Assembly (NCBI GenBank): GCA_034521515.1
Contig: JAXHMH010000002.1
Span: 24,379-88,378 of the forward strand
DNA from: Candidatus Saccharimonadota bacterium
Lineage (GTDB): Bacteria > Patescibacteriota > Saccharimonadia > Saccharimonadales > JAXHMH01
Direction: 5' to 3'
Length of the DNA stretch: 64,000 nucleotides
Shown one piece after another: positions 1 to 64,000 of this stretch. Numbering within the stretch: the first letter of the stretch is position 1; each line of letters begins with the position of its first letter. The notes beneath the pieces were generated by a model, which saw only the letters and a program-made list of their open reading frames with translations, did no database searches and had not been told where the DNA came from. Position numbers and translations under genes: made by a program.

Positions 1-932
1 TCTGAGACCGATACCAGCATAATATTCATAATACCGATGCCGCCAACTAACAGTGATATAGCCGCAATTGCCGTTACCAGATTAGTAATTGAGTGGATGA
101 GTTCATTGGTAATTGCCAGGCTTTCCTCTTGACGCAATATTGTGAAATCCTCTTGATCCGAGCGCTGCTTCGTCAAGGACGTTTTTATAGCCTCGGCGGT
201 TTGCTCAGTGCTCTCAGAATCTTCTGACATCGCCAGCATTTGATAAATATGCATACTGCCGCCCATTAGTTCTTGTCCAACGTGGTAGGGGATGAATATT
301 GCATTATTATAATCCGCACCGGCCAACAGCGGTGTTGCGCCGGGAAACTCGCTGAATACACCCCTAACTATGAATTCACGGTCACGAACCTCTAGCGATT
401 TTCCGGTTGGCACGTTCTCGCCAAACAATTGCTCGGCGACAGTTTTGCCGATTATGGCAGTGTTATCCCGCGAATCTTCAGAGAAAAAACCGCCATACTC
501 AACCGGTTGGCTTAAAACGGTTGGCGCACCAGGTGTGGTAGCAATAACCCGCGCTTCCGGATAGCTACGCTCCTTGGTCTCAGCTAAACCAACTACTTGC
601 CCAAAAGGCACCGTTAAAACAACACCTGGTGTGTTGGCCACCGCATCATAGTCTGATTCTGAGAAAACTGTACTCGATTGACCAACAAATGGATCCAAGC
701 TGGTTATTTCGCCAATTGCGTTCCGCTGTACAGTTGTTCCTGGCAATACGGTAATAATATCTTCGCCGCGTTGACTGATTTGTTGCTGCGCCTGCTGCTT
801 GACGCCCTCGCCAATAGAAACTGTGGTCACGACTGATACGATACCAATAATTATGCCCAGCACGGTCAACAAGCTGCGCCACTTTGAGCTGCGCAGGCTG
901 GATAGTGCCATCTTGATGTCACCGCCAAACAT
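1..932 (-). CDS. ABC transporter permease, MacB/FtsX family (C-terminal part lies beyond window edge)
   Basis: Own translation of minus strand from ATG at 930-932: MFGGDIKMALSSLRSSKWRSLLTVLGIIIGIVSVVTTVSIGEG...LVGGIGIMNIMLVSVSE (N-terminal TM, large extracytoplasmic loop, FtsX-type TM region). Start overlaps stop of upstream ATPase (TGATG). Absent from ORF track because open at window edge. Confidence 0.8.
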   Translation of the reverse strand, partial: MFGGDIKMALSSLRSSKWRSLLTVLGIIIGIVSVVTTVSIGEGVKQQAQQQISQRGEDIITVLPGTTVQRNAIGEITSLDPFVGQSSTVFSESDYDAVANTPGVVLTVPFGQVVGLAETKERSYPEARVIATTPGAPTVLSQPVEYGGFFSEDSRDNTAIIGKTVAEQLFGENVPTGKSLEVRDREFIVRGVFSEFPGATPLLAGADYNNAIFIPYHVGQELMGGSMHIYQMLAMSEDSESTEQTAEAIKTSLTKQRSDQEDFTILRQEESLAITNELIHSITNLVTAIAAISLLVGGIGIMNIMLVSVS

Positions 933-1804
933 CAGTCTTGTCCTTTCTTAGCACGCGATTTATACGATTTACCGCGCTTTTTCTTGGTCTTTGATTTAGC
1001 TTTCTTCTTATCATCCTTGCCAGATATCGCCGACATGAGTGCCGATACCCCAGCCAAATCATCCTCTTCAGTTGTTTTTGGTACAAAATATAGTCGTTTT
1101 GCCATAGCTGGTACTTCGCCGACTTTAGATATTTGATCAGCTATAACCGAACCATCGCGCATAAATACCACCCGGCTGGCGTACCGCGTTAATTCCGGGT
1201 TGTGAGTAACTAGTAAAATTGTGTTGCCCATTTTATGTATATCACTCAGCAGCTCCATTACTAACCGGCTGGCCTCGCTATCTAGGTTGCCAGTCGGTTC
1301 ATCGGCGATAATAATGCTCGGATTGTTAACCAGTGCGCGAGCAATAGCCACACGCTGTGTTTGTCCGCCACTGAGCTGTTTAGGAGTAAAATACTCACGG
1401 TCAGACAGGCCGACTCGTTCCAATACATTGGCGGCTTGTTTAAGCCGGCGAGATTGGGTCATGCCTTTATAAGCCAGGGGTAGGGCGACGTTTTCCAAAA
1501 CATTTAGCTTATCCAGCAGGTTGAAATTCTGAAACACAAAACCAAGCTGGTCGCGTCGCAATCGAGCACGACGCCCAGATGTCATACGCGCCACAATACG
1601 TCCGTTCAGCGAATATTGGCCATTAGTAGGGCGGTCGAGTAAGCCTATTATATTCATGAGGGTTGACTTGCCGGAACCGCTCGGACCCATGATGGCAATA
1701 AACTCACCCTTGTCAACTTGCAAATCAACACTGTCCAACGCAACCGTAGTAGCGTCGCCCAGACCATACAATTTGCTGACGTCTTTTAGTTCAATTACTG
1801 GCAT
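932..1804 (-). CDS. ABC transporter ATP-binding protein (MacB/LolD-like) with lysine-rich C-terminal tail
   Basis: Walker A GPSGSGKST, ABC signature LSGGQTQR, Walker B IIIADEPT; ~60 extra C-terminal residues ending KKKAKSKTKKKRGKSYKSRAKKGQD. Confidence 0.95.
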   Translation of the reverse strand: MPVIELKDVSKLYGLGDATTVALDSVDLQVDKGEFIAIMGPSGSGKSTLMNIIGLLDRPTNGQYSLNGRIVARMTSGRRARLRRDQLGFVFQNFNLLDKLNVLENVALPLAYKGMTQSRRLKQAANVLERVGLSDREYFTPKQLSGGQTQRVAIARALVNNPSIIIADEPTGNLDSEASRLVMELLSDIHKMGNTILLVTHNPELTRYASRVVFMRDGSVIADQISKVGEVPAMAKRLYFVPKTTEEDDLAGVSALMSAISGKDDKKKAKSKTKKKRGKSYKSRAKKGQD

Positions 1805-1989
1805 CTGCTACTACTATACTTGTTTTGCAACATGCACTACAAGATGTAAATGTAGTAATTTAGATTTTATTTAGTTTTTGCGAGCCAATAGTGTAGCTTA
1901 GCTCGTATTTGCTTAGTGTCGAAATGTAAAAAAATTATTCAGATAATTTTAGGGAAATTTATGTGGCGGAGCCATGAACCGTATGGTTC

Positions 1990-2008
1990 ATGGCGGAGAG
2001 AGAGGGAT
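1990..2008. repeat. 19-nt duplicate of the tRNA-Ser 3' end
   Basis: atggcggagagagagggat at 1990-2008 is identical to 2159-2177 (3' acceptor/T-arm of the tRNA at 2160-2249); a further tggcggag at 1964-1971. Confidence 0.9.
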
Positions 2009-2159
2009 ATCGGCAAAAGCCTCCTCCGCTCGCTTGAAAAGAAAATACCTTCGGTGCTTTCTTTTCTGCACTTCGCTACGCCGAACCCCGCTGCTACGCA
2101 GCACGGGTTCTCATCCCTTGCCACATAACAAAGACCGGACAACTGCCCGGTCTTTGTTA

Positions 2160-2249
2160 TGGCGGAGAGAGAGGGATTCGAACCCTCGGTACGGTTGCCC
2201 GCACACACGCTTTCCAAGCGTGCTCCTTAAGCCACTCGGACACCTCTCC
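2160..2249 (-). tRNA. tRNA-Ser (anticodon GGA), CCA encoded
   Basis: Minus strand GGAGAGGTGTCCGAGTGGCTTAAGGAGCACGC-TTGGAAA-GCGTG...long variable arm...GGGTTCGAATCCCTCTCTCTCCGCCA; cloverleaf with anticodon loop TTGGAAA. Confidence 0.9.
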
Positions 2250-2404
2250 AACATTAGCTTAGTATACTAAACGTATAAAGATAACCAAGCTCGAACTTTA
2301 CTGTCTTTCCGTTGAGAATGTAGCCGCCAAAGTTGGCGCAGTATGGATAGTTCTTGAGCGGGTCAGCGTATAGTTACCCAAACCTTTCAGAAAATCCAGC
2401 CTAT

Positions 2405-3109
2405 CTAAGAAATAGTGGTGCCGATGGGCTCACCAGCAGAAACTTTGGCGATGTTACCCCCGTTGAGCAAGTCAAATATAACCAGCGGCATTTTATGCTC
2501 CATGGCTAGACCCATGGCTGCCTTATCCATAATACTGATTGCACCGTCTTCTACAGCTTGTTGGTAGCTGAGAGAATCCATTTTTACGGCATCATTATGC
2601 GTAGTCGGGTCTTTATCGTAAACGCCGTCTACTTTTGTGGCCTTAAGCACTGCGTTGCACTCTAACTCTAGCGCCATAGACACGGCAGCAGTATCAGTTG
2701 TAAGATACGGCCGGCCGATACCCCCCGCTACAATCACCACTCGGCCTTTGCCTAAGTGTTTTTCAGCTAAACGGTGGATAAACTTTTCAGCCACCTGTTC
2801 AGCAAAAATATTACTCAAACAACGGGTCTTTATGCCGTTCGCTTCGAATATGTCTGTTAATGCCAGTGCGTTCATCATAGTGCCAAGCATTCCCATATGA
2901 TCAGCCGTAACCCGCTTAATGCCGTGACCGGCTATTTGGGCGCCGCGCAAGAAATTACCGCCACCAACCATGATTACTACTTGCACATTTTTATCCTGGG
3001 CTTTTTTTATTTCAGCCGCCAACCAGTTGGCTCGCTCTGGGTCAATTCCGCCATCGAACTTTCCAGCTAGCTGTTCGCCGGAAATTTTCAGTAAAACACG
3101 TTTATACAT
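2405..3109 (-). CDS. pyrH: UMP kinase
   Basis: MYKRVLLKISGEQLAG...VVIMVGGGNFLRG...ATKVDGVYDKDP; start moved to internal ATG 3107-3109 (MYKRV), upstream part of the track ORF is non-homologous. Confidence 0.9.
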   Translation of the reverse strand: MYKRVLLKISGEQLAGKFDGGIDPERANWLAAEIKKAQDKNVQVVIMVGGGNFLRGAQIAGHGIKRVTADHMGMLGTMMNALALTDIFEANGIKTRCLSNIFAEQVAEKFIHRLAEKHLGKGRVVIVAGGIGRPYLTTDTAAVSMALELECNAVLKATKVDGVYDKDPTTHNDAVKMDSLSYQQAVEDGAISIMDKAAMGLAMEHKMPLVIFDLLNGGNIAKVSAGEPIGTTIS

Positions 3110-3158
3110 TGCTTTACAGTTTAGCAGAACATACTGTCCCGATGCTATAATTTCATGC

Positions 3159-3356
3159 ATGAACGATGACAAGACCAAACAAGTTATTGAACACCTCGAC
3201 GATAAATTCGCCTCAATGCTCGATACTATTGACACCAGGATAGAAATAAAAGTAAGACAAATCGTACAAGAAGAGCTAACTGAGCTAAATGAAACTATTA
3301 AAGCTACTTATATTGAGATACTAGCTCCGCTAGGAAGCAGGTGGTGCGATGAGTAA
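3159..3356 (+). CDS. small hypothetical coiled-coil protein (65 aa)
   Basis: MNDDKTKQVIEHLDDKFASMLDTIDTRIEIKVRQIVQEELTELNETIK...; fills the pyrH-xth gap, 8-nt overlap with xth start. No homology recognised. Confidence 0.3.
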   Translation: MNDDKTKQVIEHLDDKFASMLDTIDTRIEIKVRQIVQEELTELNETIKATYIEILAPLGSRWCDE

Positions 3357-4203
3357 GTTGAAATTGTACAGTTGGAATGTCAACGGGATTAGGGCAGTAA
3401 TCAAAAAGGGGACTTTCCAAGACTTCGTAGCCCAACATCAACCCGACATTTTGTGCCTACAAGAAACCAAGGCAGAGCAGGGACAGGCCGAGATTGATCT
3501 GCCCGACTATGAAGAGTACTGGCACAGCGCAGACAAAAAAGGTTACTCTGGCACAGCAATCTTCACCAAAATAAAACCACTATCTATCCAAAACGGTTTA
3601 CCAGAAGACATTATCAAAAAATACGAGCTCGCGGCCGATGACTACGGCGACCCAAACAGTGAAGGCAGAGTTATCACTGCCGAGTTTGACGATTTTTACG
3701 TGGTGACTGTTTACACCCCAAACTCCAAAGACGATTTAAGCCGTGTTCCGCTCCGTCATAAACAGTGGGATCCAGCCTTCCTGGCATACTGCAAATCATT
3801 AGAAACCGGAGAGATTCGCTTGAGCGAGATGCACGATACGGCAGCTCATCACTCCGGAAAGCCGGTCGTGTTCTGTGGTGACCTAAATGTAGCCCATACC
3901 GAGGATGACCTGGCTCGCCCTAAAGAAAACCGTGGCAAAAAAGGCTTTACTGACGAAGAGCGCGAAGGTTTTGATAATTTCATTCATGCCGGTTTTATTG
4001 ATACGTTGCGACTTTTCAAGCAAGGCAACGGGCACTATACATGGTGGACACACTGGGCCAACGCGCGGGCACGCAACGTTGGCTGGAGGATTGATTACGT
4101 CCTGGTATCTGAGGCTTTAAAAAGCCGGGTTAAAAAAGCTGAGATCCACGCTGATGTCATGGGTTCAGACCATTGCCCAGTCAGCATAGAGCTTTCCAGT
4201 TAG
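3349..4203 (+). CDS. xth: exodeoxyribonuclease III (AP endonuclease, EEP fold)
   Basis: MSKLKLYSWNVNGIRA...PDILCLQETK...GDLNVAH...WRIDYVLVS...GSDHCPV, full-length ExoIII/APE1 motif set. Confidence 0.9.
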   Translation: MSKLKLYSWNVNGIRAVIKKGTFQDFVAQHQPDILCLQETKAEQGQAEIDLPDYEEYWHSADKKGYSGTAIFTKIKPLSIQNGLPEDIIKKYELAADDYGDPNSEGRVITAEFDDFYVVTVYTPNSKDDLSRVPLRHKQWDPAFLAYCKSLETGEIRLSEMHDTAAHHSGKPVVFCGDLNVAHTEDDLARPKENRGKKGFTDEEREGFDNFIHAGFIDTLRLFKQGNGHYTWWTHWANARARNVGWRIDYVLVSEALKSRVKKAEIHADVMGSDHCPVSIELSS

Positions 4204-4210
4204 CAGCCGG

Positions 4211-4477
4211 TCATTCTAAGCCAATGCCGTAATCACAGGCAACTGTTTCGGCGTTTACACCGTTAGTAACTTTATTAAAACCTTTGGCGTTAAGTAGCTG
4301 CTTTGCTACTTCTGAGCGATCACCAGTCCGGCAATACACCACGATATCAGTATCCTTATCAAGTGTCATAAGTTCTGCCGCGTTATCAAGCTCTAGCAGG
4401 GGTATATTAAACGCGCCAGTCGAGTGGCGCGTTTGGTATTCTTCTGGTTCACGCACATCAATTATCATCTTACTCAT
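4211..4477 (-). CDS. single-domain rhodanese-like sulfurtransferase
   Basis: IIDVREPEEYQTRHSTGAFNIP...VVYCRTGDRS active-site loop; 88 aa. Confidence 0.85.
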   Translation of the reverse strand: MSKMIIDVREPEEYQTRHSTGAFNIPLLELDNAAELMTLDKDTDIVVYCRTGDRSEVAKQLLNAKGFNKVTNGVNAETVACDYGIGLE

Positions 4478-4544
4478 GCATATAGTATAGAACGCCGCAG
4501 TATTCTGTGCTACGATGCGTAAGCCGTAAATTTACAATTAAAAA

Positions 4545-4642
4545 ATATCAAGAGAGTGGCAAGGGATCTGACCCGTTGACCCACCAGCAACCTAGCTTTT
4601 TGCAGCCAAGGTGCTACGTTCAGCCCTTTTCGGGGAAGATAT
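4545..4642 (+). promoter_or_regulatory. SAM-I (S-box) riboswitch aptamer upstream of metK
   Basis: ATATCAAGAGAGTGGCAAGGGATCTGACCCGTTGACCCACCAGCAACC...AAGGTGCTAC...GAAGATAT matches the S-box core (AUCAAGAG, AGGGA, GACCCG, AGCAACC, AAGGUGCUA) with P1 ATATC/GATAT; sits 60 nt before metK ATG. Confidence 0.85.
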
Positions 4643-4702
4643 CAGCACAACACGATGCTCCTTTATCGACCCGAATCAGGACAGATTAAAAGGAGTTTTT
4701 TC

Positions 4703-5689
4703 ATGTCTGTAAAAAAATCAATCTATAAAACCGCCGAGTCAGTTAGCCCGGGGCACCCCGACAAACTATGCGATCAAATTTCTGACGCCATACTCGATGC
4801 TTACCTGGCTGAGGATGCCGACGCTCGAGTCGCCGTAGAAACTGTTGGCGGTCACGGCAAAGTTTTTATAACTGGTGAAGTGACTTCATCGGCCAAAGTT
4901 GACGTTGCGCCGATTGTTGAGCGGCTCGCGCCAGGCGTAGAGCTGGAAACACGTATCGTTGCCCAGAGTCCAGAAATCGCCCACGGCGTAGATACCGGCG
5001 GTGCAGGTGACCAAGGCATAATGGTAGGTTACGCATCGTCAGAAACGGACGAACTACTGCCACTGGAAGTCGTGCTAAGCCGCAGATTAAACCAAGCCCT
5101 TTATGAGCGCTTGCCTCACGACGGTAAAACGCAAGTAACCGTCCGCGATGGCGTCATACAGTCAATCGTAGCTAGCTTCCAAAACGCCCCACAACCTGAA
5201 CTCGAATCAGCAGTAAAGTATTGGCTCTCAAGTTCATCAACTATTACCTATGATCTATCAACTATCAATTTACACATTAACCCCGCCGGCGATTGGCACC
5301 AAGGCGGCTTTGACGCCGATGCCGGACTAACCGGCCGCAAACTCGTGGTAGACAACTACGGCCCCAGCGTGCCGATTGGTGGCGGCTGCTTTTCTGGCAA
5401 AGACCCCAGCAAGGTTGATCGTTCCGCCGCCTATATGGCACGCAAAATCGCCGTAGATTACTTGCGGGAGCGTAAAGCCCAAGAAGTGTTCGTGCACCTG
5501 GCATATGCCATAGGCTACAACCAACCACTAGAAGCAACTGTCACTATTGACGGAGCTCAAGAAGTTGTTGAGGGCTATGACCTAACGCCAGCCGGTATCA
5601 TCAAATCGCTCGATCTCAAACGGCCAATCTACGAACAAACCGCCCGCTTCGGCCACTTCGGCCACCCCAACTTTCCTTGGGAAAAATAG
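4703..5689 (+). CDS. metK: S-adenosylmethionine synthetase (compact, 328 aa)
   Basis: MSVKKSIYKTAESVSPGHPDKLCDQISDAILDA...GAGDQGIMVGYA...GGGCFSGKDPSKVDRSAAY...FGHFGHPNFPWEK; start set at ATG 4703 preceded by AAAGGAG. Confidence 0.95.
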   Translation: MSVKKSIYKTAESVSPGHPDKLCDQISDAILDAYLAEDADARVAVETVGGHGKVFITGEVTSSAKVDVAPIVERLAPGVELETRIVAQSPEIAHGVDTGGAGDQGIMVGYASSETDELLPLEVVLSRRLNQALYERLPHDGKTQVTVRDGVIQSIVASFQNAPQPELESAVKYWLSSSSTITYDLSTINLHINPAGDWHQGGFDADAGLTGRKLVVDNYGPSVPIGGGCFSGKDPSKVDRSAAYMARKIAVDYLRERKAQEVFVHLAYAIGYNQPLEATVTIDGAQEVVEGYDLTPAGIIKSLDLKRPIYEQTARFGHFGHPNFPWEK

Positions 5690-5838
5690 AAATAACATAG
5701 CCAGATACTCGTAATACCTTTGGTTAAAAGTTTCCGCGCTGTAGTAATACTATTAAGGTGGATTATGCGGGGGTTGCTGATAACTTCAAGAATCCTATTT
5801 CAACCTTCTTCGACAAAGTCTAGTGATATACTCCTAGC

Positions 5839-6267
5839 ATGAGCGAAAACACAGAAACCCCTCAGAAGCACTGGTGGTTGTATGTTTTGAAGCTGGAGCA
5901 GGGCAAGTTTTACGTTGGGATTACTTCTAAAACACCAGAAGAGCGGTTTCAGCAGCATGTTAACGGTTTTCTTGGTGCGCAGTGGACAAAAAAATATAAA
6001 CCAATTGAGCTAACCTACAAAGAGGACCTAGGTAACGTAACACTAGAGCAAGCTAAGCTAGCTGAAAATATGAAAATACGTATGTATATGAATATGTACG
6101 GTGATGAAAACGTACGTGGCGGCGACCTAAACTACAGTGGTAAGTATTTCTACAGGTTTGGGAGATTCCATCGTGATGAGGATTGGCAGATCGTGACTGT
6201 GATCCTTTTCCTATCGATTGTAATAACACTACTTTTGCTGGACAAGTTAGGGCTAGTTAGCTTGTGA
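5839..6267 (+). CDS. GIY-YIG domain protein with C-terminal TM helix
   Basis: WWLYVLKLEQGKFYVGITSKTPEERFQQH resembles the GIY-YIG N-terminal motif; hydrophobic tail IVTVILFLSIVITLLLL. Confidence 0.65.
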   Translation: MSENTETPQKHWWLYVLKLEQGKFYVGITSKTPEERFQQHVNGFLGAQWTKKYKPIELTYKEDLGNVTLEQAKLAENMKIRMYMNMYGDENVRGGDLNYSGKYFYRFGRFHRDEDWQIVTVILFLSIVITLLLLDKLGLVSL

Positions 6268-6358
6268 AGGTGTGGGAGCTAAATAGGAAAGCCAAGGCTG
6301 TGCTAGGTTTTCTTCTTCTGCCCTAGCAATAGCTGCGGAAGTAGGGGACAATGAGGGC

Positions 6359-6673
6359 ATGAAGCTTAGAAAACACCGATGGTCACGGGCATACGAATCA
6401 GCCGAGGAAGAGTTGGAACTTTTCTTAGAAAAGCACAACATTCAGGCCGACCGCTGGACCGCCGAGCCGGGCGAAGCAATACCCGGTGAAGCAAGCAAAC
6501 AAGACAAACGGCTATGGTGCGCCGAAGGCACAGTAATATACGCCGTCAACGGCCAGGACATTTCCTTGCAGCCCGGTGACACACTCGATATACCGGCGCA
6601 AATGTACCACGAAGCCCAAACCGGCCTCGGCGGATGTATTTGCTACCAGCACTCCACCGATGCTAAAGCCTAG
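6359..6673 (+). CDS. small cupin-like protein
   Basis: 104 aa; ...GTVIYAVNGQDISLQPGDTLDIPAQMYHEA resembles cupin motif 2 (G-D-x-x-x-I-P-x4-H). Weak, from memory. Confidence 0.4.
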   Translation: MKLRKHRWSRAYESAEEELELFLEKHNIQADRWTAEPGEAIPGEASKQDKRLWCAEGTVIYAVNGQDISLQPGDTLDIPAQMYHEAQTGLGGCICYQHSTDAKA

Positions 6674-6827
6674 AAGTTTGGCAAAAAATCTGGTTGATAT
6701 GAGAGAAACTAGGCTGCAACACTTGTGATAATCATGCATACTTTTAAGTAGGCTTCTAATAAGAAGCTCTGTGTTTACGGCGAGCAGTAAAGACCGTAAA
6801 TATGCACCTAATAAAAGGGGAGGTTTC

Positions 6828-7961
6828 ATGGAATTAACACGTAAGAGCATACAAACTCTGCATAAAAGAACATCCGCCGGGCCTAAACTCAGCATTTACA
6901 TACCGACCCACCCAAAATCCAATAGTGCGTCGATTAACGAGGATAAAACTCGCCTCAAAAACGCCCTAAAAGCTATTGAAAACGACCCAAAATTCGACAA
7001 GCATGCTCATAAAAATATACTTAAGCCGCTTCATGACGTGCTTGATGATACGCAGTTCTGGAAGCACCAAGCTGTCGGGTTGGCACTGTTTGCCGATGCA
7101 AACGGCTTTGAGTTTATGCATTTGCCGCTTGAGCCGACCGAGGCTACGTATATTGATAAAGAGTTTGTCATCAGCCCGCTTATTATTATGCACAGCATAG
7201 CTACTGGGTTTTATGTACTAGACGTTAATTTATCCAGGGTTCGTTTACTAAAATCAGCTCATGGAACATTACATGAGATAGAAGACGCTCAATTACCAGA
7301 ATCATTCCAGGACAGGCTCGCTAACATGGAATATTCCTACGAGCTACAACACCAAGGCGCTCCAAAAGACAGCACTGGTAGTCGCGGTGATTTCCACGGG
7401 CATGAACCCGACGAAGCAATAGCAGACGATATCATAAAGTATTTACGTGATGTAGCTAGAGCAACTGATGCCTACTTATCCGGTCACGACAAACCGTTAT
7501 TACTAGCCGGAACCGAGAATAGAGTGGGTAATTTGCATAAATTTATCCACTACAAGCACACCCTGCCGCATGCTTTAACCGGCAATTTTGAGTCCCACAC
7601 GCCGCAGATGCTGCACGATGCAGCCACAGAAATCATCCAGCAACACCAGCAACATCAACGCGAGGAATTAGTGCAGAACTTGCTAGCAAGCGGCCCAGAA
7701 CACGTGGTCATGGGTCACTCCGAAATAACTGAAGCCGCTGCCGCCGATAGAGTTCAGCGACTGTACTTGCCAATTTTCCGTAATACCGCTGACAACGTAC
7801 GCACCGGCGATGTCCACTCTATCGTCTTGCAACTACCCAAAGCTATCAGCGAACTGGAATCAATGATTCGTTCGGTCATAAACCAAGCCGGCGAGGTGAT
7901 TGCCGTAGAGGTTGATGCCTATAAGGAGCTAGCCCAGCCCAAAGCCCTCTGCCGCTTTTAG
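6828..7961 (+). CDS. conserved hypothetical, resembles bacterial eRF1/Pelota-fold (baeRF-type) family
   Basis: Start at ATG 6828 after GGGGAGG. MELTRKSIQTLHKRTSAGPKLSIYIPTHP...TRLKNALK...DTQFWKHQAVGLALFADANGFEFMHLP...ISPLIIM...GFYVLDVNLSRVRLL follows the pattern I recall for baeRF-like proteins; not verifiable here. Confidence 0.55.
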   Translation: MELTRKSIQTLHKRTSAGPKLSIYIPTHPKSNSASINEDKTRLKNALKAIENDPKFDKHAHKNILKPLHDVLDDTQFWKHQAVGLALFADANGFEFMHLPLEPTEATYIDKEFVISPLIIMHSIATGFYVLDVNLSRVRLLKSAHGTLHEIEDAQLPESFQDRLANMEYSYELQHQGAPKDSTGSRGDFHGHEPDEAIADDIIKYLRDVARATDAYLSGHDKPLLLAGTENRVGNLHKFIHYKHTLPHALTGNFESHTPQMLHDAATEIIQQHQQHQREELVQNLLASGPEHVVMGHSEITEAAAADRVQRLYLPIFRNTADNVRTGDVHSIVLQLPKAISELESMIRSVINQAGEVIAVEVDAYKELAQPKALCRF

Positions 7962-8043
7962 GTATTAAAACTGATATCTTTTACCGACTCTCGGCTATTG
8001 ACCTCTAAAGTGGTTACGTAAAAACTGCTATACTGATGCCCAT

Positions 8044-8454
8044 ATGCCGCTTACAAAAACAAAAAGCAAGCAAAAACAACACCGACAGACCGTCCCGCGC
8101 ATTACGGTACGTTACGGCAAAAAGACTGTTCATTTTATCGTCGATAAGGTGATGATTTTTCGACTCATGCAAAAGCTTGGCAACCGTCTGTGGGGTGTGA
8201 GCGGTTTGTCGATTTTGCTGCTGGGTATGGGTGTTTGTTTTGCTATCAGGCCGGACATGCTGCAATGGTCAACTGCGTTTAGCGACTTCGGCCGTGACGT
8301 TCGTACCGCACCATATCTAGCGGCGTCACTGTTTTTTGGAGCTTATGGTTTGTGGCGATGGCGTAACTATTTGCGCCGTACACTTAAGCGAGCCCGTCCT
8401 ATCACCGGACTTGTGACTCTGACGGTCGTCGGCCTGTACATTGCTGCGCTCTAA
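8044..8454 (+). CDS. polytopic membrane protein
   Basis: Basic N-terminus then several hydrophobic helices (LWGVSGLSILLLGMGVCFAI, YLAASLFFGAYGLW, GLVTLTVVGLYIAAL). Confidence 0.55.
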   Translation: MPLTKTKSKQKQHRQTVPRITVRYGKKTVHFIVDKVMIFRLMQKLGNRLWGVSGLSILLLGMGVCFAIRPDMLQWSTAFSDFGRDVRTAPYLAASLFFGAYGLWRWRNYLRRTLKRARPITGLVTLTVVGLYIAAL

Positions 8455-8807
8455 TGCCAATATCTTGGGAGCCTTGGCCATACCGGATTCATATATTTGG
8501 CGTTATCTTAGCCGGAATTGGCTGCGCCGCGACCGTCGTGGTTGATACCTTACTGACAAAAGTCAGACGCAATAAATCATATTTTTGGTGGAGATTGCTG
8601 CGATTTACTTCGTTTATACTGATAGTTATTGGCGGGTACATAACATTTGGTTCGGTACCGACAGTCAATTGGTTCCAGCTAGCCCTACTTGGCGAGTTGC
8701 TAATGCTTACCGGTTACGGCTTGTGGATTATCGATAAAACATTCCGCGGCGAAGGCAATCGGTCGCAATTGTCGCGCATTCTTCATAAAGTCGTCCTGGT
8801 TGACTGA
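8454..8807 (+). CDS. polytopic membrane protein, translationally coupled to 8044..8454
   Basis: TAATG stop/start overlap at 8452-8456; helices IHIFGVILAGIGCAATVVV, FTSFILIVIGGYITF, LALLGELLMLTGYGLWII. Confidence 0.55.
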   Translation: MPISWEPWPYRIHIFGVILAGIGCAATVVVDTLLTKVRRNKSYFWWRLLRFTSFILIVIGGYITFGSVPTVNWFQLALLGELLMLTGYGLWIIDKTFRGEGNRSQLSRILHKVVLVD

Positions 8808-9120
8808 TTACGCCATAAATAGATCTATCACATAACAGTGTATGTAAGGCTGGATCTCTATGCGCTTGCGTTATATAAGCTGTAACAGTGTATAACGTAT
8901 CAGTTATGAGTTATGAGCTACATAGAAACAGGCGAACTAACCTGATTACGGTGCTTGCCCGATATTAAGCCTTATGATAGAAGGGCTTGCTCGATGATAA
9001 CCTCAGAACGCATGAAGTACAGGTGTTAGCCGATATCGCAGGTGCTGTATACACCAAGCGTCGAACTAATTGCAAGTATCATAGATACCGATATAAACAT
9101 CTATAGAGAAGAAGCTACGA

Positions 9121-9393
9121 ATGATGATTGAAGAGTTGTCTAGCGAAGAAGTAGATAAATATGTGCGTGGGATACAGCTTGGATATGATTTTGCAGTCAG
9201 TGCATTAAGCACCGTGCAGTACATGAGAAGCCCTTTCAGGACGTTTAATAAATTTATAAAAAATACAAAGCATACAGACACTCTACCCGTCAGAACAAAG
9301 TCACAGCAAGAACGTCTAGTAGCTCTTGTGTCTGGAGAGGTATACGTAGAACCAATCCTCAACCCAATGATCTATCCAGCAGAAACCCGCTGA
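9121..9393 (+). CDS. hypothetical protein (only sizeable ORF in a 0.9-kb gene-poor stretch)
   Basis: 90-aa ORF, no recognisable motif; an antisense ORF of similar size overlaps it, so coding status is uncertain. Confidence 0.25.
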   Translation: MMIEELSSEEVDKYVRGIQLGYDFAVSALSTVQYMRSPFRTFNKFIKNTKHTDTLPVRTKSQQERLVALVSGEVYVEPILNPMIYPAETR

Positions 9394-9741
9394 GTGGAGT
9401 ACCATTTAAGAGAATACTGCGATTGTATCTGCTGGCTTTGACAGATTTTTAATCAGAAATATAGAGTCATTGCGCGTCACAGGCAGTTCAGGGCAAATGA
9501 GCGAAGAGCAATCAGATGCACGCAATTGATGGCTTCGAACATGGGGTTGCCCACGGTACTGGAACCGGCTGTATATCAGATCTTGGCAACAAGCAGAACT
9601 TAGCTAAAATTCGATACACCAATTCCAGGTGAAATCATGGAAAACGGTAGCAACATTGTCAAGCAGCAGTTAGCGAATCCGAAAGGACGATCAGACACCG
9701 ACCAAGCTGATGATCAGTACTAATCTTGCTACACTAGTATC

Positions 9742-10377
9742 ATGAAGAAGTTTGCGGCATACGATATTGATGGGACGTTGATTCGCTGGCAGCTGTACCA
9801 CGTTTTGGTGGATAAGCTGGCGAGTGAAGGAGCACTGGGTAAAGATGCTAAACGTCTGCTTCGAGAAGCACGCATGGTCTGGAAACGCCGTGAACACGCA
9901 GACGCATTCAAAGAATACGAGTCCACGCTGATAAAAATATACGAGAACGCGCTCCATAACATCAGTACAAAAGAATTCGACAAACTGGTAACTGGAGTGA
10001 TCGACGAGTATAAGGATCAAACATATGTTTACACCCGAGATATGCTGCGTACACTGCGTTCTGATGGGTATTTTCTAATTATTATATCCGGATCGCACCA
10101 TGAGTTGATTGAACAAATTGGTAAATACTATGGTTTTGATGACTGGATTGGTACCAGGTATTTAAGAGACAAGGGCGCCTTCAGCGGCGAGAAAGAGCTC
10201 GCTAGCCGCGATAAAGCCTCGGCACTGCGTAAGTTAGTCGAAAAACACAGCTTAACCTATGACGGCAGCGTAGGTATCGGTGACAGTAAAAGTGATGTAG
10301 CGATGCTGGAGCTCGTAGAAAAGCCAACTGCATTCAACCCGGATGAACTACTCTTGAGAAGAGGCGCAGAAGCGTGA
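9742..10377 (+). CDS. HAD-superfamily hydrolase (subfamily IB, SerB-like)
   Basis: Motif I AAYDIDGTL, motif II IISGS, motif IV GIGDSKSDVAML. Confidence 0.85.
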   Translation: MKKFAAYDIDGTLIRWQLYHVLVDKLASEGALGKDAKRLLREARMVWKRREHADAFKEYESTLIKIYENALHNISTKEFDKLVTGVIDEYKDQTYVYTRDMLRTLRSDGYFLIIISGSHHELIEQIGKYYGFDDWIGTRYLRDKGAFSGEKELASRDKASALRKLVEKHSLTYDGSVGIGDSKSDVAMLELVEKPTAFNPDELLLRRGAEA

Positions 10378-10430
10378 ATGGCCGATTATTATTGAGCGCA
10401 AAAATGTAATCTATAAACTGGAGCCCCAAG

Positions 10431-11234
10431 ATGGACGCTACGTACTGGCAAAAGCAAACTGACAAACCGCTATTTGAAACGTTGATGTGGAGCAGACCGG
10501 AGTATAAAATGCACGCCGGTAAACTACTAATTATTGGCGGCAATGCACACGGCTTTGCTGCTCCAGCAGAAGCTTATGATCAGGCGCGCAAAGCCGGTGT
10601 CGGATCGGCTCGCGTGGTACTACCCGATGCGATTAAAAAGATTATCAAAGCTTTTTTGGACAAAGCCGAATTCGCCGCCAGCACCCCAAGCGGCAGCTTT
10701 GCGGCAGATGCCTACGGTGAGCTTATTTTGCAGTCAGAATGGGCAGACGGAGTACTGCTCGCCGGAGACTTAGGCAGAAACTCAGAAACAGCAGTGATAC
10801 TAGAAAAGTTCACGAACAACTACACGGGTCAACTAACGATAACTAAAGACGCCCTAGAATACTTCCACGATACACCAGAGTCAATCACCAAACGTCCAGA
10901 CACGACCATTGTTTGCACCATAGCTCAGCTACAAAAACTGCTGCAAAAGAGTGGTTATGCGCGCCCGGTTACTTTTGGGATGGATTTGGTACAGCTTGTT
11001 GATGTACTGCACGACTTCAGTTCAACACATGAGTGCAATATTGTTATTAAGCACATGCAGAACTTAATTGTTGCTTGCAACGGGCAGGTGAGCAGCACAA
11101 AGCTAACTGACGATCTTGAGCATTGGCGGGTAAAAACCGCAGCTCATACCTGCACCTGGTGGCTGCAGAATAAAAACAAACCGTTCGAATCTATGACTAC
11201 AGCTATATACAATATGTTTGACGAAAAGTCATAA
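10431..11234 (+). CDS. YjeF C-terminal-like carbohydrate kinase family protein (NAD(P)HX dehydratase-like)
   Basis: GKLLIIGGNAHGFAAPAEAYDQARKAGVGSARVVLP and LLAGDLGRN resemble the GGS..GA...AALR.GAG and GPGLG motifs of YjeF_C. Confidence 0.6.
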   Translation: MDATYWQKQTDKPLFETLMWSRPEYKMHAGKLLIIGGNAHGFAAPAEAYDQARKAGVGSARVVLPDAIKKIIKAFLDKAEFAASTPSGSFAADAYGELILQSEWADGVLLAGDLGRNSETAVILEKFTNNYTGQLTITKDALEYFHDTPESITKRPDTTIVCTIAQLQKLLQKSGYARPVTFGMDLVQLVDVLHDFSSTHECNIVIKHMQNLIVACNGQVSSTKLTDDLEHWRVKTAAHTCTWWLQNKNKPFESMTTAIYNMFDEKS

Positions 11235-11250
11235 ATTAAATAAGGTAACT

Positions 11251-12225
11251 ATGATGCGCACCCCTTTTTCAGGAGAAATCGAAAGCCCAATTGTGAATTT
11301 TCAATGCCTGCACGCTATGCGCGGAGCAGCGGGCGACGAAAAATTGATTTCTCGCTTGGAGCGAGGTGGAATACAAGAAAAATGTGAAGCCGGCGAAGCG
11401 AGGCTGGAACAAGCTTTTGCACTACCGGATAGTTTTGACGACAAACGGCTTGAACTGCTTTCTAGTGCCGAAGCAAATTGGCAAAACTGCATAATGAACT
11501 ACGATACAATTCGAGCAGGGCATGAATCCAGTGCAGGTAAGTCCCTAACGCACCTAGCCTATCTGCAAACATATCAATGGCTACTATTAAATAAAACCCT
11601 GCCTCCTGAATATATTGCAAAGAAAACTTACAAAGATCTTATTGGCGTAGGTGAGTGGCATAGCTATAAACATAGGGAAATGTCTTCTGAGCTAAAAAGC
11701 TTAGAAGAGTCTGAGTACAACACACAAAAGGTAAATGGCATCAAAAGCGAGCGTAGTAGGCTGGCTGGGAATATGACAGAAATTAGCCTAAAGCTACTGC
11801 TAAAAAGATTTGGTATATACGAACTAAAAGATCGGAGCTGGTGCGCAATACCCTCTCTACTGACAGAGAACCACGGACAAGGCAGCACTGCAAGCGTTAA
11901 TCGACGTTGGGGTATATCAGTATTAACTGATCCCGACGAACTAGGAGAACCTGAACTAACCTACAAAGTACAGTCTAAAACTAGCGATACTTGGGAGCAA
12001 AAGTCACCGCCAGACGACAACATTGCTCTGGTTTGCCTAAACCCAGATTTACGACTTGAGGGGGAGTCCAAACTGCCCGCAAGTACTATCATCCACGAGT
12101 GTAAATTTGAAGTAAACGAACCGGATAATCCAAACTACTTAAGCGTAAAACAACGCCTTGAGAAACGTAGCCAATTACTACTTGAGACTATTGATAGACA
12201 AAAAATACTTCGTGACACTGGATGA
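11251..12225 (+). CDS. hypothetical protein (orphan)
   Basis: Long ORF; start placed at ATGATG 11251 just after the stop of the upstream gene (track ORF starts at 11218 inside it). No motif recognised. Confidence 0.6.
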   Translation: MMRTPFSGEIESPIVNFQCLHAMRGAAGDEKLISRLERGGIQEKCEAGEARLEQAFALPDSFDDKRLELLSSAEANWQNCIMNYDTIRAGHESSAGKSLTHLAYLQTYQWLLLNKTLPPEYIAKKTYKDLIGVGEWHSYKHREMSSELKSLEESEYNTQKVNGIKSERSRLAGNMTEISLKLLLKRFGIYELKDRSWCAIPSLLTENHGQGSTASVNRRWGISVLTDPDELGEPELTYKVQSKTSDTWEQKSPPDDNIALVCLNPDLRLEGESKLPASTIIHECKFEVNEPDNPNYLSVKQRLEKRSQLLLETIDRQKILRDTG

Positions 12226-12380
12226 GGGGCTCGGCCACGTCCCGCCGACCCGTCCGGCTTTCCGCCGGAAAGTCGGGTCACATCAATCCGTGAGTAACAC
12301 GATTTTGTTCGGCTTTGCCGGGGTCGCAATCGCGACGCGCCCGTACGAAAACGCCCCAAGGGTTTTAATTCGTTTACGCC

Positions 12381-12465
12381 TGGTGCCGCGGGAGGGACTC
12401 GAACCCTCAAGCCGTAAGGCATGCGATTTTGAGTCGCACGCGTATACCAATTCCGCCACCGCGGC
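12381..12465 (-). tRNA. tRNA-Leu (anticodon CAA), CCA encoded
   Basis: Minus strand GCCGCGGTGGCGGAATTGGTATACGCGTGCGA-CTCAAAA-TCGCA + variable arm + GAGGGTTCGAGTCCCTCCCGCGGCACCA. Confidence 0.9.
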
Positions 12466-12574
12466 ACAGACGTAAAAGAATGTTTGTAAAAGCCATCTTC
12501 CAGACTCGAGCTTATCTTAGGAAAGACTGGCTTATTGTAATATAATTACACTGTTAAGGCTAGCATGAGCATCT

Positions 12575-13831
12575 ATGAACCCAAGCGATGAAAACCGAAC
12601 AAATGATAATCCTCTGTTTCAGCAACCACCCAAAAAGGACAAGGTGGTTGAGCCACTACATACAGAGCTGGAATCCAACGACCATAATAATACGGCCGTG
12701 ACTTTCATACGCGAAAAAATTAACAAACTTTACGCAACCGAACCATCAGCTCAGGAGGAACTAGAAGAAGCCGAAGCTGCCGACCGACACCGTTCGAAAC
12801 ACCAGCAATACATGCATCAATTAAGCACCTCCGGGAAGTCATTGGCAGAAATCCAAACCGCTTGGCACGAATATTACACCCAGCTCAGCGATAACGAAAA
12901 GCACCAGGTTTGGCAAGAATTTTACGAGCAGCACGGGAGAAGTGATTCATTCCACCCCCAACAACACTCACAATCATCAACACCAAGCTCGCAACACGAT
13001 ACACAACAAAGCCCTGCACCTCAGCAAAACCCAGCTGCAAAATCAGACAAACGAACCGTGTCTGACATAAAAGGGCAACTAATCGGAAGAGTAAGCAGCC
13101 GAGCTAAAGCACCAAAATCGGCACACGCTCGATCGCTCATGTTTGGACTTGGTATGGGAAGCCTGGTCATGGTGTTTATGCTGTTTGGGTTTTTTAATGA
13201 ACGGTTTATTGCGCCATTTATCACACCAAGCCAAACCGTTAGCTCTACTCCTATTATAGTTGACGATACAGAAGAAATCAGTGACGATCCGCTCGTCATT
13301 ATCCCCAAAATTAACGTAGAGGTTCCGGTTGTCTACGATGAGCCGTCTATAGAAGAGGACGCTGTTCAGCGAGCTTTGGAGCGTGGTGTCGTCCACTATG
13401 GTATAACGCCGAATCCCGGCGAGCGTGGCAACGCGGTAATTTTTGGCCATTCTAGCAACAACATCCTCAATAGCGGGAAATATAAATTTGCTTTTGTTAT
13501 GTTAAACCGCCTCAAGCAAGGGGACACCTTTATGCTGCACTATGAAGGCACGCGTTACGTCTATCGAATTTATGAAAAGAAAGTAGTGAGTCCAAATGAC
13601 TTATCGGTACTTGAGACACAAGATAGGCCGTCTACTGTATCTCTTATAACCTGCGACCCGCCAGGCACCAGCACCAACCGGCTCGTGGTGATCGGTGAGC
13701 AAATCACTCCTGATCCGGCCGAGAATATCGCCAGCTCAGTCACCCCGTCAACAACTTCAGAAGAACCGCCTATCTTACCATCAAATGCTCCGAGCCTATG
13801 GAGCCGCATAGTCGGCATGCTTTCAAGCTAG
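12575..13831 (+). CDS. sortase-family transpeptidase with long disordered N-terminal region and TM anchor
   Basis: C-terminal catalytic domain: NAVIFGHSS...TVSLITCDPPGTSTNRLVV (His and TLxTC-type Cys motifs); N-terminal ~190 aa Q/S/H-rich. Confidence 0.85.
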   Translation: MNPSDENRTNDNPLFQQPPKKDKVVEPLHTELESNDHNNTAVTFIREKINKLYATEPSAQEELEEAEAADRHRSKHQQYMHQLSTSGKSLAEIQTAWHEYYTQLSDNEKHQVWQEFYEQHGRSDSFHPQQHSQSSTPSSQHDTQQSPAPQQNPAAKSDKRTVSDIKGQLIGRVSSRAKAPKSAHARSLMFGLGMGSLVMVFMLFGFFNERFIAPFITPSQTVSSTPIIVDDTEEISDDPLVIIPKINVEVPVVYDEPSIEEDAVQRALERGVVHYGITPNPGERGNAVIFGHSSNNILNSGKYKFAFVMLNRLKQGDTFMLHYEGTRYVYRIYEKKVVSPNDLSVLETQDRPSTVSLITCDPPGTSTNRLVVIGEQITPDPAENIASSVTPSTTSEEPPILPSNAPSLWSRIVGMLSS

Positions 13832-13852
13832 AGAGTTTTTTAAGCGAAAAAT

Positions 13853-13878
13853 AAACGCGCCACTCGAGTGGCGCGTTT
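13853..13878. terminator. 26-bp palindrome family member (bidirectional terminator-like hairpin)
   Basis: aaacgcgccactcgagtggcgcgttt 22 nt after sortase stop; A-run/T-run arms. Confidence 0.5.
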
Positions 13879-14018
13879 ATTCCCCCTGCATCAAAAACAC
13901 AATAAAATACGTTCTTAACAATAGGAACATGCCAAGGTCAGACCTTGGCACAAAAAAAGATACAAGCTGTATCCTCGCTGCACAAGGAACGTCCTTGTAC
14001 AGTTTGTGGCACTAATTT

Positions 14019-14060
14019 CTGCACCCTACACCCTGAACCCTAAACCCTATACCCTATACC
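14019..14060. repeat. C-strand heptamer array (CCCTNNA)n, left flank of DUF1566 gene
   Basis: ctgcaccctacaccctgaaccctaaaccctataccctatacc; 14044-14060 is the exact reverse complement of 16118-16134. Confidence 0.9.
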
Positions 14061-14119
14061 TCAAACTGTCCACTGTTAACTGTAAACTATCCATTAAAAG
14101 ACCCGCATTGTCTCTTAGG

Positions 14120-15979
14120 CTAGCGTACCGGCCAGACGTAGTTGTTGAAGGTCTTGCCACGGGAGTTGGTGAGGCCGGCGCCCAGGTCTACGTGCCAGGC
14201 GTCAGACGTATTAGGAGCGTAGGTAGAAGACGACCAATACCAGGTGGGCACCAGACCAGAAAACGGATGGCCGACTGGGAGAGCTGGAGTAGAATGTTGG
14301 TGGCTCATAAGGCTGCGAAACTCACGGCGGCTTGGCAACCGCCAATCCCCAGCCACAGAGCCATCGGTAAGACTACAGCTTGCACTAGCTAGACCATTAG
14401 CGTCACTCAGGGCTTGTGTCCAGGTGCGTGTACCAAAACAGTTGGCGTCTTTGAGCCATATGAGCCCTGTCAGGTTGTCTGTCACTGTGCCATCACTGTT
14501 GTCAGTGAAGCGTGGGTCTGGCCATGCAAGACCCATCTGGTACTCACCATCTTGGCCAGTGCCAGCACAGGAGATGACGGTGCCACCTGCATCGTAGCAG
14601 GTATCTTGGCCGGTGGCAGCAGGTTGCGCTGGCCAGTCAGGTTCTACATCTGCAGCCGTTCCGGTTAAGTACCCCCACTCGCTACTGCATAACCCCCAGT
14701 AGGTCTGTCCGTCTAGGACATCACTTGGCTGAGCACAGTTGGTATCATCTACTGCTGGCATGACTCCCATGATGTCATTGAGGCTATACATGGTGGTGGT
14801 ACTTGGACCAGAAGTTGGACCAACAAAGCCGGTTTGGGTTAGTGCGGAGGTGCCGGTTGTAAGTCGGTTATAAATTTGGGTGAGGCTGGGCTTCTGTGAG
14901 GTAGGGCTATTTGGGCCGCTGGGTGGGGTGAGTTGAGCGTGGGCTACGCCACTGCGTGGCAGAAAACTCCCGAGCCGGGTCAGAAGTGAACGGTACCAAG
15001 TGGTAGAGCTAGCAAAGGCAGCATCTTCTAGGGTTGCTCCGCCATGACTGTTATCCATAGCAATATGGTCTGTGGGCGGATTGTGTGGCGCGAAAGCGAT
15101 ACTGGAGGTGCCACCGCGGACGGGCCAGACAGAGTGGTTGTTGGTCTTGCCGTAGTTTTCGGTGGTGCCATTATTATAGTACACAAACCAGGCACGAGAC
15201 GCATTCGGTACGTAGGTAGAAGACGACCAATAGTAGTAGTTTGTTACTACACCCGAAAACGGGTGGCCTGAGGGTATACGTGGTGCCGATGTTACACCTA
15301 AGTCTAGGAGTGATTCCAATTCATAAATGTTAGGCAACCGCCAATCCCCAGCCACAGAGCCATCCGTAAGACCACAACTTGCACTCGCGAGACCGTTAGC
15401 ATCACTCAGGGCTTGTTCCCAGGTGCGGGTACCAAAACAGTTAGCGTTCTTAAGCCATATCAGGCCAGTCAGGTTATCCGTCACGGTACCGTCAGCGTTA
15501 TCGGTAAAGCGTGGGCTGGCGGTTTCGCCCATTTGGTATTCCCCGTCTTGACCAGTGCCAGCACAGGATATAACACTACCAGCAGCGTCATAGCAGGTGT
15601 TTTGACCAGTAGCTGCGAGTCGAGCTGGCGAATTAAAGCTTGGGCCGAACCCACTGCCCGCGCACAAGCTCCAGTAGGTCGTACCGGGTATAACCTGGCT
15701 TGGCTCAGCACAATCCACGTCTGCTTCCGGCAACAGGCCGAACAGTTCATCCAGGCTGCACATTGGGGTGGTGTCGCCTGGGCCGGTGGTTGGTTCGGTG
15801 AAGGTTGCGACCATAGTACCGGCGGCTCCGGTTTCTAGGCGGTTGCATAGGTCATCTAGGGTGTAGCTTTGGCTGGATGGGTCGGTTGGTGGGGCTGGTG
15901 GGTTTAGGCTAGCAAACACGGCACCGCCGATACCAAGCAGTAGTACGGCAATCAGGATAGGGACTACCCGCTCGCCCAT
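14120..15979 (-). CDS. membrane-anchored surface protein with two tandem DUF1566 (Lcl C-terminal/C-type-lectin-like) domains
   Basis: N-terminal TM; twice repeated TGQ.TCYDA.G..ISCAGTGQDGEYQMG...RFTDN.DGTVTDNLTGLIWLK.ANCFGTRTW.QALSDANGLASASC.LTDGSVAGDWRLP...WSSSTY.PN...AW; visibly GC-richer than neighbours (not computed). Confidence 0.8.
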   Translation of the reverse strand: MGERVVPILIAVLLLGIGGAVFASLNPPAPPTDPSSQSYTLDDLCNRLETGAAGTMVATFTEPTTGPGDTTPMCSLDELFGLLPEADVDCAEPSQVIPGTTYWSLCAGSGFGPSFNSPARLAATGQNTCYDAAGSVISCAGTGQDGEYQMGETASPRFTDNADGTVTDNLTGLIWLKNANCFGTRTWEQALSDANGLASASCGLTDGSVAGDWRLPNIYELESLLDLGVTSAPRIPSGHPFSGVVTNYYYWSSSTYVPNASRAWFVYYNNGTTENYGKTNNHSVWPVRGGTSSIAFAPHNPPTDHIAMDNSHGGATLEDAAFASSTTWYRSLLTRLGSFLPRSGVAHAQLTPPSGPNSPTSQKPSLTQIYNRLTTGTSALTQTGFVGPTSGPSTTTMYSLNDIMGVMPAVDDTNCAQPSDVLDGQTYWGLCSSEWGYLTGTAADVEPDWPAQPAATGQDTCYDAGGTVISCAGTGQDGEYQMGLAWPDPRFTDNSDGTVTDNLTGLIWLKDANCFGTRTWTQALSDANGLASASCSLTDGSVAGDWRLPSRREFRSLMSHQHSTPALPVGHPFSGLVPTWYWSSSTYAPNTSDAWHVDLGAGLTNSRGKTFNNYVWPVR

Positions 15980-16097
15980 GAAGCTAAGTGTCTTTTTGGT
16001 AGCTGTGGCTAGTGTTTGTATTAACCGTTTGATAGTGGCTCCACTGTCTTGCTGTCTTACTGTCTTGCCTACTTGCTTATGGTAGGTAGTATAGCAG

Positions 16098-16245
16098 AGG
16101 GAAGGGCTAGGGTACAGGGTATAGGGTATAGGGTGTAGGGTGGAGACAGGGTTAAGGGTGAAGGGTTTAGGGTGGAGAGATTAGGATGAAATGTTCTGGG
16201 GTTTAGGGTTTAGGGTTGTGTGGGGGTATGGGGGCTAGGGGTTAG
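16098..16245. repeat. G-strand heptamer array (GGGTNNA)n with about 17 G-tracts, includes (TTTAGGG)2-3
   Basis: gggaagggctagggtacagggtatagggtatagggtgtagggtgg...gggttaagggtgaagggtttagggtgg...ggggtttagggtttagggttg...ggggtatgggggctaggggttag, about 120 nt upstream of the DUF1566 start codon. Confidence 0.9.
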
Positions 16246-16311
16246 AAGAAGCTCATGGTTACGAAAACACACAACTACTCGCATGTTTGGTAGACTCTGC
16301 TTCTTTTTGTG

Positions 16312-16340
16312 CTGCACCCTTCACCCTGTACCCTATATCC
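16312..16340. repeat. second C-strand heptamer array, direct repeat of 14019-14045
   Basis: ctgcacccttcaccctgtaccctatatcc versus left-flank ctgcaccctacaccctgaaccctaaaccc. Confidence 0.8.
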
Positions 16341-16466
16341 TACATATGTTGACATTGTACTAACACGCAGTTTCTTACAAAAATGCACATATGTGCAAAA
16401 TGGTAATTTCTAAAGTGAACTAGTTTGGAATAAAGATAAAGGGTGGTTGTTGACGTGAATAGCTGG

Positions 16467-17939
16467 TTAGTCTTCTACGATTAGACTAGCTCGGAGTAGG
16501 GCAGCTCTGTCGTTAATATCTGGGGCAGGAGCTATGGTAAACATCGCTTCATAGTCCCGATCAAAGAACGTACGGTACGAGCCATAGCTCGGAACTAACC
16601 CGTGTTGATTAGTGCCGTCAAAGTCAAACACATGAACATTACCATCGCTCACCAGATTCAAGCGATGTCCGTCCATCCAGGTCGCTTGACGCTGGTCTGG
16701 TACATCTAGATCTGTATCATAACGAGAAATAGCTTTCTTCTCGGCATCATACACTGCAAACTTACTGCCTGACTGAGCTGCAATCGACCGAGCATTGCCA
16801 GAAAACGAGACGTAGCGCGCATCATCAATCCGTAATATCGCCGCTGGAATAAGCGCCTTGTCCGGGTTTCTAGAAAGGGCATCGACCGGATTTTTATAGA
16901 CATAAATTTTCCCTTCTTTGGGCGTTCCAGCCACCACATACCAAGCCCCGTCATATCGAGCAATATCCAGTAAATTATTTTTAGCGTCAGCAAGCTCCTT
17001 TAGCTGATGTTTGCCGTTGCCGTCTAGTATATTCAAAGACACTGTCTCATTGTCTTTAGGATCAACAGCCGTATAAAGAACTACATCGTTACCGTGGGTG
17101 TGATACTGGTTAACATTTTGTAACACGAGTGTAGATTCCGGGTCTTGCAGTGTCCTGGTTCGCAACGTAAGATTCGCGCTGTTATATAAGTAAAACTCGT
17201 CGTGGCTCTTGTCTTTAAGCGTCACTTTGCTAAACGTTTGAGTAAACTCTGTACTCAAATTTACGCTATTGTTTGGTTGCTCACGATCTACCAAGACATA
17301 CTCTGTACCAGCATCAAACGTATGCTTCAACAGAACATGGCGGTTATTTGTTGACCACTCTACAAGCTCAATACGGCTGTTTTGACCTTTAGTAAACACA
17401 CCTTCCGGAATGAGTAATGCAGAGCTTGTAACCGTTTCACCACTTAGGTCAATCTCATCAAACACAGTCACGCTACTGGTGCGCTGCGCAAGCAACCATT
17501 GGCGATCGGGACTTTGCGTAATGAACCTAGGAGGTTGCGATCCATAAAGCTGCGCTACATTTGTATTGAGATTTTCAGGAAACAAGAAAGGGTATACAAA
17601 TCGTTGTATATTGCCACCACCGAGTAGGAAGCTACGGCTCCAATCTCTATAGCCCTCACGCCACAAATCAAGCGTGTAACTTCCCGCGGGGAGTACCATG
17701 CGTCGGTCGGTTGCTCCTTTATTTTCTCCGTTTAACATAACTTGGGCTGGTTCGGGTTGAGCGTCTACAAACAGCAAACCATTTTGGGTTATATCACCAG
17801 TGCGCAAGTTGTAATTATAGCCGTAAGCTTGAAAAAGCAGTAACGTCGCCAAACTCAATATCAAAACTGCCATCAGTCCGTAACCGATATAGAGCCTTAT
17901 TTTATGTGCACGTTTCTTTTTGGGGTCTAAAAAATCCAT
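16467..17939 (-). CDS. PEGA-domain membrane-anchored protein
   Basis: N-terminal TM then LLFVDAQPEPAQVMLNGENKGATDRRMVLPAGSYTLDLWREGYRDW (PEGA-like beta-sandwich motif), followed by large beta-rich domain. Confidence 0.7.
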   Translation of the reverse strand: MDFLDPKKKRAHKIRLYIGYGLMAVLILSLATLLLFQAYGYNYNLRTGDITQNGLLFVDAQPEPAQVMLNGENKGATDRRMVLPAGSYTLDLWREGYRDWSRSFLLGGGNIQRFVYPFLFPENLNTNVAQLYGSQPPRFITQSPDRQWLLAQRTSSVTVFDEIDLSGETVTSSALLIPEGVFTKGQNSRIELVEWSTNNRHVLLKHTFDAGTEYVLVDREQPNNSVNLSTEFTQTFSKVTLKDKSHDEFYLYNSANLTLRTRTLQDPESTLVLQNVNQYHTHGNDVVLYTAVDPKDNETVSLNILDGNGKHQLKELADAKNNLLDIARYDGAWYVVAGTPKEGKIYVYKNPVDALSRNPDKALIPAAILRIDDARYVSFSGNARSIAAQSGSKFAVYDAEKKAISRYDTDLDVPDQRQATWMDGHRLNLVSDGNVHVFDFDGTNQHGLVPSYGSYRTFFDRDYEAMFTIAPAPDINDRAALLRASLIVED

Positions 17940-18065
17940 AAATTGCGTATTAGACGTTACTTTGTCTATTGGTAGTATAGCGCCAAGAGAAGCGTTATGA
18001 AAGCAGGACTTTCCCAGATAGATACTAGGAACGACTTGCTCCTAACAACGGTTTAGGTTTAAGAT

Positions 18066-19196
18066 GTGTATACTAACTACAAAAAGAGGGTAAAAATTGT
18101 GGCTCAACGGCACAACATAATCGAAATTAACGGTAAGCAATATGATGCTTCGACCGGAAAGCCGATACAAACGTCTACAGCCAACAACCACGGCGTGGGT
18201 TCTCCTAAAAACCCAAATCAAAAAGCCGGTAACGTCGACGGCTTTACAAAGCGTCGCAACAAGCATACGACTTCTAAACAACCCCAAACTCCGCGTCAAC
18301 GTGCTACTACAACTGCTCGCGACGTACATAACAAACAACTCAAATCAAATACATTAATGCGACACGCGGTTAAAAAACCAGCGCAAGCTAGCCCTCATCA
18401 TGCAGAAAATAAATCGGATGTTACAAAAATCAACCCGGCGCAACAAACTAGCGCGCACAGCGAAAGAGCAGCTCGTGCGCATGCAGTTGCAAAGAGCAGG
18501 TTGGTAAGTAAGTTCGGTAGCGGGAACCCGTCACCGATCACTCAAACCGTAGAGAAGCTACCACTCAAGCAGCCACCTATCCATGCCGACCAACCTACGC
18601 CAAGTCATACTCCTCGGTTTCCAAAACAGACCCTGACGATAAGCCCTTTTGAAAAAGCCCTCAAAAGTGCAACTAGCCACGAGCAACCGCACGCTAAAAA
18701 GATTCCAAGGCGACACCACGTCGCTAGGAAGCTTCGCTTAAGCCCCAAAGCTATGAACATAAGCGCGGCACTACTCGTCGTCTTGATTGTAGGCGGATTC
18801 ATAGCTTATCGAAGCGCCCCCGGTATTGCTGTACACGTTGCTGCGACTCGTGCCGGAGTTCGGGCATCATTACCAAGCTACCAGCCAGCTGGGTTTTCAC
18901 TGCAAGGTCCAGTCCAATACAGTAGCGGGCAGATTGCCATAGGATACAAGTCAAACAGTGATGAACGGCAGTTCCGTCTCATTCAGCAGAAGACTGACTG
19001 GGATAGCCAAACTTTACTTAACAATTACATAGCAACCGAAACAAACCAGTACCAAACCTTCCAAAAAGGCGACAAAACTATATATATTTACGATGGTAGC
19101 AATGCTGCCTGGGTTAGCGGTGGTACCTGGTATCAAATTAAAGGCGAGTCAGCTCTAAACGCTGATCAATTAGTACGTATCGCTAGCAGCTTGTAA
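18066..19196 (+). CDS. membrane-anchored protein with disordered basic N-terminus; C-terminal DUF4367-like domain
   Basis: GTG start in track (alternative GTG 18099 after AGAGGG); TM ISAALLVVLIVGGFIAY; C-terminus ...QFRLIQQKTDWDSQTLL...TIYIYDGSNAAWVSGGTWYQIKG resembles DUF4367 (memory only). Confidence 0.65.
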   Translation: MYTNYKKRVKIVAQRHNIIEINGKQYDASTGKPIQTSTANNHGVGSPKNPNQKAGNVDGFTKRRNKHTTSKQPQTPRQRATTTARDVHNKQLKSNTLMRHAVKKPAQASPHHAENKSDVTKINPAQQTSAHSERAARAHAVAKSRLVSKFGSGNPSPITQTVEKLPLKQPPIHADQPTPSHTPRFPKQTLTISPFEKALKSATSHEQPHAKKIPRRHHVARKLRLSPKAMNISAALLVVLIVGGFIAYRSAPGIAVHVAATRAGVRASLPSYQPAGFSLQGPVQYSSGQIAIGYKSNSDERQFRLIQQKTDWDSQTLLNNYIATETNQYQTFQKGDKTIYIYDGSNAAWVSGGTWYQIKGESALNADQLVRIASSL

Positions 19197-19219
19197 TTTC
19201 GGTATTTTTGTGCTATAAT
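19191..19219 (+). promoter_or_regulatory. sigma70-like promoter candidate (TTGTAA-17-TATAAT, extended -10 TG)
   Basis: ttgtaa 19191-19196, 17-nt spacer, tgc-tataat 19214-19219, 6 nt before ATG 19226. Confidence 0.4.
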
Positions 19220-19225
19220 TTGCGT

Positions 19226-19561
19226 ATGTCAAAAGAGTATAGCGATGAATCCATCACTTCGGAGTCTGTTGATTGGAAAAAGACGTCTCGTAACATTTTG
19301 AGCGGCCTTGCTCTTGCCTGTGGTGCGTATTTCGGCGCACAAGCAATCAATGCAGATAGCGAAACGGCAGTGTCTACTGTGGACTTAGATATAACCCCAG
19401 GTGCAGAAACTCAGCAAATCCTGGAGTTAACAGCACAAGACCTTCATATTGCTGTGGCAGGCTTATCGTTGGCAGCAGGCGCAACAGGACTTGCGCCGTC
19501 ACTGCGAAGACAACAAGAAACTCATAGCGCTGATTATCAAAAAACCACAAGCCAAGCCTAG
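19226..19561 (+). CDS. small hypothetical membrane protein
   Basis: MSKEYSDES...; hydrophobic segment ILSGLALACGAYFGAQAI; start moved past the TATAAT box. Confidence 0.5.
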   Translation: MSKEYSDESITSESVDWKKTSRNILSGLALACGAYFGAQAINADSETAVSTVDLDITPGAETQQILELTAQDLHIAVAGLSLAAGATGLAPSLRRQQETHSADYQKTTSQA

Positions 19562-19603
19562 TAAAACTCGCACATCTACCCCTGTCGTGGTATGATTTAT
19601 GCA

Positions 19604-21097
19604 ATGACTAGGACACGATTCGCCCCCAGCCCAACCGGATTTTTACATGTTGGTGGTATTCGTACCGCTTTGTTTGCATGGCTCTTGGCGCGTCAAAATG
19701 ACGGTCAATTCATCTTACGCATAGAAGATACCGATAGAAAGCGTGAGGTTAGCGGAGCAGAGGCTCACATCATGGATAGCCTGAAATGGCTTGGTCTAGA
19801 TTGGGACGAAGGGCCGGACTCAGACGGTTCACATGGATCATACCGGCAATCAGAGCGACTAGACATCTACAAAAAATGGGCGCAGAAGCTCATTGACAGC
19901 GGACGAGCTTACGCCGACCCATACACCACAGCAGAAGTTCAGGCCTTCCGTGATGAGGCCATCAAGAATAAGCAGCCGTTTTTATACCGCAATCACCGGC
20001 CAAAAAAACCGCCAGCATGGGATGGCACAATGCCACTACGCTTTAAATCTAATCCGAAGTTTCTTTCAAACTGGGAAGGCGAAAACGCACCTGTAGTTGA
20101 TGAAGTTATGGGTGATAAAATGTTCAACAACTTAACTATTGACCCGGATACTACCGATGATGTTGTCCTCGTAAAGTCAGATGGTTTTCCTACCTACAAT
20201 TTTGCCCATATAGTTGATGATGCCGAAATGGAAATAACGCATGTATTAAGAGGCCAGGAATTTCTAAGCAGTATGGCAATTTATATGGATATTTATCACG
20301 CCCTTGGGTTGAAGGCACCGAAATTCGCGCACTTACCACATATCATGAACGAACAAGGCAACAAGAAACTATCCAAACGGGACGGCGCCAAAGACATTCT
20401 AGATTACGCCAGAGAAGGCTACTTACCAGAGGCGCTGGTCAGTTTTATCGCCACACTAGGCTGGAATGATGGCACAGAACAAGAAGTCTTTACGGTTAAT
20501 GAGCTGATCGAAAAATTTAGCCTAGATCGGGTACATAAAAGCGGTGCTCGGTTTGATGAGCGCCGATTACTGTGGGCCAATGGGCATTTCTTACGCCAAC
20601 TTGATATAAAAACGCTGTACGCACTATCAGTTGGCGAAAATTCAAAAACCAAATACCAGAGTACAGACTATTGGCCAGAAGAGGCCGAAGATGCCGATGA
20701 AGAATACAAAAAACAAGTGATTGGCTTAGTACAGGAGCGTCTGAAGTTCTTGGCAGAACTACCACAGCTAACTGAGTTCTTCTTTAAAGATTTACCGGTA
20801 AACCCAGAGCTTATCAGCAGCCATAAACAGCTTAAGAAGCTTGAAAAAGACGACTTAAAAACACTACTGCAAACCGCCCGGGAAGAGATAGCTCAAAGCG
20901 ATTTTACGACAGACGATTTACAGAACCGCCTCAATGCCTTACTAACTCTCACACACACTAAGCCTGCCGTGCTGTTTAGTCTAATCCGTATTGCTACCAC
21001 CCAAAGTCCGGCCAGCCCCGGGCTAGCTGAAACCATGACCGTACTCGGCCGCGAAACTACTCTGCGCCGTATTGATCAGCAACTACGTCTGTTGTAG
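19604..21097 (+). CDS. gltX: glutamate--tRNA ligase
   Basis: MTRTRFAPSPTGFLHVGGIRTALFAWL (HIGH-type), KLSKRDG (KMSKS-type); alternative ATG at 19592. Confidence 0.95.
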   Translation: MTRTRFAPSPTGFLHVGGIRTALFAWLLARQNDGQFILRIEDTDRKREVSGAEAHIMDSLKWLGLDWDEGPDSDGSHGSYRQSERLDIYKKWAQKLIDSGRAYADPYTTAEVQAFRDEAIKNKQPFLYRNHRPKKPPAWDGTMPLRFKSNPKFLSNWEGENAPVVDEVMGDKMFNNLTIDPDTTDDVVLVKSDGFPTYNFAHIVDDAEMEITHVLRGQEFLSSMAIYMDIYHALGLKAPKFAHLPHIMNEQGNKKLSKRDGAKDILDYAREGYLPEALVSFIATLGWNDGTEQEVFTVNELIEKFSLDRVHKSGARFDERRLLWANGHFLRQLDIKTLYALSVGENSKTKYQSTDYWPEEAEDADEEYKKQVIGLVQERLKFLAELPQLTEFFFKDLPVNPELISSHKQLKKLEKDDLKTLLQTAREEIAQSDFTTDDLQNRLNALLTLTHTKPAVLFSLIRIATTQSPASPGLAETMTVLGRETTLRRIDQQLRLL

Positions 21098-21254
21098 CCA
21101 CATCTCCAATTCTACTCTCAAGTACACTCAAGCTCATCTCCAGCCTGTCAAGCTCACGCTGAGTATGGTTTATTTGCGATAACACTTTGAGACGTTCTAT
21201 AGCAAAATCTGCCGAAGGTGCTTCTGGCTTGTCATAATCCATAAATTTCTCCAT
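21057..21254 (-). CDS. small hypothetical coiled-coil protein
   Basis: 65 aa, overlaps gltX 3' end by 41 nt on the opposite strand; no homology recognised. Confidence 0.3.
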   Translation of the reverse strand: MEKFMDYDKPEAPSADFAIERLKVLSQINHTQRELDRLEMSLSVLESRIGDVATTDVVADQYGAE

Positions 21255-21394
21255 GATCCCGAGTATGTCGAAAATAGACCTATGATAACGGGTATTGTGC
21301 TATGTATAGTACAATATAATGTAATAAAGCGCAAGTATATGCTCCTGGAACACTTTTCGTAGCTTTAGCGGAGATGGACCTGTCCGTCGTAGCT

Positions 21395-24031
21395 TTAGCG
21401 GAGATGGATTACAGTCTCGTCTTCAGGTGGTTGCGGTTTATCGTTTGGGTTGGATGTGCCATCAGGGGGAGACGACTGAGCTCCGTCCTTATTCTTGCGC
21501 TTTCGGCGACGGCGACGCTTTTTCTTAGGTTTTTCCTCGGTATCATTAGTATTTTTATCGGTTTGCGGCGCATCTTTTAGGCCAGTAGCGACTTTAGCGA
21601 GCCGCTTGTTTAAATCTTCTTTACTGAGCGGGGCTTTCGGTTTTGTTGATCCTTCGGATGCTTCTTTCATTTCTGGCTTTTCTAATGAAGGGGTAGGGGG
21701 TTTTGGCGGTGCGCCGGCTTTCTTGGCAGCAGCCTTTTGTTGCTCGGTAGTTAAGTAACGGTCTTTCACAAATATCTCAATCTCATCACGGTCAACCGCA
21801 AACTGTTTACGGCTGTTGTCTATGATTGCAGAGCTATAATCGTCACCGTAATCTGGCAAATTAAGAGTTGTCGCCGAGAAAGCCTGAGCCTTCTCGCCGT
21901 CAATGGTCATACTCAATGCAAAATGCCGGTTATGCATATGAACAAGATCGTACTCTAAAAACTTTGGTTCAAAATAACGTTGCATTATCCGGGCGTCGTC
22001 GGCACTCATCCTAAAGCCAATAATCGAGCCGACGTTACCAAACACGGCGTCTTTTACGCTCAAACTCATCTGAGCTATATACTGGTTAGCGACAGTTAAA
22101 TTCAGACCGTATTTACGAGCCTCTGAAAGAATGGTCGCAAACGAGTCAGTGGCAAAATTTTGAAATTCATCAACATATAGATAAAACGGCAAACGTTCGT
22201 CAAGTGACACATCGGCACGGCTCATAGCGGCCATCTGTATTTTTGTCACCAAAAGTGCTCCAAGTAAGCTGGCATTATCTTCACCAATTAGCCCGCGGCT
22301 TAAGTTCACTATGAGTATCTTACGCTCATCCATAATCTTACGAATACTAAAGCTACTTTTTGGCTGGCCGATGATATTACGTACAATCGGGTTAGCCGTA
22401 AAGGCTCCAACCTTATTAAGTACCGGAGCTACAGCTTCAGCGGCAAATTTATCGTTCCAACTAGCAAACTCTACCAGCCAAAAATTCCGTACTACCGGAT
22501 CTTCTACATATTCCAAAACTTCGGCGCGAAATTTTTTGTCAGTTAGAATACGAGTAATATCCAGCATGGTTGCTTGCGGATAATCAAGTAGAGCCAGCAA
22601 GCTGTAGCGCAAAATATATTCCAGCCGTGGCCCCCAAGATTCAAACATTCTTTTAAGTACACCGATGAGTTCTGAGGTGGTATGCGTCTTAAGGGACTCA
22701 TCATACACTTCCATGGGGTTAAAGGCGATAGGGAAGTTTGTATCTGCAGGATTAAAGTAAATTACGTCATTGACGCGCTCTGGCGGAATACGTTTTAAGG
22801 TGTTTATAGCATAATCGCCGTGCGGATCAACCACCGCAAAACCGTACGGACTGTAAATATCCGATATAGTTAAGAGCTCGAGCATACCGGACTTACCAAC
22901 ACCGGTTTGACCAATAATGTATATATGACGCCCGCGATCAGACCGCGGCATGCCAAACATTGAATTATGACCGCGAAAATTAGTCACCGCAATCGGGCTA
23001 ACTTCGTCTCTGTTGTTGTCAGATACCAACGGTAGGTTAGCTGGCGGTTCAGCGGTAGTAGCATTGGCCCACAGTATGTTGGGAGTTTCTACGTTGGTAT
23101 GCGGCAGGTGATACAGACTAGCTACTTCCTCGATATTACAAATAAAACCAGTACCCTTAAAGGCTCGTCGTTTGTACAGATCTATCATTTTTTGATCGGC
23201 ACTTAGGTAACTTTGTTTAAAGCCGTTAAGATAGGTCGTATTAAATTGCTTAAAGCTTGCAGTAATCGCCTGGAAGCGCATTTTTGCCTGGCTGGTTGTC
23301 CCGTGGCCGCGATACACTACTCGCAAAGCAACGTCGTATGCCAGTTTCTGGCTCTTTTCTTCAGCCGCACTTGCTTTGGTAGTCTCATGCTCGGCTAGTT
23401 TGGCTGCCTGTCCGCCAGCTTTCGCCTCTGGGGGCGCCCACAAAGCAGAGGCTATTCCTGATGAGCCGCCACTAGCACCCTTGTTGCGAATACCGCCGGC
23501 AAACTTTTCACTTTTTTTATGCCAAGTCTCCGAGGCGGGTCTTAACACTACTTGCAGCCATGCTTCTTCATCTTCGTCGAATTGGGCTAAGGCAGCTGTA
23601 ATTGCTGCTAAGGGGTCTACCTCAAAACTCGGAAAGGTTTTAATCGGCAGCGCAGAGTTTGCAGATAGTTTTAATTCACCAACCAACTGGGCGGTAAAGT
23701 GAGCACCATCATCTTTAGAATAATCTTCAACTTCAGATATATGAACCGTTGGGTACTGTGCGTAAATCTGTTCCTCGACAAAGCTTTTTAGGTGATCAGG
23801 CACCCAAACATAAAAACCGATTCGCTTGGCTTTTACTGCAATTTCAAAACTAACTCGTTCGTGTACCGGCTTTTTAAACAAGCTTTTTTGCGCCGATGTT
23901 AAAAGGCCGTGCAGGCTGGCAAACATCTGCTCGGCTGCCAGCTCTTTCTTCTCGTTTGTTCGAGGCACTTGTAGCAGTAATACTGAACCAACGTTTACAG
24001 AAGCAGGGTCTTGCTGTTTCTTCAAAATCAT
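21395..24031 (-). CDS. VirD4/TraD/TraG-like (T4SS coupling-protein-type, HerA/FtsK-superfamily) ATPase with polybasic tail
   Basis: Walker A IIGQTGVGKSG, Walker B LPFYLYVDEFQNF, ...ARKYGLNLTVANQY; large N-terminal domain; tail EEKPKKKRRRRRKRKNK. Confidence 0.8.
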   Translation of the reverse strand: MILKKQQDPASVNVGSVLLLQVPRTNEKKELAAEQMFASLHGLLTSAQKSLFKKPVHERVSFEIAVKAKRIGFYVWVPDHLKSFVEEQIYAQYPTVHISEVEDYSKDDGAHFTAQLVGELKLSANSALPIKTFPSFEVDPLAAITAALAQFDEDEEAWLQVVLRPASETWHKKSEKFAGGIRNKGASGGSSGIASALWAPPEAKAGGQAAKLAEHETTKASAAEEKSQKLAYDVALRVVYRGHGTTSQAKMRFQAITASFKQFNTTYLNGFKQSYLSADQKMIDLYKRRAFKGTGFICNIEEVASLYHLPHTNVETPNILWANATTAEPPANLPLVSDNNRDEVSPIAVTNFRGHNSMFGMPRSDRGRHIYIIGQTGVGKSGMLELLTISDIYSPYGFAVVDPHGDYAINTLKRIPPERVNDVIYFNPADTNFPIAFNPMEVYDESLKTHTTSELIGVLKRMFESWGPRLEYILRYSLLALLDYPQATMLDITRILTDKKFRAEVLEYVEDPVVRNFWLVEFASWNDKFAAEAVAPVLNKVGAFTANPIVRNIIGQPKSSFSIRKIMDERKILIVNLSRGLIGEDNASLLGALLVTKIQMAAMSRADVSLDERLPFYLYVDEFQNFATDSFATILSEARKYGLNLTVANQYIAQMSLSVKDAVFGNVGSIIGFRMSADDARIMQRYFEPKFLEYDLVHMHNRHFALSMTIDGEKAQAFSATTLNLPDYGDDYSSAIIDNSRKQFAVDRDEIEIFVKDRYLTTEQQKAAAKKAGAPPKPPTPSLEKPEMKEASEGSTKPKAPLSKEDLNKRLAKVATGLKDAPQTDKNTNDTEEKPKKKRRRRRKRKNKDGAQSSPPDGTSNPNDKPQPPEDETVIHLR

Positions 24032-24177
24032 TAAATAAAATTATACGATAATTTACTCTGTTTTTCAAGCATAAGCTTAGTCTCAACAACTTTATTGCGC
24101 GTGGCATTTTTCGCCACAACGTATAGTTTATAGTCCTTGTGGTTGTGTGACAAACACTGCTACAATGTAGCCCATCT

Positions 24178-25425
24178 ATGCTAGACGATATCAAGCCGTC
24201 GTTACCGACGGATGGTGAAAGGGGGTCGCCCCCTCCTCATCCTCACGACACACAAACACATAACACACACCACAACAGCTTCGACAGTGCCAGTGTAGCT
24301 GACGAAAGCGGCAGTATTCCTGTAGCCCAAATTGGGCACATCAGTCACGTATCGTTTAAAGACCGCTTGTTTTCCACGTGGCATAAACTCACAAAAAGAA
24401 AGCGTATTCTGCTACTTACTAGCTTAGTCGGACTACTCATCGGTGGCAGTGTGGCTGGATATTTTATATTTATTAAATCTGACCCGCCGCCAGCACCAGT
24501 TGTTATTCAAGAGCCCGAACCAGAGCCCGAACCAGAACCGACCACTAAACCATCTCCGCTGACCGGTGTCGAAGTAGCTATTAAACTCGCGGAACTACCA
24601 GTGACCGGCATCATGATAGAAAACAGCCCCGAAGCCCGACCTCAATCCGGTCTACGTGATGCCGGTGTAGTGGTTGAAGCAGTCACTGAAGGTGGCATTA
24701 CCAGGTTTTTAGCCCTTTTTCAGGAGTCAAAGCCCAAAACGATAGGCCCAGTAAGATCTGCCCGAACTCATTTTCTTGACTTTGTTGTCCCATTTGACGC
24801 AGCTCTCGCACATGTTGGTGGTAGCGGCCACGCCCTGAATGAGATTAGCCACCAAAACATACGCAGCCTCAATCAGTTCACATACCCCGGAGCTTATCAA
24901 CGCTCCAATGCTCGATACGCTCCACACAACATGTACACCAGCCGCCAACAACTGCTTGAAGTCCATAAGCAAGCCGGTTTTAATAAAAGTAATTTCAAAG
25001 GTTTTCTACGAAAAGAGCCGGCACCATCAAAAACACCCAAAGCTTCTACCATAAACCTCAACATTTCTAGTTTTAACTATAATTCCAGCTATAACTACCA
25101 TGCAGAGTCGAATACCTATAGGCGAACCATGGCTAACCAGCCACACATGGACGAGACTAGCGGTAAGCGCATTTCACCTGACGTGGTGGTGGCATTAGTT
25201 GCCAAACACTCCTACGCCGGCATATACTCAAGATATAAGATTCGCGGCAGCGGCGAGGTATTTGTGTTCCAGGATGGCAAAGTTATCCGAGGAACGTGGC
25301 ATAAAGCAAACAGAAGTGCCGAACTAACCTTTAAAACAAAATCTGGCGAACCACTTGCGCTTAATCCGGGTCAGACCTGGATTACACTTGCCGACAACGC
25401 AGGACAAGTGACACACTCGCCATAA
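24178..25425 (+). CDS. DUF3048-family membrane-anchored protein
   Basis: TM then PEPEPEPEP linker then PLTGV...VTGIMIENSPEARPQSGLRDAGVVVEAVTEGGITRFLALFQ...PVRSARTHF, the pattern I recall for DUF3048 (YerB-like). Confidence 0.7.
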   Translation: MLDDIKPSLPTDGERGSPPPHPHDTQTHNTHHNSFDSASVADESGSIPVAQIGHISHVSFKDRLFSTWHKLTKRKRILLLTSLVGLLIGGSVAGYFIFIKSDPPPAPVVIQEPEPEPEPEPTTKPSPLTGVEVAIKLAELPVTGIMIENSPEARPQSGLRDAGVVVEAVTEGGITRFLALFQESKPKTIGPVRSARTHFLDFVVPFDAALAHVGGSGHALNEISHQNIRSLNQFTYPGAYQRSNARYAPHNMYTSRQQLLEVHKQAGFNKSNFKGFLRKEPAPSKTPKASTINLNISSFNYNSSYNYHAESNTYRRTMANQPHMDETSGKRISPDVVVALVAKHSYAGIYSRYKIRGSGEVFVFQDGKVIRGTWHKANRSAELTFKTKSGEPLALNPGQTWITLADNAGQVTHSP

Positions 25426-25439
25426 TGTGAGGTATTAGG

Positions 25440-26978
25440 GTGGATAATTTTTCAAGACTCAAAAGCCATGTAAAGTCATTAATTTTAATTAGTCTGTTTA
25501 CGGTGGCGGCAGCTGGCATCGGCGGATCGTGGTTTTTAAATGAAATACTCGGCGTCAACCCGCTTTTGGCAGCAGCCGGAGGGCTTGGGCTCGTTGGAAT
25601 AACAAGTATTTTTGTAACACAAATTCTAACAGATTACGCGCTGCGTCCGTTGCAGTTTTTGCGCCAAGCAATATTACACGTTTCGCCTGAGCATAGCAGT
25701 GCTCCAGCTCCAAATCTGGAAACAATAAAGCCGGGTCGCGAGCTTGTGACAAGTCTAGCTCTTGAGGTATACCAGATGGCTAGCCAAGCTCAAGAAGGCA
25801 GCCAAGAAAACTCTGAACGCCTACAGAACGTTACACAATCGGCTCAAATAGTCAGCCACATGCCGCTACCGTTATTTGTGTTCAACAAAGAACAGCTTGT
25901 CACCAACGCTAGTGCCGCAGGGGTAGAGTATTGTGGAGTGAACAGCGCAGATATGTTCGGCAAACCCTTATATGACAGCGTTGATATGGAATTTCCAAAC
26001 GAGTTCACACTAGAAAAATGGATTACTGATTGTCAGGCCAACAAAGTTACCGACACCGCATATTGGGAGCGAGTTCGTATCAGAACCAAAGGCGATAAAG
26101 CCGAGCTGCGGCAATGCGACATGGCGGCTTATTACAACCGTGATAATCCAAGCGGTACAGAGTTTATTGTCACACTGTTCGACCGCACTGAAAGGTATAA
26201 CGTCGACGACCAATCACTCAGTTTTGTGGCTCTGGCTGTACACGAACTACGGACACCGCTGACAATTCTTCGAGGATATATAGAAGTTCTTGAGGACGAG
26301 CTTGGTAACTCCTCAGAGGAGATGGCTGGTTTTATGTATAAATTGCAAGTTTCAGCCAACCAGTTGACGGCCTTCGTGAACAACATACTGAACGTAGCCC
26401 GTGTCGAAGACAATCAACTCGTATTGAGTCTCAGCGAAGAAAAGTGGGATGAAGTTCTTGGCCATGCGGTAGACGACATGAAACTCAAGGCGCAAGTGCA
26501 CGGAAAAACGCTTGACTGCACAATAGCACCAAACCTACCAACAGTGGCAGTAGACCGTGTCAGTATTTATGAAGTCATCAACAACCTGATTGATAATGCC
26601 ATAAAATATAGCCAGGGTGCCGATAAAATTACTATAAAATCCGGACTCAGCAAAGGCGGATTGATAGAAACTACTATTACTGACTACGGGGTTGGAATAC
26701 CAGAAAGCGTCATGCCTAATCTGTTTGAAAAATTCTACCGGAACCACCGAACACGAGCTCAGATAGGAGGTACGGGTCTCGGCTTATACCTAAGTAAGGC
26801 CATAATCTCTGCTCACGGCGGTCAGATCTGGGCAAAATCCAAAGAAGGCGAGGGAAGCACGTTTGGTTTTAGTCTACTCCCATATGCGCAGCTAGACGAA
26901 CAGAAGAAGAGCGGTGACAAAAATATTGTACGCAACGCCCACGGCTGGATAAAAAATCACTCATTGTATAGACGATAG
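25440..26978 (+). CDS. sensor histidine kinase
   Basis: GTG start; 2 TM; H-box LAVHELRTPLT; N box NLIDNAIKYS; G boxes DYGVGIP, GGTGLGLYLSK. Confidence 0.9.
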   Translation: MDNFSRLKSHVKSLILISLFTVAAAGIGGSWFLNEILGVNPLLAAAGGLGLVGITSIFVTQILTDYALRPLQFLRQAILHVSPEHSSAPAPNLETIKPGRELVTSLALEVYQMASQAQEGSQENSERLQNVTQSAQIVSHMPLPLFVFNKEQLVTNASAAGVEYCGVNSADMFGKPLYDSVDMEFPNEFTLEKWITDCQANKVTDTAYWERVRIRTKGDKAELRQCDMAAYYNRDNPSGTEFIVTLFDRTERYNVDDQSLSFVALAVHELRTPLTILRGYIEVLEDELGNSSEEMAGFMYKLQVSANQLTAFVNNILNVARVEDNQLVLSLSEEKWDEVLGHAVDDMKLKAQVHGKTLDCTIAPNLPTVAVDRVSIYEVINNLIDNAIKYSQGADKITIKSGLSKGGLIETTITDYGVGIPESVMPNLFEKFYRNHRTRAQIGGTGLGLYLSKAIISAHGGQIWAKSKEGEGSTFGFSLLPYAQLDEQKKSGDKNIVRNAHGWIKNHSLYRR

Positions 26979-27091
26979 AGGATGGAAGGAAGAGTAAGGA
27001 GTAAAGAGATTCGAGACTTGAGATTTGATAAAACGAGCTATTCCAAACTCCATACTCCACACTCCAACCTCTAAGATGATAGAATAGCAGT

Positions 27092-27502
27092 ATGCAGCAA
27101 GATACAACACCAACGCCTCAGCCACAAACCGGCAAATCAGTTCTTTGTATTGAGGATGAACATTTTATTGGCGAGCTATACACTCGTGCTCTTACACGCG
27201 CCGGCTATGAAATTAACGTGGTTATTGACGGAGTTGAAGGATTAAAAGAAGCCCAGACAAACAAATACGACATCATATTGCTCGATATGATGGTGCCGAA
27301 TTTGACCGGTTTTGAAATTTTGAAACGACTGCGCGATCCATCAATAACCCCTAAGTTGGATGGCAAAATTATCATCACCACCAACCTGGAGCAGGGTGAT
27401 GAAGCCAAAGCCGAGATAGAAAATCAAGCTGACGGTTACGTCGTTAAAGCTGAAATAACCCCAAAACAGCTCGTTAAGTTCCTCGACCAACTCGACACCT
27501 AA
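27092..27502 (+). CDS. single-domain response regulator (receiver only)
   Basis: VLCIEDEHF...DIILLDMMVPNLTGFE...IIITTN...VVKAE; 136 aa, no output domain. Confidence 0.9.
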   Translation: MQQDTTPTPQPQTGKSVLCIEDEHFIGELYTRALTRAGYEINVVIDGVEGLKEAQTNKYDIILLDMMVPNLTGFEILKRLRDPSITPKLDGKIIITTNLEQGDEAKAEIENQADGYVVKAEITPKQLVKFLDQLDT

Positions 27503-27545
27503 GCTCTTACTCTTAGAGTAAGTAACCTGATCACTTTTTGCATAA

Positions 27546-28082
27546 AAGCCAGCACTCCATCCTCCCCACTTTTGGCAGCAAAAGTAGGCAAAACTGCTGG
27601 GCTGCGTTTTTGCCTTGATGTATCTGTTGATACAAAACAGGCTCGCTGGTTCGTCTCTTTTTGCGGCGCAGCAGGCTTTGCCTGGTGGCAGGCAAAAAGG
27701 GAATGCTGTCGGAACTCCCCCTCACCATCTCTTTCGAGAGTGGTGAGGGGTCAGACAGCTCTCGCGCCCAAGGGCGCCTCTTTTACACAACATCTAGTCA
27801 GGACTTTGCAGAGCCAGACCCCGGAATGGCTTCGCCATTCCGGTTAATTATGTGTTCTTTAAAAAGAACACAACTAATGAGGGTCACATCTGAAAAACAG
27901 AAGCGAAGGAGTGCTGGTTGGACGAGTCAAGCCGGTAGTCAAGCTCCGCCAAAGTAACTAGAAAAACTGGCGGAGCCGCTTGTCGTTCTGCCGGCGCGGC
28001 CAACCAGTGCTGCTTCGTACTCTTGTTTTTTCAGTCGTGACGAGCTTTTTGGTTACTTTTTAGCGGACAAAAAGTAACAGGG
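27546..28082 (+). ncRNA. hairpin-dense repeat element, copy A (candidate large structured RNA; family unidentified)
   Basis: Paralog of 42629-43158; at least 8 hairpins plus an 18-bp long-range helix; compensatory differences between copies; G-U pairs valid only on + strand. As a repeat this is certain; as an RNA gene it is inference. Confidence 0.55.
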
Positions 28083-28127
28083 TATTTGATTCTTCCGGCC
28101 TTCGCAGTAGTAATGCTAATTCCCAGT

Positions 28128-28152
28128 ATTTCCAAGACCTGGTCTTGGAAAT
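28128..28152. repeat. 25-nt perfect palindrome atttccaagacc-t-ggtcttggaaat
   Basis: 12-bp arms; the same element (central base complemented) recurs at 31027-31050. Confidence 0.9.
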
Positions 28153-28246
28153 AGCTAGAATATTGTATAACTATCTTGTTGTTCGCTATGGCGGAGTAGG
28201 TTTGGAAAAGAAGGTTAACAGAAGCTTTCGTTTGTGGTGTTTTACT

Positions 28247-28272
28247 AAACGCGCCAGTCGTCTGGCGCGTTT
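28247..28272. terminator. 26-bp palindrome family member
   Basis: aaacgcgccagtcgtctggcgcgttt, 14 nt downstream of the minus-strand small gene 28286..28456. Confidence 0.5.
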
Positions 28273-28285
28273 ATTTTACAGGCTA

Positions 28286-28456
28286 TTAACGCTGCGTTGT
28301 TAGGTGATAGCCAAAACAAACAGGGCATTTGTAAACGCGGGTAGGCTTTTTAAGTTCTCGGGTAGGGTTGATCCGTTTTAGCGCGGCCTGAGCATCAGCG
28401 TCGCTACCAAACCTCCGCTTGCGCTTACACGCCACCTTTTCATTAATACTCGCCAT
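28286..28456 (-). CDS. small zinc-ribbon-like protein (56 aa; below ORF-track cutoff)
   Basis: Own translation: MASINEKVACKRKRRFGSDADAQAALKRINPTRELKKPTRVYKCPVCFGYHLTTQR; C..C/CPVC pairs. Confidence 0.45.
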   Translation of the reverse strand: MASINEKVACKRKRRFGSDADAQAALKRINPTRELKKPTRVYKCPVCFGYHLTTQR

Positions 28457-28595
28457 GAGCCTATTCTACCTCACTACTATCTCAAATATCGTACACGTAC
28501 GTATGAAAGTGCCGTAAATTTTATGAACTAAAAATCACTAGGGAAATTGGACGAGATATGTGTTTTTAGTATTAATTGAGTGCTACTATAGATAC

Positions 28596-28799
28596 ATGGA
28601 TGACCAACAATTAGACGATTTGAAACAATTTATCGAAGCTACTGTCTCCCAGACGGAGGCGCGGCTTGAGCAGAGAATCGATGACCTTAGCAAAGATATG
28701 CATAGCGGGTTTTCCGGGGTAGGCGAGGCAATCGAACAAATACACACAGAGGCTGCTACGCATGAGCGGCGCCTGACAAACCTCGAAAAAACTGCCTAG
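28596..28799 (+). CDS. small hypothetical coiled-coil protein
   Basis: MDDQQLDDLKQFIEATVSQTEARLEQRIDDLSKDMH...; 67 aa. Confidence 0.4.
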   Translation: MDDQQLDDLKQFIEATVSQTEARLEQRIDDLSKDMHSGFSGVGEAIEQIHTEAATHERRLTNLEKTA

Positions 28800-29019
28800 A
28801 ACTTGGCAAAGGGTATATACTCAACGTAGTCGTGTAGGTACTTTGGGAATATCCTGACTTCTACTTACAGGCTTATCTAACTACCTAGTCTTCCTTCTAC
28901 GCTTAGGCCAACGGAGGATGGCTCTCGTCACCACAAACGTGACGCTACAATTACAATATCCGATCGCAACCGCGGACACTGGTTGCACCTCTTTTATTAC
29001 ACGTAATTGGTAGTTAGAT

Positions 29020-29298
29020 ATGAATAATTCGATTCTTATTAACGAGCGGGTTGAGGTCATTACTGTGTTTCGGACGCACAGCAGTGAAGGCAGTATTTGC
29101 GTGCCCGCCAAAATGAAATACAAGAACCAGGAAATCTTGTTTACCGAGCTGGGGCTGCGGCACCCAACTTCCAAGGGTAAACGCATGGTTCATGTGTTTG
29201 ATATGAGTGATGGCGCCAACGATTACCGGCTAGAGTTCGACGCCGAGATGCTCACCTGGACACTAATTGCCATACTGGAGGGCCACTATGCAGCTTGA
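29020..29298 (+). CDS. small hypothetical protein translationally coupled to the Y-family polymerase
   Basis: 92 aa; its last 11 nt overlap the polymerase start (ATG 29288). Confidence 0.55.
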   Translation: MNNSILINERVEVITVFRTHSSEGSICVPAKMKYKNQEILFTELGLRHPTSKGKRMVHVFDMSDGANDYRLEFDAEMLTWTLIAILEGHYAA

Positions 29299-30544
29299 TA
29301 TCAGCCGGGAAGAAGCTCAGATTATGCACATCGATCTCAACAGTGCCTTTGCCACCACCGAGCAACAAGCGCACCCGTCCTTGCGCGGCAAACCAATTGG
29401 CGTGACTAACCGCATCTCCAAATACTGCTGCGTAATTGCAGCCTCTTACGAGGCCAAAGCACTAGGCGTAAAAGTCGGCATGCGGCTAGATGAAGCTAGA
29501 GCACTCATACCAGACTTCATTATTCTAGAAACCGACCCGCCCAAATACCACCACGTCTACCAAAAACTGGCCGCCATCATGAAGGATTATTCGCCGGATG
29601 TGCAAATGAAAAGTATTGATGAGGGAGTGATTGATTTTCATGGCACTAGAGGCGTCATTAACCCACGCCCGCTTAAAGACATTGGGCATGAAATAAAGCG
29701 GCGAGTCCGGCAAGAAATCGGCAGCTGGATGCGCATCAACGTCGGAATTGGATCGAACCGGTTTTTGGCCAAAACAGCAGCTGGACTACACAAACCCGAC
29801 GGTCTAGACCTGATAGACCACCGCAACCTGCACCAGGTATACGCTGACATGAAACTGACCGATCTAACCGGCATTGCCTCGCACTACGAGGCCCGGCTCA
29901 ATGCGGCCGGTATTTACACGCCGCTGCAGTTTTTGGACGCGCCAGCCGATGTGCTGCGGCGTTTAGTGTTCCATAGCGTGGTAGGGGAGGATTGGTACCA
30001 GCGGTTACGGGGTTACGAGGTAGACAATGTGCCAACCAAGCTCGGCAACGTTGGCCGGCAATACGTGCTGGACACTCGCACGGCTGACGAGAGCGTCATT
30101 TTGCCCCGGTTCCAGTATTTGTGTGACACCACCGGCAAAAAGCTGCGATACAACAACGTAGACGCTCGCGGAGTGCTAGTCTGGGCAACTTTCCAATCAG
30201 GCGACAGTTGGTACCAGCGTAAAATGTTTAAGACCACGTTTTATACCGACCGTGACATCTACCAGCGAGCGCTCTTTTTATTCAACCAGCGCCCCAAGCA
30301 CATGATAATCAGCGCCATGGGCATTACCTGCTACATGCTCACACCAAGCAGCCGCAGCCAGTCTAGCTTGTTTGAATCAGTCAACCGTGAGGAGTGGCTA
30401 ACTACTGCTGTGGATGAGATAAACAATCGCTACGGCACATTCATGATTGCTGCCGCTAACTCGCTGGAAGGCAAGAACGTCGTCAAGCAAAAAATACCGT
30501 TTGGCGGCACCAAATATTTCGAACTGCTCCTAAAACGCGCTTAG
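29288..30544 (+). CDS. Y-family DNA polymerase (DinB/UmuC-like)
   Basis: IMHIDLNSAFATTEQQ...LRGKPIGV...YEAKALGVKVGM...SIDEGVIDF...IGSNRFLAKTAAGLHKPDG. Confidence 0.9.
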   Translation: MQLDISREEAQIMHIDLNSAFATTEQQAHPSLRGKPIGVTNRISKYCCVIAASYEAKALGVKVGMRLDEARALIPDFIILETDPPKYHHVYQKLAAIMKDYSPDVQMKSIDEGVIDFHGTRGVINPRPLKDIGHEIKRRVRQEIGSWMRINVGIGSNRFLAKTAAGLHKPDGLDLIDHRNLHQVYADMKLTDLTGIASHYEARLNAAGIYTPLQFLDAPADVLRRLVFHSVVGEDWYQRLRGYEVDNVPTKLGNVGRQYVLDTRTADESVILPRFQYLCDTTGKKLRYNNVDARGVLVWATFQSGDSWYQRKMFKTTFYTDRDIYQRALFLFNQRPKHMIISAMGITCYMLTPSSRSQSSLFESVNREEWLTTAVDEINNRYGTFMIAAANSLEGKNVVKQKIPFGGTKYFELLLKRA

Positions 30545-30572
30545 TCGTAAAAAGTTAGAGTAAACTAGGAGC

Positions 30573-31001
30573 ATGAAGATACACATGGTAACCGTTGGCA
30601 AGCCAAAACTCGCCTATGCAGCATCTGGTTGGGATGAGTATTTAGGCCGTCTACAGCACTATCACCAAGTGCGCGTCACGCACCTCGCCGATAAGAATAA
30701 TAATGCGGATAGCTTGCTGGCCGCAGCCGGCAACGCGTACAAAATTGCGCTCGTCATTGACGGCAAACAATTTACCAGCAAGGAGCTGGCGGAATTTCTA
30801 GACAAACGCGCGCTGAATGGCAGGGAAGTCTGCCTACTCATCGGCGGACCGGACGGCCTGCAACCAGAGGTAATCGATGCCGCAGATTTCCAAATGGGTC
30901 TATCCCGCATGACATTCCCGCATGACCTGGCAATGGTCATCCTCCTGGAAGCCCTCTACCGCGCAAGCACCGTCAGCGCCGGCCAGCCTTATCATAAATA
31001 A
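30573..31001 (+). CDS. rlmH: 23S rRNA (pseudouridine1915-N3)-methyltransferase (SPOUT)
   Basis: MKIHMVTVGKPKLAYAASGWDEYLGRL...LLIGGPDGL...LSRMTFPHDLAMVILLEALYRASTVSAGQPYHK. Confidence 0.9.
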   Translation: MKIHMVTVGKPKLAYAASGWDEYLGRLQHYHQVRVTHLADKNNNADSLLAAAGNAYKIALVIDGKQFTSKELAEFLDKRALNGREVCLLIGGPDGLQPEVIDAADFQMGLSRMTFPHDLAMVILLEALYRASTVSAGQPYHK

Positions 31002-31026
31002 AACATACTATATAACATTATCCTTG

Positions 31027-31050
31027 TTTCCAAGACCAGGTCTTGGAAAT
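31027..31050. repeat. second copy of the ttccaagacc/ggtcttggaa palindrome
   Basis: tttccaagacc-a-ggtcttggaaat, 26 nt after the rlmH stop. Confidence 0.9.
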
Positions 31051-31097
31051 GCCTTGGAAATGCACTATGTTGGAGAGTATTTATTTGTTATAAATAA

Positions 31098-31126
31098 GAA
31101 AAGAGCCTCCTTGGAGGCTCTTTTTA
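31098..31126. terminator. bidirectional intrinsic terminator
   Basis: aaaagagcctccttggaggctcttttt: GC-rich stem flanked by an A-run and a T-run, between convergent rlmH and 31145..31414. Confidence 0.65.
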
Positions 31127-31144
31127 GTAGGACACTAATCGTTT

Positions 31145-31414
31145 TTATTCGTTTAGCGCTTCGTCTATCTCTGACGTGTCCAATTCGCTATCGACATCAA
31201 TGTCTTTTAAGTAGCTCTCGGCCTCTTCCAGATCCTGACTATCGCTCACCTCAGGAGCAGGCGTTCGCTCTTGACTGGTTACTTCCGGCGTCGATTCCGT
31301 GCCGTTTTCCTGAGCATCGTATACTCGCCAGCCTGCAAATGCTACTACGGCGACTACTACTAATATAGCGATGATAGCTATAGCGGAAAAACCTTGTTGA
31401 TTATTCCTCATCAT
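31145..31414 (-). CDS. small membrane-anchored acidic protein (pilin-like N-terminus lacking Glu5)
   Basis: MMRNNQQGFSAIAIIAILVVVAVVAFAGW... then acidic tail; start at ATGATG 31414, 14-nt overlap with the upstream gene. Confidence 0.5.
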   Translation of the reverse strand: MMRNNQQGFSAIAIIAILVVVAVVAFAGWRVYDAQENGTESTPEVTSQERTPAPEVSDSQDLEEAESYLKDIDVDSELDTSEIDEALNE

Positions 31415-32054
31415 TTTCAACCTCCACTTCATCTTCACTTTCTTCAGAATTCGCCTCTTGTTCCTGAACAGCTTCTGCACGCAAATCGCTTATCAAGGCG
31501 ACCAATTCTGTCCGATAGGCCCTGAGACTTTCTCGTGCGTCGGCAATCGCTTCGCGATATCCCGCTAATTGATCACCAACATTTTGGTTCTCGCAGTCTA
31601 GCTCAAATGTGTATTCACTGACAACTTGTAGCGATGCCTCTGCGTTAGCCTTTGCTGATTCTATATTCAACAGATGTGTTTCGTAGTTATCCACTGTCAG
31701 CTGATTTGACTCGTAAAAACCTTGAACTCGTTCATACACCGTGTCGATTGATGTCTTAACCGATGTTGCGCCAGTGGCGAGTCGCGGCATGACCCGTACT
31801 AGATTCTGTTGACGACGCTCACATACTTCTTGTTGAATAGTTGCTCTTCTTTGTGCAACCTCTTGTTGGATCTGAGCCTTGCGTTCTTCAACGTCAGGCT
31901 TGGGCGGCTGTGCCCGTTCACGAGCCTCAGCGGCGGTCGCTTGGGCTTGTTCGCGCTTTTGCGATATATCAGGGCGGCCTTGTGCAAACACAATAGACTG
32001 CACACCAGCAACAACGAAAACCCCGACTATCAACAGTCCGAGGTACTTTTTCAT
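31401..32054 (-). CDS. secreted coiled-coil protein with acidic tail
   Basis: Signal-peptide-like MKKYLGLLIVGVFVVAGVQSIVFAQG, helical Q/E/R-rich body, C-terminal EESEDEVEVENDEE. Confidence 0.6.
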   Translation of the reverse strand: MKKYLGLLIVGVFVVAGVQSIVFAQGRPDISQKREQAQATAAEARERAQPPKPDVEERKAQIQQEVAQRRATIQQEVCERRQQNLVRVMPRLATGATSVKTSIDTVYERVQGFYESNQLTVDNYETHLLNIESAKANAEASLQVVSEYTFELDCENQNVGDQLAGYREAIADARESLRAYRTELVALISDLRAEAVQEQEANSEESEDEVEVENDEE

Positions 32055-32242
32055 ACTTATTCCTTTACTATTACATTATAAATGCAACTCCATATTAGTT
32101 CCGTAAGCAGGCGATTGCAACCCGCTCATGGTTGGCGTACTCGGTACTTCAGAAATTGCAGAAATTGCGCAGTGAATATAGACTCTGTGGCTTGCAGGGT
32201 TTGCACGTTTTTTGCAAGGTCTAACCTTGCAAACCTGGCATC

Positions 32243-32327
32243 CCCGCATGATCTAGCGATGGTCATACTACTAGAGGCCATCTACCGCGGCAGCACTATA
32301 TCTGCTGGTCAGCCGTATCATAAATAG
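32243..32327 (+). pseudogene. detached second copy of the rlmH 3' end (last 28 codons plus stop)
   Basis: Encodes PHDLAMVILLEAIYRGSTISAGQPYHK* versus PHDLAMVILLEALYRASTVSAGQPYHK* at 30918-31001. By my codon comparison there are 12 synonymous and 3 replacement codon differences. No upstream rlmH body. Confidence 0.8.
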
Positions 32328-32346
32328 CTTTTTCGCCAACCAATCT

Positions 32347-32375
32347 AAAAACCCCACGCGAAAGGTGGGGTTTTT
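32347..32375. terminator. bidirectional intrinsic terminator-like hairpin
   Basis: aaaaaccccacgcgaaaggtggggttttt. Confidence 0.55.
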
Positions 32376-32378
32376 AGA

Positions 32379-32398
32379 TTGGTGACCTCACGGAGAAT
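32379..32398. repeat. 20-nt duplicate of the tRNA-Glu 3' end
   Basis: ttggtgacctcacggagaat at 32379-32398 is identical to 32523-32542. Confidence 0.9.
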
Positions 32399-32523
32399 AT
32401 TGAAATATAATCCGCCCGTTTGTCGCTAAAGCGACGGGGGATTAGCGAACTCTGGGGTTCGATTCGTCCGCCAGTCGACGGACCACCAAACAAAAACACC
32501 CACTCGGGGTGGGTGACTTTGTT

Positions 32524-32598
32524 TGGTGACCTCACGGAGAATCGAACTCCGATTTTCAGGATGAGAACCTGATGTCCTAACCGTTAGACGATGAGGCC
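32524..32598 (-). tRNA. tRNA-Glu (anticodon CUC), CCA encoded
   Basis: Minus strand GGCCTCATCGTCTAACGGTTAGGACATCAGG-TTCTCAT-CCTGAAAATCGGAGTTCGATTCTCCGTGAGGTCACCA. Confidence 0.9.
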
Positions 32599-32863
32599 AA
32601 ATTTCTAGTGATGCGGGCGAAAGTGTTTACATTTTCGCACATATCCGAGAAATTTGTGCCTGATACCTTAGTATAAGGCCTCGTATAGCTTCAGGCCGGG
32701 ACAGCTACTATTTATATTTACTGGCTGTCTCGGCTTCGGCATATAATCTCGCTAATCGCTCGATTATCAGAACCGACGGTCGGTTTCTGCAAAATACTAA
32801 CATATTTTGCTGTCACCCTCTGGTCGCTTTTTTACTTTCAACTTTCAACTTTATACTTGATAC

Positions 32864-32882
32864 TATCAGCTGACAGCTGATA
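32864..32882. promoter_or_regulatory. 19-bp perfect palindrome, operator candidate upstream of the kinase/regulator pair
   Basis: tatcagctg-a-cagctgata, about 110 nt upstream of ATG 32991; preceded by tttcaactttcaacttt direct repeats. Confidence 0.3.
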
Positions 32883-32990
32883 AATCCTAGCATAACAGAG
32901 GCAGGCGGGCAAGAGAACATCCGTTGTTTGACAGAGTATAACGTGACATAATGGTAACGGTTAACAGACAACGGGCACCACGAAACAGAT

Positions 32991-34703
32991 ATGCAACATG
33001 TACCGCTCAAGTGGCTCACACGACTACGCCTAGCACTTGGCTTATATAGCCTTTACTTTGTCGCTGGCTACGGCTTAACGACTATTTTTGAGCTGCCCGA
33101 TATCCAGTCTGCGCTTGCGCTGAACGTGTATCTGGCAATACTGGCTAGTGTACACCTGCTTTATGAACTCAGTATTGGTCTGCTTATGTTCAAGCGAAGC
33201 CCTTGGACGTCCGCGGCCATTTCGCTTGCCGCTGTCTCACTTATTGCTTTTATCGCTATAGAGATGACCGGAAACTACAGTTCGCCTTACTGGATTATGC
33301 TGTTTACTCTGATCTTCCTTAGCGGCATGCTCGGGTCGTATATAGCGCCAGGTTTCGTGTTTATCCTCACCATAGGATTGGTATTTAGTGTTACCGGCTT
33401 CTTTACCGGTGACTTTGAGCTAATCCACGGATTAACTGTTGTAGGCCTCGGAATACTTATATCGGTAATCAATCACTTTGTCTGGAGGCGATACTATGAA
33501 ACACCAGAGAAGAAAGATAGCCAGCTAGCAGCCATGCTCAAGAATAAGCAGCTACAGTCTGAGACTCTGGTTAGGTCTATCAGCGACGGCGTTATTGTGA
33601 CGGATACTGACGGAAAAATAACCTTAATGAACCCTGCAGCCGCTACGTTAAGCGCCTGGCCGATTGAGGAAGCCACAGGTCTAGACCTCCACTCCGTTTT
33701 GTCGTTGACTCAAGAAAACGATGCCCCGTTAGAAGTCGATTTATTCAAGCAAGTTATGGCCAACAAAAAGCCAGCCTCTTCTTATGTGACACTAACGGAT
33801 CGGCAAGGAAGTCGGAAATATATAGTTTCGCTAGTAATTTCACCGGTTCTTGCGCCGAAGACTGAGGAATTATTGGGTGTCGTCGCTGTCTTACGTGATG
33901 TCAGCCGCCAACGACGAGAAGAGCAGCAGCGAGCGGAGTTTATCAGCACCGCTAGCCATGAGATGCGTACACCGGTTGCCGCGATCGAGGGCTATCTAGC
34001 ACTCGCTATGAACGAAAAGATTAGCAAGATTGATAGCAAAGCTCGAAGCCACCTTGAAAAAGCCTACGCTTCAACAAAACATCTCGGAAAGTTATTCCAA
34101 GATCTATTGACTAGCGCAAAAGCTGAAGACGGTCGGCTTGTTAGTCACCCAGTTGTCGTAGAGATGGGTAGCTACCTTGAAAAGCTAGTTGATACACTTA
34201 AGTTCGGCGCCGAAAAGAAAGGGCTTTTAACCGACTTCGTCATTGGTGGAACAGAAGAATCCGGTAGCCAAGTAGGCGGAAAAGTCGTACGTCCCTTGTA
34301 TTATGCCAGTGTTGACCCGGATCGATTGCGCGAAGCAATCACGAATCTGTTCGATAACGCTGTCAAATACACCGAAAAAGGCAAGGTGTCGATCGGATTG
34401 ACAGGCGATCAGCAGGTAATTCAAATTTTCATCCAAGATACCGGATCGGGCATACCTGCAGAAGATGTACCGCATTTATTCCAGAAATTCTATCGCGTAG
34501 ACAATTCTGCTACTCGTACTGTTGGCGGTACAGGTCTCGGTTTATTTATTTGCCGCAAGATTATTGAACTATACGGCGGTAGGATTTGGGTAGAGAGTAC
34601 TGTCGGGAAGGGCAGCACCTTTTACATCAATTTACCGAGGCTTGATACCCAGCAAGCCCAGAGACTCCAAGCTTCTCAGACAGATAATTCCACTCAAACT
34701 TAG
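32991..34703 (+). CDS. sensor histidine kinase (multi-TM N-terminus, PAS, HisKA, HATPase_c)
   Basis: About 6 TM helices; PAS-like ISDGVIVTDTDGKITLMNPAAATL; H-box STASHEMRTPV; NLFDNAVKYT; DTGSGIP; GGTGLGLFICRK. Confidence 0.9.
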   Translation: MQHVPLKWLTRLRLALGLYSLYFVAGYGLTTIFELPDIQSALALNVYLAILASVHLLYELSIGLLMFKRSPWTSAAISLAAVSLIAFIAIEMTGNYSSPYWIMLFTLIFLSGMLGSYIAPGFVFILTIGLVFSVTGFFTGDFELIHGLTVVGLGILISVINHFVWRRYYETPEKKDSQLAAMLKNKQLQSETLVRSISDGVIVTDTDGKITLMNPAAATLSAWPIEEATGLDLHSVLSLTQENDAPLEVDLFKQVMANKKPASSYVTLTDRQGSRKYIVSLVISPVLAPKTEELLGVVAVLRDVSRQRREEQQRAEFISTASHEMRTPVAAIEGYLALAMNEKISKIDSKARSHLEKAYASTKHLGKLFQDLLTSAKAEDGRLVSHPVVVEMGSYLEKLVDTLKFGAEKKGLLTDFVIGGTEESGSQVGGKVVRPLYYASVDPDRLREAITNLFDNAVKYTEKGKVSIGLTGDQQVIQIFIQDTGSGIPAEDVPHLFQKFYRVDNSATRTVGGTGLGLFICRKIIELYGGRIWVESTVGKGSTFYINLPRLDTQQAQRLQASQTDNSTQT

Positions 34704-34802
34704 CAGACCTAGGGTCAATTTCAGTTTGTATAACCTGTTCACATGTTACAATATGTATTAACATAAGCTTGATTAGCAAACAAGAAAAGGAATTAGGCAC
34801 CC

Positions 34803-36416
34803 ATGGCAAAAATAATGCTCGTTGAAGATGACAATAACCTACGTGAGATATATGAAGCTCGACTTTTAGCTGAGGGGTACGAGATTGTTTCCGCTCAGGA
34901 CGGAGAAGCCGCTCTGGCAATGGCCGTCAAAGAACGCCCGGACCTTATCATATCTGACGTTATGATGCCAAAGATAAGTGGTTTTGATATGTTGGATATT
35001 TTGCGCAGTACACCTGAAACAAAAGATACCAAAGTTATTATGATGACCGCATTGTCCCAAGCAGAGGACAAGGCACGTGCGGAAAAACTAGGTGCTGATA
35101 AGTACCTTGTAAAATCACAGGTGACATTAGAAGACATTGCCAAAGCCGCCCAAGAAGTGCTATCTGGCAATAAGGCCACGCCTGAACAATCAACAACACC
35201 AGATGACAGCTCGGGAACAACACCACCTGAGCCAGCTCAACAACCAGAAGTACAGCAACCTACGCCTGAACCTGCACCGACTCAAGAGTCTTCGGCGCAA
35301 CAACCACAACCGTCACCAACAACAGAAAATACCCCTCCGCCAACAGAGCAACCAGCCGAACCTACATCACCGGATAATACTCAACCCTCGAATACTCAAG
35401 CACAGCAAGCACCTTCAACGGAACCAACGCAACAGGCATCAACACCAACACCCGCCCAATCAACAGAACCTTCGCCTCAGCCACAGGTTACCTCGACAGA
35501 TAGCGAACCAAAAACAGCACCCGATCAAGCATCTCCTCCAGCCAACGATCAGCCAGATCCAAATCAGGCAGCACCTGAAGCATCAGAACAAACCCAAACA
35601 TCATCTGCGACAGATGCGGAATCTGCAGCCAATCCGCCTGCTACACCTTCAGCACCGCCACAACAGTCAGCACCATCCAACAACCAGCCAAATCCTCAGA
35701 AAAGTAACGCTCCTCAACAACCTACGCAACAGGCTCAATCAACAGCAGAAGAAGAGAAGGCAATGGACGAACAAATAAAAAAGTTTGTTGATCAACCAAC
35801 ACAGCAACCAGCTCAACCGAAAGAACCTACTGCCGCTGACCCTCAGCAGCCAGCACAGAAACCACCCGATCAAACTCCTCAGCCACAAACCGCAAAGTCC
35901 ACAACTAACATTGCGGTTAAACAGGCACCATCGACGGATGCAACAAATGATGCAACCAGCCAAGCAGATAAGCTTGCCGACGTAGTCAACGAGACGCTAA
36001 ACAAAGGCGGATCCGATAACACAAAAACTGATAATGATTCTTCCTCAACGACTGGCGAAAAACCAGCTAAAAAGGTTATCAGTCCCTTAAACGATACTGC
36101 CGATACCAAACCTGATCTAAATAGTCTACTAAAAAAAGAGGAAGAAAAAGAAGCGGCAGCAGCGGCAGGCAGCAACGCTATTAATCAACAAGCTGATACC
36201 AAACAATCAGCCCAACCGTCCTCCACTAATAGCCAACAATCGACACAACAACCTCCAGCCAATCCACAAACAGCCCCACCAACAAACAATACGCAGGCTA
36301 CAGCACCCGAACAAAATCAAACCTCACCCGCAACACCGCAAAACCCCTCGCAACCAGCGCAACCCAACCCCAATCAGAATCCAGAAGATCAGCAACATCG
36401 CGATATAGCGCTTTAG
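34803..36416 (+). CDS. response regulator receiver domain fused to about 410 aa of P/Q/T/S-rich low-complexity sequence
   Basis: MAKIMLVEDDNNLREIYE...DLIISDVMMPKISGFD...VIMMTAL...YLVKS, then a PQ-rich tail with no recognisable output domain. Confidence 0.85.
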   Translation: MAKIMLVEDDNNLREIYEARLLAEGYEIVSAQDGEAALAMAVKERPDLIISDVMMPKISGFDMLDILRSTPETKDTKVIMMTALSQAEDKARAEKLGADKYLVKSQVTLEDIAKAAQEVLSGNKATPEQSTTPDDSSGTTPPEPAQQPEVQQPTPEPAPTQESSAQQPQPSPTTENTPPPTEQPAEPTSPDNTQPSNTQAQQAPSTEPTQQASTPTPAQSTEPSPQPQVTSTDSEPKTAPDQASPPANDQPDPNQAAPEASEQTQTSSATDAESAANPPATPSAPPQQSAPSNNQPNPQKSNAPQQPTQQAQSTAEEEKAMDEQIKKFVDQPTQQPAQPKEPTAADPQQPAQKPPDQTPQPQTAKSTTNIAVKQAPSTDATNDATSQADKLADVVNETLNKGGSDNTKTDNDSSSTTGEKPAKKVISPLNDTADTKPDLNSLLKKEEEKEAAAAAGSNAINQQADTKQSAQPSSTNSQQSTQQPPANPQTAPPTNNTQATAPEQNQTSPATPQNPSQPAQPNPNQNPEDQQHRDIAL

Positions 36417-36519
36417 AGTACGGAGTACATAGTACTGAGTACTTAGTGTAGAAACAGGCTGCATATACTTAGTGCTGGGTACTGTGTACTAACTACTCTT
36501 TGCTGTGTACTCTAGTGGT

Positions 36520-37179
36520 GTGAGGATAAATAAATATATTGCTAGTGCTACTGGTATGAGCCGCCGCGCAGCCGACAGAAAAGTTGCAGAAAGGCGGGTG
36601 ATGGTAAACGGTGCACCGCCATCGTCAGGCTACAGCGTGCAAAAAGATGATACCGTAACCCTAGACGGCAAAATTATATCGCCTGGCTCAACCACTACTA
36701 TAATCATGCTCAACAAACCGGTCGGTTATGTCTGCTCACGGGACGGGCAGGGCAACAAAACTATCTACCAACTGCTGCCAGAATCGCTCCACCACCTAAA
36801 GCCTGTTGGCAGGCTAGACAAACACTCATCCGGGCTGCTGCTTATGACCGACGACGGGCAGCTAGCTTACAAGTTAACCCATCCCAAATTCCAAAAGCTG
36901 AAAAAGTATAAAATTGCGCTTAATAAAGATTTAACAGAGAAAGATTTTGATAAAATCACCAAACAGGGCGTCATGTTAGACGATGGTCTTAGTAAATTTG
37001 CTCTTGACCCAATCAATAATCAGAACAAAGAGTGGAAAGTAGAGATGCGCGAAGGTCGCAACCGGCAGATCCGTCGCACATTCGAATCCTTGGGTTATAA
37101 CGTCGTCAAACTCCACCGCACCCATTTTGGCGAATACACACTTGGATCTCTGCAAAGCGGAAAAATACAAACTCTCTAG
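36520..37179 (+). CDS. rRNA pseudouridine synthase (RsuA/RluB family, S4 domain + catalytic domain)
   Basis: (V)RINKYIASATGMSRRAADRKV...VMVNG (S4); catalytic GRLDKHSSGLLLMTDDG; REGRNRQIRR. GTG 36520 preferred over track start 36505. Confidence 0.85.
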   Translation: MRINKYIASATGMSRRAADRKVAERRVMVNGAPPSSGYSVQKDDTVTLDGKIISPGSTTTIIMLNKPVGYVCSRDGQGNKTIYQLLPESLHHLKPVGRLDKHSSGLLLMTDDGQLAYKLTHPKFQKLKKYKIALNKDLTEKDFDKITKQGVMLDDGLSKFALDPINNQNKEWKVEMREGRNRQIRRTFESLGYNVVKLHRTHFGEYTLGSLQSGKIQTL

Positions 37180-37200
37180 CAACAAAACTTAACTTAAATC

Positions 37201-37803
37201 CTAAGTCTTGGCTTCATTGAGTAGTGACATGCCAACGTATACACCTAGCGCAAAGGAAGCCGCTCTGTCTGGCTCCTCCAACAAGGGTCGCGAGAGAGCC
37301 TCCGCAAACAATTCACCCATAATATCGGGTAGTTGGTCGCTCCACATAAATGGGGATTCACCAGATACTATATATGATTTTAAGGAATCAAAATTCGATG
37401 GTCGAGCGTGAAAAATTTCAGTTATAGTATCTTTGTCAAGTTTTTGGTCAGCACCTGGAGAGTGGGTGCTTGAAGAGGCCGCCATAGAATAAAACCACAA
37501 AAAGCCGAGCCTTTCGCAGAACATGCCATTAATTGTGTCCTGTGGATCTGCTGGAGTATCGTGCTTATAAACCCTGGCACCAGCCCTGGACTTATTGTCG
37601 TATACCAATAGAGCCTTCTTCAAGAACGAGTAAAGATCATCCTCAGATACATCTTTCATTTCTTCATCAATTAGTTCGATGAATTTAACAGGATAATCCA
37701 GGGCGAATTCGGTCTGTACGGCCATAGCTTGTCTGATTTCCTCGGTCGAAGCTCGACCTTCTACGTTACCGGGAAATAAATTGCCACCTTCTGGGTTTGT
37801 CAT
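37201..37803 (-). CDS. hypothetical protein
   Basis: 200-aa ORF, no motif recognised. Confidence 0.55.
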   Translation of the reverse strand: MTNPEGGNLFPGNVEGRASTEEIRQAMAVQTEFALDYPVKFIELIDEEMKDVSEDDLYSFLKKALLVYDNKSRAGARVYKHDTPADPQDTINGMFCERLGFLWFYSMAASSSTHSPGADQKLDKDTITEIFHARPSNFDSLKSYIVSGESPFMWSDQLPDIMGELFAEALSRPLLEEPDRAASFALGVYVGMSLLNEAKT

Positions 37804-37867
37804 GACAATATTTTACCATCATTTATATCAGTTTACAATAATCGCTACCTCTGTTATACTGTTGTAA

Positions 37868-39424
37868 ATGAGTAGTAAAAAATTACCGATTGTGGCAATT
37901 GTTGGCCGTGCGAACGTTGGCAAGTCCAGCTTATTTAACGCTATACTTTCGCGCCGTGAAGCAATCGTAGCAAGAGAAGCCGGAACAACCCGCGACGCTG
38001 TTTGGGCAAAAGCCACTGTATTGGGCCAAGCGAAGTCTTCGGCGCATTTGGATGGAGCGCACGGAAGCGACGAGCAGCGGACTGAGCCGTATAAATCATA
38101 CGGTGAGGGAGCAGTGGAGCCGGTGACACAGCGATCCGCCAAAAAGGGTGGTGGAGTTTCTGGCTCCGCCAGAAAGCAGACCACCCTGGTGCGCCAAGAC
38201 TTCTGGTTAGCCGATACTGCTGGGATTAAAGACCCCGAGGATGACTTTGAGTTCACTATCCAAGAACAAATAACTCAAGCCGCCGAGAGTGCCGATGTTA
38301 TCTGGGTTGTCGTAGAAGCGGATGTGGCAATAAACGAAGAAGATCGTAGAGTCGCCAAGATGGCGCTTAAGTCAAAAAAGCCGGTCTTTTTGGTTGTAAA
38401 TAAAATAGACAAAGCCAAAAAGGCCAGTTCCAAAGATTATCAGCGTCTGGGCATAAAGCAGATTTTTCTTACTAGCACCACGCAAAACAGAGGTATTGGA
38501 GACCTTCTTGATGAGCTTATCCAAGAGATCCCAAACATATCTCTGCCCGAGCCAGACGAACGACTCCGGATTGCATTGTTGGGCCGACCAAACGTTGGTA
38601 AATCACGACTGTTTAACACACTGGCTAAGAAACAGCAGGCAATCGTAGCCGATAGAGCCGGTACAACCCGCGACATTAACCGCGCTATCGTGCGTTATCA
38701 GGGCAAAGAGATTGAACTTATGGACACTGCCGGCATACGACGTAACGGCAAGATAGAGAAGGGCATCGAACGCTTTAGCGTAATCCGATCTTTAAGCGCC
38801 ATAGAACAAGCCGACATCTGCTTGTTGCTGCTTGATGCAAACGAACTACACGTTACGCTTGACCAGAAAATAGCTGGCATGGTTAAGGAATCCGGGAAAG
38901 GCCTGATACTAGTCGTTAGTAAATGGGACAGCCTTGATAAAGACGCCTATACTCGCGACAGTGTGGCACCACGTATTGTTCACGATTTTGACTTTACGCC
39001 TTGGGCACCATTAGTTTTCACTAGCGCCGTAACTGGTCAAAATGTCACCAAATTGTTCGATATGGCTCTACATATCGAAAAACAACGCCAGATTATTATC
39101 AAGACAACCGAACTAAACCGCTGGCTCGGTGATATCACCAACAGCCACCCTCCGGCTGGCCTAAAGAACCGGCAACCTAAACTTAATTACATCGTCCAAG
39201 AAGCCGATAACCCGACCAATTTTAAGGTGTTTGGGGCGCACACAAAGTTCCTGCACTGGAGCTATAAGCGATTTATGGATAAAAGTTTGCGCGAAAAGTA
39301 TGGCTTTGAAGGTACGCCGGTGAAATTTTGGTTTTTTGAAAAACACGAAACTCACAAACACGGTGCAAGCCCCACAAAAGAGCGCAACAAAGAAAACCGC
39401 CGCCGCGAACGCAAGAACAGCTAG
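37868..39424 (+). CDS. der: ribosome-associated GTPase Der/EngA carrying a ~57-aa insertion in GTPase domain 1 and a basic tail
   Basis: G1 GRANVGKSSLFN, G2 TTRD, G3 DTAG; second domain GRPNVGKSRLFN...DTAGIRR...SKWD; KH-like C-terminus; tail KERNKENRRRERKNS. Confidence 0.9.
   Translation: MSSKKLPIVAIVGRANVGKSSLFNAILSRREAIVAREAGTTRDAVWAKATVLGQAKSSAHLDGAHGSDEQRTEPYKSYGEGAVEPVTQRSAKKGGGVSGSARKQTTLVRQDFWLADTAGIKDPEDDFEFTIQEQITQAAESADVIWVVVEADVAINEEDRRVAKMALKSKKPVFLVVNKIDKAKKASSKDYQRLGIKQIFLTSTTQNRGIGDLLDELIQEIPNISLPEPDERLRIALLGRPNVGKSRLFNTLAKKQQAIVADRAGTTRDINRAIVRYQGKEIELMDTAGIRRNGKIEKGIERFSVIRSLSAIEQADICLLLLDANELHVTLDQKIAGMVKESGKGLILVVSKWDSLDKDAYTRDSVAPRIVHDFDFTPWAPLVFTSAVTGQNVTKLFDMALHIEKQRQIIIKTTELNRWLGDITNSHPPAGLKNRQPKLNYIVQEADNPTNFKVFGAHTKFLHWSYKRFMDKSLREKYGFEGTPVKFWFFEKHETHKHGASPTKERNKENRRRERKNS
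38032..38203. mobile_element. in-frame palindromic insertion with terminal inverted repeats inside der (MITE/RPE-like)
   Basis: TIRs gaagtcttcggcgc (38032-45) and gcgccaagacttc (38191-203) are 13/14 complementary. Internal hairpins ccgtat/atacgg 38087-103 and agggtggt/accaccct 38145-87. Falls between the G2 and G3 motifs, where Der proteins I recall have only about 20 aa. Confidence 0.5.
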
Positions 39425-39530
39425 TGTTTGATATTTGAAGTTATCATCAGATTCTGCGGGACAAGTAGGCTATTTAAGTTCGCTTTGGATGCTACGCGGG
39501 CAGAATAGCGCCGCGCGAACCAAGCTATAC

Positions 39531-39559
39531 TTGATACTTTCTACTTTCTACTTGATACT
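39531..39559 (+). promoter_or_regulatory. promoter candidate TTGATA-17-GATACT placing the TSS at or near the pth ATG (possible leaderless mRNA)
   Basis: ttgata 39531-36, 17-nt spacer, gatact 39554-59, ATG at 39566; the motif tacttgatact occurs twice here and once at 32855. Confidence 0.3.
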
Positions 39560-39565
39560 TACCTT

Positions 39566-40207
39566 ATGGCATTATTCCAAAAGAACCCATTCAGCACAGA
39601 CAGCACCAAACCCCTCTACACCCTAAGCAACAACAAAACCATCTTAATTGTCGGGCTTGGCAATATGGGCACCAGATACCATAAGACTCGTCATAACCTT
39701 GGTTTCACCTGTGTTGATGCCTTCGCAAAGCAACACGAATTTCCGGATTGGGCAGAAAAAGGCGATCTAAAAGCTTATGTTACAGCTAAAACGCTCGGTG
39801 ATACTAAAGTGCTATTGGCTAAGCCAACAACTATGATGAACCTCAGCGGCGAAGCGGTGCAGGCAATTGCTCATTTTTATAAAGTTGAACCTAGCTCAAT
39901 CGTGGTCGTGCACGATGAAGCAGCAATTCCGTTTGGGCAGATACGTACACGTATGGGCGGTAGCAGCGCTGGCCATAATGGAATAAAGTCAATTACCAAA
40001 CACATTGGAGAAGATTTTGGCCGCGTGCGCATAGGCGTCGAACCTGCCGAACCAACCAGGCTGGACATGTCAGACTATGTGCTGGCTCGTATGTCTGAAG
40101 ATGAAGAATCACAACTGCCGGCACTACTACGCGAGACAAGTACCTTGTTGACGGAATACGTTTTTGCCGGCGAACTAGGCCACGAAACCCGCAGTTTCTT
40201 GGTTTAA
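39566..40207 (+). CDS. pth: peptidyl-tRNA hydrolase
   Basis: ILIVGLGNMGTRYHKTRHNLGF...MNLSGEAV...VVHDE...GGSSAGHNGIKS. Confidence 0.9.
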   Translation: MALFQKNPFSTDSTKPLYTLSNNKTILIVGLGNMGTRYHKTRHNLGFTCVDAFAKQHEFPDWAEKGDLKAYVTAKTLGDTKVLLAKPTTMMNLSGEAVQAIAHFYKVEPSSIVVVHDEAAIPFGQIRTRMGGSSAGHNGIKSITKHIGEDFGRVRIGVEPAEPTRLDMSDYVLARMSEDEESQLPALLRETSTLLTEYVFAGELGHETRSFLV

Positions 40208-40249
40208 CTTATAACCGCTTTACTCACAATCAGATCGTTTTATTCATTC

Positions 40250-40525
40250 CTACGCATCCAGCTCATCCTCCACGCCCAGCTGCCTTAACATACTGCGAGC
40301 GGCCGTAATAATCTCTTCGCTGTCTTCCTTAAAGCTTTTGCCGTAATCATCGCTCGAGAATTGCCGGGATTCAAGCTCCTTTTTGGCCTCTCTGATCTTA
40401 GAGATCAGTCCTTCAACATCATCAATCGGCCAATCTTTTCGGCCACTCATAACATCCGTTTCGCGTTCGGTGTCGCCGTAATAGTACTTATCCCCGCACT
40501 CTTCCAGAATTAAGTTATACCACAC
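40250..40525 (-). CDS. small acidic hypothetical protein
   Basis: 91 aa, helical, D/E-rich. Confidence 0.5.
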   Translation of the reverse strand: MWYNLILEECGDKYYYGDTERETDVMSGRKDWPIDDVEGLISKIREAKKELESRQFSSDDYGKSFKEDSEEIITAARSMLRQLGVEDELDA

Positions 40526-40557
40526 AACCGGCCAAAACTAAGGTACGTCGATAAGTC

Positions 40558-40884
40558 TTATAGGCTTGATTCGAGCTCAAGCGTTTCTTTTATGCTAGTC
40601 ATGCCCAGACCCACAGTAACTTGAATAAGATCTTCCTCGAGCTGACTTATTATCTCCAGCTGGGCACTTTCCGAGCTTTTGAGGTTCAGTGCACCTTCCT
40701 CCCCATCATTCCACGCAAACTGCCTTTGGCTCAAAAGACCCTCAAGCTGAGCCCGCTTTTCAAATGCAGCCGGCAGCAATAAGTCAAACGCTGCGTCTGC
40801 GCCATATTCTGGATCTTTGGGGTCAAGCTCCAGTGCTCTTATGTCATCCTTATCCAGCCTAATAATGTTGTCAACAAATTCCAT
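40558..40884 (-). CDS. small acidic hypothetical protein
   Basis: 108 aa, helical, D/E-rich; same strand as and adjacent to 40250..40525. Confidence 0.5.
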   Translation of the reverse strand: MEFVDNIIRLDKDDIRALELDPKDPEYGADAAFDLLLPAAFEKRAQLEGLLSQRQFAWNDGEEGALNLKSSESAQLEIISQLEEDLIQVTVGLGMTSIKETLELESSL

Positions 40885-40919
40885 ATATAAACCTATAAAT
40901 TATTATACTGTTATCTAAA

Positions 40920-40963
40920 AGAGCCTCAAGAGGGTGAAGATTGCCAGTGGCAATCTGCAAGGC
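40920..40963. repeat. 44-bp perfect direct repeat, copy 1
   Basis: gagcctcaagagggtgaagattgccagtggcaatctgcaaggcc; contains hairpin gattgcc-agt-ggcaatc. Confidence 0.95.
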
Positions 40964-41024
40964 CCATCCTTCCAGCGGAAAGACAGGTGGGGTCGCCAGA
41001 GGTGGTTGGGCACCCTAACTGAAA

Positions 41025-41068
41025 TGAGCCTCAAGAGGGTGAAGATTGCCAGTGGCAATCTGCAAGGC
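41025..41068. repeat. 44-bp perfect direct repeat, copy 2 (105-bp period)
   Basis: Identical to 40920-40963. Confidence 0.95.
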
Positions 41069-41258
41069 CGGAAGCCCGGATGGCATATGCCACCGAGCTG
41101 AGGTGGGGCCGACCGCATTTTCAAAGAAAATGACGGGTGGGGCTGGGCGCCTCAAATAAAAACAGGCTTCCAGAGGGGGTGGGCACCACTGGAAGCCTGA
41201 TTCCACCCTTCAAGCCCACCAGCGAAGCATCTAGCAACAACGTAAGACGTGCCGTGCC

Positions 41259-41317
41259 TCCCTCACCACTTTTTAAAGAAATAATTTTTTGGCCTATTTC
41301 ACTAAAAAGTGGTGAGG
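41259..41317. repeat. 16-bp perfect-stem hairpin sharing the CCCTCACCA/TGGTGAGGG arms of the 530-nt elements
   Basis: ccctcaccacttttta (41259-74) pairs with taaaaagtggtgaggg (41302-17); compare cccctcacca/tggtgagggg at 27718-50 and 42800-32. Confidence 0.8.
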
Positions 41318-41612
41318 GAATCTTTTGGACTCGCTTTGAAGTACAGATTATCACTCATGATAACCTGTGGGGTCTTAAAGGGGTTAGTTTGTTTTAGAAC
41401 GCTTTTTGCCGATAGAGCAAAGTGGAGGGTAACAACTTTGATACAGAATCCGAAGACTCCGCTATGGCGCGCTCTAAAACAATCTAACAACATAGTTCTA
41501 ACTTTTGCTGTTAGAATTGGGGGTATAAGGTACGTAAAATCCTATTTAGGACTTACGAATTGCTATTCTAGCAAGAATGTTGCCTTATGTCAATACTAAA
41601 AAACATTATTTT

Positions 41613-42479
41613 ATGAAAATCAAGAAGCTTACGCTAAAATCTACCGAATTTCCAGAGTGTCTAAAGAACATACCCAGTCCGCCAAAGCAAATTTTTGTCC
41701 GCGGCAACCCATCTGTACTTCTTCAGAATAACCCTGTCTTAACAGTTGTCGGTACGCGTAAGGTAAGCCCTTACGGGCGTGAGGTAACTGATAAGTTCGT
41801 CCGAGAAGTCGCCTCAAAAGGCGTGACCATTGTGAGCGGCCTAGCGCTAGGGGTGGATATTTTGGCTCATAGAGCTGCTTTATCCGTCGGAGGTAGTACT
41901 ATTGCAGTATTACCCTGCAGCCTGGATTCAATATATCCAAGCTCTCACTACCATGATGCTATGAAAATAGTAGAGCAGGGCGGAGCGCTTATAAGTGAGT
42001 ACCCTGAAGGCACCGAGCCCTTTAAGACAAACTTTATTGAACGAAACCGACTGGTTTCTGGACTAGGTGATGGGGTGCTCATTACAGAGGCTGCTGAAAA
42101 GTCCGGAACTCTGCACACTGCCAACTTTGCACTAGAGCAGGGCAAAACTGTCATGGCAATTCCAGGCAATATTACCAGCCCGCTCAGCAAGGGCACCAAC
42201 AACCTCATTAAATCTGGCGCACTACCAATTACCGATAGCTCAGATATACTATTTGCTCTGGGAGTTAAAGAAAACAAAGCCAACGAGCAAGTAGAGTTAT
42301 TCGGTGGCGACCAAGGCGAAACAAATATATTAAACCTCATTGCTTCCGGCATAACTGATGCTTCCGAACTGCAGCGCCAAAGTGATTTAAACCCAGGGGA
42401 GTTCAACCAAACGATAACCATGCTAGAGATAAACGGCCGCATACGTTCCCTAGGCGCCGGCCACTGGACTCTTAGCTAG
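41613..42479 (+). CDS. dprA: DNA processing protein A (Smf)
   Basis: MKIKKLTLKSTEFPECLKNIPSPPKQIFVRGN...TVVGTRKVSPYG...IVSGLALGVDILAHRAAL...GTLHTANFALEQGKTVMAIPG; start moved to ATG 41613. Confidence 0.9.
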   Translation: MKIKKLTLKSTEFPECLKNIPSPPKQIFVRGNPSVLLQNNPVLTVVGTRKVSPYGREVTDKFVREVASKGVTIVSGLALGVDILAHRAALSVGGSTIAVLPCSLDSIYPSSHYHDAMKIVEQGGALISEYPEGTEPFKTNFIERNRLVSGLGDGVLITEAAEKSGTLHTANFALEQGKTVMAIPGNITSPLSKGTNNLIKSGALPITDSSDILFALGVKENKANEQVELFGGDQGETNILNLIASGITDASELQRQSDLNPGEFNQTITMLEINGRIRSLGAGHWTLS

Positions 42480-42628
42480 AGACTTGAGTATAGAGGGTAG
42501 AGTTCAAGAGCTTTGAAAGTAAAACCCTAAGCAATACAGATGTAAATACATATGTATTTTTGAATTTACATCTGTTATTCCCATGACACCTTTTTGTGAA
42601 TCTTCTTTCCTAAAGATACAAATATAAT

Positions 42629-43158
42629 AAGCCAGTACACCATCCTCCCCACTTTTGTCATCAAAAGTGGGCAAAACTGCTGGGCTGCGTTTTTGCCTTG
42701 ATGTATCTGTTGATACAGAACAGGCTCGCTGGTTTGTCTCTTTTGCGGCGCAGCAGGCTTTGCCTGGTGACAGGCAAAAAGGGAATGCTGTCGGAACTCC
42801 CCCTCACCATCTCTTTCGAGAGTGGTGAGGGGTCAAACAGTCCTCGCACCCGAGGGCGCCTCATTCTCACAACATCGCTTCAGGGTAAGCCGGAGCCAGA
42901 CCCCGGAATGGCCCGGGCCATTCCGGATAGATACGTGTTCTTTTAAAACACAGGTAACTAGGGTCACATCTGAAAAACAGAAGCGAAGCAGCGCTGGTTG
43001 GACGAGTCAAGCCAGCAGTCAGTCCCGAACAAACAAATAAAGAATGGTGAGGGACCGCTTGTCGTTCTGCTGGCGCGGCCAACCAGTGCTGCTTCGTGCT
43101 CTTGTTCTTTCAGCCGTGACGAGGTTTTGTACTACTTTTGGCAGGCAAAAGTAGTAGG
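42629..43158 (+). ncRNA. hairpin-dense repeat element, copy B (candidate large structured RNA; family unidentified)
   Basis: Paralog of 27546-28082 in the same orientation, between dprA and topA. Confidence 0.55.
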
Positions 43159-43232
43159 AGCATTTGCATCTCCCGGAAAAGAAGGCGACGGGTTTTATTT
43201 GCATTTTAGATAAAAGCCAAGTAGTCTAGCTT

Positions 43233-43324
43233 GTCGAGTAGTGAGCTTTCGTGTACATCACGGTTCCATAACCGTGATATTTAACTTTGCTCGAGCAAAG
43301 TTGCACGAAAGTCTACTACCCGAC
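43233..43324 (+). promoter_or_regulatory. three-way-junction structure in the topA leader (or 92-bp MITE with 21-bp TIRs)
   Basis: Outer stem gtcgagtagtgagctttcgtg / cacgaaagtctactacccgac (17 WC + 2 GU + 2 mismatches) encloses hairpins atcacggtt/aaccgtgat (43257-78) and the palindrome aactttgctcgagcaaagtt (43283-302); ends 37 nt before the topA ATG. Confidence 0.45.
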
Positions 43325-43360
43325 TTGCTGTTACCAACTAATGAGATACACTTATTGCTA

Positions 43361-45676
43361 ATGACTAAAAACCTGGTTATCGTCGAGTCCCCAGCTAAGG
43401 CCAAAACAATAGAAAAATACCTTGGTAAAGATTTCAGGGTATTATCTTCTGTTGGTCATATCCGTTCAATACCTAAAAAGGTTAAAGGCGGAGAAGAGCC
43501 CATTGATATAAACAATGGTTTCAAAACCCAGTACGAAGTAGACGCTGACAAGAAAAAGGTTATCACCCAGCTAAAAAAAGCTGTCAAAGAAGCCGACACT
43601 GTCTGGTTGGCGACTGATGAAGACCGCGAAGGGGAGGCAATAGCATGGCACTTGTGCGAAGTCTTAAAACTGGACCCAAAAACTACCAAGCGCATAGTTT
43701 TTCATGAAATAACCAAGCCAGCCATCGAGGAGGCAGTCAAAAATCCCCGTACAGTCGACATGAGCCTGGTGCAAGCACAACAGGCACGTCAGATATTAGA
43801 TCGTATTGTAGGGTTTGAATTGTCGCCGGTGGTCTGGCAAAAGGTACCTGGCGGTAAATCGGCTGGTCGTGTCCAGTCACCAGCTGTCAGGTTGTTAGTG
43901 GAGCGTGAACGAGAGATAGAGTCTTTTGAAGGATCGTTTTCTTTCAAGATAACCGCCGAATTTTCATCGGGTGATGACACTTTTAAGGCAGAATTACCTA
44001 AGCGATTTAATAGCGAGGGTGAAGCCAAGCAATTCTTAGAAAGCTTACTACGTGCATCGTTCAAAGTTAGCGATGTCAGCAAAACTCCAGCTACTCGTAA
44101 CTCCAGTGCGCCGTTTACAACCAGCACTTTGCAACAAGACGCCAACAGCAAACTCAACTTCGGTGCCAAGGCCACCATGGCTGCCGCTCAAAAACTATAT
44201 CAAGAAGGTAAAATCACCTATATGCGAACCGACTCGGTCAATCTGGGCGGCCAAGCGCTTTCACAAATAACTCATTATGTAACTAAGACTTACGGTGAAG
44301 AATATCATCAGATTCGCACCTACAAGACCAAATCATCTGGCGCTCAGGAGGCTCACGAAGCAATTCGCCCAACCGATATTAGCCTAGAGTCAGCCAGCGA
44401 TGACTCTTATGCACAGAAGCTTTACGACCTTATTCGCCGTCGCACGCTAGCCAGCCAAATGGCTCCAGCCAAGCTTGAAAAAACTGTCGTAACCATTGCA
44501 ATATCCAGTAGCAAGGAAGCTTTTGAGGCCAAGGGCGAAGTTATTGTTTTTGACGGCTTCTTGAAAGTATACGGCGGCAATAAAAAAGAAGATACCATAT
44601 TGCCATCTGTTAAGTCAGATGATGTGCTATCTCTTGATTCAGCAACTGCCAAACAAGTCTTTGCTCGACCACCAGCTAGGTACACCGAAGGTAGTTTGGT
44701 CAAAAAGCTAGAAGAACTTGGTATTGGCCGACCATCAACTTATGCAACTATTATCAACACCATACTGACGCGAGGTTACGCCGAAAAAGGCGAGACAGAG
44801 GGCGAACCAAGGGAAGTCATTGTTTTAAACCTGGCTAAAAACGACGTATCGAGGGAAGTCGTTGAAGAAAAGACCGGATCCGACAAGGGCAAGTTAGTGC
44901 CAACTACCAGTGGCCGCGTGTTAAGCGATTTTTTGCACAAACACTTTGACCAAATTGTCGATTATGGCTTTACGGCGGATGTTGAAGCCGATTTTGATAA
45001 AATCGCCACCGGCAAATTAGAGCGCAACAAAATGCTTGAGGAGTTTTATAAGCCATTCCATGAGCTTATAGAGCAATCTGGCGGTATTGATCGTGCCTCC
45101 GTTGCGCAGGCGAGGGAAGTCGGCATTGACCCTAAGACTGACAAGCCAGTGCTGGCTCGTTTGGGCAGATATGGTCCAATGTTGCAACTCGGCGCGACTG
45201 AGGATAAAACAGATAAGCCGCGCTTTGCCCCGATGCCAAAGGGTGCCAAAGTAGAGACCGTCACGCTTGAGCAAGCACTTAAAGCGTTTGAATTACCGCG
45301 CATTGTCGGTCAGACCGATGACGGTAAAGATATCAAAGCAAACATAGGTCGCTTCGGCCCGTATATCCAGGTAGATAAACTTTTTGTGAGCATTAAACCC
45401 CGCGATCCGCACACCATTACGCTCGATGAGGCCAAAGAACTCTACGCCGCCAAGCTTAAAGCCGAGGCAGAGAAGCACATTGCAGAATTTGGCGACATTA
45501 AGGTACTTAACGGCCGGTTTGGCCCATATGTGACCGATAGCAAAAAGAATGCCAAGATCCCCAAAGACACCGATCCTAAAAAACTAACAGAATCAGACGC
45601 CAAGAAACTGCTCGCTGAAGCCCCAGCCAAGAAACGCGGGGGCTTCAAGCGCCGCGCCACAAAGTCCAAGAAATAA
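43361..45676 (+). CDS. topA: DNA topoisomerase I
   Basis: MTKNLVIVESPAKAKTIEKYLG (TOPRIM)...LATDEDREGEAIAWH...ITYMRTDS (active-site Tyr)...basic tail; start moved to ATG 43361. Confidence 0.95.
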   Translation: MTKNLVIVESPAKAKTIEKYLGKDFRVLSSVGHIRSIPKKVKGGEEPIDINNGFKTQYEVDADKKKVITQLKKAVKEADTVWLATDEDREGEAIAWHLCEVLKLDPKTTKRIVFHEITKPAIEEAVKNPRTVDMSLVQAQQARQILDRIVGFELSPVVWQKVPGGKSAGRVQSPAVRLLVEREREIESFEGSFSFKITAEFSSGDDTFKAELPKRFNSEGEAKQFLESLLRASFKVSDVSKTPATRNSSAPFTTSTLQQDANSKLNFGAKATMAAAQKLYQEGKITYMRTDSVNLGGQALSQITHYVTKTYGEEYHQIRTYKTKSSGAQEAHEAIRPTDISLESASDDSYAQKLYDLIRRRTLASQMAPAKLEKTVVTIAISSSKEAFEAKGEVIVFDGFLKVYGGNKKEDTILPSVKSDDVLSLDSATAKQVFARPPARYTEGSLVKKLEELGIGRPSTYATIINTILTRGYAEKGETEGEPREVIVLNLAKNDVSREVVEEKTGSDKGKLVPTTSGRVLSDFLHKHFDQIVDYGFTADVEADFDKIATGKLERNKMLEEFYKPFHELIEQSGGIDRASVAQAREVGIDPKTDKPVLARLGRYGPMLQLGATEDKTDKPRFAPMPKGAKVETVTLEQALKAFELPRIVGQTDDGKDIKANIGRFGPYIQVDKLFVSIKPRDPHTITLDEAKELYAAKLKAEAEKHIAEFGDIKVLNGRFGPYVTDSKKNAKIPKDTDPKKLTESDAKKLLAEAPAKKRGGFKRRATKSKK

Positions 45677-45836
45677 ACAGCCTGGTGCGTGCACAAAAAA
45701 ACGTATACATATAAATAAAAATCTAGGTTTTCCACAATTTGGTATCTTGGCAATTTATTGCCTGATGATATTTCTACACCATAGTCTAAGTAAATATGTC
45801 TATTTTGTGCTACAATAGTTTTATACGACAAAGGTA

Positions 45837-45865
45837 TTGACTATTAGAACGTATTGTTTTAGAAT
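45837..45865 (+). promoter_or_regulatory. sigma70-like promoter candidate TTGACT-17-TAGAAT
   Basis: ttgact 45837-42, 17-nt spacer attagaacgtattgttt, tagaat 45860-65; 45 nt upstream of ATG 45911. Confidence 0.45.
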
Positions 45866-45910
45866 AATAGTTAAGAACAGTGTGAACAGTAAATATAAGG
45901 AACACAAATT

Positions 45911-46945
45911 ATGACTGAATCCAGTGGTACGCTAAATATCGAAAAAATCGTAAACGATATATTAGGCACTATAGACAGGGAGCGAGAACGCGAAATTATT
46001 TCTCGTAGATTTGGCCTGTTTGACCGTAAAGAAACCCTGGAACAAATTGGTGAACTACTTGGCATTACCCGAGAACGTGTCCGCCAGCTTGAAAAGGCAG
46101 TCATTGCGCGATTAAAATCTCAAGCAGAGCAGGGACAGTTACCACACATTAATGAGGTACAAGACAAATTCTTGACTGAATTACATGAGCTAGGGAAGAT
46201 CGCTCGAATTACGGATTTAAGTGCAAAGTTCCACAAAGATAACAGCAAAGAGAACCAATCAAAGATCGCTTTTTTGGCTCAGCTTTGCCCACGTCTAGCG
46301 GTTATTGAAGACAACGATCACTTCCACCACGCTGTTGGTATCAGGGAAGTTCACGACGAAAAAACCATAAAAGAACTTGTTTCTGGGGTTATTGAAACTG
46401 TAAAGAAGCTAGGTGAACCGGCCAGCGCCGAAGAAATCGCCAAGCATGCCGGACATGAAGACCACAAGCATACACAGGCACTTGCAAGTGCTAGCAAACA
46501 CCTTGCCACGCTAAACAACAGATGGGGCTTAATTAAGTGGCCCATGGTTAACCCAAAGAATATACGTGACAAAATATATGTCATCTTGCACGAGAGTGGT
46601 AAACATATGCACTTTAATGAGATAGCTGACACCATAAAGCAAAGCGAGTTTAAGCGCAAAGATGTAACAACACAAGCAATTCACAATGAGCTTATTAAAG
46701 ACAAACGATTTGTTTTAATTGGACGCGGTATTTACGCCTTAAAAGAATGGGGTTATGACCGTGGAACTGTAGCCGACGTGATCGCAGACATACTTAAGGA
46801 AAACGGCCAACCAATGCACCGTGATGAAATCGTCAAAGCAGTACTTAAGAGCCGCCAGGTTAAAGAAACTACTATTTTGCTAAACTTACAAGGCAAGCCG
46901 CAGTTTAAACGCGTTGCCAAAGCCACTTACAGCCTCGCCGAATAG
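45911..46945 (+). CDS. DNA-binding protein: sigma-70 region-4-like HTH followed by HARE-HTH-like winged-helix repeats
   Basis: REIISRRFGLFDRKETLEQIGELLGITRERVRQLEKAVIARL (region 4-like); C-terminal IYVILHESGKHMHFNEIADTI...RFVLIGRGIYALKEWGY and VIADILKENGQPMHRDEIVKAV... Confidence 0.65.
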   Translation: MTESSGTLNIEKIVNDILGTIDREREREIISRRFGLFDRKETLEQIGELLGITRERVRQLEKAVIARLKSQAEQGQLPHINEVQDKFLTELHELGKIARITDLSAKFHKDNSKENQSKIAFLAQLCPRLAVIEDNDHFHHAVGIREVHDEKTIKELVSGVIETVKKLGEPASAEEIAKHAGHEDHKHTQALASASKHLATLNNRWGLIKWPMVNPKNIRDKIYVILHESGKHMHFNEIADTIKQSEFKRKDVTTQAIHNELIKDKRFVLIGRGIYALKEWGYDRGTVADVIADILKENGQPMHRDEIVKAVLKSRQVKETTILLNLQGKPQFKRVAKATYSLAE

Positions 46946-47580
46946 ATAAGACCGATTACTTTATTGTACAAAATACGAACAAGCTAACATTGTTTAGTAC
47001 TAAATGTTACACATAGGCCAAACAAGGCAAAAGTAAATTAAACACTAAAAATTAAACCACACATAAGTCGGGTAGTGCATTTAAAAATAATAACGTACTA
47101 TAAGGCCAAGAATCATTTGAAAAAGGCCGGGAGACAACGAGCAAGTGCACCAAAACCGAACATTGACACGACGTCGCACAATGTATATTTTGCGACTCGC
47201 ATATCTGGTTTAAAGATGATTACAAATACCTCCCCGTGCAGGGGACTTTTGGCAGTCTGCGCCTAAAACTGCTTGCAAGTAACTGCCCGGTGTCTACTAT
47301 CTGCTACTTGTTGCTAATCCACCTATAGCCACCAACACGCCTCACATAAAACGTTATGATTTTTACACTCGCGGGACTTATCCACATCCGCTGGCCAGCG
47401 GATCGTGAAAACATTTGCTTTTACGACGTTTGATTGTAAAAATTTGCATTTGCCCTACTTTCCTGTTTTATATATATTTTTTTGACATTGCCCTACTTTT
47501 GTATGTTCGTATAGTTTTTTAGTAAATGTGAAATATTTCAAATCTGAACATTTTACGAACATTAGGGTAGAGTGGGGTTT

Positions 47581-48498
47581 TTACTTATAAAAAACTCGGC
47601 CTTCTACCCGTACGTCTATGTACTCACCTGGCTGAACGCCTTTTGCGTTAAGATCCTTTTTCGTCGCAATATATGCACCCACCTGCTCTCTTGCGTCATT
47701 TGCAGTATTGAATTTTAGGTAATATCCCTCCCCTTGCGGCCAAACGTGAAGTTCGTTAGCAATTACCGGAAGTACCAGTTGCTCAACCTTTATATTCGCT
47801 GACTCTAGTAATAACTTCGTTGATTTAATAAATGCCACCGTATCGCTAGGCAGAATCCAGTCACCCACTTTTGGCGTCAACCCAACTTCATCAATAATTT
47901 GCGGAACCATCGATTGCACATCATGCTCAACATCAGCAACATCGACAATCACACGACCGCGTGTGTCGACAACAACCGCGTTAACATCCGAAGTTAACAC
48001 AAAAGCTGGCGTTTTGGCTCTAATTTCAATAACTGGGCGGCGACTGGCGACCGGAACCGTAATTGCTATTTGATCAAGCTCCGGAAATTGCTGTAACAGC
48101 GAGCGTTCAATTGAACGAGTGTCAATTGTCAATTTAAATCTATGCAGTACATTTGCTTTTAGAGCGTCTCTTGCTGCCTCTTGATATATCTCCTCTGATT
48201 GTAATATTGAAAGAGACTCATCTGGTTGTTCTACCGTAACGATCCGCGGAGATATGTCCAAACTAAGTATATAAAAAATACAACCGATTATAATCAATAT
48301 GGCTATAAACCCTGGTAATTTGTGCCAGCCCGTGACATCAGTCTTACTGTTTGGCTCTCCGCGCCGGCGAGCTGTCGAGTCACGAACGTCATACCGGCGG
48401 TTTGCGTAGTATGAGTACATAGGAGCGCGGCCTGGGGATTTGGTGTTATGCTTGTCGTCGTTGGACTTTCGAAGAAGCCTGCGAAGTAAATTTCTCAT
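47581..48498 (-). CDS. ftsQ: cell division protein FtsQ/DivIB-like (TM + POTRA)
   Basis: Basic N-terminus, TM FIAILIIIGCIFYIL, POTRA-like segment, C-terminal ...EYIDVRVEGRVFYK; last gene of the dcw cluster. Confidence 0.7.
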   Translation of the reverse strand: MRNLLRRLLRKSNDDKHNTKSPGRAPMYSYYANRRYDVRDSTARRRGEPNSKTDVTGWHKLPGFIAILIIIGCIFYILSLDISPRIVTVEQPDESLSILQSEEIYQEAARDALKANVLHRFKLTIDTRSIERSLLQQFPELDQIAITVPVASRRPVIEIRAKTPAFVLTSDVNAVVVDTRGRVIVDVADVEHDVQSMVPQIIDEVGLTPKVGDWILPSDTVAFIKSTKLLLESANIKVEQLVLPVIANELHVWPQGEGYYLKFNTANDAREQVGAYIATKKDLNAKGVQPGEYIDVRVEGRVFYK

Positions 48499-49634
48499 GT
48501 ATTAAACTCGAGCAATAGTTTTGCGATATTTTTTGCAGCGTTAGACTTTGTAGTTTTTCTAAAATTATCGACTAGCCGCTTACGAGCTGTGTCATCATCA
48601 AGCAAGCTCGTTAAAGTCGTCTTTAGCAAATCCGATTGCTTCGCTAGCTCCACCTCATCCAGCGCAAGCACGGCTCCTAGCTTCTCAAGGTGCTGAGTAT
48701 TCTTGACTTGGTGACCAGACGCTAAATGCGGAGCCGGAATAACCACGCACGGTTTACCCTGCACCGCAAATTCAGCTAAACTCGTTGCACTGCCCCGGCA
48801 CACAATCACATCAGCTGCAGCACTATATTTATGTAGATCATCAATAAACTCCATTACAATACAACGCTCTTTAAACTCCTGATAAGAGACGTTCCCACGA
48901 CGACCTGTTTGATGCACTATGTATAGATTTGACCGTTGTCTTAATAGGTCAAGAAGTACAGGAGAAACCAGGTGGTTCATGCGTTGCGCACCCTGGCTTC
49001 CACCGGTCACCAAAACAACTTTCGCGTTATGCGGGATTGTTAATTCTTTACGATACTGAGCCTTTGTTTTTTCATCGACAGATCTAAAATTATCTGACAA
49101 TGGTATCCCCACATGCCGCACAAGCGATTGTTTATAAGGGTAAAACGATGCTGGCATTGCTGTAGCATGATATCGTGCCCAGCGACCAACAATACGATTA
49201 GCTAAACCAGGTGTCGTGTCGGAGTCGTGAGTTATGAACGGTATGCGCAAGATACGCGCCGCTACACCAACCGGCACGCCCACAAATCCACCCTTTATGA
49301 ATATCACATCCGGTCTATTTTTAATAAGTAAAGCGACCGATTGAACTGTACCGATACAAAGATAGATGATGTCTCGTAAGTTAAGAAGGTTTGTTTTAAC
49401 ATCGACTAACTTTTTTATCCAACTTTCATTGTGGTAACGCCGAAATTTACCGGCAAAAATCAACTTGAAGCTATCGATATCTGGCTTATTTTGAATAAGA
49501 TGAACAAATTTACCACGCCGTTCACCGACATACATAATCTCTGCGGGTGCAGACGACTGTTTAAGCTCGTGCGCGACGGCCAGAAGGGGCGTAATGTGCC
49601 CGCCTGTTCCGCCTCCAGTCAAAAGTACTTTCAT
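48495..49634 (-). CDS. murG: UDP-N-acetylglucosamine--LPS/lipid I N-acetylglucosamine transferase MurG
   Basis: MKVLLTGGGTGGHITPLLAVAHEL...VTGGSQGA...; start at ATG 49634 (alternative 49649). Confidence 0.9.
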   Translation of the reverse strand: MKVLLTGGGTGGHITPLLAVAHELKQSSAPAEIMYVGERRGKFVHLIQNKPDIDSFKLIFAGKFRRYHNESWIKKLVDVKTNLLNLRDIIYLCIGTVQSVALLIKNRPDVIFIKGGFVGVPVGVAARILRIPFITHDSDTTPGLANRIVGRWARYHATAMPASFYPYKQSLVRHVGIPLSDNFRSVDEKTKAQYRKELTIPHNAKVVLVTGGSQGAQRMNHLVSPVLLDLLRQRSNLYIVHQTGRRGNVSYQEFKERCIVMEFIDDLHKYSAAADVIVCRGSATSLAEFAVQGKPCVVIPAPHLASGHQVKNTQHLEKLGAVLALDEVELAKQSDLLKTTLTSLLDDDTARKRLVDNFRKTTKSNAAKNIAKLLLEFNT

Positions 49635-50817
49635 TACCCTTCCCTTCACTTAAAGCCAAGTTATTCACGCCGTATGTCGTGTATCGTGATACATTAAACA
49701 CAATACCTATCGTGGCCGTTACAAAGATTATACTGGTACCACCATAACTAATAAACGGCAACGTAATACCTTTTAGCGGCAGTACACCAAGCATGGCTCC
49801 TATATTGATTAACGCTTGGGTGCTGAGCCATGCCAGAACACCCACTATAAGTAGTCTACTATGAACATCCGGGGCTCTTTCCATGATGTGCCGCATCCTG
49901 GCGAACAGTGCCACGAACAATCCAATCAACACCACTGAACCTACAAACCCAAACATCTCTGCGAAAATAGCAAATATTGAATCGTTAGCCGATTCGGGCA
50001 GGTACCCATACGCTTGTACGCTACCACCAACGTTCTGACCAAACATTCCACCGGAACCGATTGCAATTAGCGCCTGGCATGCCTGGTAACCGGCTGACTG
50101 ACAATCGCTCTCAGGCTGTAAAAATGTCATAAATCTATCTCGCCTATAGCCCGTACTAGATATCGCCAGCACCGTACCGATCGCCAAAATACCGATTACC
50201 ATCAATATTCTCTTCATGGGTAGCCCCGCAACAAAACACATGGCGAGGAACATAGCTGCCAAAACCCCAACCGAACCTAGGTCGCTTTGAAATACCGCCA
50301 CGACAATACTTACTCCAGCGAGCGCGATCAAAATAGGCTTAAATGTTTTATCGAAACTTTGCAAGTTATTCTCTTTAACCCTATTGGCAAGAAACCCTGC
50401 CAACCAGATAAGTACTGCAAATTTAATAAGCTCAACCGCCTGAAACGACAATCCGCCTATTTGAACCCACCGGGTCGCCCCGTTAACCTCTTGGCCAAAA
50501 ATATGTACAGCTACCGCTACTAATGACGCAGCGATAATGAGCGGTATTTTAAGCTGCTTAATATGGTGCATTTTTAAGTTAGCGGCTATGAGAAACGTTA
50601 CAATGCCAAGCCCAATAGCCGTAAACTGCTTGCTAACATAATAATTTTCACTAACGTTTTGCTGCTCACTCAACCCCGGGCTTATGGCGTATACAACGAT
50701 AAGTCCAATAGCTAGCAACACGGTGCTCAGCAGTACGAGTAAGTAATCTGGTTTATGTTTCCGCTGTTGTAAGCGGTGTAGCATTGCCGGCCGGCGAGAT
50801 GCTGAAGAAAGAGCCAT
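49561..50817 (-). CDS. ftsW: SEDS-family lipid II flippase/peptidoglycan polymerase FtsW
   Basis: About 10 TM helices, ...GATRWVQIGGLSFQAVELIKFAVL..., ...LPLKGITLPFISYGGTS; start at ATG 50817 (TAATG with the mraY stop); 3' end overlaps the murG start by at least 74 nt. Confidence 0.9.
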   Translation of the reverse strand: MALSSASRRPAMLHRLQQRKHKPDYLLVLLSTVLLAIGLIVVYAISPGLSEQQNVSENYYVSKQFTAIGLGIVTFLIAANLKMHHIKQLKIPLIIAASLVAVAVHIFGQEVNGATRWVQIGGLSFQAVELIKFAVLIWLAGFLANRVKENNLQSFDKTFKPILIALAGVSIVVAVFQSDLGSVGVLAAMFLAMCFVAGLPMKRILMVIGILAIGTVLAISSTGYRRDRFMTFLQPESDCQSAGYQACQALIAIGSGGMFGQNVGGSVQAYGYLPESANDSIFAIFAEMFGFVGSVVLIGLFVALFARMRHIMERAPDVHSRLLIVGVLAWLSTQALINIGAMLGVLPLKGITLPFISYGGTSIIFVTATIGIVFNVSRYTTYGVNNLALSEGKGNESTFDWRRNRRAHYAPSGRRARA

Positions 50818-51857
50818 TACAAGCCTCCTACAACAAACAGAATAAGTCCTATAACAGCCGCCACTTGGCCAAGTATCCAAAACCGCATGGTAATTTTGGT
50901 TTCAGGCCAGCCGCTGGCCTCAAAGTGATGATGAATTGGTGACGATTTAAACACTTTTTTACCATTGCGGATTTTTCTAGATAGTCGATTTATAATCACT
51001 GACCCCGTCTCGGCAACATACACTGCACCGATGACCGGCAAGATAAAAATAGTATCCGTTTGCATTGCGATGATACCTAGTGCCGTACCAAGCGCAAACG
51101 AGCCAACATCACCCATAAAAAACCGTGCTGGATAGATATTAAACCAAGTATAGCTCAGCAATGCTCCGACGATGGTTAGACAAAAACCAGCCAATGCATA
51201 TTGACCTTGCATGAAACATATCAGTGTATACGCAGCGAAAGAAGACACCAGAAGTCCGCCGGCAAGTCCATCAAGTCCATCTGTTATATTAACCGCGTTG
51301 GCTGTCGCCACGACAATAAACCAAAACAACGCAATTACCAAAAAACCTACCTGTAACTCACCGATAACTGGCACCGAGATGCTTGAGACGTCAAGCCTCG
51401 CGAAGAACCACCAACCACCGATTAGTGCAACTGCACTATGCAGCGCAAACTTAATTTTTGACCGCATACCGGCAATTCCTAATCCTTGTCCGCGTATATT
51501 GATATAGTCATCGATTAAGCCGATAATACCGGCACCAACCATACCGGCTAAAGGTAACCAGGTTTGACCTCTGTCAAGATTAAATAGTAACGTCACTACA
51601 GAAACTGAAACGACAAATATGACCCCTGCCATGGTTGGAATATTTCGTTTGTGTTTGGCAGCATGCAATTTCTGATATACCTTGGCTAATCCGCCGGACC
51701 ATGCGTCCGAACGCTGCCTTTTCCACCATTGGTATTTATAAGCCGCAGTGGTATATATCGGGGTTATTGCCATACTTACCATAAAGCTCAACGCCGCCAA
51801 TGCCAGTATTCTAATGACGGTACTTGTTTGTATGCTAACTGTTAGTATTTCTGTCAT
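50817..51857 (-). CDS. mraY: phospho-N-acetylmuramoyl-pentapeptide transferase
   Basis: ...KHKRNIPTMAG..., NAVNITDGLDGLAGG, ...MGDVGSFALG..., SSPIHHHFE. Confidence 0.95.
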   Translation of the reverse strand: MTEILTVSIQTSTVIRILALAALSFMVSMAITPIYTTAAYKYQWWKRQRSDAWSGGLAKVYQKLHAAKHKRNIPTMAGVIFVVSVSVVTLLFNLDRGQTWLPLAGMVGAGIIGLIDDYINIRGQGLGIAGMRSKIKFALHSAVALIGGWWFFARLDVSSISVPVIGELQVGFLVIALFWFIVVATANAVNITDGLDGLAGGLLVSSFAAYTLICFMQGQYALAGFCLTIVGALLSYTWFNIYPARFFMGDVGSFALGTALGIIAMQTDTIFILPVIGAVYVAETGSVIINRLSRKIRNGKKVFKSSPIHHHFEASGWPETKITMRFWILGQVAAVIGLILFVVGGL

Positions 51858-51879
51858 GATAAACTTCCCTACAATTATC

Positions 51880-53673
51880 TCATTTCTTCGGTGTTACACC
51901 AAAATTATCTATCAGTACATTAACGATATCGGTAAATACCGGACCGGCACCGGTAGAACCGGCGTATCCGCCAATTTGTGGGTCATTAACGCGTGCCACG
52001 ATAATGTATTCGGGATTATCTCCGCCGACAAACCCCATAAACATACCGTTAAATTTGTCTTCGTAATACCCACCCTCTGGCTTTGGTACCTGAGCAGTCC
52101 CAGTTTTGCCACCAATACTATACTTGGGCCGAAGTGAATCCATCCCATAAGTACGGTGGTTCGTCTGGAACACATACTCCATAAGCTCTTTTACATTTTT
52201 ACTTGTTTGCCGAGAAACAACTTCCTTATTTACTGCTTGCGGTCTGCGATCGTGCACTCCGCCGTCCTGAGAAATCACACTTTCTACTAGATAAGGATGG
52301 TAGCGAGTACCCCCGTTTACCACACTGGCAAGAGCAGCACCCATTTGTAACGGGGTTGCGGTCATACCCTGCCCAAACGCCGTGTTTGCGAACTGAATAT
52401 TCAACCCAAATCCGTCAACTGGATCAGGGATCGAACCGGCTGACTCATAACCCTGTTCAATCCCGGTATACTGACCAAAATAATAATGGTCTGTCATATA
52501 ATTGTGCCATGTTGTGCGAGCTTGTTTATTTATTTCACCACCGCCTAATTGCTTGAGCATCCAAGTAGCACCAGTATTTAAAGATAATTGGAGAATATCT
52601 TTTATAGAACGAGTTCCCGCTCCGCCGGATTCTTCCACATTTGTAATCGTAGCTCCGTCAACCTCTATAAATCCGGAATCATAATAGGTAGAGTCCCGTT
52701 GAATTACCCCTTCATTAAGTGCCGCCGCTACGGTCAACGGTTTCATTATCGAACCAACTTCTAAGGCGCCGCTTACAATATTGTTTTCAAATACACCAAT
52801 ATCATCGCTGCTTACTTTTGAGAATTTGGCCGGATCATATGTCGGATAATTAGCCATTGCTTTAATGGCACCAGTGTCCGCTTCCAAAACAACAACACCA
52901 CCCGAAGATGATTTGGCTCGCTTTAAGTTAGCTCTGAGTATATCTTCGACATGTTTTTGCATTCCAATGTCCAAAGATGTCACGACTCGCTGACCATTCT
53001 GCGGTTCAATCAACGTGTTTTCGCGATTTGCCGGCAATGGCACACCTTGGGCATCAGTTATTGCTCGTAACATTCCAGGTGTACCGCTCAGCTCTTCGTT
53101 TAACGCCTGTTCCACCCCATATACGCCTTCGCCCTCATCGTTCACAAAACCAAGTGACTGCGAAGCAAGTTTGCCCTGCGGGTAGGTTCTATATACCGCA
53201 TCCCGTAGACCTATACCTTTTAGATCTAGTGACTCAATGGTCTTCTTGGTATCTTTATCTAGTTTTTTGGCTAGTATGACGTAGCGGCTATCTGCGGTCA
53301 TTTTTTGTTTGTACTCGTTGGCATCGCCTCCGATAATTTCCTGTATTTCGATTGCCGCTTGATCATGATCTTCAATAAATGCAGGGTCAGCGAACAATGT
53401 GTATTTTGTCTCGTTCAAAACAATCGGAACCCGCTCACCATTACTATATGCTTCTATAACCCCCCGCTCAGCTGGAATCTCATACTCTCTCAGCTGTCCA
53501 TGCTGTGCAGCAGTTTTATAATGATCATGTTGAATAATTTGAATATAAAACAACCGGACTACCAGTAACCCAAAGACAAGCAATAACAGCACATACCAAA
53601 CCCGGATGCGTTGTACTGGTTCTAGTAACTGCTTTATTGACGGTTGCATACGACCCCTTTTACGGTTTATCAC
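51880..53673 (-). CDS. ftsI: class B penicillin-binding protein (FtsI-type transpeptidase)
   Basis: N-terminal TM, dimerisation domain, SxxK as GSIMKP, KTG as GGKTGTAQ. Confidence 0.9.
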   Translation of the reverse strand: MINRKRGRMQPSIKQLLEPVQRIRVWYVLLLLVFGLLVVRLFYIQIIQHDHYKTAAQHGQLREYEIPAERGVIEAYSNGERVPIVLNETKYTLFADPAFIEDHDQAAIEIQEIIGGDANEYKQKMTADSRYVILAKKLDKDTKKTIESLDLKGIGLRDAVYRTYPQGKLASQSLGFVNDEGEGVYGVEQALNEELSGTPGMLRAITDAQGVPLPANRENTLIEPQNGQRVVTSLDIGMQKHVEDILRANLKRAKSSSGGVVVLEADTGAIKAMANYPTYDPAKFSKVSSDDIGVFENNIVSGALEVGSIMKPLTVAAALNEGVIQRDSTYYDSGFIEVDGATITNVEESGGAGTRSIKDILQLSLNTGATWMLKQLGGGEINKQARTTWHNYMTDHYYFGQYTGIEQGYESAGSIPDPVDGFGLNIQFANTAFGQGMTATPLQMGAALASVVNGGTRYHPYLVESVISQDGGVHDRRPQAVNKEVVSRQTSKNVKELMEYVFQTNHRTYGMDSLRPKYSIGGKTGTAQVPKPEGGYYEDKFNGMFMGFVGGDNPEYIIVARVNDPQIGGYAGSTGAGPVFTDIVNVLIDNFGVTPKK

Positions 53674-54044
53674 TGGAGGGTGTCACGTGGAGCGACCGAA
53701 ACAAGACTCTTGGCAACGTCACTTTCTTGGACGCGCTCTAGAGCTTGCAAGCGAGCCGAAGCAACACTAAGCTCTTCGTGCTCAACCTGAAGTGTCGCCT
53801 GTTCTTGTTGCAATTCGTTTATCTGATACCCAAACGCATTTGTTTTGGTAACTTGGGTAAGATAAAGCAGGCCTAACAAGCAAGCAAGCACAACTAATAT
53901 AATCGTGTTACTGACGGGGCCTATTGTGGCTACTTTCGGTCTAAAACTTGTTGCGTTTTGGTTACGGCTGCCGTAGCGTTGCCGCCCCATTGCAAGAGAA
54001 TTTGAATATGTCATATTTTTGTACTTTTTATTTTTGCCTGCCAC
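53670..54044 (-). CDS. ftsL: FtsL-like cell division protein
   Basis: Position between rsmH and ftsI; single TM IILVVLACLLGLLYL followed by a coiled coil. Confidence 0.6.
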   Translation of the reverse strand: MAGKNKKYKNMTYSNSLAMGRQRYGSRNQNATSFRPKVATIGPVSNTIILVVLACLLGLLYLTQVTKTNAFGYQINELQQEQATLQVEHEELSVASARLQALERVQESDVAKSLVSVAPRDTLQ

Positions 54045-54228
54045 TTACCATTTCTGAGCAGAGCAGCCTGTAATCAGATTGCAAAGCTTGATGAAATGGT
54101 GAGTGGGTGTTTATTTTAGTCTATGCCCTGCCCCCTAACTTGTTAGAGGGCAGGAATGTTGGCATACTAGTGCATCACTTTGACGCGTACTTTGTATGCA
54201 CGGGAGAGGCTTTTTACCTGAATTGGCA

Positions 54229-55137
54229 TTAAATCTCTCCTTTCTGTTTGTTGTTTATTTTTGCTGCGACACGCAGTTTAGCACTGCGAGCTCGCGGATT
54301 GGAAACTTTTTCATTTTTGCCGGCAATCACCGGCTTTTTGCTAAGCAATCGTAAATCTGCATCATATCGATTACCTGCATATTTTGCCAGTTGCTGTTTT
54401 ACGATCCTATCTTCCAAACTATGAAAGCTAATAATCGCTAGCCGACCACCTGGTGCAAGCATATCTACCCACAGGGGTATTGCCTGTTCCAGCTGCTCAA
54501 GCTCACTATTGACTGCAATCCTCAGCGCTTGAAACGTCCTGGTTGCCGGATGTATCCGACTACGGCCGCGCCAAGCTGATTTTACAATCTCAGCAAGCTG
54601 ACTGGTTGTGTGAATTGGCCTATGACGAATAATGAGCTCAGCTATTTTCTTAGCTTTGGGCTCTTCGCCGTAGTCCTTTAGTATCCTTTCTAGTTCTTCC
54701 ATACTGTACTCATTTACAATCGTAGAGGCACGGAGTGATTGTCGTTGATCCATCCGCATGTCGAGCGGACCTTCCTGTTGGATACTAAATCCACGTTCAT
54801 TATTATCAAGGTGCGGTGACGATGTCCCTAAATCTGCCAAAATACATTCATAATTTTTGTCTTGGCGCCGAAGTTCTTGGCTTGCTGTCAAAAAATCCTG
54901 GTGAACAATTTTGACTTGATCGCCGAACTGTTTCTGCAAAAACTCTACCGCGTATTGATCGCGGTCTACGAGCGTTGCCCTGCTTGGCGCTAAGGTGCGT
55001 TCCAACATTGCTGCTGCGTGTCCGCCGTACCCAGCCGTAAGATCAAGGAACGAGTCCCCGCTACGTGGATCTAGGTACTGCAACACTTCTTCAAGCAATA
55101 CTGGCGTATGTTTGTTTTGGTGTTTATTTTGGTGCAT
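54229..55137 (-). CDS. rsmH: 16S rRNA (cytosine1402-N4)-methyltransferase
   Basis: HTPVLLEEVLQYL...FLDLTAGYGGHA...ILADLGTSSPHLD...GFS...LRIAVNSEL...ISFHSLEDRIVK. Confidence 0.95.
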   Translation of the reverse strand: MHQNKHQNKHTPVLLEEVLQYLDPRSGDSFLDLTAGYGGHAAAMLERTLAPSRATLVDRDQYAVEFLQKQFGDQVKIVHQDFLTASQELRRQDKNYECILADLGTSSPHLDNNERGFSIQQEGPLDMRMDQRQSLRASTIVNEYSMEELERILKDYGEEPKAKKIAELIIRHRPIHTTSQLAEIVKSAWRGRSRIHPATRTFQALRIAVNSELEQLEQAIPLWVDMLAPGGRLAIISFHSLEDRIVKQQLAKYAGNRYDADLRLLSKKPVIAGKNEKVSNPRARSAKLRVAAKINNKQKGEI

Positions 55138-55570
55138 CGTGCACTATTTTTTTGGTGATCTTTTGTTTTTGTTTTTGTTTTTTTAAGGTCACCTATCTAG
55201 CAGTCAACTTTTTGTTTTTTGGTGGTTTTTGTTTTTGTGGTGTTTGTAATTGCGTTTGTTGAGACTTAGTGCGGATTTCGTTTGGTGAAATCTGCAAGGT
55301 CCTAGCTGCACTTACAAACAAGTTTGAGAGACTTATGTGTGAGGTGGAGTTTTGGGAGGTGTTTTGGTGTAAAGAACAAAGGTTTTTATAGTGGTTGCCT
55401 TCGGCCACTTGTTGACTGCCAGATAGCTAACCTTCAGCCATGAGACACCCCTTCGGGGTTTCTCATCGCGCAGGGCTTTGGCAAAGCCAAAGTCTCTGGC
55501 TGCTCTTCCCGAGAAAAGCGGCTACGATATATTTCTATCTAATTTCGTTTGGGTTTTTAAGGTACTTTAA

Positions 55571-55930
55571 CTATGCTGCAACTAGGCGCCAGTATTTACC
55601 AGCACGTATAGCAACAACACCACGATCAATCCCGGCATGGTCAAGTAAATGCTGTTCGATAGATATCCGACCTTGCTTTCCGTCAAGCGTTGCTTCGGTT
55701 TTACCCATACGAAACTGCACGTTGAGATCCGCTACGCTCTCATCAAGGATACTTCCCTGGAGCTGCGGCTCAACTAGCTCATCCCATACTGCCTTAGGGT
55801 ACAAATGCAAATAGTCTTTGAACCCTTTGGTGATAACTACCCCGCTACTCAGCTCGTCTCGAAGCTCGGCTGGTATTGTCAACCTCCGCTTGCTGTCGAG
55901 CTTTCTTTCGAAATAGTCTATCGTGGCCAT
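55571..55930 (-). CDS. mraZ: transcriptional regulator MraZ (short form, two SpoVT/AbrB-like halves)
   Basis: LDSKRRLTIPAELRDEL and LDGKQGRISIEQHLLDHAGI; first gene of the dcw cluster. Confidence 0.8.
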   Translation of the reverse strand: MATIDYFERKLDSKRRLTIPAELRDELSSGVVITKGFKDYLHLYPKAVWDELVEPQLQGSILDESVADLNVQFRMGKTEATLDGKQGRISIEQHLLDHAGIDRGVVAIRAGKYWRLVAA

Positions 55931-55988
55931 ATGTATGTAGTTAAGTTACTAGTGGTTTTTATTTTTATTGCTGGAGTAATCTATTTTG

Positions 55989-56039
55989 GATTACCCACGA
56001 TTACCCACTGACATGAGTTTACTACCCACCATTACCCAC
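55989..56039 (-). promoter_or_regulatory. candidate MraZ operator: four GTGGGTAAT-type boxes in two 10-bp-phased pairs
   Basis: Plus strand gattacccac gattacccac ...21 nt... tactacccac cattacccac; minus strand reads TGGGT + 5-nt spacer, as for the E. coli TGGGN-N5 MraZ sites; 59-109 nt upstream of the mraZ ATG. Confidence 0.55.
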
Positions 56040-56100
56040 TTGCAACCCTTTTCCAATAAAAAACCAGATAAAATCACTTAGTTATCCACAGATTTGACAG

Positions 56101-56130
56101 AAATAAAAATCCACCACAACATGTGGTGGA
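56101..56130 (-). terminator. intrinsic terminator of 56157..56606
   Basis: Minus strand tccaccaca-tgt-tgtggtgga followed by tttttattt. Confidence 0.7.
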
Positions 56131-56156
56131 TAAGTCCGTCCTTCAGACGCTATGAC

Positions 56157-56606
56157 TTACTGTCCGCCACCCTTAGTCTCGAAATCTTGGCCATACTCTG
56201 GAGTTCCCGGCTCAGGACCACCTTTGTTAGTATATACATCTACTGACTCGCCCTGATCCGGGTCGCCACCTTTGACTTCTATACGCATGTTTGGATGCAT
56301 ATCTTCAGGTGTACCCCCTTTTATATAATGCTCGACATCATCTGCTTCAGACCGACCTTCAAAGGCCATATCAGCCAGTTTGTAAGCTCCTGCAGCGGTT
56401 GGCACCGCTACCGATACAGCAAGCAGCCCGGCTGCAATTTTCCGTAGCTTTGCTGGTTCACTTTCGCTCGTTATCCTAGGGTTTGTTTCAGGCTCGTAAA
56501 GAGTACCCTTGCCTCGCCTTCTTTCTTTATTATCATCAAGTTTGGCCAAGAATTCGATGCCAACTTTACCTTTTTCTAGTGGATTTTTTTCTTCAGACAT
56601 GACCAC
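56157..56606 (-). CDS. hypothetical membrane-anchored protein
   Basis: 149 aa, central TM IAAGLLAVSVAVPTAAGAY, G/P/E-rich C-terminus. Confidence 0.55.
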   Translation of the reverse strand: MVMSEEKNPLEKGKVGIEFLAKLDDNKERRRGKGTLYEPETNPRITSESEPAKLRKIAAGLLAVSVAVPTAAGAYKLADMAFEGRSEADDVEHYIKGGTPEDMHPNMRIEVKGGDPDQGESVDVYTNKGGPEPGTPEYGQDFETKGGGQ

Positions 56607-56682
56607 ATTATAGCAAGCATTAGCGTTTCTGTCAATCTTATGACTACCCTAGCTTATACCCTATCTTAATTTACCGCTGACA

Positions 56683-57936
56683 TTAGAGCTCATCTACGCG
56701 TTTGGCGAACCATCTGGCGCTGGGACGTATAGTGCGTTTCATAGTCTTACGATCTACGTGTACCAGCCCAAACTGTGGCCACCAGCCATATTTCCACTCA
56801 AAGTTATCAAGTAGGCTCCAGTGTAAGTAACCACGTACGTCTACCCCTTCGCTTAACGCTCGCTCCATAGCAACAATTGTCTCCTCAATCCACCAACGGC
56901 GGTGTTTATCACTAGCATCAGCCAAACCATTCTCGGTCACAATTACCGGCTTTTTATACCTCACCCAGCATCTTTCCAGTAACTGATAGAGTCCCTCTGG
57001 CTCCATGTACCACCCCAAGTCACTTAACGGTATCTTAGGGTTAGCCACGTTCATAATACCCTTGTAATAATCAGTGAAATAATAGTTAAACCCTATATAA
57101 TCCTGATAGCGCATAATCCGGTTCAAAAACCACCAGTTCCAACCATAACGCATAATCTTAGTCGATACTTGGTCAAATATATTATGCGGACGTTTGGCCT
57201 GTATATTCCCCAGTTGTGCGGCAACCCCGATTTGCAAATGTTTTTTATCTTTTTTGAGAATCTTGTAAGCCCGTTTGTGAGCAGAAACCAGATTATAATA
57301 CACCTTGGCAGCGCTCCACCAACTCTTTTCTTGAGGCGGCCATTCACCCGTTAAATAACTAAAACTAGTGTAAACATTTGGCTCATTAAGCGTAATAATA
57401 TACTTCAGCAAATTACCGTATTCTTCGCCAAGCTTGTTTACAAACCTGTCAAAATACTTAAGATTAGCGCGTTTTTTGAAACCGCCCTTCTCCTCGAACC
57501 ACACCGGCACCGTCCAGTGCCAGATATTCAAAAAAGGCTCAATGTTCATTTTGAGCAACTCATTGATATACTGACGATAGTGTTCTATTGCCTTCTCGTC
57601 CCACTTGCCTTCCTCTGGCTCAATACGTGACCACTCTACACCGAACCTGAATGCATTTAGATTAAGCTCTTTTACTAGAGCAAAATCTTCTTTATAGCGT
57701 TTTAGGTGTTCGACACCCTTCCCGGATATGTAGTTATTAGGATCAGTTGCCTGGTCTTTAATATCGTGCCATGAAGGAAGCCAGCTAAGTCGCTCCGGAG
57801 CAGTTTTAGCCAACTCACCAGCATGAGCTAACTCCCAGACCGACCACTGGTTGTATGTGTTACCCTCAACTTGATGGCTGGCGGTACTTGCGCCCCAATA
57901 AAATTCGCGCGGGAAAACCGGGTGTTCCAAATTCAC
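56683..57936 (-). CDS. glycoside hydrolase family 1 (beta-glucosidase-like)
   Basis: FYWGASTASHQVEGN, acid/base TLNEPNVY, nucleophile IVTENG, ...WSLLDNFEW. Confidence 0.9.
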   Translation of the reverse strand: MNLEHPVFPREFYWGASTASHQVEGNTYNQWSVWELAHAGELAKTAPERLSWLPSWHDIKDQATDPNNYISGKGVEHLKRYKEDFALVKELNLNAFRFGVEWSRIEPEEGKWDEKAIEHYRQYINELLKMNIEPFLNIWHWTVPVWFEEKGGFKKRANLKYFDRFVNKLGEEYGNLLKYIITLNEPNVYTSFSYLTGEWPPQEKSWWSAAKVYYNLVSAHKRAYKILKKDKKHLQIGVAAQLGNIQAKRPHNIFDQVSTKIMRYGWNWWFLNRIMRYQDYIGFNYYFTDYYKGIMNVANPKIPLSDLGWYMEPEGLYQLLERCWVRYKKPVIVTENGLADASDKHRRWWIEETIVAMERALSEGVDVRGYLHWSLLDNFEWKYGWWPQFGLVHVDRKTMKRTIRPSARWFAKRVDEL

Positions 57937-58003
57937 TGTCTACCTCTCTTCATTATACTGTTCATACTTTATTGCTTCTTTCGTCACAGCTAGTGATTTA
58001 TTT

Positions 58004-58627
58004 TTAATTTTTTGATTTTCTTTTTGATCCCGACCGTGCATTATCCGTAGAACGATGAGCTTTAGCAAAACGCTTCCCCTCCCTATACGCCAGTTCATGT
58101 CGAAACGCATCAATACGATCAACATATTCTTCGTACCTATTATACAAGTTAGAGTAATGCCCGCTCGGTGCCAACAATTTAAGTAGTTTATTTTCGGCTT
58201 CAAGATATTCTACAAGACTATAAAAATCGCCATCACCAGATACGATGATAGCTTTATCGTAATGTTTCATCTCTTTCATAGCCCACAGAACCAAATCAGC
58301 ATCTACATTGCCTTTTACATGCTTATCTTCTTCAGCGGTATTGCTTTTGCTTTTATCTTGGTCGTCACCTTCAGGACGAGGGCGAGTCATATCAAATGTC
58401 GGCTTTAACACCACAGCAAAGCCGGTATCATGCAATTGTTCATACATTTTTTCTTGTTCTGGTATATAGCCTATAAACATATAGGCCTGGCTGACACCAT
58501 ATTTATCGGTCAAAAATTGGCGAAACTTCTTCCAATCCATCTTCCACCCCAAACGCTGCACGCTGACGTTAAGGTTCTGGCTATCGATGAATGCATACAC
58601 GCGCGGTGTTTTACGCCGTCTTCTCAT
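58004..58627 (-). CDS. NYN/LabA-like (DUF88) domain protein
   Basis: VYAFIDSQNLNVS...MFIGY...VDADLVLWAM...AIIVSGDGDFYSLVEYL. Confidence 0.8.
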   Translation of the reverse strand: MRRRRKTPRVYAFIDSQNLNVSVQRLGWKMDWKKFRQFLTDKYGVSQAYMFIGYIPEQEKMYEQLHDTGFAVVLKPTFDMTRPRPEGDDQDKSKSNTAEEDKHVKGNVDADLVLWAMKEMKHYDKAIIVSGDGDFYSLVEYLEAENKLLKLLAPSGHYSNLYNRYEEYVDRIDAFRHELAYREGKRFAKAHRSTDNARSGSKRKSKN

Positions 58628-58740
58628 AACACTATCTTACCACTTCTTTTTATTTTGTCCGTTTCGTCGCTGTTACGACTCGTCAGTACGACTGTTACTT
58701 CGTAGACGGAGCTAGGAAATGAATGGGAGCGAGGGGGATA

Positions 58741-59079
58741 TTACTTTATCACGCACCTGCGCTCTACCACCGTGCAATGCTCCCTACTGGTCTTTCTTCC
58801 CCCGAGGTATTTCCTTGAGAGTACCTTCTCCTCGTGCACCCAGAAGGAGTGCCCAAAGGCAGCACCTGCAATAGCTGTGAGGAGGAGGATTACGAGACCA
58901 GCGAAGCCTTTCACTTCACCCAGCACGAGCTCTAGACCACTCCAGAGAGCCGCCAGGCAAACTAGTGCAGCCATTAGAGCTACAAGTTGAGTCTTCAGCC
59001 GCAATCGTGCTAGCTGAACATCGTAATCGACTTGCCCCTCCGGAGCTGGCTCTTCCAGGCTGTGTCTTTTAGCATTCAT
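58741..59079 (-). CDS. small two-TM membrane protein
   Basis: MNAKRHSLEE...LVALMAALVCLAALWSGL...AGLVILLLTAIAGAAFG; internal ATG 59079 preferred over the track start. Confidence 0.45.
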   Translation of the reverse strand: MNAKRHSLEEPAPEGQVDYDVQLARLRLKTQLVALMAALVCLAALWSGLELVLGEVKGFAGLVILLLTAIAGAAFGHSFWVHEEKVLSRKYLGGRKTSREHCTVVERRCVIK

Positions 59080-59244
59080 CGCCCACACCTCCACAGATGA
59101 ATCTGGCCACCAGGTTTTTCCTAGCACTCACACTATACAATCTTCGTGTCTATGTTAAAAAGTTAAGCGTTTTCCTAAGGAGCGAGGTCTCGTCATTGAT
59201 AGTCTTCAATGGGCGCTTTTTGAGTATTATGCAAATTCCAGTCG

Positions 59245-60777
59245 TTACTTCAACTCGGTTATAGAATCTTCTCCAAAATGCTTTTTTAGCCTAGAGCGTA
59301 TGGATCCTGGATGGCGACCAAAGATTTCCGTCATTTCCTTAACACTCACCTTTTTCTTGCCAGAAAATAATTTGACCAGCTTATTATCATCGGCCTTACT
59401 CCAGGGCTTGTAGGCGTTAGGATATTTTTGCCTCATCTTTTCTAGCTTGGCCGTCCAGGTTCCGGGCTTGGCATCTTTATTAGCCTCTAACTCGGCTTGC
59501 CGCTTAGCAATATTTTCGCGCAAGTGTTCAAAACGTTGTTTATCAGATTGGGACTTGCTTCTTAGCGTGGTGTCAATAGTCAACGCCTCTTGGCTAACCC
59601 GCAGTGCCATTTGATTAATACCCGCCAAGCGCAAAGTTTTTAAGCTGCGCACGCGAGATAGAGCAACGTAGCCCATCCCCTCAACAAACGCCCGGCGTAA
59701 ATCAATCCGTGCTGCATCCAACGTCATGCCTTGGCTTTTATGTACTGTTATGGCCCACGCCAAGCGGAGTGGTAGCTGGGTAAGACTAGCCCGTTTTTTG
59801 TCACCGTCCCGCATTTCCCAGGTTTCTGGTGTTATAACCAATCGCCGCCCATTTCTAAGCTCTACTTCCGGATACCCGGTCTCGTCATCAAAACCAGTAA
59901 CCACACCAAGCGAACCATTGACATACTTTTTCTCGGCGTTATTTTTAACGCACATAATCAGCGCGCCTTGCTTGAGTTTCAAAGTCTCGTGCGCCAAGCA
60001 GGATTTTTTAAGAGATTCCACGTAGCTTTCTTTGCCTGTCGTTTCCATGTAATACACTTGTTCCTCTTCTTCAAATTGAGCTAAACGCTCTTTATTAATG
60101 GCGTCAACATCAACATTGTTGGTATGCAGCTCGGTCACTTCCTCAAACGGGTCAAAAGCTTGGCGACGTTCCAATAACGCTTCGGCGTGCCGACGGCGTA
60201 TGTCACCCTGGCGCATGGCATTTAGTATCTCGAGTAGCGTGTCATCATCCTGTCTATGCTGCTCATCAAGATAACAAACCACCGGATCAAGCTCATCCCA
60301 TACATTAGAGCTAACTACAAACGAACTCTTTGGCTGCTCACCACGGCTTACTGGCGGAAGCTGAAAAAAATCACCACAAAGCACTACCTGCAGACCGCCA
60401 AACGGCTCGTCAACACCGCGAACTTTTCGGGCGATATCATCCACCATATCCAGCCTATAATCGTGCAGCATAGAGATTTCATCAATGACAAGCACATCAG
60501 TTTTTTTGATAGTATCTCTGCGACCCTTCAATAAATGTTCATGAAACTTAGGCGGTAACTCGTCATGTATACCAATTCCACTCCACGAATGAATAGTGCT
60601 GCCATTAAGGTGGGTTGCTGCCAAACCAGTTGTAGCCGTTACGGCAACTGTCTTGCCGGATCGCTTTGCTTGCGCAATAAATTGGTTCAACACATGGGTC
60701 TTGCCCGACCCCGCCGGCCCGGTCAATAAAGTATTCTCACCCGCCAATAGTATCTCTAAAGCTAATGCTTGATCCAT
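59245..60777 (-). CDS. PIF1/RecD-like SF1B DNA helicase with C-terminal HTH-like extension
   Basis: Walker A LLTGPAGSGKTH, VLVIDEISML, VVLCGDFFQLPPV, ...ITVHKSQGMT. Confidence 0.85.
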   Translation of the reverse strand: MDQALALEILLAGENTLLTGPAGSGKTHVLNQFIAQAKRSGKTVAVTATTGLAATHLNGSTIHSWSGIGIHDELPPKFHEHLLKGRRDTIKKTDVLVIDEISMLHDYRLDMVDDIARKVRGVDEPFGGLQVVLCGDFFQLPPVSRGEQPKSSFVVSSNVWDELDPVVCYLDEQHRQDDDTLLEILNAMRQGDIRRRHAEALLERRQAFDPFEEVTELHTNNVDVDAINKERLAQFEEEEQVYYMETTGKESYVESLKKSCLAHETLKLKQGALIMCVKNNAEKKYVNGSLGVVTGFDDETGYPEVELRNGRRLVITPETWEMRDGDKKRASLTQLPLRLAWAITVHKSQGMTLDAARIDLRRAFVEGMGYVALSRVRSLKTLRLAGINQMALRVSQEALTIDTTLRSKSQSDKQRFEHLRENIAKRQAELEANKDAKPGTWTAKLEKMRQKYPNAYKPWSKADDNKLVKLFSGKKKVSVKEMTEIFGRHPGSIRSRLKKHFGEDSITELK

Positions 60778-60822
60778 AGACTACACAGTATACCGCATAT
60801 ATCTACACGGCGGCGACCGGAA

Positions 60823-62067
60823 TTACGACGGCCAAACGATGTTTTGCAAGTACTGATCAACTGTTTCGCCGCGACGAATAAGTTCCGGCTTACCATCACC
60901 CCTAATTAGCATCTCGGCCGAGCGCAGTAAGCCGTTATAGTTAAATCCCATGGCATGGCCATGCGCGCCAGCGTCATGGATTACGAGCAAATCCCCAGAC
61001 TCAACTTCTGGCAGCTCTCGGTCTATCGCAAACTTATCATTGTTTTCGCATAGTGCACCGACCACGTCATAACTATGTGTTAAATCGGCGTCTTCTTTAC
61101 CAAGCACCGTAATGTGGTGGTACGCCCCGTACATCCCTGGCCGCATAAGGTTTTGCATGGAGGCATCTACGCCTAGATAGGTTTTGTACTTTTCCATAAC
61201 ATATTGGACACGTGTTAATAGGAAACCTTGACTGCCTGTTACGTAACGTCCGTGTTCTGTATATACTTGCAGTTTTTTGCCATGTTTTTCAATAACCTGC
61301 TCCACCTCTTTTGCAGCTGCTACTACATCAAACGGCTCTTGATCGACTCGGTAATTAAGCCCAAACCCGCCACCAAGATTTATAAAGCTAATTGTGATCC
61401 CTGCGGCTTTTTCAATCTGCTCCACTGCCTCTAGTAGCAGCTCGGCTGTGTCGGTAAAATATGACACACTAAGCTCATTGGACGCCACCATGGTATGCAG
61501 CCCAAACTCCTTGATGTTTTCACGCTTGAGCTGCTTGAATGATTCTACTAATTCATTAATGCCCATGCCGTATTTTGCCTCGGTGGGCTCGCCAATAATA
61601 TCGTTACCAGACTTCAGGCTGCCTGGGTTATAGCGCGCGGCTACCCTGTTTAAAGACCCGCCGTTAAGCGCGTCTTTAAACGCCGATGCTTGGCTCAGGT
61701 CATCTATATTGACTGTCGCACCAAGCTCAATGGCCAGCTCAAAATCACGTTTTGGCGTGTTGTTACTTGAGTAAAAAATGTCTTCGCCAGCTACGCCAAG
61801 CCGTTGCATAATTGCAAGCTCAGCACGCGACGAACAATCAAACCCCATACACTCCTCCTGTAATATTTTTAGAATTACCGGGGTTGGCGTAGCTTTAACG
61901 GCAAAGAAGTTCTTATAGCCCTCCGCCCATTCAAACGCCTTATTAAGCCGCTGCGCGGTTTCACGTATTCCACGCTCATCATAAATATGCAGTGGAGTAC
62001 CAAACTCTTTGGCAATTTCCTCGGCAGCCTGTTTGTCGAATGGTAATCTTAGATCTTTTCGGTTCAT
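60823..62067 (-). CDS. lysA: PLP-dependent fold-III decarboxylase, diaminopimelate decarboxylase family
   Basis: GTPLHIYDE..., FFAVKATPTPVILKIL (PLP Lys), GFDCSSRAEL, NLGGGFG, ...CENNDKF; substrate assignment is tentative. Confidence 0.7.
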   Translation of the reverse strand: MNRKDLRLPFDKQAAEEIAKEFGTPLHIYDERGIRETAQRLNKAFEWAEGYKNFFAVKATPTPVILKILQEECMGFDCSSRAELAIMQRLGVAGEDIFYSSNNTPKRDFELAIELGATVNIDDLSQASAFKDALNGGSLNRVAARYNPGSLKSGNDIIGEPTEAKYGMGINELVESFKQLKRENIKEFGLHTMVASNELSVSYFTDTAELLLEAVEQIEKAAGITISFINLGGGFGLNYRVDQEPFDVVAAAKEVEQVIEKHGKKLQVYTEHGRYVTGSQGFLLTRVQYVMEKYKTYLGVDASMQNLMRPGMYGAYHHITVLGKEDADLTHSYDVVGALCENNDKFAIDRELPEVESGDLLVIHDAGAHGHAMGFNYNGLLRSAEMLIRGDGKPELIRRGETVDQYLQNIVWPS

Positions 62068-62073
62068 TGCAGC

Positions 62074-62349
62074 CTATCCAACCATCCGTTTTATCGTTGA
62101 CTCATATTCCGGAAAATAATTGCTAATCAAAGGTAAATCAAACTCACTGAGTATCGAGCTAGCTGGCTCCCGCTCCAACAAGAATACAAACGACTTTTCA
62201 ACTAGCTGCTCGGGATCGATCTTGCTTTCTGTGAGCATACGATAATAATCATCACTGCACCTAACTCGGTAAATATTGCCATCTACACGCACAGCAAATA
62301 CATATACATCGTCTTTATGTTCTCTCTGCTCAACTTGGACTTCCGTCAT
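62074..62349 (-). CDS. small conserved hypothetical protein
   Basis: 91 aa, 6 nt upstream of the lysA-like gene start. Confidence 0.5.
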   Translation of the reverse strand: MTEVQVEQREHKDDVYVFAVRVDGNIYRVRCSDDYYRMLTESKIDPEQLVEKSFVFLLEREPASSILSEFDLPLISNYFPEYESTIKRMVG

Positions 62350-62397
62350 GACATGATCATTGTAGCACCTACATTGCTAGTGTAATATCTCTGCTGC

Positions 62398-62838
62398 TTA
62401 GCTAGTATTGTGTAGTGATACCACATTACGCCATTTTTTGTCGTAGTGGTCTTTCAATCTATCTAACTTTTCTTCGCCACCAGCTAATTCTACTAGGACT
62501 TTTTGAGCTTTTTTGACATTTTGCTGAGCCACTCGTCTTTGTGCCACCAACTCGCTTCTATAGTGGGGTTTGTTGCCTTCCCAAGCAAACCGTTTTGATA
62601 CAACACCATACAACGCAACACCAAGCATTGCAATATTTTCCTCACTCGCCTCAACCTCAACAGGCTCTCGCCAAAACTCCGGACTCCCTTGCGTATCTTC
62701 TGCTTCCCGTATAGCAGTTGTAATTTCCTGGTTTACGGAATAGATAACGGAGCTTGTTGCCATACCAAGTTTAAGCGATGCTACATCTATACCCTCTATG
62801 GCAATCTTCGGTTTTTCTGGTGTACCCGACGGGTACAT
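62398..62838 (-). CDS. hypothetical protein
   Basis: 146-aa ORF, no motif recognised. Confidence 0.5.
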   Translation of the reverse strand: MYPSGTPEKPKIAIEGIDVASLKLGMATSSVIYSVNQEITTAIREAEDTQGSPEFWREPVEVEASEENIAMLGVALYGVVSKRFAWEGNKPHYRSELVAQRRVAQQNVKKAQKVLVELAGGEEKLDRLKDHYDKKWRNVVSLHNTS

Positions 62839-62943
62839 AGGGCTCCCCTTTGCTCATTTTATTACTATTTATTTACCACGTTGCTGGGTTTCAAGGCAAC
62901 ACTATTTATTAACCACTTTTTAATAACAACCTGTCCTTATTAT

Positions 62944-62969
62944 TAAACGCGCCACTCGACTGGCGCGTT
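62944..62969. terminator. 26-bp palindrome family member
   Basis: aaacgcgccactcgactggcgcgttt in the divergent gap 62839-63129. Confidence 0.4.
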
Positions 62970-63129
62970 TAGCGTTTGTGCTGCACAGACTCCAAATAGC
63001 ATGTGTTTTTGTTTTAGATTTATACTGAATACGCAAGCCGGCTTTCGTATTCAAGAACTCAGCGTCGCCTTATACAGTAAAAAGCTTCTGCTTTGTGAAT
63101 ACTTATTTGAGAGATACAATACTCGCATT

Positions 63130-63771
63130 ATGCCCTCAGAACCAGAAAACATTCCAGAAATGTCACCTATCAAACGTGCTGAAATAGACAGGAGTGAGTT
63201 TGGACCTAAAACTTACCGATGGATTACACGCATGAATAGAGGTCTCATGCTTCAACACGTGCGAGTTATGCTTGATGATTTTCAACCAACTCTTGAAGCA
63301 AATGGAGGATACGCCTACTACCACACCTACTATGGCGATGAGGAATACAAAGTCTTGCTGTCTAATACTATAGAAGTAGCACACCCAGGTAGTCATACAG
63401 TAATCATTAATAAACAGCGATCAACCAAATATGGCGAAGCGGGTTTCCCTGACGGAACAGCCATAGAGCTATGCGATGGCGCAATTACTCCAAGAGGAAA
63501 ATGGCTAAACAGCGCTATTGAGACTGTTCTACGTCCCGATCCATTGGTGTCTTGGGATAGACCCAATCTTGCCACAATACTACAGAAAACGCAGGACGGT
63601 CTACACATTTACGGCAACCTTGCAGATGGAGGTTTTTCACCGCAGCCACCGCGCGACTTAGACGATATAGCCATGGACAGTGAGATGCTCTGGAAGTCAT
63701 ACGAAGCATTGGCATTGTGCGCCCAAAGCCACCCAGAAGATGATATATACAATCTTAAGCTCCATGGCTAA
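63130..63771 (+). CDS. hypothetical protein
   Basis: MPSEPENIPEMSPIKRAEIDRSEFGPKTYRW...; start moved to ATG 63130. Confidence 0.5.
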   Translation: MPSEPENIPEMSPIKRAEIDRSEFGPKTYRWITRMNRGLMLQHVRVMLDDFQPTLEANGGYAYYHTYYGDEEYKVLLSNTIEVAHPGSHTVIINKQRSTKYGEAGFPDGTAIELCDGAITPRGKWLNSAIETVLRPDPLVSWDRPNLATILQKTQDGLHIYGNLADGGFSPQPPRDLDDIAMDSEMLWKSYEALALCAQSHPEDDIYNLKLHG

Positions 63772-63820
63772 AAACTCATGTCAGCCTATGACTTGAAATA
63801 TATAACTCTGTGTTACCACT

Positions 63821-63846
63821 AAACACGCCAGTCGACTGGCGCATTT
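63821..63846. terminator. 26-bp palindrome family member (degenerate)
   Basis: aaacacgccagtcgactggcgcattt between convergent genes. Confidence 0.45.
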
Positions 63847-63873
63847 CAGTTTTATGCCTAACGTAAACTCGAT

Positions 63874-64000
63874 CTAATGTTCAAGTATCTTGTCTATAAG
63901 TTCCGGGAACTCCTCGGTTTTCATGGTATTTCCTAGCATATAGTGGCCGTAATCTGGTATATCAATAAACTCCACGTCATCGCGACCGTCGAATGTTTGG
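63874..64000 (-). CDS. C-terminal end of an alpha/beta-hydrolase-like protein (N-terminus beyond window)
   Basis: Own translation: QTFDGRDDVEFIDIPDYGHYMLGNTMKTEEFPELIDKILEH*; the GH...E..F tail is typical of alpha/beta hydrolases. Confidence 0.4.
   Translation of the reverse strand, partial: QTFDGRDDVEFIDIPDYGHYMLGNTMKTEEFPELIDKILEH

Follow-up and report, generated by a model that had tools for sequence, protein, structure and literature searches.

Positions 38027-38194 of the 64,000-nt stretch of Saccharibacteria DNA analyzed here (the window) represent a copy of a dispersed, non-autonomous element of ~125-170 nt that had not been described before. This copy lies in frame within der, and it is probably, although far from certainly, a translated copy of a mobile structured repeat whose fold is kept by selection at the RNA level.

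The insert in der and its fold

The host protein is 100% identical to one that NCBI names ribosome biogenesis GTPase Der of Candidatus Saccharibacteria, matches solved Der/EngA structures (E 4e-82) and has what membership of this family demands, namely two tandem GTPase domains with their G motifs and a C-terminal KH-like domain. The features of the locus are as follows.

37868-39424, + strand: der (engA) ORF, the host gene; 518 aa, two tandem GTPase domains and a C-terminal KH-like domain
37985-37996, + strand: G2/switch I motif TTRD of GTPase domain 1
38027-38194 (codon phase), + strand: in-frame insert of 56 codons (168 nt), QAKSSAHLDG...TTLVR
38032-38047, + strand: closing helix P1, 5' arm, GAAGTCTT-c-GGCGCAT; covaries with the 3' arm among five der copies
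38048-38142, + strand: conserved 95-nt core, TTGGATGGAGCGCACGG ... GATCCGCCAA; covariance model R1, structure, covariation
38087-38103, + strand: apical hairpin P3, CCGTAT-AAATC-ATACGG; alignment columns 42-62
38145-38187, + strand: extra 3' hairpin P4; arms 38145-38164 and 38168-38187, 20 nt, 80% complementary
38189-38203, + strand: closing helix P1, 3' arm, GTGCGCC-AAGACTTC
38213-38224, + strand: G3/switch II motif DTAG of GTPase domain 1

The original prediction described about 57 extra residues between G2 and G3, in a GC-richer segment bounded by inverted repeats and containing internal hairpins, and proposed an alignment of Der relatives, a structure model and a search for further copies as checks. 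TTRD and DTAG are 72 residues apart in this protein as against 16 in 114 of 121 relatives, which lack any insert, so that 56 codons are extra; the GC content of the insert is 0.57-0.61 versus 0.48 for the gene, and both claims are borne out. The 6-nt direct repeat GCCAAG (38025-38030 and 38193-38198) leaves the exact borders ambiguous. The insert is no assembly artifact, since an independent assembly from the same run (L116) is 99.97% identical across positions 36868-40424. Its site is the tip of the beta2-beta3 hairpin, where AlphaFold assigns pLDDT values below 50 to residues 55-106, flanked by strands at residues 45-54 and 106-116; the model thus places the insert as a low-confidence loop, predicted to be disordered. 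Five der genes carry a homologous copy at the identical site, and presence and absence of the element alternate among Der relatives. The site tolerates insertions, given that one relative (P0108) holds a different insert of ~30 aa there. An example of a tryptic peptide expected from the der insert is SSAHLDGAHGSDEQR.

The inverted repeats are likewise present, with GAAGTCTT (38032-38039) and AAGACTTC (38196-38203) pairing at 8/8 positions, GGCGCA pairing with TGCGCC and C38040 bulged, and so are both internal hairpins (38087-38103, and 38145-38164 with 38168-38187). The repeats are not, however, conserved transposon ends, as the term terminal inverted repeats would imply; they form P1, a closing helix whose sequence is free, its arms differing in nearly every copy. 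Folding of RNA 38020-38215 gives -87.9 kcal/mol versus -66 +/- 4.2 for 200 shuffles (z = -5.17), none of which folds as well. At the core, covariance model R1 reaches 90.9 bits (E 4e-19), its sole match in the window with filters off. P4 is typical of the long form in Saccharibacteria, and its changes are compensated in other der copies. A further claim, that the insert shares words with 530-nt elements of the window, stood only insofar as the common 9-11-mers are real; they are at chance level, and kinship with these ~515-nt repeats (27546-28060 and 42629-43139) was rejected on blastn E values of 2-36 and a covariance model score of only 9.4 bits there.

Comparison of the five der copies, which is evidence from sequence only, shows conservation of nucleotides and base pairs and not of the peptide. 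Third-codon-position identity is 0.65 in the insert versus 0.42 in the rest of der, and reaches 0.79 in the core at identical residues, while amino-acid identity is 0.63 in the insert versus 0.74 elsewhere. One P1 pair occurs as G-C, C-G, G.U and A-U across these copies. The outer part of P1 tracks the wobble bases of the native Q-D-F codons of der (38195-38203 in the 3' arm); in both der and xth this arm consists partly or wholly of native host codons, and the 5' arm pairs with native downstream codons over 9 nt in der and 13 nt in xth and covaries with them. A gene-conversion tract was rejected as the source of this conservation because the codons flanking the insert show third-position identity at background, as was translational bypass between matched codons (CAA...CAA in the window), a repeat absent from the other der copies. 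A purely selfish, vertically inherited element should decay. That the der copies are conserved therefore means that either the host benefits or the element has been precisely re-inserted more than once, and the two could not be told apart.

A dispersed family with a conserved structure

Pattern scans located 38 genome and 70 metagenome loci, and the covariance model gave 49 + 87 matches, ~120 distinct copies. Because the copies were located by a sequence pattern, the search itself accounts for part of the apparent invariance at the ends of the core. The hosts are Saccharibacteria and four other CPR phyla, along with MAGs labelled Clostridia, Gallionella and Gammaproteobacteria. The search for further copies that had been proposed thus succeeded both in unrelated ORFs and elsewhere in the der genome, in which three copies were seen, that in der and at least two besides (L115, 3158-3252 and 3477-3570). 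Several loci have 2-3 copies within 8-14 kb. Copy number looks low, at one in this 64-kb window and 2-4 per complete CPR contig seen, and neither blastn nor the covariance model with filters off found a second copy in the window. The first copies outside der came from a word-indexed protein search with the insert peptide (12 candidates, 2 matches), a method that is useless for counting because it missed known Der copies. None of 4227 Rfam models reaches its gathering score, and no Rfam intron model matches the window region at E up to 10 or seven loci at E up to 1. No matches to the element were found in plasmids, phages or viral contigs, and literature searches found no published description of it.

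The consensus fold comprises 27 pairs, and compensatory changes occur in 17. Paired cells amount to 92.8% versus 74.5% in shuffled and 28-43% in slid alignments, and the covariation score is 0.523 versus 0.186 when shuffled, a value that 0 of 500 shuffles reach. The sense strand is the folded strand, as G.U pairs outnumber A.C pairs (238 versus 72, or 126 versus 72 without the conserved wobble). In P3, columns 48/56 swap from T-A to C-G in about half of the copies. The core has a bulged A, a conserved U.G wobble, a G/A mismatch and conserved loop nucleotides, and the unpaired nucleotides and the wobble are conserved across phyla. On account of these conserved features and its cross-phylum occurrence, the element behaves like a conserved structured RNA, and simple palindrome is the wrong description. 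Intragenic and intergenic copies score equally well against the covariance model. A hammerhead-like CUGAUGA in some copies was set aside, being unconserved in the alignment.

Intragenic copies (22 by strict and 34 by loose criteria) fall in more than 25 host families, and all are sense, stop-free and in a single frame, which reads LDG(V/A)QG.DEQRTE.Y..YGEGA...TQ.SAK; two apparent antisense cases proved spurious. Their hosts include der, truB, tsaB, uvrA, ligA, an NYN-domain gene, tsaD, a Mur ligase, xth, uvrD, dnaG, tatD, ileS and dus (two copies in one gene), to which a peptide profile adds FolD, PrmC, Ogt, MsrA, DHFR, DinB, NrdR and others. Insertion at a fold-compatible site was established only for der, by the loop of pLDDT below 50 at the beta2-beta3 tip; in xth, the insert separates two blocks that directly adjoin each other in solved structure 5cfe. 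The peptide matches 170 protein clusters; most of the 150 listed are 'hypothetical proteins' of 50-70 aa, and both of those checked (P0121 and P0122) are simply the element. A simple scan calls no antisense intrinsic terminator (P4 followed by TTTTT), and such a terminator as the cause of the missing antisense intragenic copies is only a speculation.

Intergenic copies usually contain stops, with the peptide frame open in 9 of 32 and the antisense frames in 17-26 of 32. Between co-directional genes, 16 copies are antisense versus 5 sense, an excess that fits poorly with a simple function in mRNA; the genes on either side of the five sense copies are in no case two halves of a single gene. Orientation does not follow a replication-strand rule, the intragenic and intergenic biases being opposite. 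In sense copies just upstream of genes, the 3' arm of P1 includes the Shine-Dalgarno sequence and runs up to the start codon, as before rpmA in the der genome (L115), an ABC transporter gene (L005), at L006, and before fliQ in Gallionella (L035, L037); this placement rests on reading individual sequences, automated detection having been too noisy. The neighboring genes have no common function and none recurs.

Evidence for movement comes from two copies in one genome that are 100% identical over 165 nt within unrelated flanks (L011/L032) and from a second pair that is 96% identical over 125 nt (L012/L019). No target-site duplication of fixed length was found: a 6-nt repeat flanks only the window copy and L006, and duplications are absent from both pairs of recent paralogues and from short-form copies. 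Conserved termini and a conserved flanking motif or tetranucleotide were sought without success. No transposase, reverse transcriptase, TnpA or TnpB recurs near the copies, nor does any gene family within 3 kb of 43 loci. Lacking a mobilizing enzyme, a conserved terminus or a target duplication, mobility is inferred from distribution only.

Competing explanations

We infer that the element would have been spread by a mechanism acting in trans, and that intragenic copies may persist only if translation turns them into a harmless, hydrophilic surface loop; such a loop would mean that Der still works. Purifying selection on the RNA would then keep the fold, presumably as a cis-acting mRNA module recognized by some conserved factor, and the element would be neither junk nor a protein domain. 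Counting against this reading are the lack of a mobilizing enzyme, conserved terminus or target duplication, the apparently low copy number, the decay expected of a purely selfish element and the antisense majority between co-directional genes.

A different emphasis, which we consider possible but rather unlikely, is that the element is a host-beneficial cis-regulatory module, a site for a protein, an RNase or a small ligand, that was recruited to UTRs and coding regions, so that many housekeeping genes are co-regulated and mobility is only the means of arrival. The unpaired nucleotides and U.G wobble conserved across phyla speak for such a module, as do the restriction of conservation in der to the insert, the Shine-Dalgarno sequence inside P1 of upstream sense copies and the equal covariance model scores of intragenic and intergenic copies. 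Against it, the neighboring genes share no function and do not recur, the majority between co-directional genes is antisense (16 versus 5), 114 of 121 Der relatives do without the element, and no Rfam family matches.

It is improbable that the insert is an intervening sequence removed from the RNA, by self-splicing or by host enzymes, to leave a mature Der without it. The 5' arm, paired with the downstream exon, would then keep the two junctions close to each other in the manner of P10 in group I introns, and the covariation of this pairing in der (9 nt) and xth (13 nt) agrees with that idea, as do the exclusively sense orientation of intragenic copies and the conservation of the fold in place. 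All 22-34 intragenic copies, however, are in frame and stop-free, although between genes that frame is open in just 9 of 32 copies; the junction lies differently relative to P1 in der and in xth, and no gene is split by any of the five sense copies that lie between co-directional genes. An element of 125-170 nt is also, to our knowledge, smaller than known self-splicing introns, and its size therefore counts against splicing. CPR genomes are rich in introns (PMC13011429), which favors the idea in general, but group I and group II models find no match even at E up to 10. A group I or group II intron was rejected on this absence together with the open, in-frame state of the intragenic copies, from which a lack of splicing is inferred without RNA data.

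About equally improbable is a classical MITE moved by a DDE transposase, or an IS200/IS605-type hairpin-ended derivative moved as single-stranded DNA. The element is small, non-coding, palindromic and multi-copy, and a 6-nt direct repeat occurs on either side of the window copy. IS200/IS605 elements lack inverted-repeat ends and duplications and have a strand-specific fold, and the element resembles them in all of these respects. The classical tests for a MITE, however, namely conserved terminal inverted repeats, a fixed target duplication and a parent insertion sequence, are all failed. Terminal sequences are not conserved between copies, the other copies and the recent paralogues lack a target duplication, no transposase, TnpA or TnpB recurs near the 43 loci covered and no conserved flanking tetranucleotide was seen; moreover, one replication-strand rule cannot cover intragenic copies that are all sense and intergenic copies that are mostly antisense.

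That the insert is a lineage-specific Der peptide or domain with incidental nucleotide features, as a recognizably similar peptide at the same site in five der genes and the different ~30-aa insert of P0108 might suggest, is very hard to sustain and already largely refuted by the same sequence in more than 25 unrelated proteins and, with stop codons, between genes, by a peptide less conserved and third codon positions more conserved than in the rest of Der, by predicted disorder and by the lack of a recorded Pfam domain. An intein requires a Hint domain no shorter than about 130 aa, complete with conserved splicing residues, and was excluded for this 56-aa, predicted disordered insert in a protein (P0001) without recorded Pfam domains beyond the GTPase and KH families.

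Relation to known repeats and significance

The Rickettsia-like reading of the original prediction gains support from an element that is multi-copy, forms hairpins and sits in frame within unrelated housekeeping genes. Rickettsia palindromic elements (RPEs; Ogata et al. 2000 and 2002, summarized in PMC10969869) are described as hairpin repeats found between genes and in frame in many housekeeping genes, with no known transposase. The present element meets the corresponding description, with several copies per genome, a hairpin of ~100-170 nt, in-frame insertion and one conserved peptide; like RPEs, it occurs both between genes and in unrelated housekeeping genes, always yields the same peptide, occupies fold-compatible sites and has no known transposase. 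It differs in having no known sequence relationship to them (without direct comparison), in its Saccharibacteria/CPR rather than alphaproteobacterial hosts, in an apparently low copy number per genome and in a core conserved over several phyla with its unpaired nucleotides and U.G wobble. In addition, host codons are drawn into its closing helix, which covaries with them; no report of this in RPEs is known to us.

In the co-transcribed intergenic hairpin repeats of bacteria (Correia/NEMIS, ERIC, BOX, RUP and REP/BIME), the termini are conserved, and Correia elements additionally have a TA duplication and inverted repeats that are conserved. Our element is similarly small, non-autonomous, structured and present in either orientation between genes, and ERIC and BOX are occasionally intragenic (PMC10969869); its ends, however, are free in sequence and only its interior is conserved. 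Group I introns, which are frequent in CPR, resemble it in that the 5' segment of the inserted RNA pairs and covaries with the adjacent exon (P1/P10), but the element matches no intron model, is much smaller, is always in frame and stop-free when intragenic, has variable junction geometry and is often intergenic in either orientation. The upstream sense copies, a conserved core with a ribosome-binding site in the 3' arm of P1, are reminiscent of riboswitch-like leaders, from which they are set apart by genes without a common function, by coding-region and antisense copies and by the absence of a known ligand or family.

In-frame 'protein-coding palindromes' have so far been treated as a peculiarity of Rickettsia, and the same phenomenon now appears independently in another reduced-genome, host-dependent group of bacteria, affecting essential genes such as der, uvrA, ligA, dnaG, ileS, tsaD and others. 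What sets this case apart from Rickettsia is direct evidence, from comparison of copies, that the fold is under selection within a coding region and that host codons covary with it. The element is a new RNA family for databases, and annotations call for caution, since many of the 170 peptide-matching clusters are 'hypothetical proteins' of 50-70 aa. Some Saccharibacteria can be cultivated and genetically manipulated (PMC10633639), which makes them a tractable system for studying how the element moves and persists. We can put forward only tentatively the larger claim of an undescribed class of structured RNA, factor-binding, catalytic or ligand-sensing, that is mobile yet functionally maintained and spans essential coding regions, leaders in which P1 hides the ribosome-binding site and several bacterial phyla. 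If this were true, the expression of many housekeeping genes in Saccharibacteria would hinge on a single RNA module through which the ribosome reads.

An in-frame insert in der

The original prediction, that der carries in frame a dispersed, hairpin-forming element like those of Rickettsia, was essentially right: the insert is present in a gene that remains a single ORF, copies occur in many other genes, and the fold covaries.

37868-39424, + strand: der, single ORF of 518 aa
37985-96: TTRD (G2) motif of GTPase domain 1
38027-38194: insert, 56 extra codons
38213-24: DTAG (G3) motif of GTPase domain 1

TTRD and DTAG lie 72 residues apart in the window, versus 16 in 114 of 121 close relatives, and deleting the 56 codons joins ...VLG to QDFWLADTAG at normal spacing; the borders are ambiguous inside a 6-nt direct repeat, GCCAAG (38025-30 and 38193-98). 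The product is 100% identical to the NCBI 'ribosome biogenesis GTPase Der' of a Candidatus Saccharibacteria MAG (706,252-bp contig), and another assembly made from the same sequencing run matches the der region at 99.97%. As anticipated, the insert is GC-richer (0.57-0.61 versus 0.48 for the gene) and contains the inverted repeat and both internal hairpins, with a predicted RNA fold of -87.9 kcal/mol (z = -5.17) that no shuffled sequence equalled in stability. The words that it was thought to share with the '530-nt elements' are chance-level matches, and we reject any kinship between the two. An AlphaFold model based on an 89-sequence alignment gives Der residues 55-106, which lie between strands 45-54 and 106-116, a pLDDT <50; the insert is thus predicted to be a floppy loop extending from the tip of the GTPase domain 1 beta2-beta3 hairpin, with borders matching those in solved Der structures.

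Four more long proteins occur among the 120 best Der relatives: P0003, P0007 and P0022 carry a similar peptide at the same site, and P0108 carries an unrelated ~30-aa insert at exactly this beta2-beta3 site. P0022 (locus L003) is interrupted once more, by ~52 aa in the SKWD...KDAYTRD stretch that follows GTPase domain 2, and a fifth element-carrying der was later found in locus L023. Judging from these proteins, Der of this clade appears to tolerate insertions repeatedly. An inner P1 segment, GGCGCAT, is common to all der copies and missing from the others, so the der copies stem from a single insertion. In a neighbor-joining tree the window protein does not group as sister to the other carriers, among which insert-free proteins are scattered; this implies either that the insert was lost precisely several times or that it spread laterally from one der allele to another, and the Der sequences leave this undecided.

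Other repeats and one riboswitch were recorded in the window:

27546-28060 and 42629-43139: ~515-nt repeat pair (the '530-nt elements'), 89-94% identical, 15.08 kb apart; no convincing long ORF in the copy examined (27300-28300) and no Rfam hit
4401-4445, 13845-13889, 28239-28283, 62937-62981 and 63813-63857: near-perfect ~26-nt palindrome, AAACGCGCCA(S)TCGA(S)TGGCGCGTTT, which looks like a terminator or REP-like repeat family
4542-4645, + strand: SAM riboswitch (S box), 51.5 bits, above the Rfam gathering score
16100-16220: degenerate G-rich tandem repeat (GGGTnTAGGGT...), ~five overlapping 32-nt units
14195-14633 and 15188-15629: direct repeats ~1 kb apart, 76-85% identical, probably reflecting tandem paralogous genes
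30910-31000 and 32236-32326: 91-nt direct repeats, 77% identical
40917-40964 and 41022-41069: 48-nt direct repeats, 98% identical, 105 nt apart

Structure and distribution of the family

The element occurs in a short form of ~125 nt, in which a closing helix (P1) encloses a 95-nt core, and in a long form of ~170 nt, typical of Saccharibacteria and found in the window, in which a further hairpin (P4) separates the core from the P1 3' arm. The core is an irregular rod: outermost, UUGG pairs with CCAA, followed by a bulged A, a U.G wobble and three covarying pairs on each side of a G/A mismatch; next come an AAGG/AACGCA internal loop, P2, another helix with interruptions and, last, the apical hairpin P3. 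Comparing the der copies by eye, we saw each predicted helix retained via changes on both strands, and later tests agreed. Compensatory changes affect 17 of the 27 predicted core pairs. In a MAFFT alignment 92.8% of cells pair, versus 74.5% with partners shuffled and 28-43% with partners slid, and none of 500 shuffles reached the covariation score (0.523 versus 0.186). The search pattern, TTGGATGRAGYRCAMGG N{58,86} RATYCGCCAA, was derived from the two most conserved blocks, so the invariance of the outer blocks is partly built in; its degenerate positions covary nearly perfectly (43/43, 42/43 and 40/43), and in 19 copies that escape the pattern the helix persists through novel pairings such as GCAG opposite ATGC. 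Because G.U pairs exceed A.C pairs (238 versus 72, or 126 versus 72 excluding the conserved wobble; 114 unique copies), the folding strand is the der sense strand.

The pattern matched 38 loci in bacteria (one genome per species), mostly Saccharibacteria, and also Wolfebacteria, Magasanikiibacteriota, Nomurabacteria, Kaiserbacteria, two Gallionella MAGs with the element between fliP and fliQ, one Gammaproteobacteria MAG and Clostridia / Ca. Limadaptatus MAGs, as well as 70 metagenome loci; viral contigs gave no match, and plasmid and phage collections held nothing similar. A covariance model trained on 43 cores recovered all of these loci and more divergent neighbors (49 and 87 hits, ~120 distinct copies, with two or three at several loci). 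The family thus extends over CPR phyla and beyond. At a Wolfebacteria locus (L027, 2452-2548, - strand) an antisense copy lies between two tRNA genes (2148-2220 and 2744-2814). Within the window the model finds the der copy only (90.9 bits; next hit 13 bits), and the genome has further copies: the gene for P0149, a methyltransferase-like protein of 453 aa whose record names the same contig (706,252 bp) and run as that of der, carries a diverged in-frame copy, and a canonical copy follows 26 nt downstream of its stop, immediately before rpmA (L115, a locus without overlap with the window). No Rfam family matched at permissive thresholds and no description was found in the literature, conserved 15-mers included; the family is undescribed.

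A profile of the insert peptide retrieved two stand-alone 'proteins' of 58-60 aa (P0121 and P0122) that are merely the open frame of copies between genes. One of the two (L005) sits directly upstream of an ABC transporter gene, with a tRNA gene ~180 nt away; the other (L006) is squeezed between one gene's stop codon and the next start codon. Searched exhaustively against 1.84 billion representative proteins (E up to 0.001), the profile matched 170 clusters; among the 150 matches listed most are 50-70-aa ORFans, and most of the others of this size (P0124-P0271) are probably intergenic copies as well. Calling such copies 'hypothetical proteins' is a recurrent annotation artefact, verified for P0121 and P0122 and probable for the others.

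Copies within and between genes

Under strict criteria, long ORFs contain 22 copies, all sense and in one frame (34 inside genes by looser criteria); between co-directional genes 16 are antisense and five sense. Two apparent antisense intragenic copies were rejected (a DEAD-box helicase gene's 5' leader in one case, a junk ORF in the other), and two 'frame 1' cases fall in the leader region of pilin-like genes. At two loci (L031, 6064-6162 and 6912-7006; L075, 1650-1744) copies lie directly upstream of or overlap a type IV pilin-like leader-peptide region (...GGFTIVEL), the open frame continuing from element into pilin. Host genes are der, truB, tsaB, uvrA, ligA, an NYN-domain gene, a Mur ligase gene, uvrD/pcrA, dnaG, tatD, ileS, tsaD and xth (each at a constant site, in two and three genomes, respectively) and dus, in which one tRNA-dihydrouridine synthase gene holds two in-frame copies (L082, 1405-1499 and 1729-1824). 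A Pfam scan of 34 longer proteins matched by the profile included FolD, PrmC, Ogt, MsrA, DHFR, DinB, NrdR, PilM and malic enzyme.

We favor, with some reserve, a translated, mobile structured repeat with a selected RNA fold, whose mode of movement and reason for folding are unknown. A stronger reading, in which it is chiefly a regulatory RNA module serving the host, seems unlikely to us. Several sense copies immediately upstream of genes do have a riboswitch-like architecture: their P1 3' arm holds the Shine-Dalgarno sequence and terminates at the start codon, as at rpmA in the window's genome (L115, 3477-3570), the ABC transporter gene (L005, 4003-4175), L006 (115-287) and fliQ in Gallionella (L035, L037). 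This was read by eye; an automated count was too noisy.

That the element is intron-like is improbable, although RNA-level processing is undetermined. The frame used in genes is open in only 9 of 32 intergenic copies (the three antisense frames in 24, 26 and 17), so chance openness does not explain sense-only, single-frame use, and not one of the five sense copies found between co-directional genes splits a single gene in two. Intragenic copies are therefore filtered for translatability, the main argument against RNA-level removal.

Descent from a classical or hairpin-ended transposon is likewise hard to credit. Copies at unrelated places within one genome can be nearly the same (L011 and L032, 100% identical over 165 nt; L012 and L019, 96% over 125 nt), but ends differ from copy to copy, no target duplication was seen except 6-nt repeats in the window and L006, and no recurrent gene was found nearby, which excludes a classical MITE. 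Orientation rules that differ by context are also a poor match for a single replication-strand rule, as in IS200/IS605-type elements.

Conservation at the nucleotide level

The idea that the insert is a protein-level domain can be set aside almost entirely.

Codon-level identity among the five insert-bearing der genes
Insert: amino acids 0.63; third codon positions 0.65
Rest of der: amino acids 0.74; third codon positions 0.42
14-16 codons on each side of the insert: third codon positions 0.41-0.54

At identical residues in the core of the insert, third-position identity is 0.79. On this comparison it is the nucleic acid that is conserved, and recent gene conversion is excluded because the flanking codons are at background. 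Among the five genes the P1 pair involving the wobble base of an Arg codon is G-C, C-G, G.U or A-U. In outer P1, insert nucleotides pair with the native codons Q/H-D-F and follow their wobble-base changes (GAAGTCTT with AAGACTTC, GAAATCCT with AGGATTTC, GAAGTCAT with ATGACTTT). In xth the enzyme's own sequence supplies the entire 13-nt P1 3' arm (CCGTGATCTACTG, encoding P-V-I-Y-C), by comparison with the solved ExoA structure, and the complementary arm is located in the insert. One xth (L039) has a second ~50-aa insertion of different sequence (AVSQQGSLSRQDVAVATSRSEKSRLAAALESQPESLDSVNL..., protein residues ~75-125) upstream of the element.

The element bears the marks of a functional structured RNA and, as far as codon comparison can tell, appears to be held under nucleotide-level selection within the essential gene der.

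Follow-up and report, generated by a model that had tools for sequence, protein, structure and literature searches.

A conserved non-coding RNA gene and, probably, tandem insertion modules lie upstream of dprA in a Saccharibacterium

The question raised by this locus is what fills the intergenic DNA between dprA and a divergent gene for a small acidic protein in a Candidatus Saccharimonadota bacterium. The DNA analyzed, called the window here, is a stretch of 64,000 nt of contig JAXHMH010000002.1, and all positions refer to it. A preliminary description had presented the region as a divergent spacer full of repeats and without a credible ORF. Our ORF survey agrees that the intergenic region holds no conserved or credible ORF; a 55-aa ORF at 40934–41101 and other small ORFs in the repeats were discarded because the compensatory changes of the hairpin do not preserve the peptide. 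The stretch before dprA is not a single repeat-filled spacer, however, as two thirds of it are taken up by an RNA gene on the opposite strand. We consider it probable that the DNA 5′ of dprA consists of two things, the RNA gene (41558–41154, minus strand) and two tandem insertion modules (40917–41151). The RNA gene comprises the following features.

41154–41558, minus strand: structured non-coding RNA gene, recognized by profile search, covariation, G·U strand bias and MFE z-score
41565–41593, minus strand: promoter of the RNA gene, with a −35 element TTGACA (41593–41588), a 17-nt spacer and a TG-extended −10 element TAGAAT (41570–41565)
41383–41488, minus strand: long-range helix of 14 pairs between GUUAGAUUGUUUUAGAGCG (41488–41470) and CGUUCUAAAACAAACUAAC (41401–41383)
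41418–41440, minus strand: hairpin with the invariant C-rich loop UUACCCUCCAC, which contains CCUCC
41259–41319, minus strand: long lineage-specific hairpin with arms CCCUCACCAC and GUGGUGAGGG, in a variable region of the RNA
41203–41220, minus strand: G-rich strand GGUGGGCUUGAAGGGUGG, part of a long-range helix and of a possible pseudoknot
41163–41199, minus strand: terminal hairpin H with the loop (U/C)GGUGCCCACCCCCUC, an intrinsic terminator with its U-run at 41154–41162

A profile search (nhmmer) found the RNA in 33 genome loci and 16 metagenome loci, one copy in each, and in every Saccharibacteria locus with enough flanking sequence it sits between pth and dprA. The DNA 5′ of dprA is 78–94% identical across more than 30 genomes, while the DprA proteins are only 45–61% identical. 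Shorter, divergent versions of the RNA in loci L026 and L037 share the promoter and retain the long-range helix, the C-loop, GGUGGG and, ahead of a U-run, a GAUGCCCACCC loop; a motif scan detected the promoter and the H loop in L028, L029 and L034 as well, with the C-loop of these three present only in L029. The RNA gene is conserved across an order-level group and, as far as sampled, occurs in Saccharibacteria only.

The gene is about 405 nt long here and about 270–570 nt in relatives; both ends are predicted, the 5′ end from the promoter and the 3′ end within the U-run. In a promoter scan the site, which has a TG extension, scored 11 of 12, and TTGACA/TTGACT-N17-TA(A/G)AAT is found at the matching position in nearly all relatives. 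It is predicted to be a strong sigma-70-type promoter, placed about 20 nt from the start codon of dprA and back-to-back with it. At the other end, CAGGCUUCCAG...CUGGAAGCCUG followed by UUUUUAUUU (41199–41154, minus strand) forms a predicted intrinsic terminator, and hairpin H and its U-run are kept in relatives, where the convergent pth gene faces them. A simple terminator scanner overlooked H on account of its loop being longer than 8 nt; the preliminary description had recorded it as a ggcttccag...ctggaagcc hairpin, and we place its arms at 41160–41176 and 41186–41202. The H loop is invariant and measures 15 nt, and about 30 genomes share the 14-mer GTGCCCACCCCCTC without a change; in the stem, 8 of the 9 pairs show compensatory changes and 99.6% of cells are paired. 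The invariant loops of the RNA include CCUCC and GCCCACCCCC.

Covariation was assessed in an alignment (A1) of 27 sequences. The fold has 41 pairs with 94.2% of cells paired, compared with 34–61% in slid controls, and double-sided changes affect 23 of the 41 pairs (116 cells), a result equaled by none of 500 shuffles. The MFE z-score of the gene is −8.5. The RNA folds into a 5′ hairpin, two nested long-range helices, the CCUCC-loop hairpin and, probably, a pseudoknot. The GUUAGAUUGUUUUAGAGCG/CGUUCUAAAACAAACUAAC helix, which surrounds the C-loop hairpin and a variable domain, changes on both sides in 9 of its 14 pairs, and 96–97% of its cells are paired. In the C-loop hairpin the stem covaries and TACCCTCCACT is invariant in all 27 sequences; ACCUCC and CCCCUCC are retained in the divergent L037 and L026. 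The CCUCC of this loop resembles an anti-Shine-Dalgarno sequence. The other long-range helix is formed by CUUGAAGGG (41214–41206) and CCCCUUUAAG (41383–41374), with ten pairs by RNAalifold; one CG pair is replaced three times by GC and twice by AU, and the divergent L037 and L026 have further compensatory versions (CCCUAUAAC/GUUAUAGGG and CUCUUUGAC/GUCGAAGAG). The GGUGGG of the G-rich strand and the CCCACC of the H loop may pair as the pseudoknot; both partners are invariant and therefore give no covariation signal.

The long hairpin noticed earlier at 41259 has arms of 25 nt each (41259–41283 and 41295–41319) that are 92% complementary, and it is a lineage-specific expansion within a variable part of the RNA. 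The CCCUCACCAC/GUGGUGAGGG arms recur in hairpins of elements A and B, and the L012 homologue has such a hairpin at a different variable site. That A and B share these arms had been proposed, and indeed CCCTCACCA occurs seven times in the window against 0.35 expected, A and B included. A second proposed link, through GGGCGCCTC, gave three matches against 0.38 expected, two of which are the A and B copies themselves, and this sharing may be chance.

On the minus strand G·U pairs are frequent and A·C combinations almost lacking, with one U·G kept in 25 of the 27 sequences; these pairs, together with the promoter and the terminator, indicate that the RNA gene is transcribed from the minus strand. 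They bear directly on the possibility, also raised in the preliminary description, that the region serves dprA or the acidic ORFs as a cis-regulatory leader, in the form of a riboswitch or attenuator that may be tandem. The region is a conserved, structured element adjoining dprA, and three of its segments, X, Y and Z (UCUAAC, GUUAGA and CUAAC), could pair alternatively, as in such a leader. However, the conserved promoter and terminator yield a minus-strand transcript directed away from dprA, the G·U pairs belong to that strand, riboswitch and leader families gave no match, relatives have the RNA without the acidic ORFs, and inspection of the alignments revealed no conserved plus-strand promoter upstream of dprA. 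The leader proposal thus did not hold up, and we regard it as highly improbable. Some relatives have a plus-strand dprA promoter candidate, TTGCAA-17-CATTAT, and others are without one. The genes on the two sides are as follows.

41613–42479, plus strand: dprA with a revised start that aligns with those of relatives; Pfam DNA_processg_A, 1.8e-74
40902–40929, minus strand: promoter-like site of the 108-aa acidic ORF, TTGAGG-16-TATAAT, by consensus match only

From the alignment with relatives and the Pfam match, dprA most likely starts at 41613 and not at 41577 as called, so that ORF callers would seem to mis-set this start; an exact-protein look-up of the 300-aa dprA ORF returned no record, which is consistent with a wrong start. 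Neither of the two small acidic ORFs next to the region has a Pfam match, and both are missing from relatives that retain the RNA, as well as from relatives that bear modules. The −35 element of the promoter-like site of the 108-aa ORF falls within the left flank of module M2 (described below).

The RNA was compared with known families. Rfam searches were run at the gathering threshold, at E≤5 and at E≤10 on the window, a 691-nt region and one homologue, and they yielded only chance microRNA-like matches to the long hairpin. At E≤10 with speed filters on, Rfam 15 contained no family matching window positions 40890–41580 or the L021 homologue (5470–5970), and no riboswitch, T-box or leader model matched the region, a check that the preliminary description had suggested. 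The covariance models of OLE, GOLLD, ROOL, raiA and HEARO in Rfam did not match the RNA, nor did those of 6S RNA and SRP RNA. An ARAGORN scan of the region for tRNA and tmRNA found nothing; ARAGORN and Rfam RF00023, which detect standard tmRNAs in related contigs, find no tmRNA here. Our search of the literature found no published description of the RNA or of the modules. The RNA gene is a stand-alone structured RNA outside described families.

A further reading takes the conserved RNA for a housekeeping RNA, chiefly RNase P RNA, that has diverged so far that Rfam misses it. RNase P RNAs of CPR bacteria do escape Rfam cut-offs, and default thresholds missed them in 10 of 35 closed CPR genomes (PMC8172020). 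The size range of 270–570 nt would fit, and PGAP (NCBI) lists just two non-coding RNAs in one Saccharibacterium. A plus-strand stretch of roughly 20 nt, AAUAGGGGGUAUAAGGUACG, presumably resembles the P15/L15 region of E. coli, but this likeness is on the wrong strand, the strand evidence being for minus. On the transcribed strand, inspection of A1 revealed neither the GAGGAAAGUCC / ACAGAA..GGCUUA P4 motif nor a pairing of the 5′ and 3′ ends (P1); RNase P, tmRNA, SRP and 6S models did not match inputs of 500–700 nt at E≤10 with speed filters on; the RNA has an intrinsic terminator of its own; and related contigs hold standard, detectable tmRNAs. An RNase P identity was rejected on strand, motifs and these model searches, and we judge the housekeeping reading very unlikely.

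The stand-alone RNA resembles OLE, GOLLD, ROOL and raiA in its size of several hundred nucleotides, its many covarying helices, invariant single strands and pseudoknot, as well as in its restriction to one lineage, its lack of coding potential and a genomic context that is silent on function. Unlike them, it has no sequence or structure match in Rfam 15, is single-copy at a fixed place in the order pth-RNA-dprA, and comes with a strong promoter of its own and a terminator loop that looks functional. With C-rich RNAs of the RoxS/RsaE type it shares invariant C-rich motifs, including CCUCC, in hairpin loops; in contrast to these it is three to five times larger, has long-range tertiary pairing, and lies among window genes with few upstream Shine-Dalgarno motifs. 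A role as an anti-Shine-Dalgarno sponge was also considered and is weakened by the rarity of GGAG/GAGG, which stands upstream of only 3 of the 40 long ORFs of the window, close to background.

The sequence comparisons establish that the gene exists, on which strand it lies and how it folds; its function we infer. Most likely, the RNA acts in trans as a stable and abundant molecule, serving as a scaffold for protein or as a pairing partner through its invariant C-rich loops. A secondary cis effect of the RNA gene on dprA is probable; the transcription units of the two must either overlap or be mutually exclusive. A central role is likely for an RNA that is single-copy, kept at one locus throughout the sampled group, and equipped with invariant loops and a near-perfect promoter. 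Saccharibacteria are ultra-small epibionts whose genomes measure about 1 Mb and for which hardly any regulatory RNA is described; a paper on the TM7x transcriptome states that no small RNA of that organism is validated. The RNA is missing from Rfam and is therefore passed over in genome annotation. Some Saccharibacteria are now open to genetic manipulation, which makes the RNA a testable target.

The rest of the intergenic DNA, downstream of the terminator, is taken up by the two modules.

41022–41151, plus strand (provisional): module M1, of beta type, aligned and with a conserved fold
40917–41021, plus strand: module M2, a shortened copy with the left flank and hairpin 1 of M1 and a truncated middle
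41022–41069, plus strand: copy 2 of the 48-nt repeat, left flank and hairpin 1 of M1
40917–40964, plus strand: copy 1 of the 48-nt repeat, left flank and hairpin 1 of M2

The perfect 44-bp repeats that had first drawn attention are at 40921–40964 and 41026–41069, one base away from where they had been placed, and extend to 48 nt with one mismatch (40917–40964 and 41022–41069) at a period of 105, which none of 100 shuffles matched. Both copies contain the hairpin GATTGCC-AGT-GGCAATC, as had been observed, and a search of the 64-kb window for the 44-mer with up to three mismatches found these two adjacent copies only. M1 consists of a left flank AAAUGAGCCUCA, AGAGGGUGAA, hairpin 1, UGCAAGG, a helix P2 with hairpin 2, GAGGUGGGGCCGA, hairpin 3 and a right flank CUGGGCGCC; the 3′ part of M2 has hairpin 3 (GGGGUCGCCAGAGGUGGU) and a right flank UGGGCACC. 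The GGTGGGG motifs listed in the preliminary description are present at 40986, 41102 and 41136, with GGGGGTGGGC in a hairpin loop, but they are not enriched window-wide (7 against 4.5 expected, a number that 20 of 100 shuffles reach). In alignment A3, M1 lines up with 14 other beta modules, the fold being conserved and supported by compensatory changes. Its identity to the sole full module of L004 is 81%, and L004 retains only a 3′ remnant of the M2 counterpart; the best match of M1 elsewhere is a tRNA-Lys-linked module in L045 (86.6% over 82 nt), compared with about 72% for same-site modules of other genomes. Outside the repeat copies M1 and M2 have diverged, and hairpin 1 differs in the L004 orthologue, which suggests that the two repeat copies were probably made identical by local gene conversion.

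Two other explanations of the repeat were weighed. The 15-bp palindromes ATTGCCAGTGGCAAT could be operator sites for a regulator of the divergent genes, being perfect, placed in a divergent promoter region and spaced by 105 bp, or ten helical turns of 10.5 bp. Among genomes, however, their sequence varies and covaries as a helix (AATGCC/GGCATT, ACTGCC/GGCAGT, AGTGCC/GGCACT), spacing and copy number differ, and the same hairpin is also found 3′ of tRNA and tmRNA genes. The operator explanation was rejected, since the palindrome changes as a helix and is not kept in sequence, and we hold it to be extremely improbable. The tandem repeat could also be an artefact of metagenome assembly, given that an independent Logan contig with the neighboring gene stops inside repeat copy 1. 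M1 and M2 differ beyond the 48 nt, so that no simple collapse or expansion can account for them, L004 has an orthologous full module and the remnant of a second, and many independent assemblies have tandem modules; an artefact is accordingly most improbable. The end of the Logan contig does indicate that assemblers break at the repeat, which is a practical caution.

M1 and M2 belong to a family of three-hairpin units of about 105–130 nt each, arranged in different genomes as tandem arrays of one to three copies and falling into three subtypes. Compensatory changes were seen in 15 of the 24 predicted pairs of alpha/gamma modules and in 7 of the 16 of beta modules. A pattern scan, with 17 fixed bases and about half of its 120 matches being chance ones filtered by context, found 18 metagenome loci with modules by the invariant loop and others downstream of tRNA or tmRNA genes; these tRNA- and tmRNA-linked modules come from metagenome contigs of Saccharibacteria type, of provisional taxonomy. 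In viral contigs the same scan gave two chance matches within coding regions. The tRNA and tmRNA inserts carry exact direct repeats of the 3′ end of the gene, from T-loop to CCA (18, 19, 21, 21, 21, 19, 19 and 19 nt), and inverted copies of the T-arm of 8–13 nt; the L114 module is bracketed by a 19-nt direct repeat. Orthologous tRNA-Glu and tRNA-His genes occur both with and without the insert, and at the RNA gene modules are present in only 3 of the 33 genome loci. All three tRNA genes of the window carry related or degenerate inserts, with an exact 3′-end repeat at tRNA-Glu and tRNA-Ser and, at tRNA-Leu, a doubtful copy found by eye (8 of 18 positions mismatched in an automated test). Next to the window's inserts no recombinase or integrase is found; the neighboring genes include an ABC ATPase, a sortase and an amino-acid kinase.

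The modules have the same sense as the adjacent gene at tRNA and tmRNA loci and are antisense at the RNA gene. Another reading is that they are accessory 3′ domains of the RNA, reached by minus-strand read-through, with 41558–40917 as one long RNA. Read on the minus strand, the modules preserve the order of the single-stranded terminal-loop pieces (GGUGCCCA ... CCCC ... CACCCUCU), a 3′-arm copy and a U-run close every module, and L012 has a weak U-run behind its main hairpin. In the window, by contrast, the main hairpin followed by UUUUUAUUU is a good terminator, and the copied 3′ arms usually lack a 5′ partner and so form no terminators. Base-pair counts on the plus strand are 11 G·U to 3 A·C for beta modules, against read-through, and 7 to 8 for alpha/gamma modules, which have no strand bias; RNAfold prefers the plus strand in 24 of 31 modules. 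An invariant A·G mismatch and a GGA/GA purine internal loop would become C·U and pyrimidine loops on the minus strand, elsewhere the module runs in the same direction as the tRNA and tmRNA genes, and 30 of the 33 genome homologues have no module. We therefore consider read-through domains unlikely.

The module family, its architecture and its presence or absence at orthologous sites are features of the sequences themselves; for its mobility we infer a mechanism. The modules would be small non-autonomous insertion elements, or descendants of such elements, that enter the invariant loops of stable-RNA genes and restore the 3′ end of the gene; each copy is flanked by copies of terminal sequence from its target. 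After entry, tandem duplication followed by homogenizing gene conversion could have produced the nearly perfect 48-nt repeat, in which the 44-bp core is perfect. If true, the modules could be a new route for DNA to colonize stable-RNA genes without a recombinase of its own. We propose jointly, though doubtfully, that the RNA is the essential core of an undescribed Saccharibacteria RNP with the C-rich loops as its working surface, and that the modules are a new class of very small, protein-less mobile elements homing to the invariant terminal loops of stable RNAs. In this doubtful reading, homing would depend on carried segments complementary or identical to the target (the T-loops of tRNA and tmRNA, the loop of the RNA) next to the scaffold, and a host recombinase or recombination during natural transformation would provide the catalysis.

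Known systems offer partial parallels to such insertion. Tyrosine-integrase islands use the T-loops of genes for tRNA and tmRNA as their targets, as Williams reportedly described in 2002. Like these T-loop integrative elements, the modules show a T-loop-to-CCA direct repeat of 18–21 nt, a gene restored by the insert, use of both tRNA and tmRNA genes, and presence or absence at orthologous genes; unlike them, the inserts are 125–190 bp long, have neither ORF nor integrase, combine a folded module with an inverted T-arm copy, and also stand, in opposite orientation, at a hairpin that is not tRNA. The preliminary description had suggested a BOX- or RPE-like modular system, and a recurrent modular repeat family is what we find, though not a high-copy dispersed one, with two adjacent copies in 64 kb. 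With BOX, RUP, ERIC, Correia and REP/BIME elements the modules share small modular structure, a variable tandem number and 3′ flanks near terminators; they differ from these in low copy number, in lacking terminal inverted repeats of fixed sequence, and in their target-derived flanks and strong preference for the ends of stable-RNA genes. The RNA repeats of type III toxin-antitoxin systems, which stand in tandem just upstream of an endoribonuclease toxin gene, do not fit, the adjoining ORFs being small and acidic and without a Pfam match. The right-end RNA of TnpB elements has a scaffold and a flank-derived guide of about 16–20 nt, and IS110 elements have bridge RNAs. The modules may be likened to these guide RNAs by their folded scaffold, followed by 18–21 nt identical to the target, and by a target-complementary segment; the likeness is one of architecture only, as no TnpB, IscB or IS110 gene lies nearby and Rfam gave no match. 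Finally, partial duplicates of hairpin H stand without any module in L008 and L030, and indicate that duplication of the hairpin is possible without a module.

The intergenic region, which has no credible ORF, as the preliminary description had stated, is neighboured by der, pth, two small acidic ORFs on the minus strand, dprA and topA. Relatives of its DprA in the genome collection belong nearly all to metagenome-assembled genomes of Saccharibacteria (Saccharimonadales), the best at 61% identity, and their usual arrangement is pth, a gap of ~450-500 nt and then dprA. The acidic ORFs, missing from most relatives, are a lineage-specific insertion. Since the corresponding position in one relative, L004, is occupied by an unrelated 172-aa ORF (4643-5161), the junction between pth and the RNA locus accepts insertions. 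Der (EngA; 37868-39424, plus strand) is itself 518 aa long, versus 438-461 aa in relatives, the excess being a ~60-residue low-complexity charged insert lying between the N-terminus and the first GTPase domain core.

Features of the pth-dprA interval:
40250-40884, minus strand: small acidic ORFs, one of 91 and one of 108 aa, situated between pth and the RNA locus; no Pfam match
40917-41021: module M2
41022-41151: module M1
41558-41154, minus strand: conserved RNA gene
41593-41565, minus strand: predicted promoter of the conserved RNA (score 11/12, with TG extension)

BLASTN of the intergenic region across 43 dprA loci revealed, immediately 5' of dprA in >30 genomes, blocks with 78-94% DNA identity; the DprA proteins of these genomes share only 45-60% identity. 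Reading of the loci and motif searches located a promoter, TTGACA/TTGACT-N17-TA(A/G)AAT, on the strand opposite dprA, followed 320-540 nt downstream by a hairpin whose loop carries the 14-mer GTGCCCACCCCCTC, identical across about 30 genomes, and then by a U-run. A profile built from the 27 sequences of the RNA alignment found the RNA once, and only once, at each of 33 genome and 16 metagenome loci, and had no other match in the window. In two relatives (L026 and L037) the RNA is shorter (about 270-340 nt), has the identical promoter type and retains the (A)CC(C)CUCC hairpin, GGUGGG, the GAUGCCCACCC loop and the U-run. A motif scan also placed the promoter and terminal-hairpin loop at matching spacing in L028, L029 and L034, among which the invariant C-rich loop was detected only in L029.

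RNAalifold predicted two nested long-range helices and a terminal hairpin, and the hairpin bearing the invariant loop UACCCUCCAC was added to the model. In the alignment the resulting 41 pairs are 94.2% paired, with changes on both sides in 23 pairs (116 cells); none of 500 shuffles reached any of five covariation measures, and pairing fell to 34-61% when partners were slid. The long-range helix is kept in the two shorter versions with new compensatory forms, and folding of the window copy gave a z-score of -8.5. On the minus strand G.U pairs are frequent (one U.G is retained in 25/27 sequences and the terminal stem has ten G.U cells) and A.C is nearly missing, which identifies this strand as the transcribed one. 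We conclude that it carries a deeply conserved gene for a structured RNA not described before. It is also plausible that GGUGGG (41220-41215) pairs with CCCACC in the terminal loop; neither side varies among the sequences. The segments UCUAAC, GUUAGA and CUAAC (41496-41516, 41470-41488 and 41383-41401, minus strand) permit alternative pairings, and in relatives with short forms both partners would be available to a single GUUAGA; such alternatives may constitute a conformational switch.

No Rfam 15 family, riboswitch, T-box and leader models included, matched the region (window at the gathering score, 2.9 kb at E<=5, 691 nt at E<=10) or the L021 homologue (E<=10), and ARAGORN found no tmRNA in the region. 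Elsewhere in the window, a SAM riboswitch (RF00162, 51.5 bits) lies at 4542-4645 (plus strand), upstream of an ORF at 4655-5689. RNase P RNA was considered explicitly because CPR RNase P RNAs can escape Rfam cut-offs (PMC8172020). The P4 motifs and 5'-3' P1 pairing are missing from the conserved RNA, which has its own terminator as 3' end. What we take to be the sole RNase P likeness, a 20-mer resembling the P15/L15 region, sits on the non-transcribed strand. A cis-regulatory leader for dprA or the acidic ORFs, one of the readings first proposed, was likewise rejected, since the RNA points away from dprA and is retained in relatives that lack the acidic ORFs. No published description was found in the literature searched, and a TM7x transcriptome study reported no validated small RNA. 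Both the RNA and the module family described below fall outside every family tested.

From its strong promoter, single copy, order-wide conservation and invariant single-stranded motifs (ACCUUAUACCCCC, UACCCUCCAC, CUAACCCCUUUAAC and GCCCACCCCCUC), we infer that the RNA is stable and abundant and acts in trans with a conserved partner, either protein or RNA. Its CCUCC loop is like an anti-Shine-Dalgarno sequence; Shine-Dalgarno motifs are, however, rare upstream of window genes (3/40, versus 5% background), so that a protein partner or a small number of special targets is favoured over general mRNA sequestration. The distance from the -35 box to the dprA start codon (41613) is ~20 nt, and dprA transcription must therefore start inside or cross the RNA gene on the opposite strand. 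Either exclusion between the promoters or antisense overlap with the dprA leader probably follows as a secondary effect. A conserved plus-strand promoter was not found.

The preliminary description had, in one of its readings, likened the repeats to a modular repeat system, which holds for the left third of the region, where there is a modular repeat family, and misses the main object, the RNA gene on the other strand. The 44-bp direct repeats that it reported are identical 44-mers (40921-40964 and 41026-41069, period 105) that no shuffle reproduced, both copies containing the inner hairpin GATTGCC-AGT-GGCAATC, and the identity stretches to 48 nt with one mismatch (40917-40964 versus 41022-41069). 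The left third (40917-41151) has a single matching place in each of L004, L012 and L015. A metagenome scan with the repeat core AGAGGGTGANNNNTGCCNNNGGCA returned 120 stretches, about half of them chance matches; the true ones share one build, namely AGAGGGUGAG, hairpin 1, CGCAAGG, helix P2 with hairpin 2, GGGGUCGN and hairpin 3. They fall into three subtypes, M1 being of the beta type and M2 a shortened copy. Their folds are supported by compensatory changes, seen in 15/24 predicted pairs of the alpha/gamma alignment and 7/16 of the beta alignment, where M1 and L004 are among the sequences.

Just beside the invariant hairpin, 18 metagenome loci, the window, L004, L012 and L015 carry between one and three modules in tandem; only 3/33 genome homologues have modules at the RNA. 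Their flanks there are copies of the hairpin (left, A-run, 5' arm and AGAGGG; right, UGGGCACCGCU), and the L114 insert is bracketed by an exact 19-nt direct repeat. The orthologous module of L004 has a different hairpin 1, with its second copy reduced to a remnant. Because the rest of M1 and M2 has diverged and the L004 hairpin 1 differs, the near-perfect 48-nt identity is best explained by local gene conversion from one copy to the other. The 48-nt repeat breaks short-read assemblies: the independent assembly L044 (Logan contig SRR26473340_366878), with an identical 108-aa ORF, ends inside repeat copy 1, 66 nt upstream of that ORF. In L008 (5460-5490) and L030 (5452-5475), part of the hairpin (A-run, 5' arm and loop) is duplicated just beside the real one with no module present; these duplicates may be scars or of independent origin.

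On other contigs, modules lie 60-80 nt downstream of tmRNA (six loci) or tRNA (Ser, Lys, His) genes, in the same orientation. The layout is constant: gene, terminator hairpin, inverted T-arm copy (8-13 nt, exact), module, direct repeat (the exact last 18-21 nt of the gene, T-loop to CCA) and second terminator. Three tRNA genes of the window have structured inserts.

Insert regions at tRNA genes of the window:
32380-32598, 1991-2249 and 12210-12465, all minus strand: tRNA-Glu, tRNA-Ser and tRNA-Leu

At tRNA-Glu and tRNA-Ser the same layout recurs with degenerate or different inserts: terminator hairpin, degenerate inverted T-arm copy, 70-130-nt structured insert, exact direct copy of the last 18-19 nt and second terminator. 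The tRNA-Glu insert resembles a module that has lost hairpin 1. At tRNA-Leu a resemblance to a 3'-end copy was seen by eye only, with 8/18 mismatches elsewhere in the automated test, which found no inverted T-arm match. The 3'-end repeat is missing at the orthologous tRNA-Glu(ctc) in five other loci and at tRNA-His in L117. M1 is 86.6% identical over 82 nt to a tRNA-Lys-linked module, versus 72% to the same-site modules of L012, and in hairpin 1 it reaches 97% identity with tmRNA-linked copies. Together these comparisons indicate that modules are gained, lost and exchanged; they behave like insertion elements, not fixed gene parts. The inserts resemble T-loop integration in repeat geometry but differ in being tiny, and no integrase was found near those of the window; the module pattern is absent from viral contigs.

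Several observations favour the plus strand of the window as the module strand: a conserved, purine-rich internal loop (GGA/GA), an invariant A.G mismatch, the G.U pairs of hairpin 3, 11 G.U versus 3 A.C in beta modules, and the preference of RNAfold in 24/31 modules. The alpha/gamma helices have no strand bias (7 versus 8). So oriented, modules share the direction of the gene that precedes them (pth, tRNA or tmRNA) and lie antisense to the conserved RNA, and their flanks are the exact complement of its invariant loop. Candidate routes of insertion are a host recombinase, recombination during natural transformation via the repeated 3' end, or guidance by target-derived flanks.

Two further non-coding elements of ~515 nt, A (27546-28060, following a response-regulator gene) and B (42629-43139, filling the dprA-topA gap), are 89-94% identical to each other. 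The reported sharing of CCCTCACCA between the region and both elements was borne out (7 in the window versus 0.35 expected), as were the hairpins at 41160-41202 and 41259-41319; two of the reported features are weak, namely GGGCGCCTC, whose sharing with A and B mostly reflects that these are copies of one another, and GGTGGGG, which has no window-wide enrichment. The conserved-RNA profile did not detect A or B, and Rfam gave no match to B at E<=5, A being covered by the gathering-threshold scan alone. Short pieces of A/B (the CCCCCTCACCA hairpin region) match L012, L018, L022 and L013. The elements are probably another structured RNA or element. A 32-nt palindrome, TAAACGCGCCAGTCGACTGGCGCGTTTA, has five copies (4404, 13848, 28242, 62940 and 63816), which resemble terminators acting in both directions or a family of REP type. 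Finally, inverted arrays of CCCTAAA-like heptamers (14018-14061 and 16103-16188) flank a 619-aa ORF (14120-15979, minus strand) with an internal ~1-kb tandem duplication of 76-85% identity (14195-14633/15188-15629).
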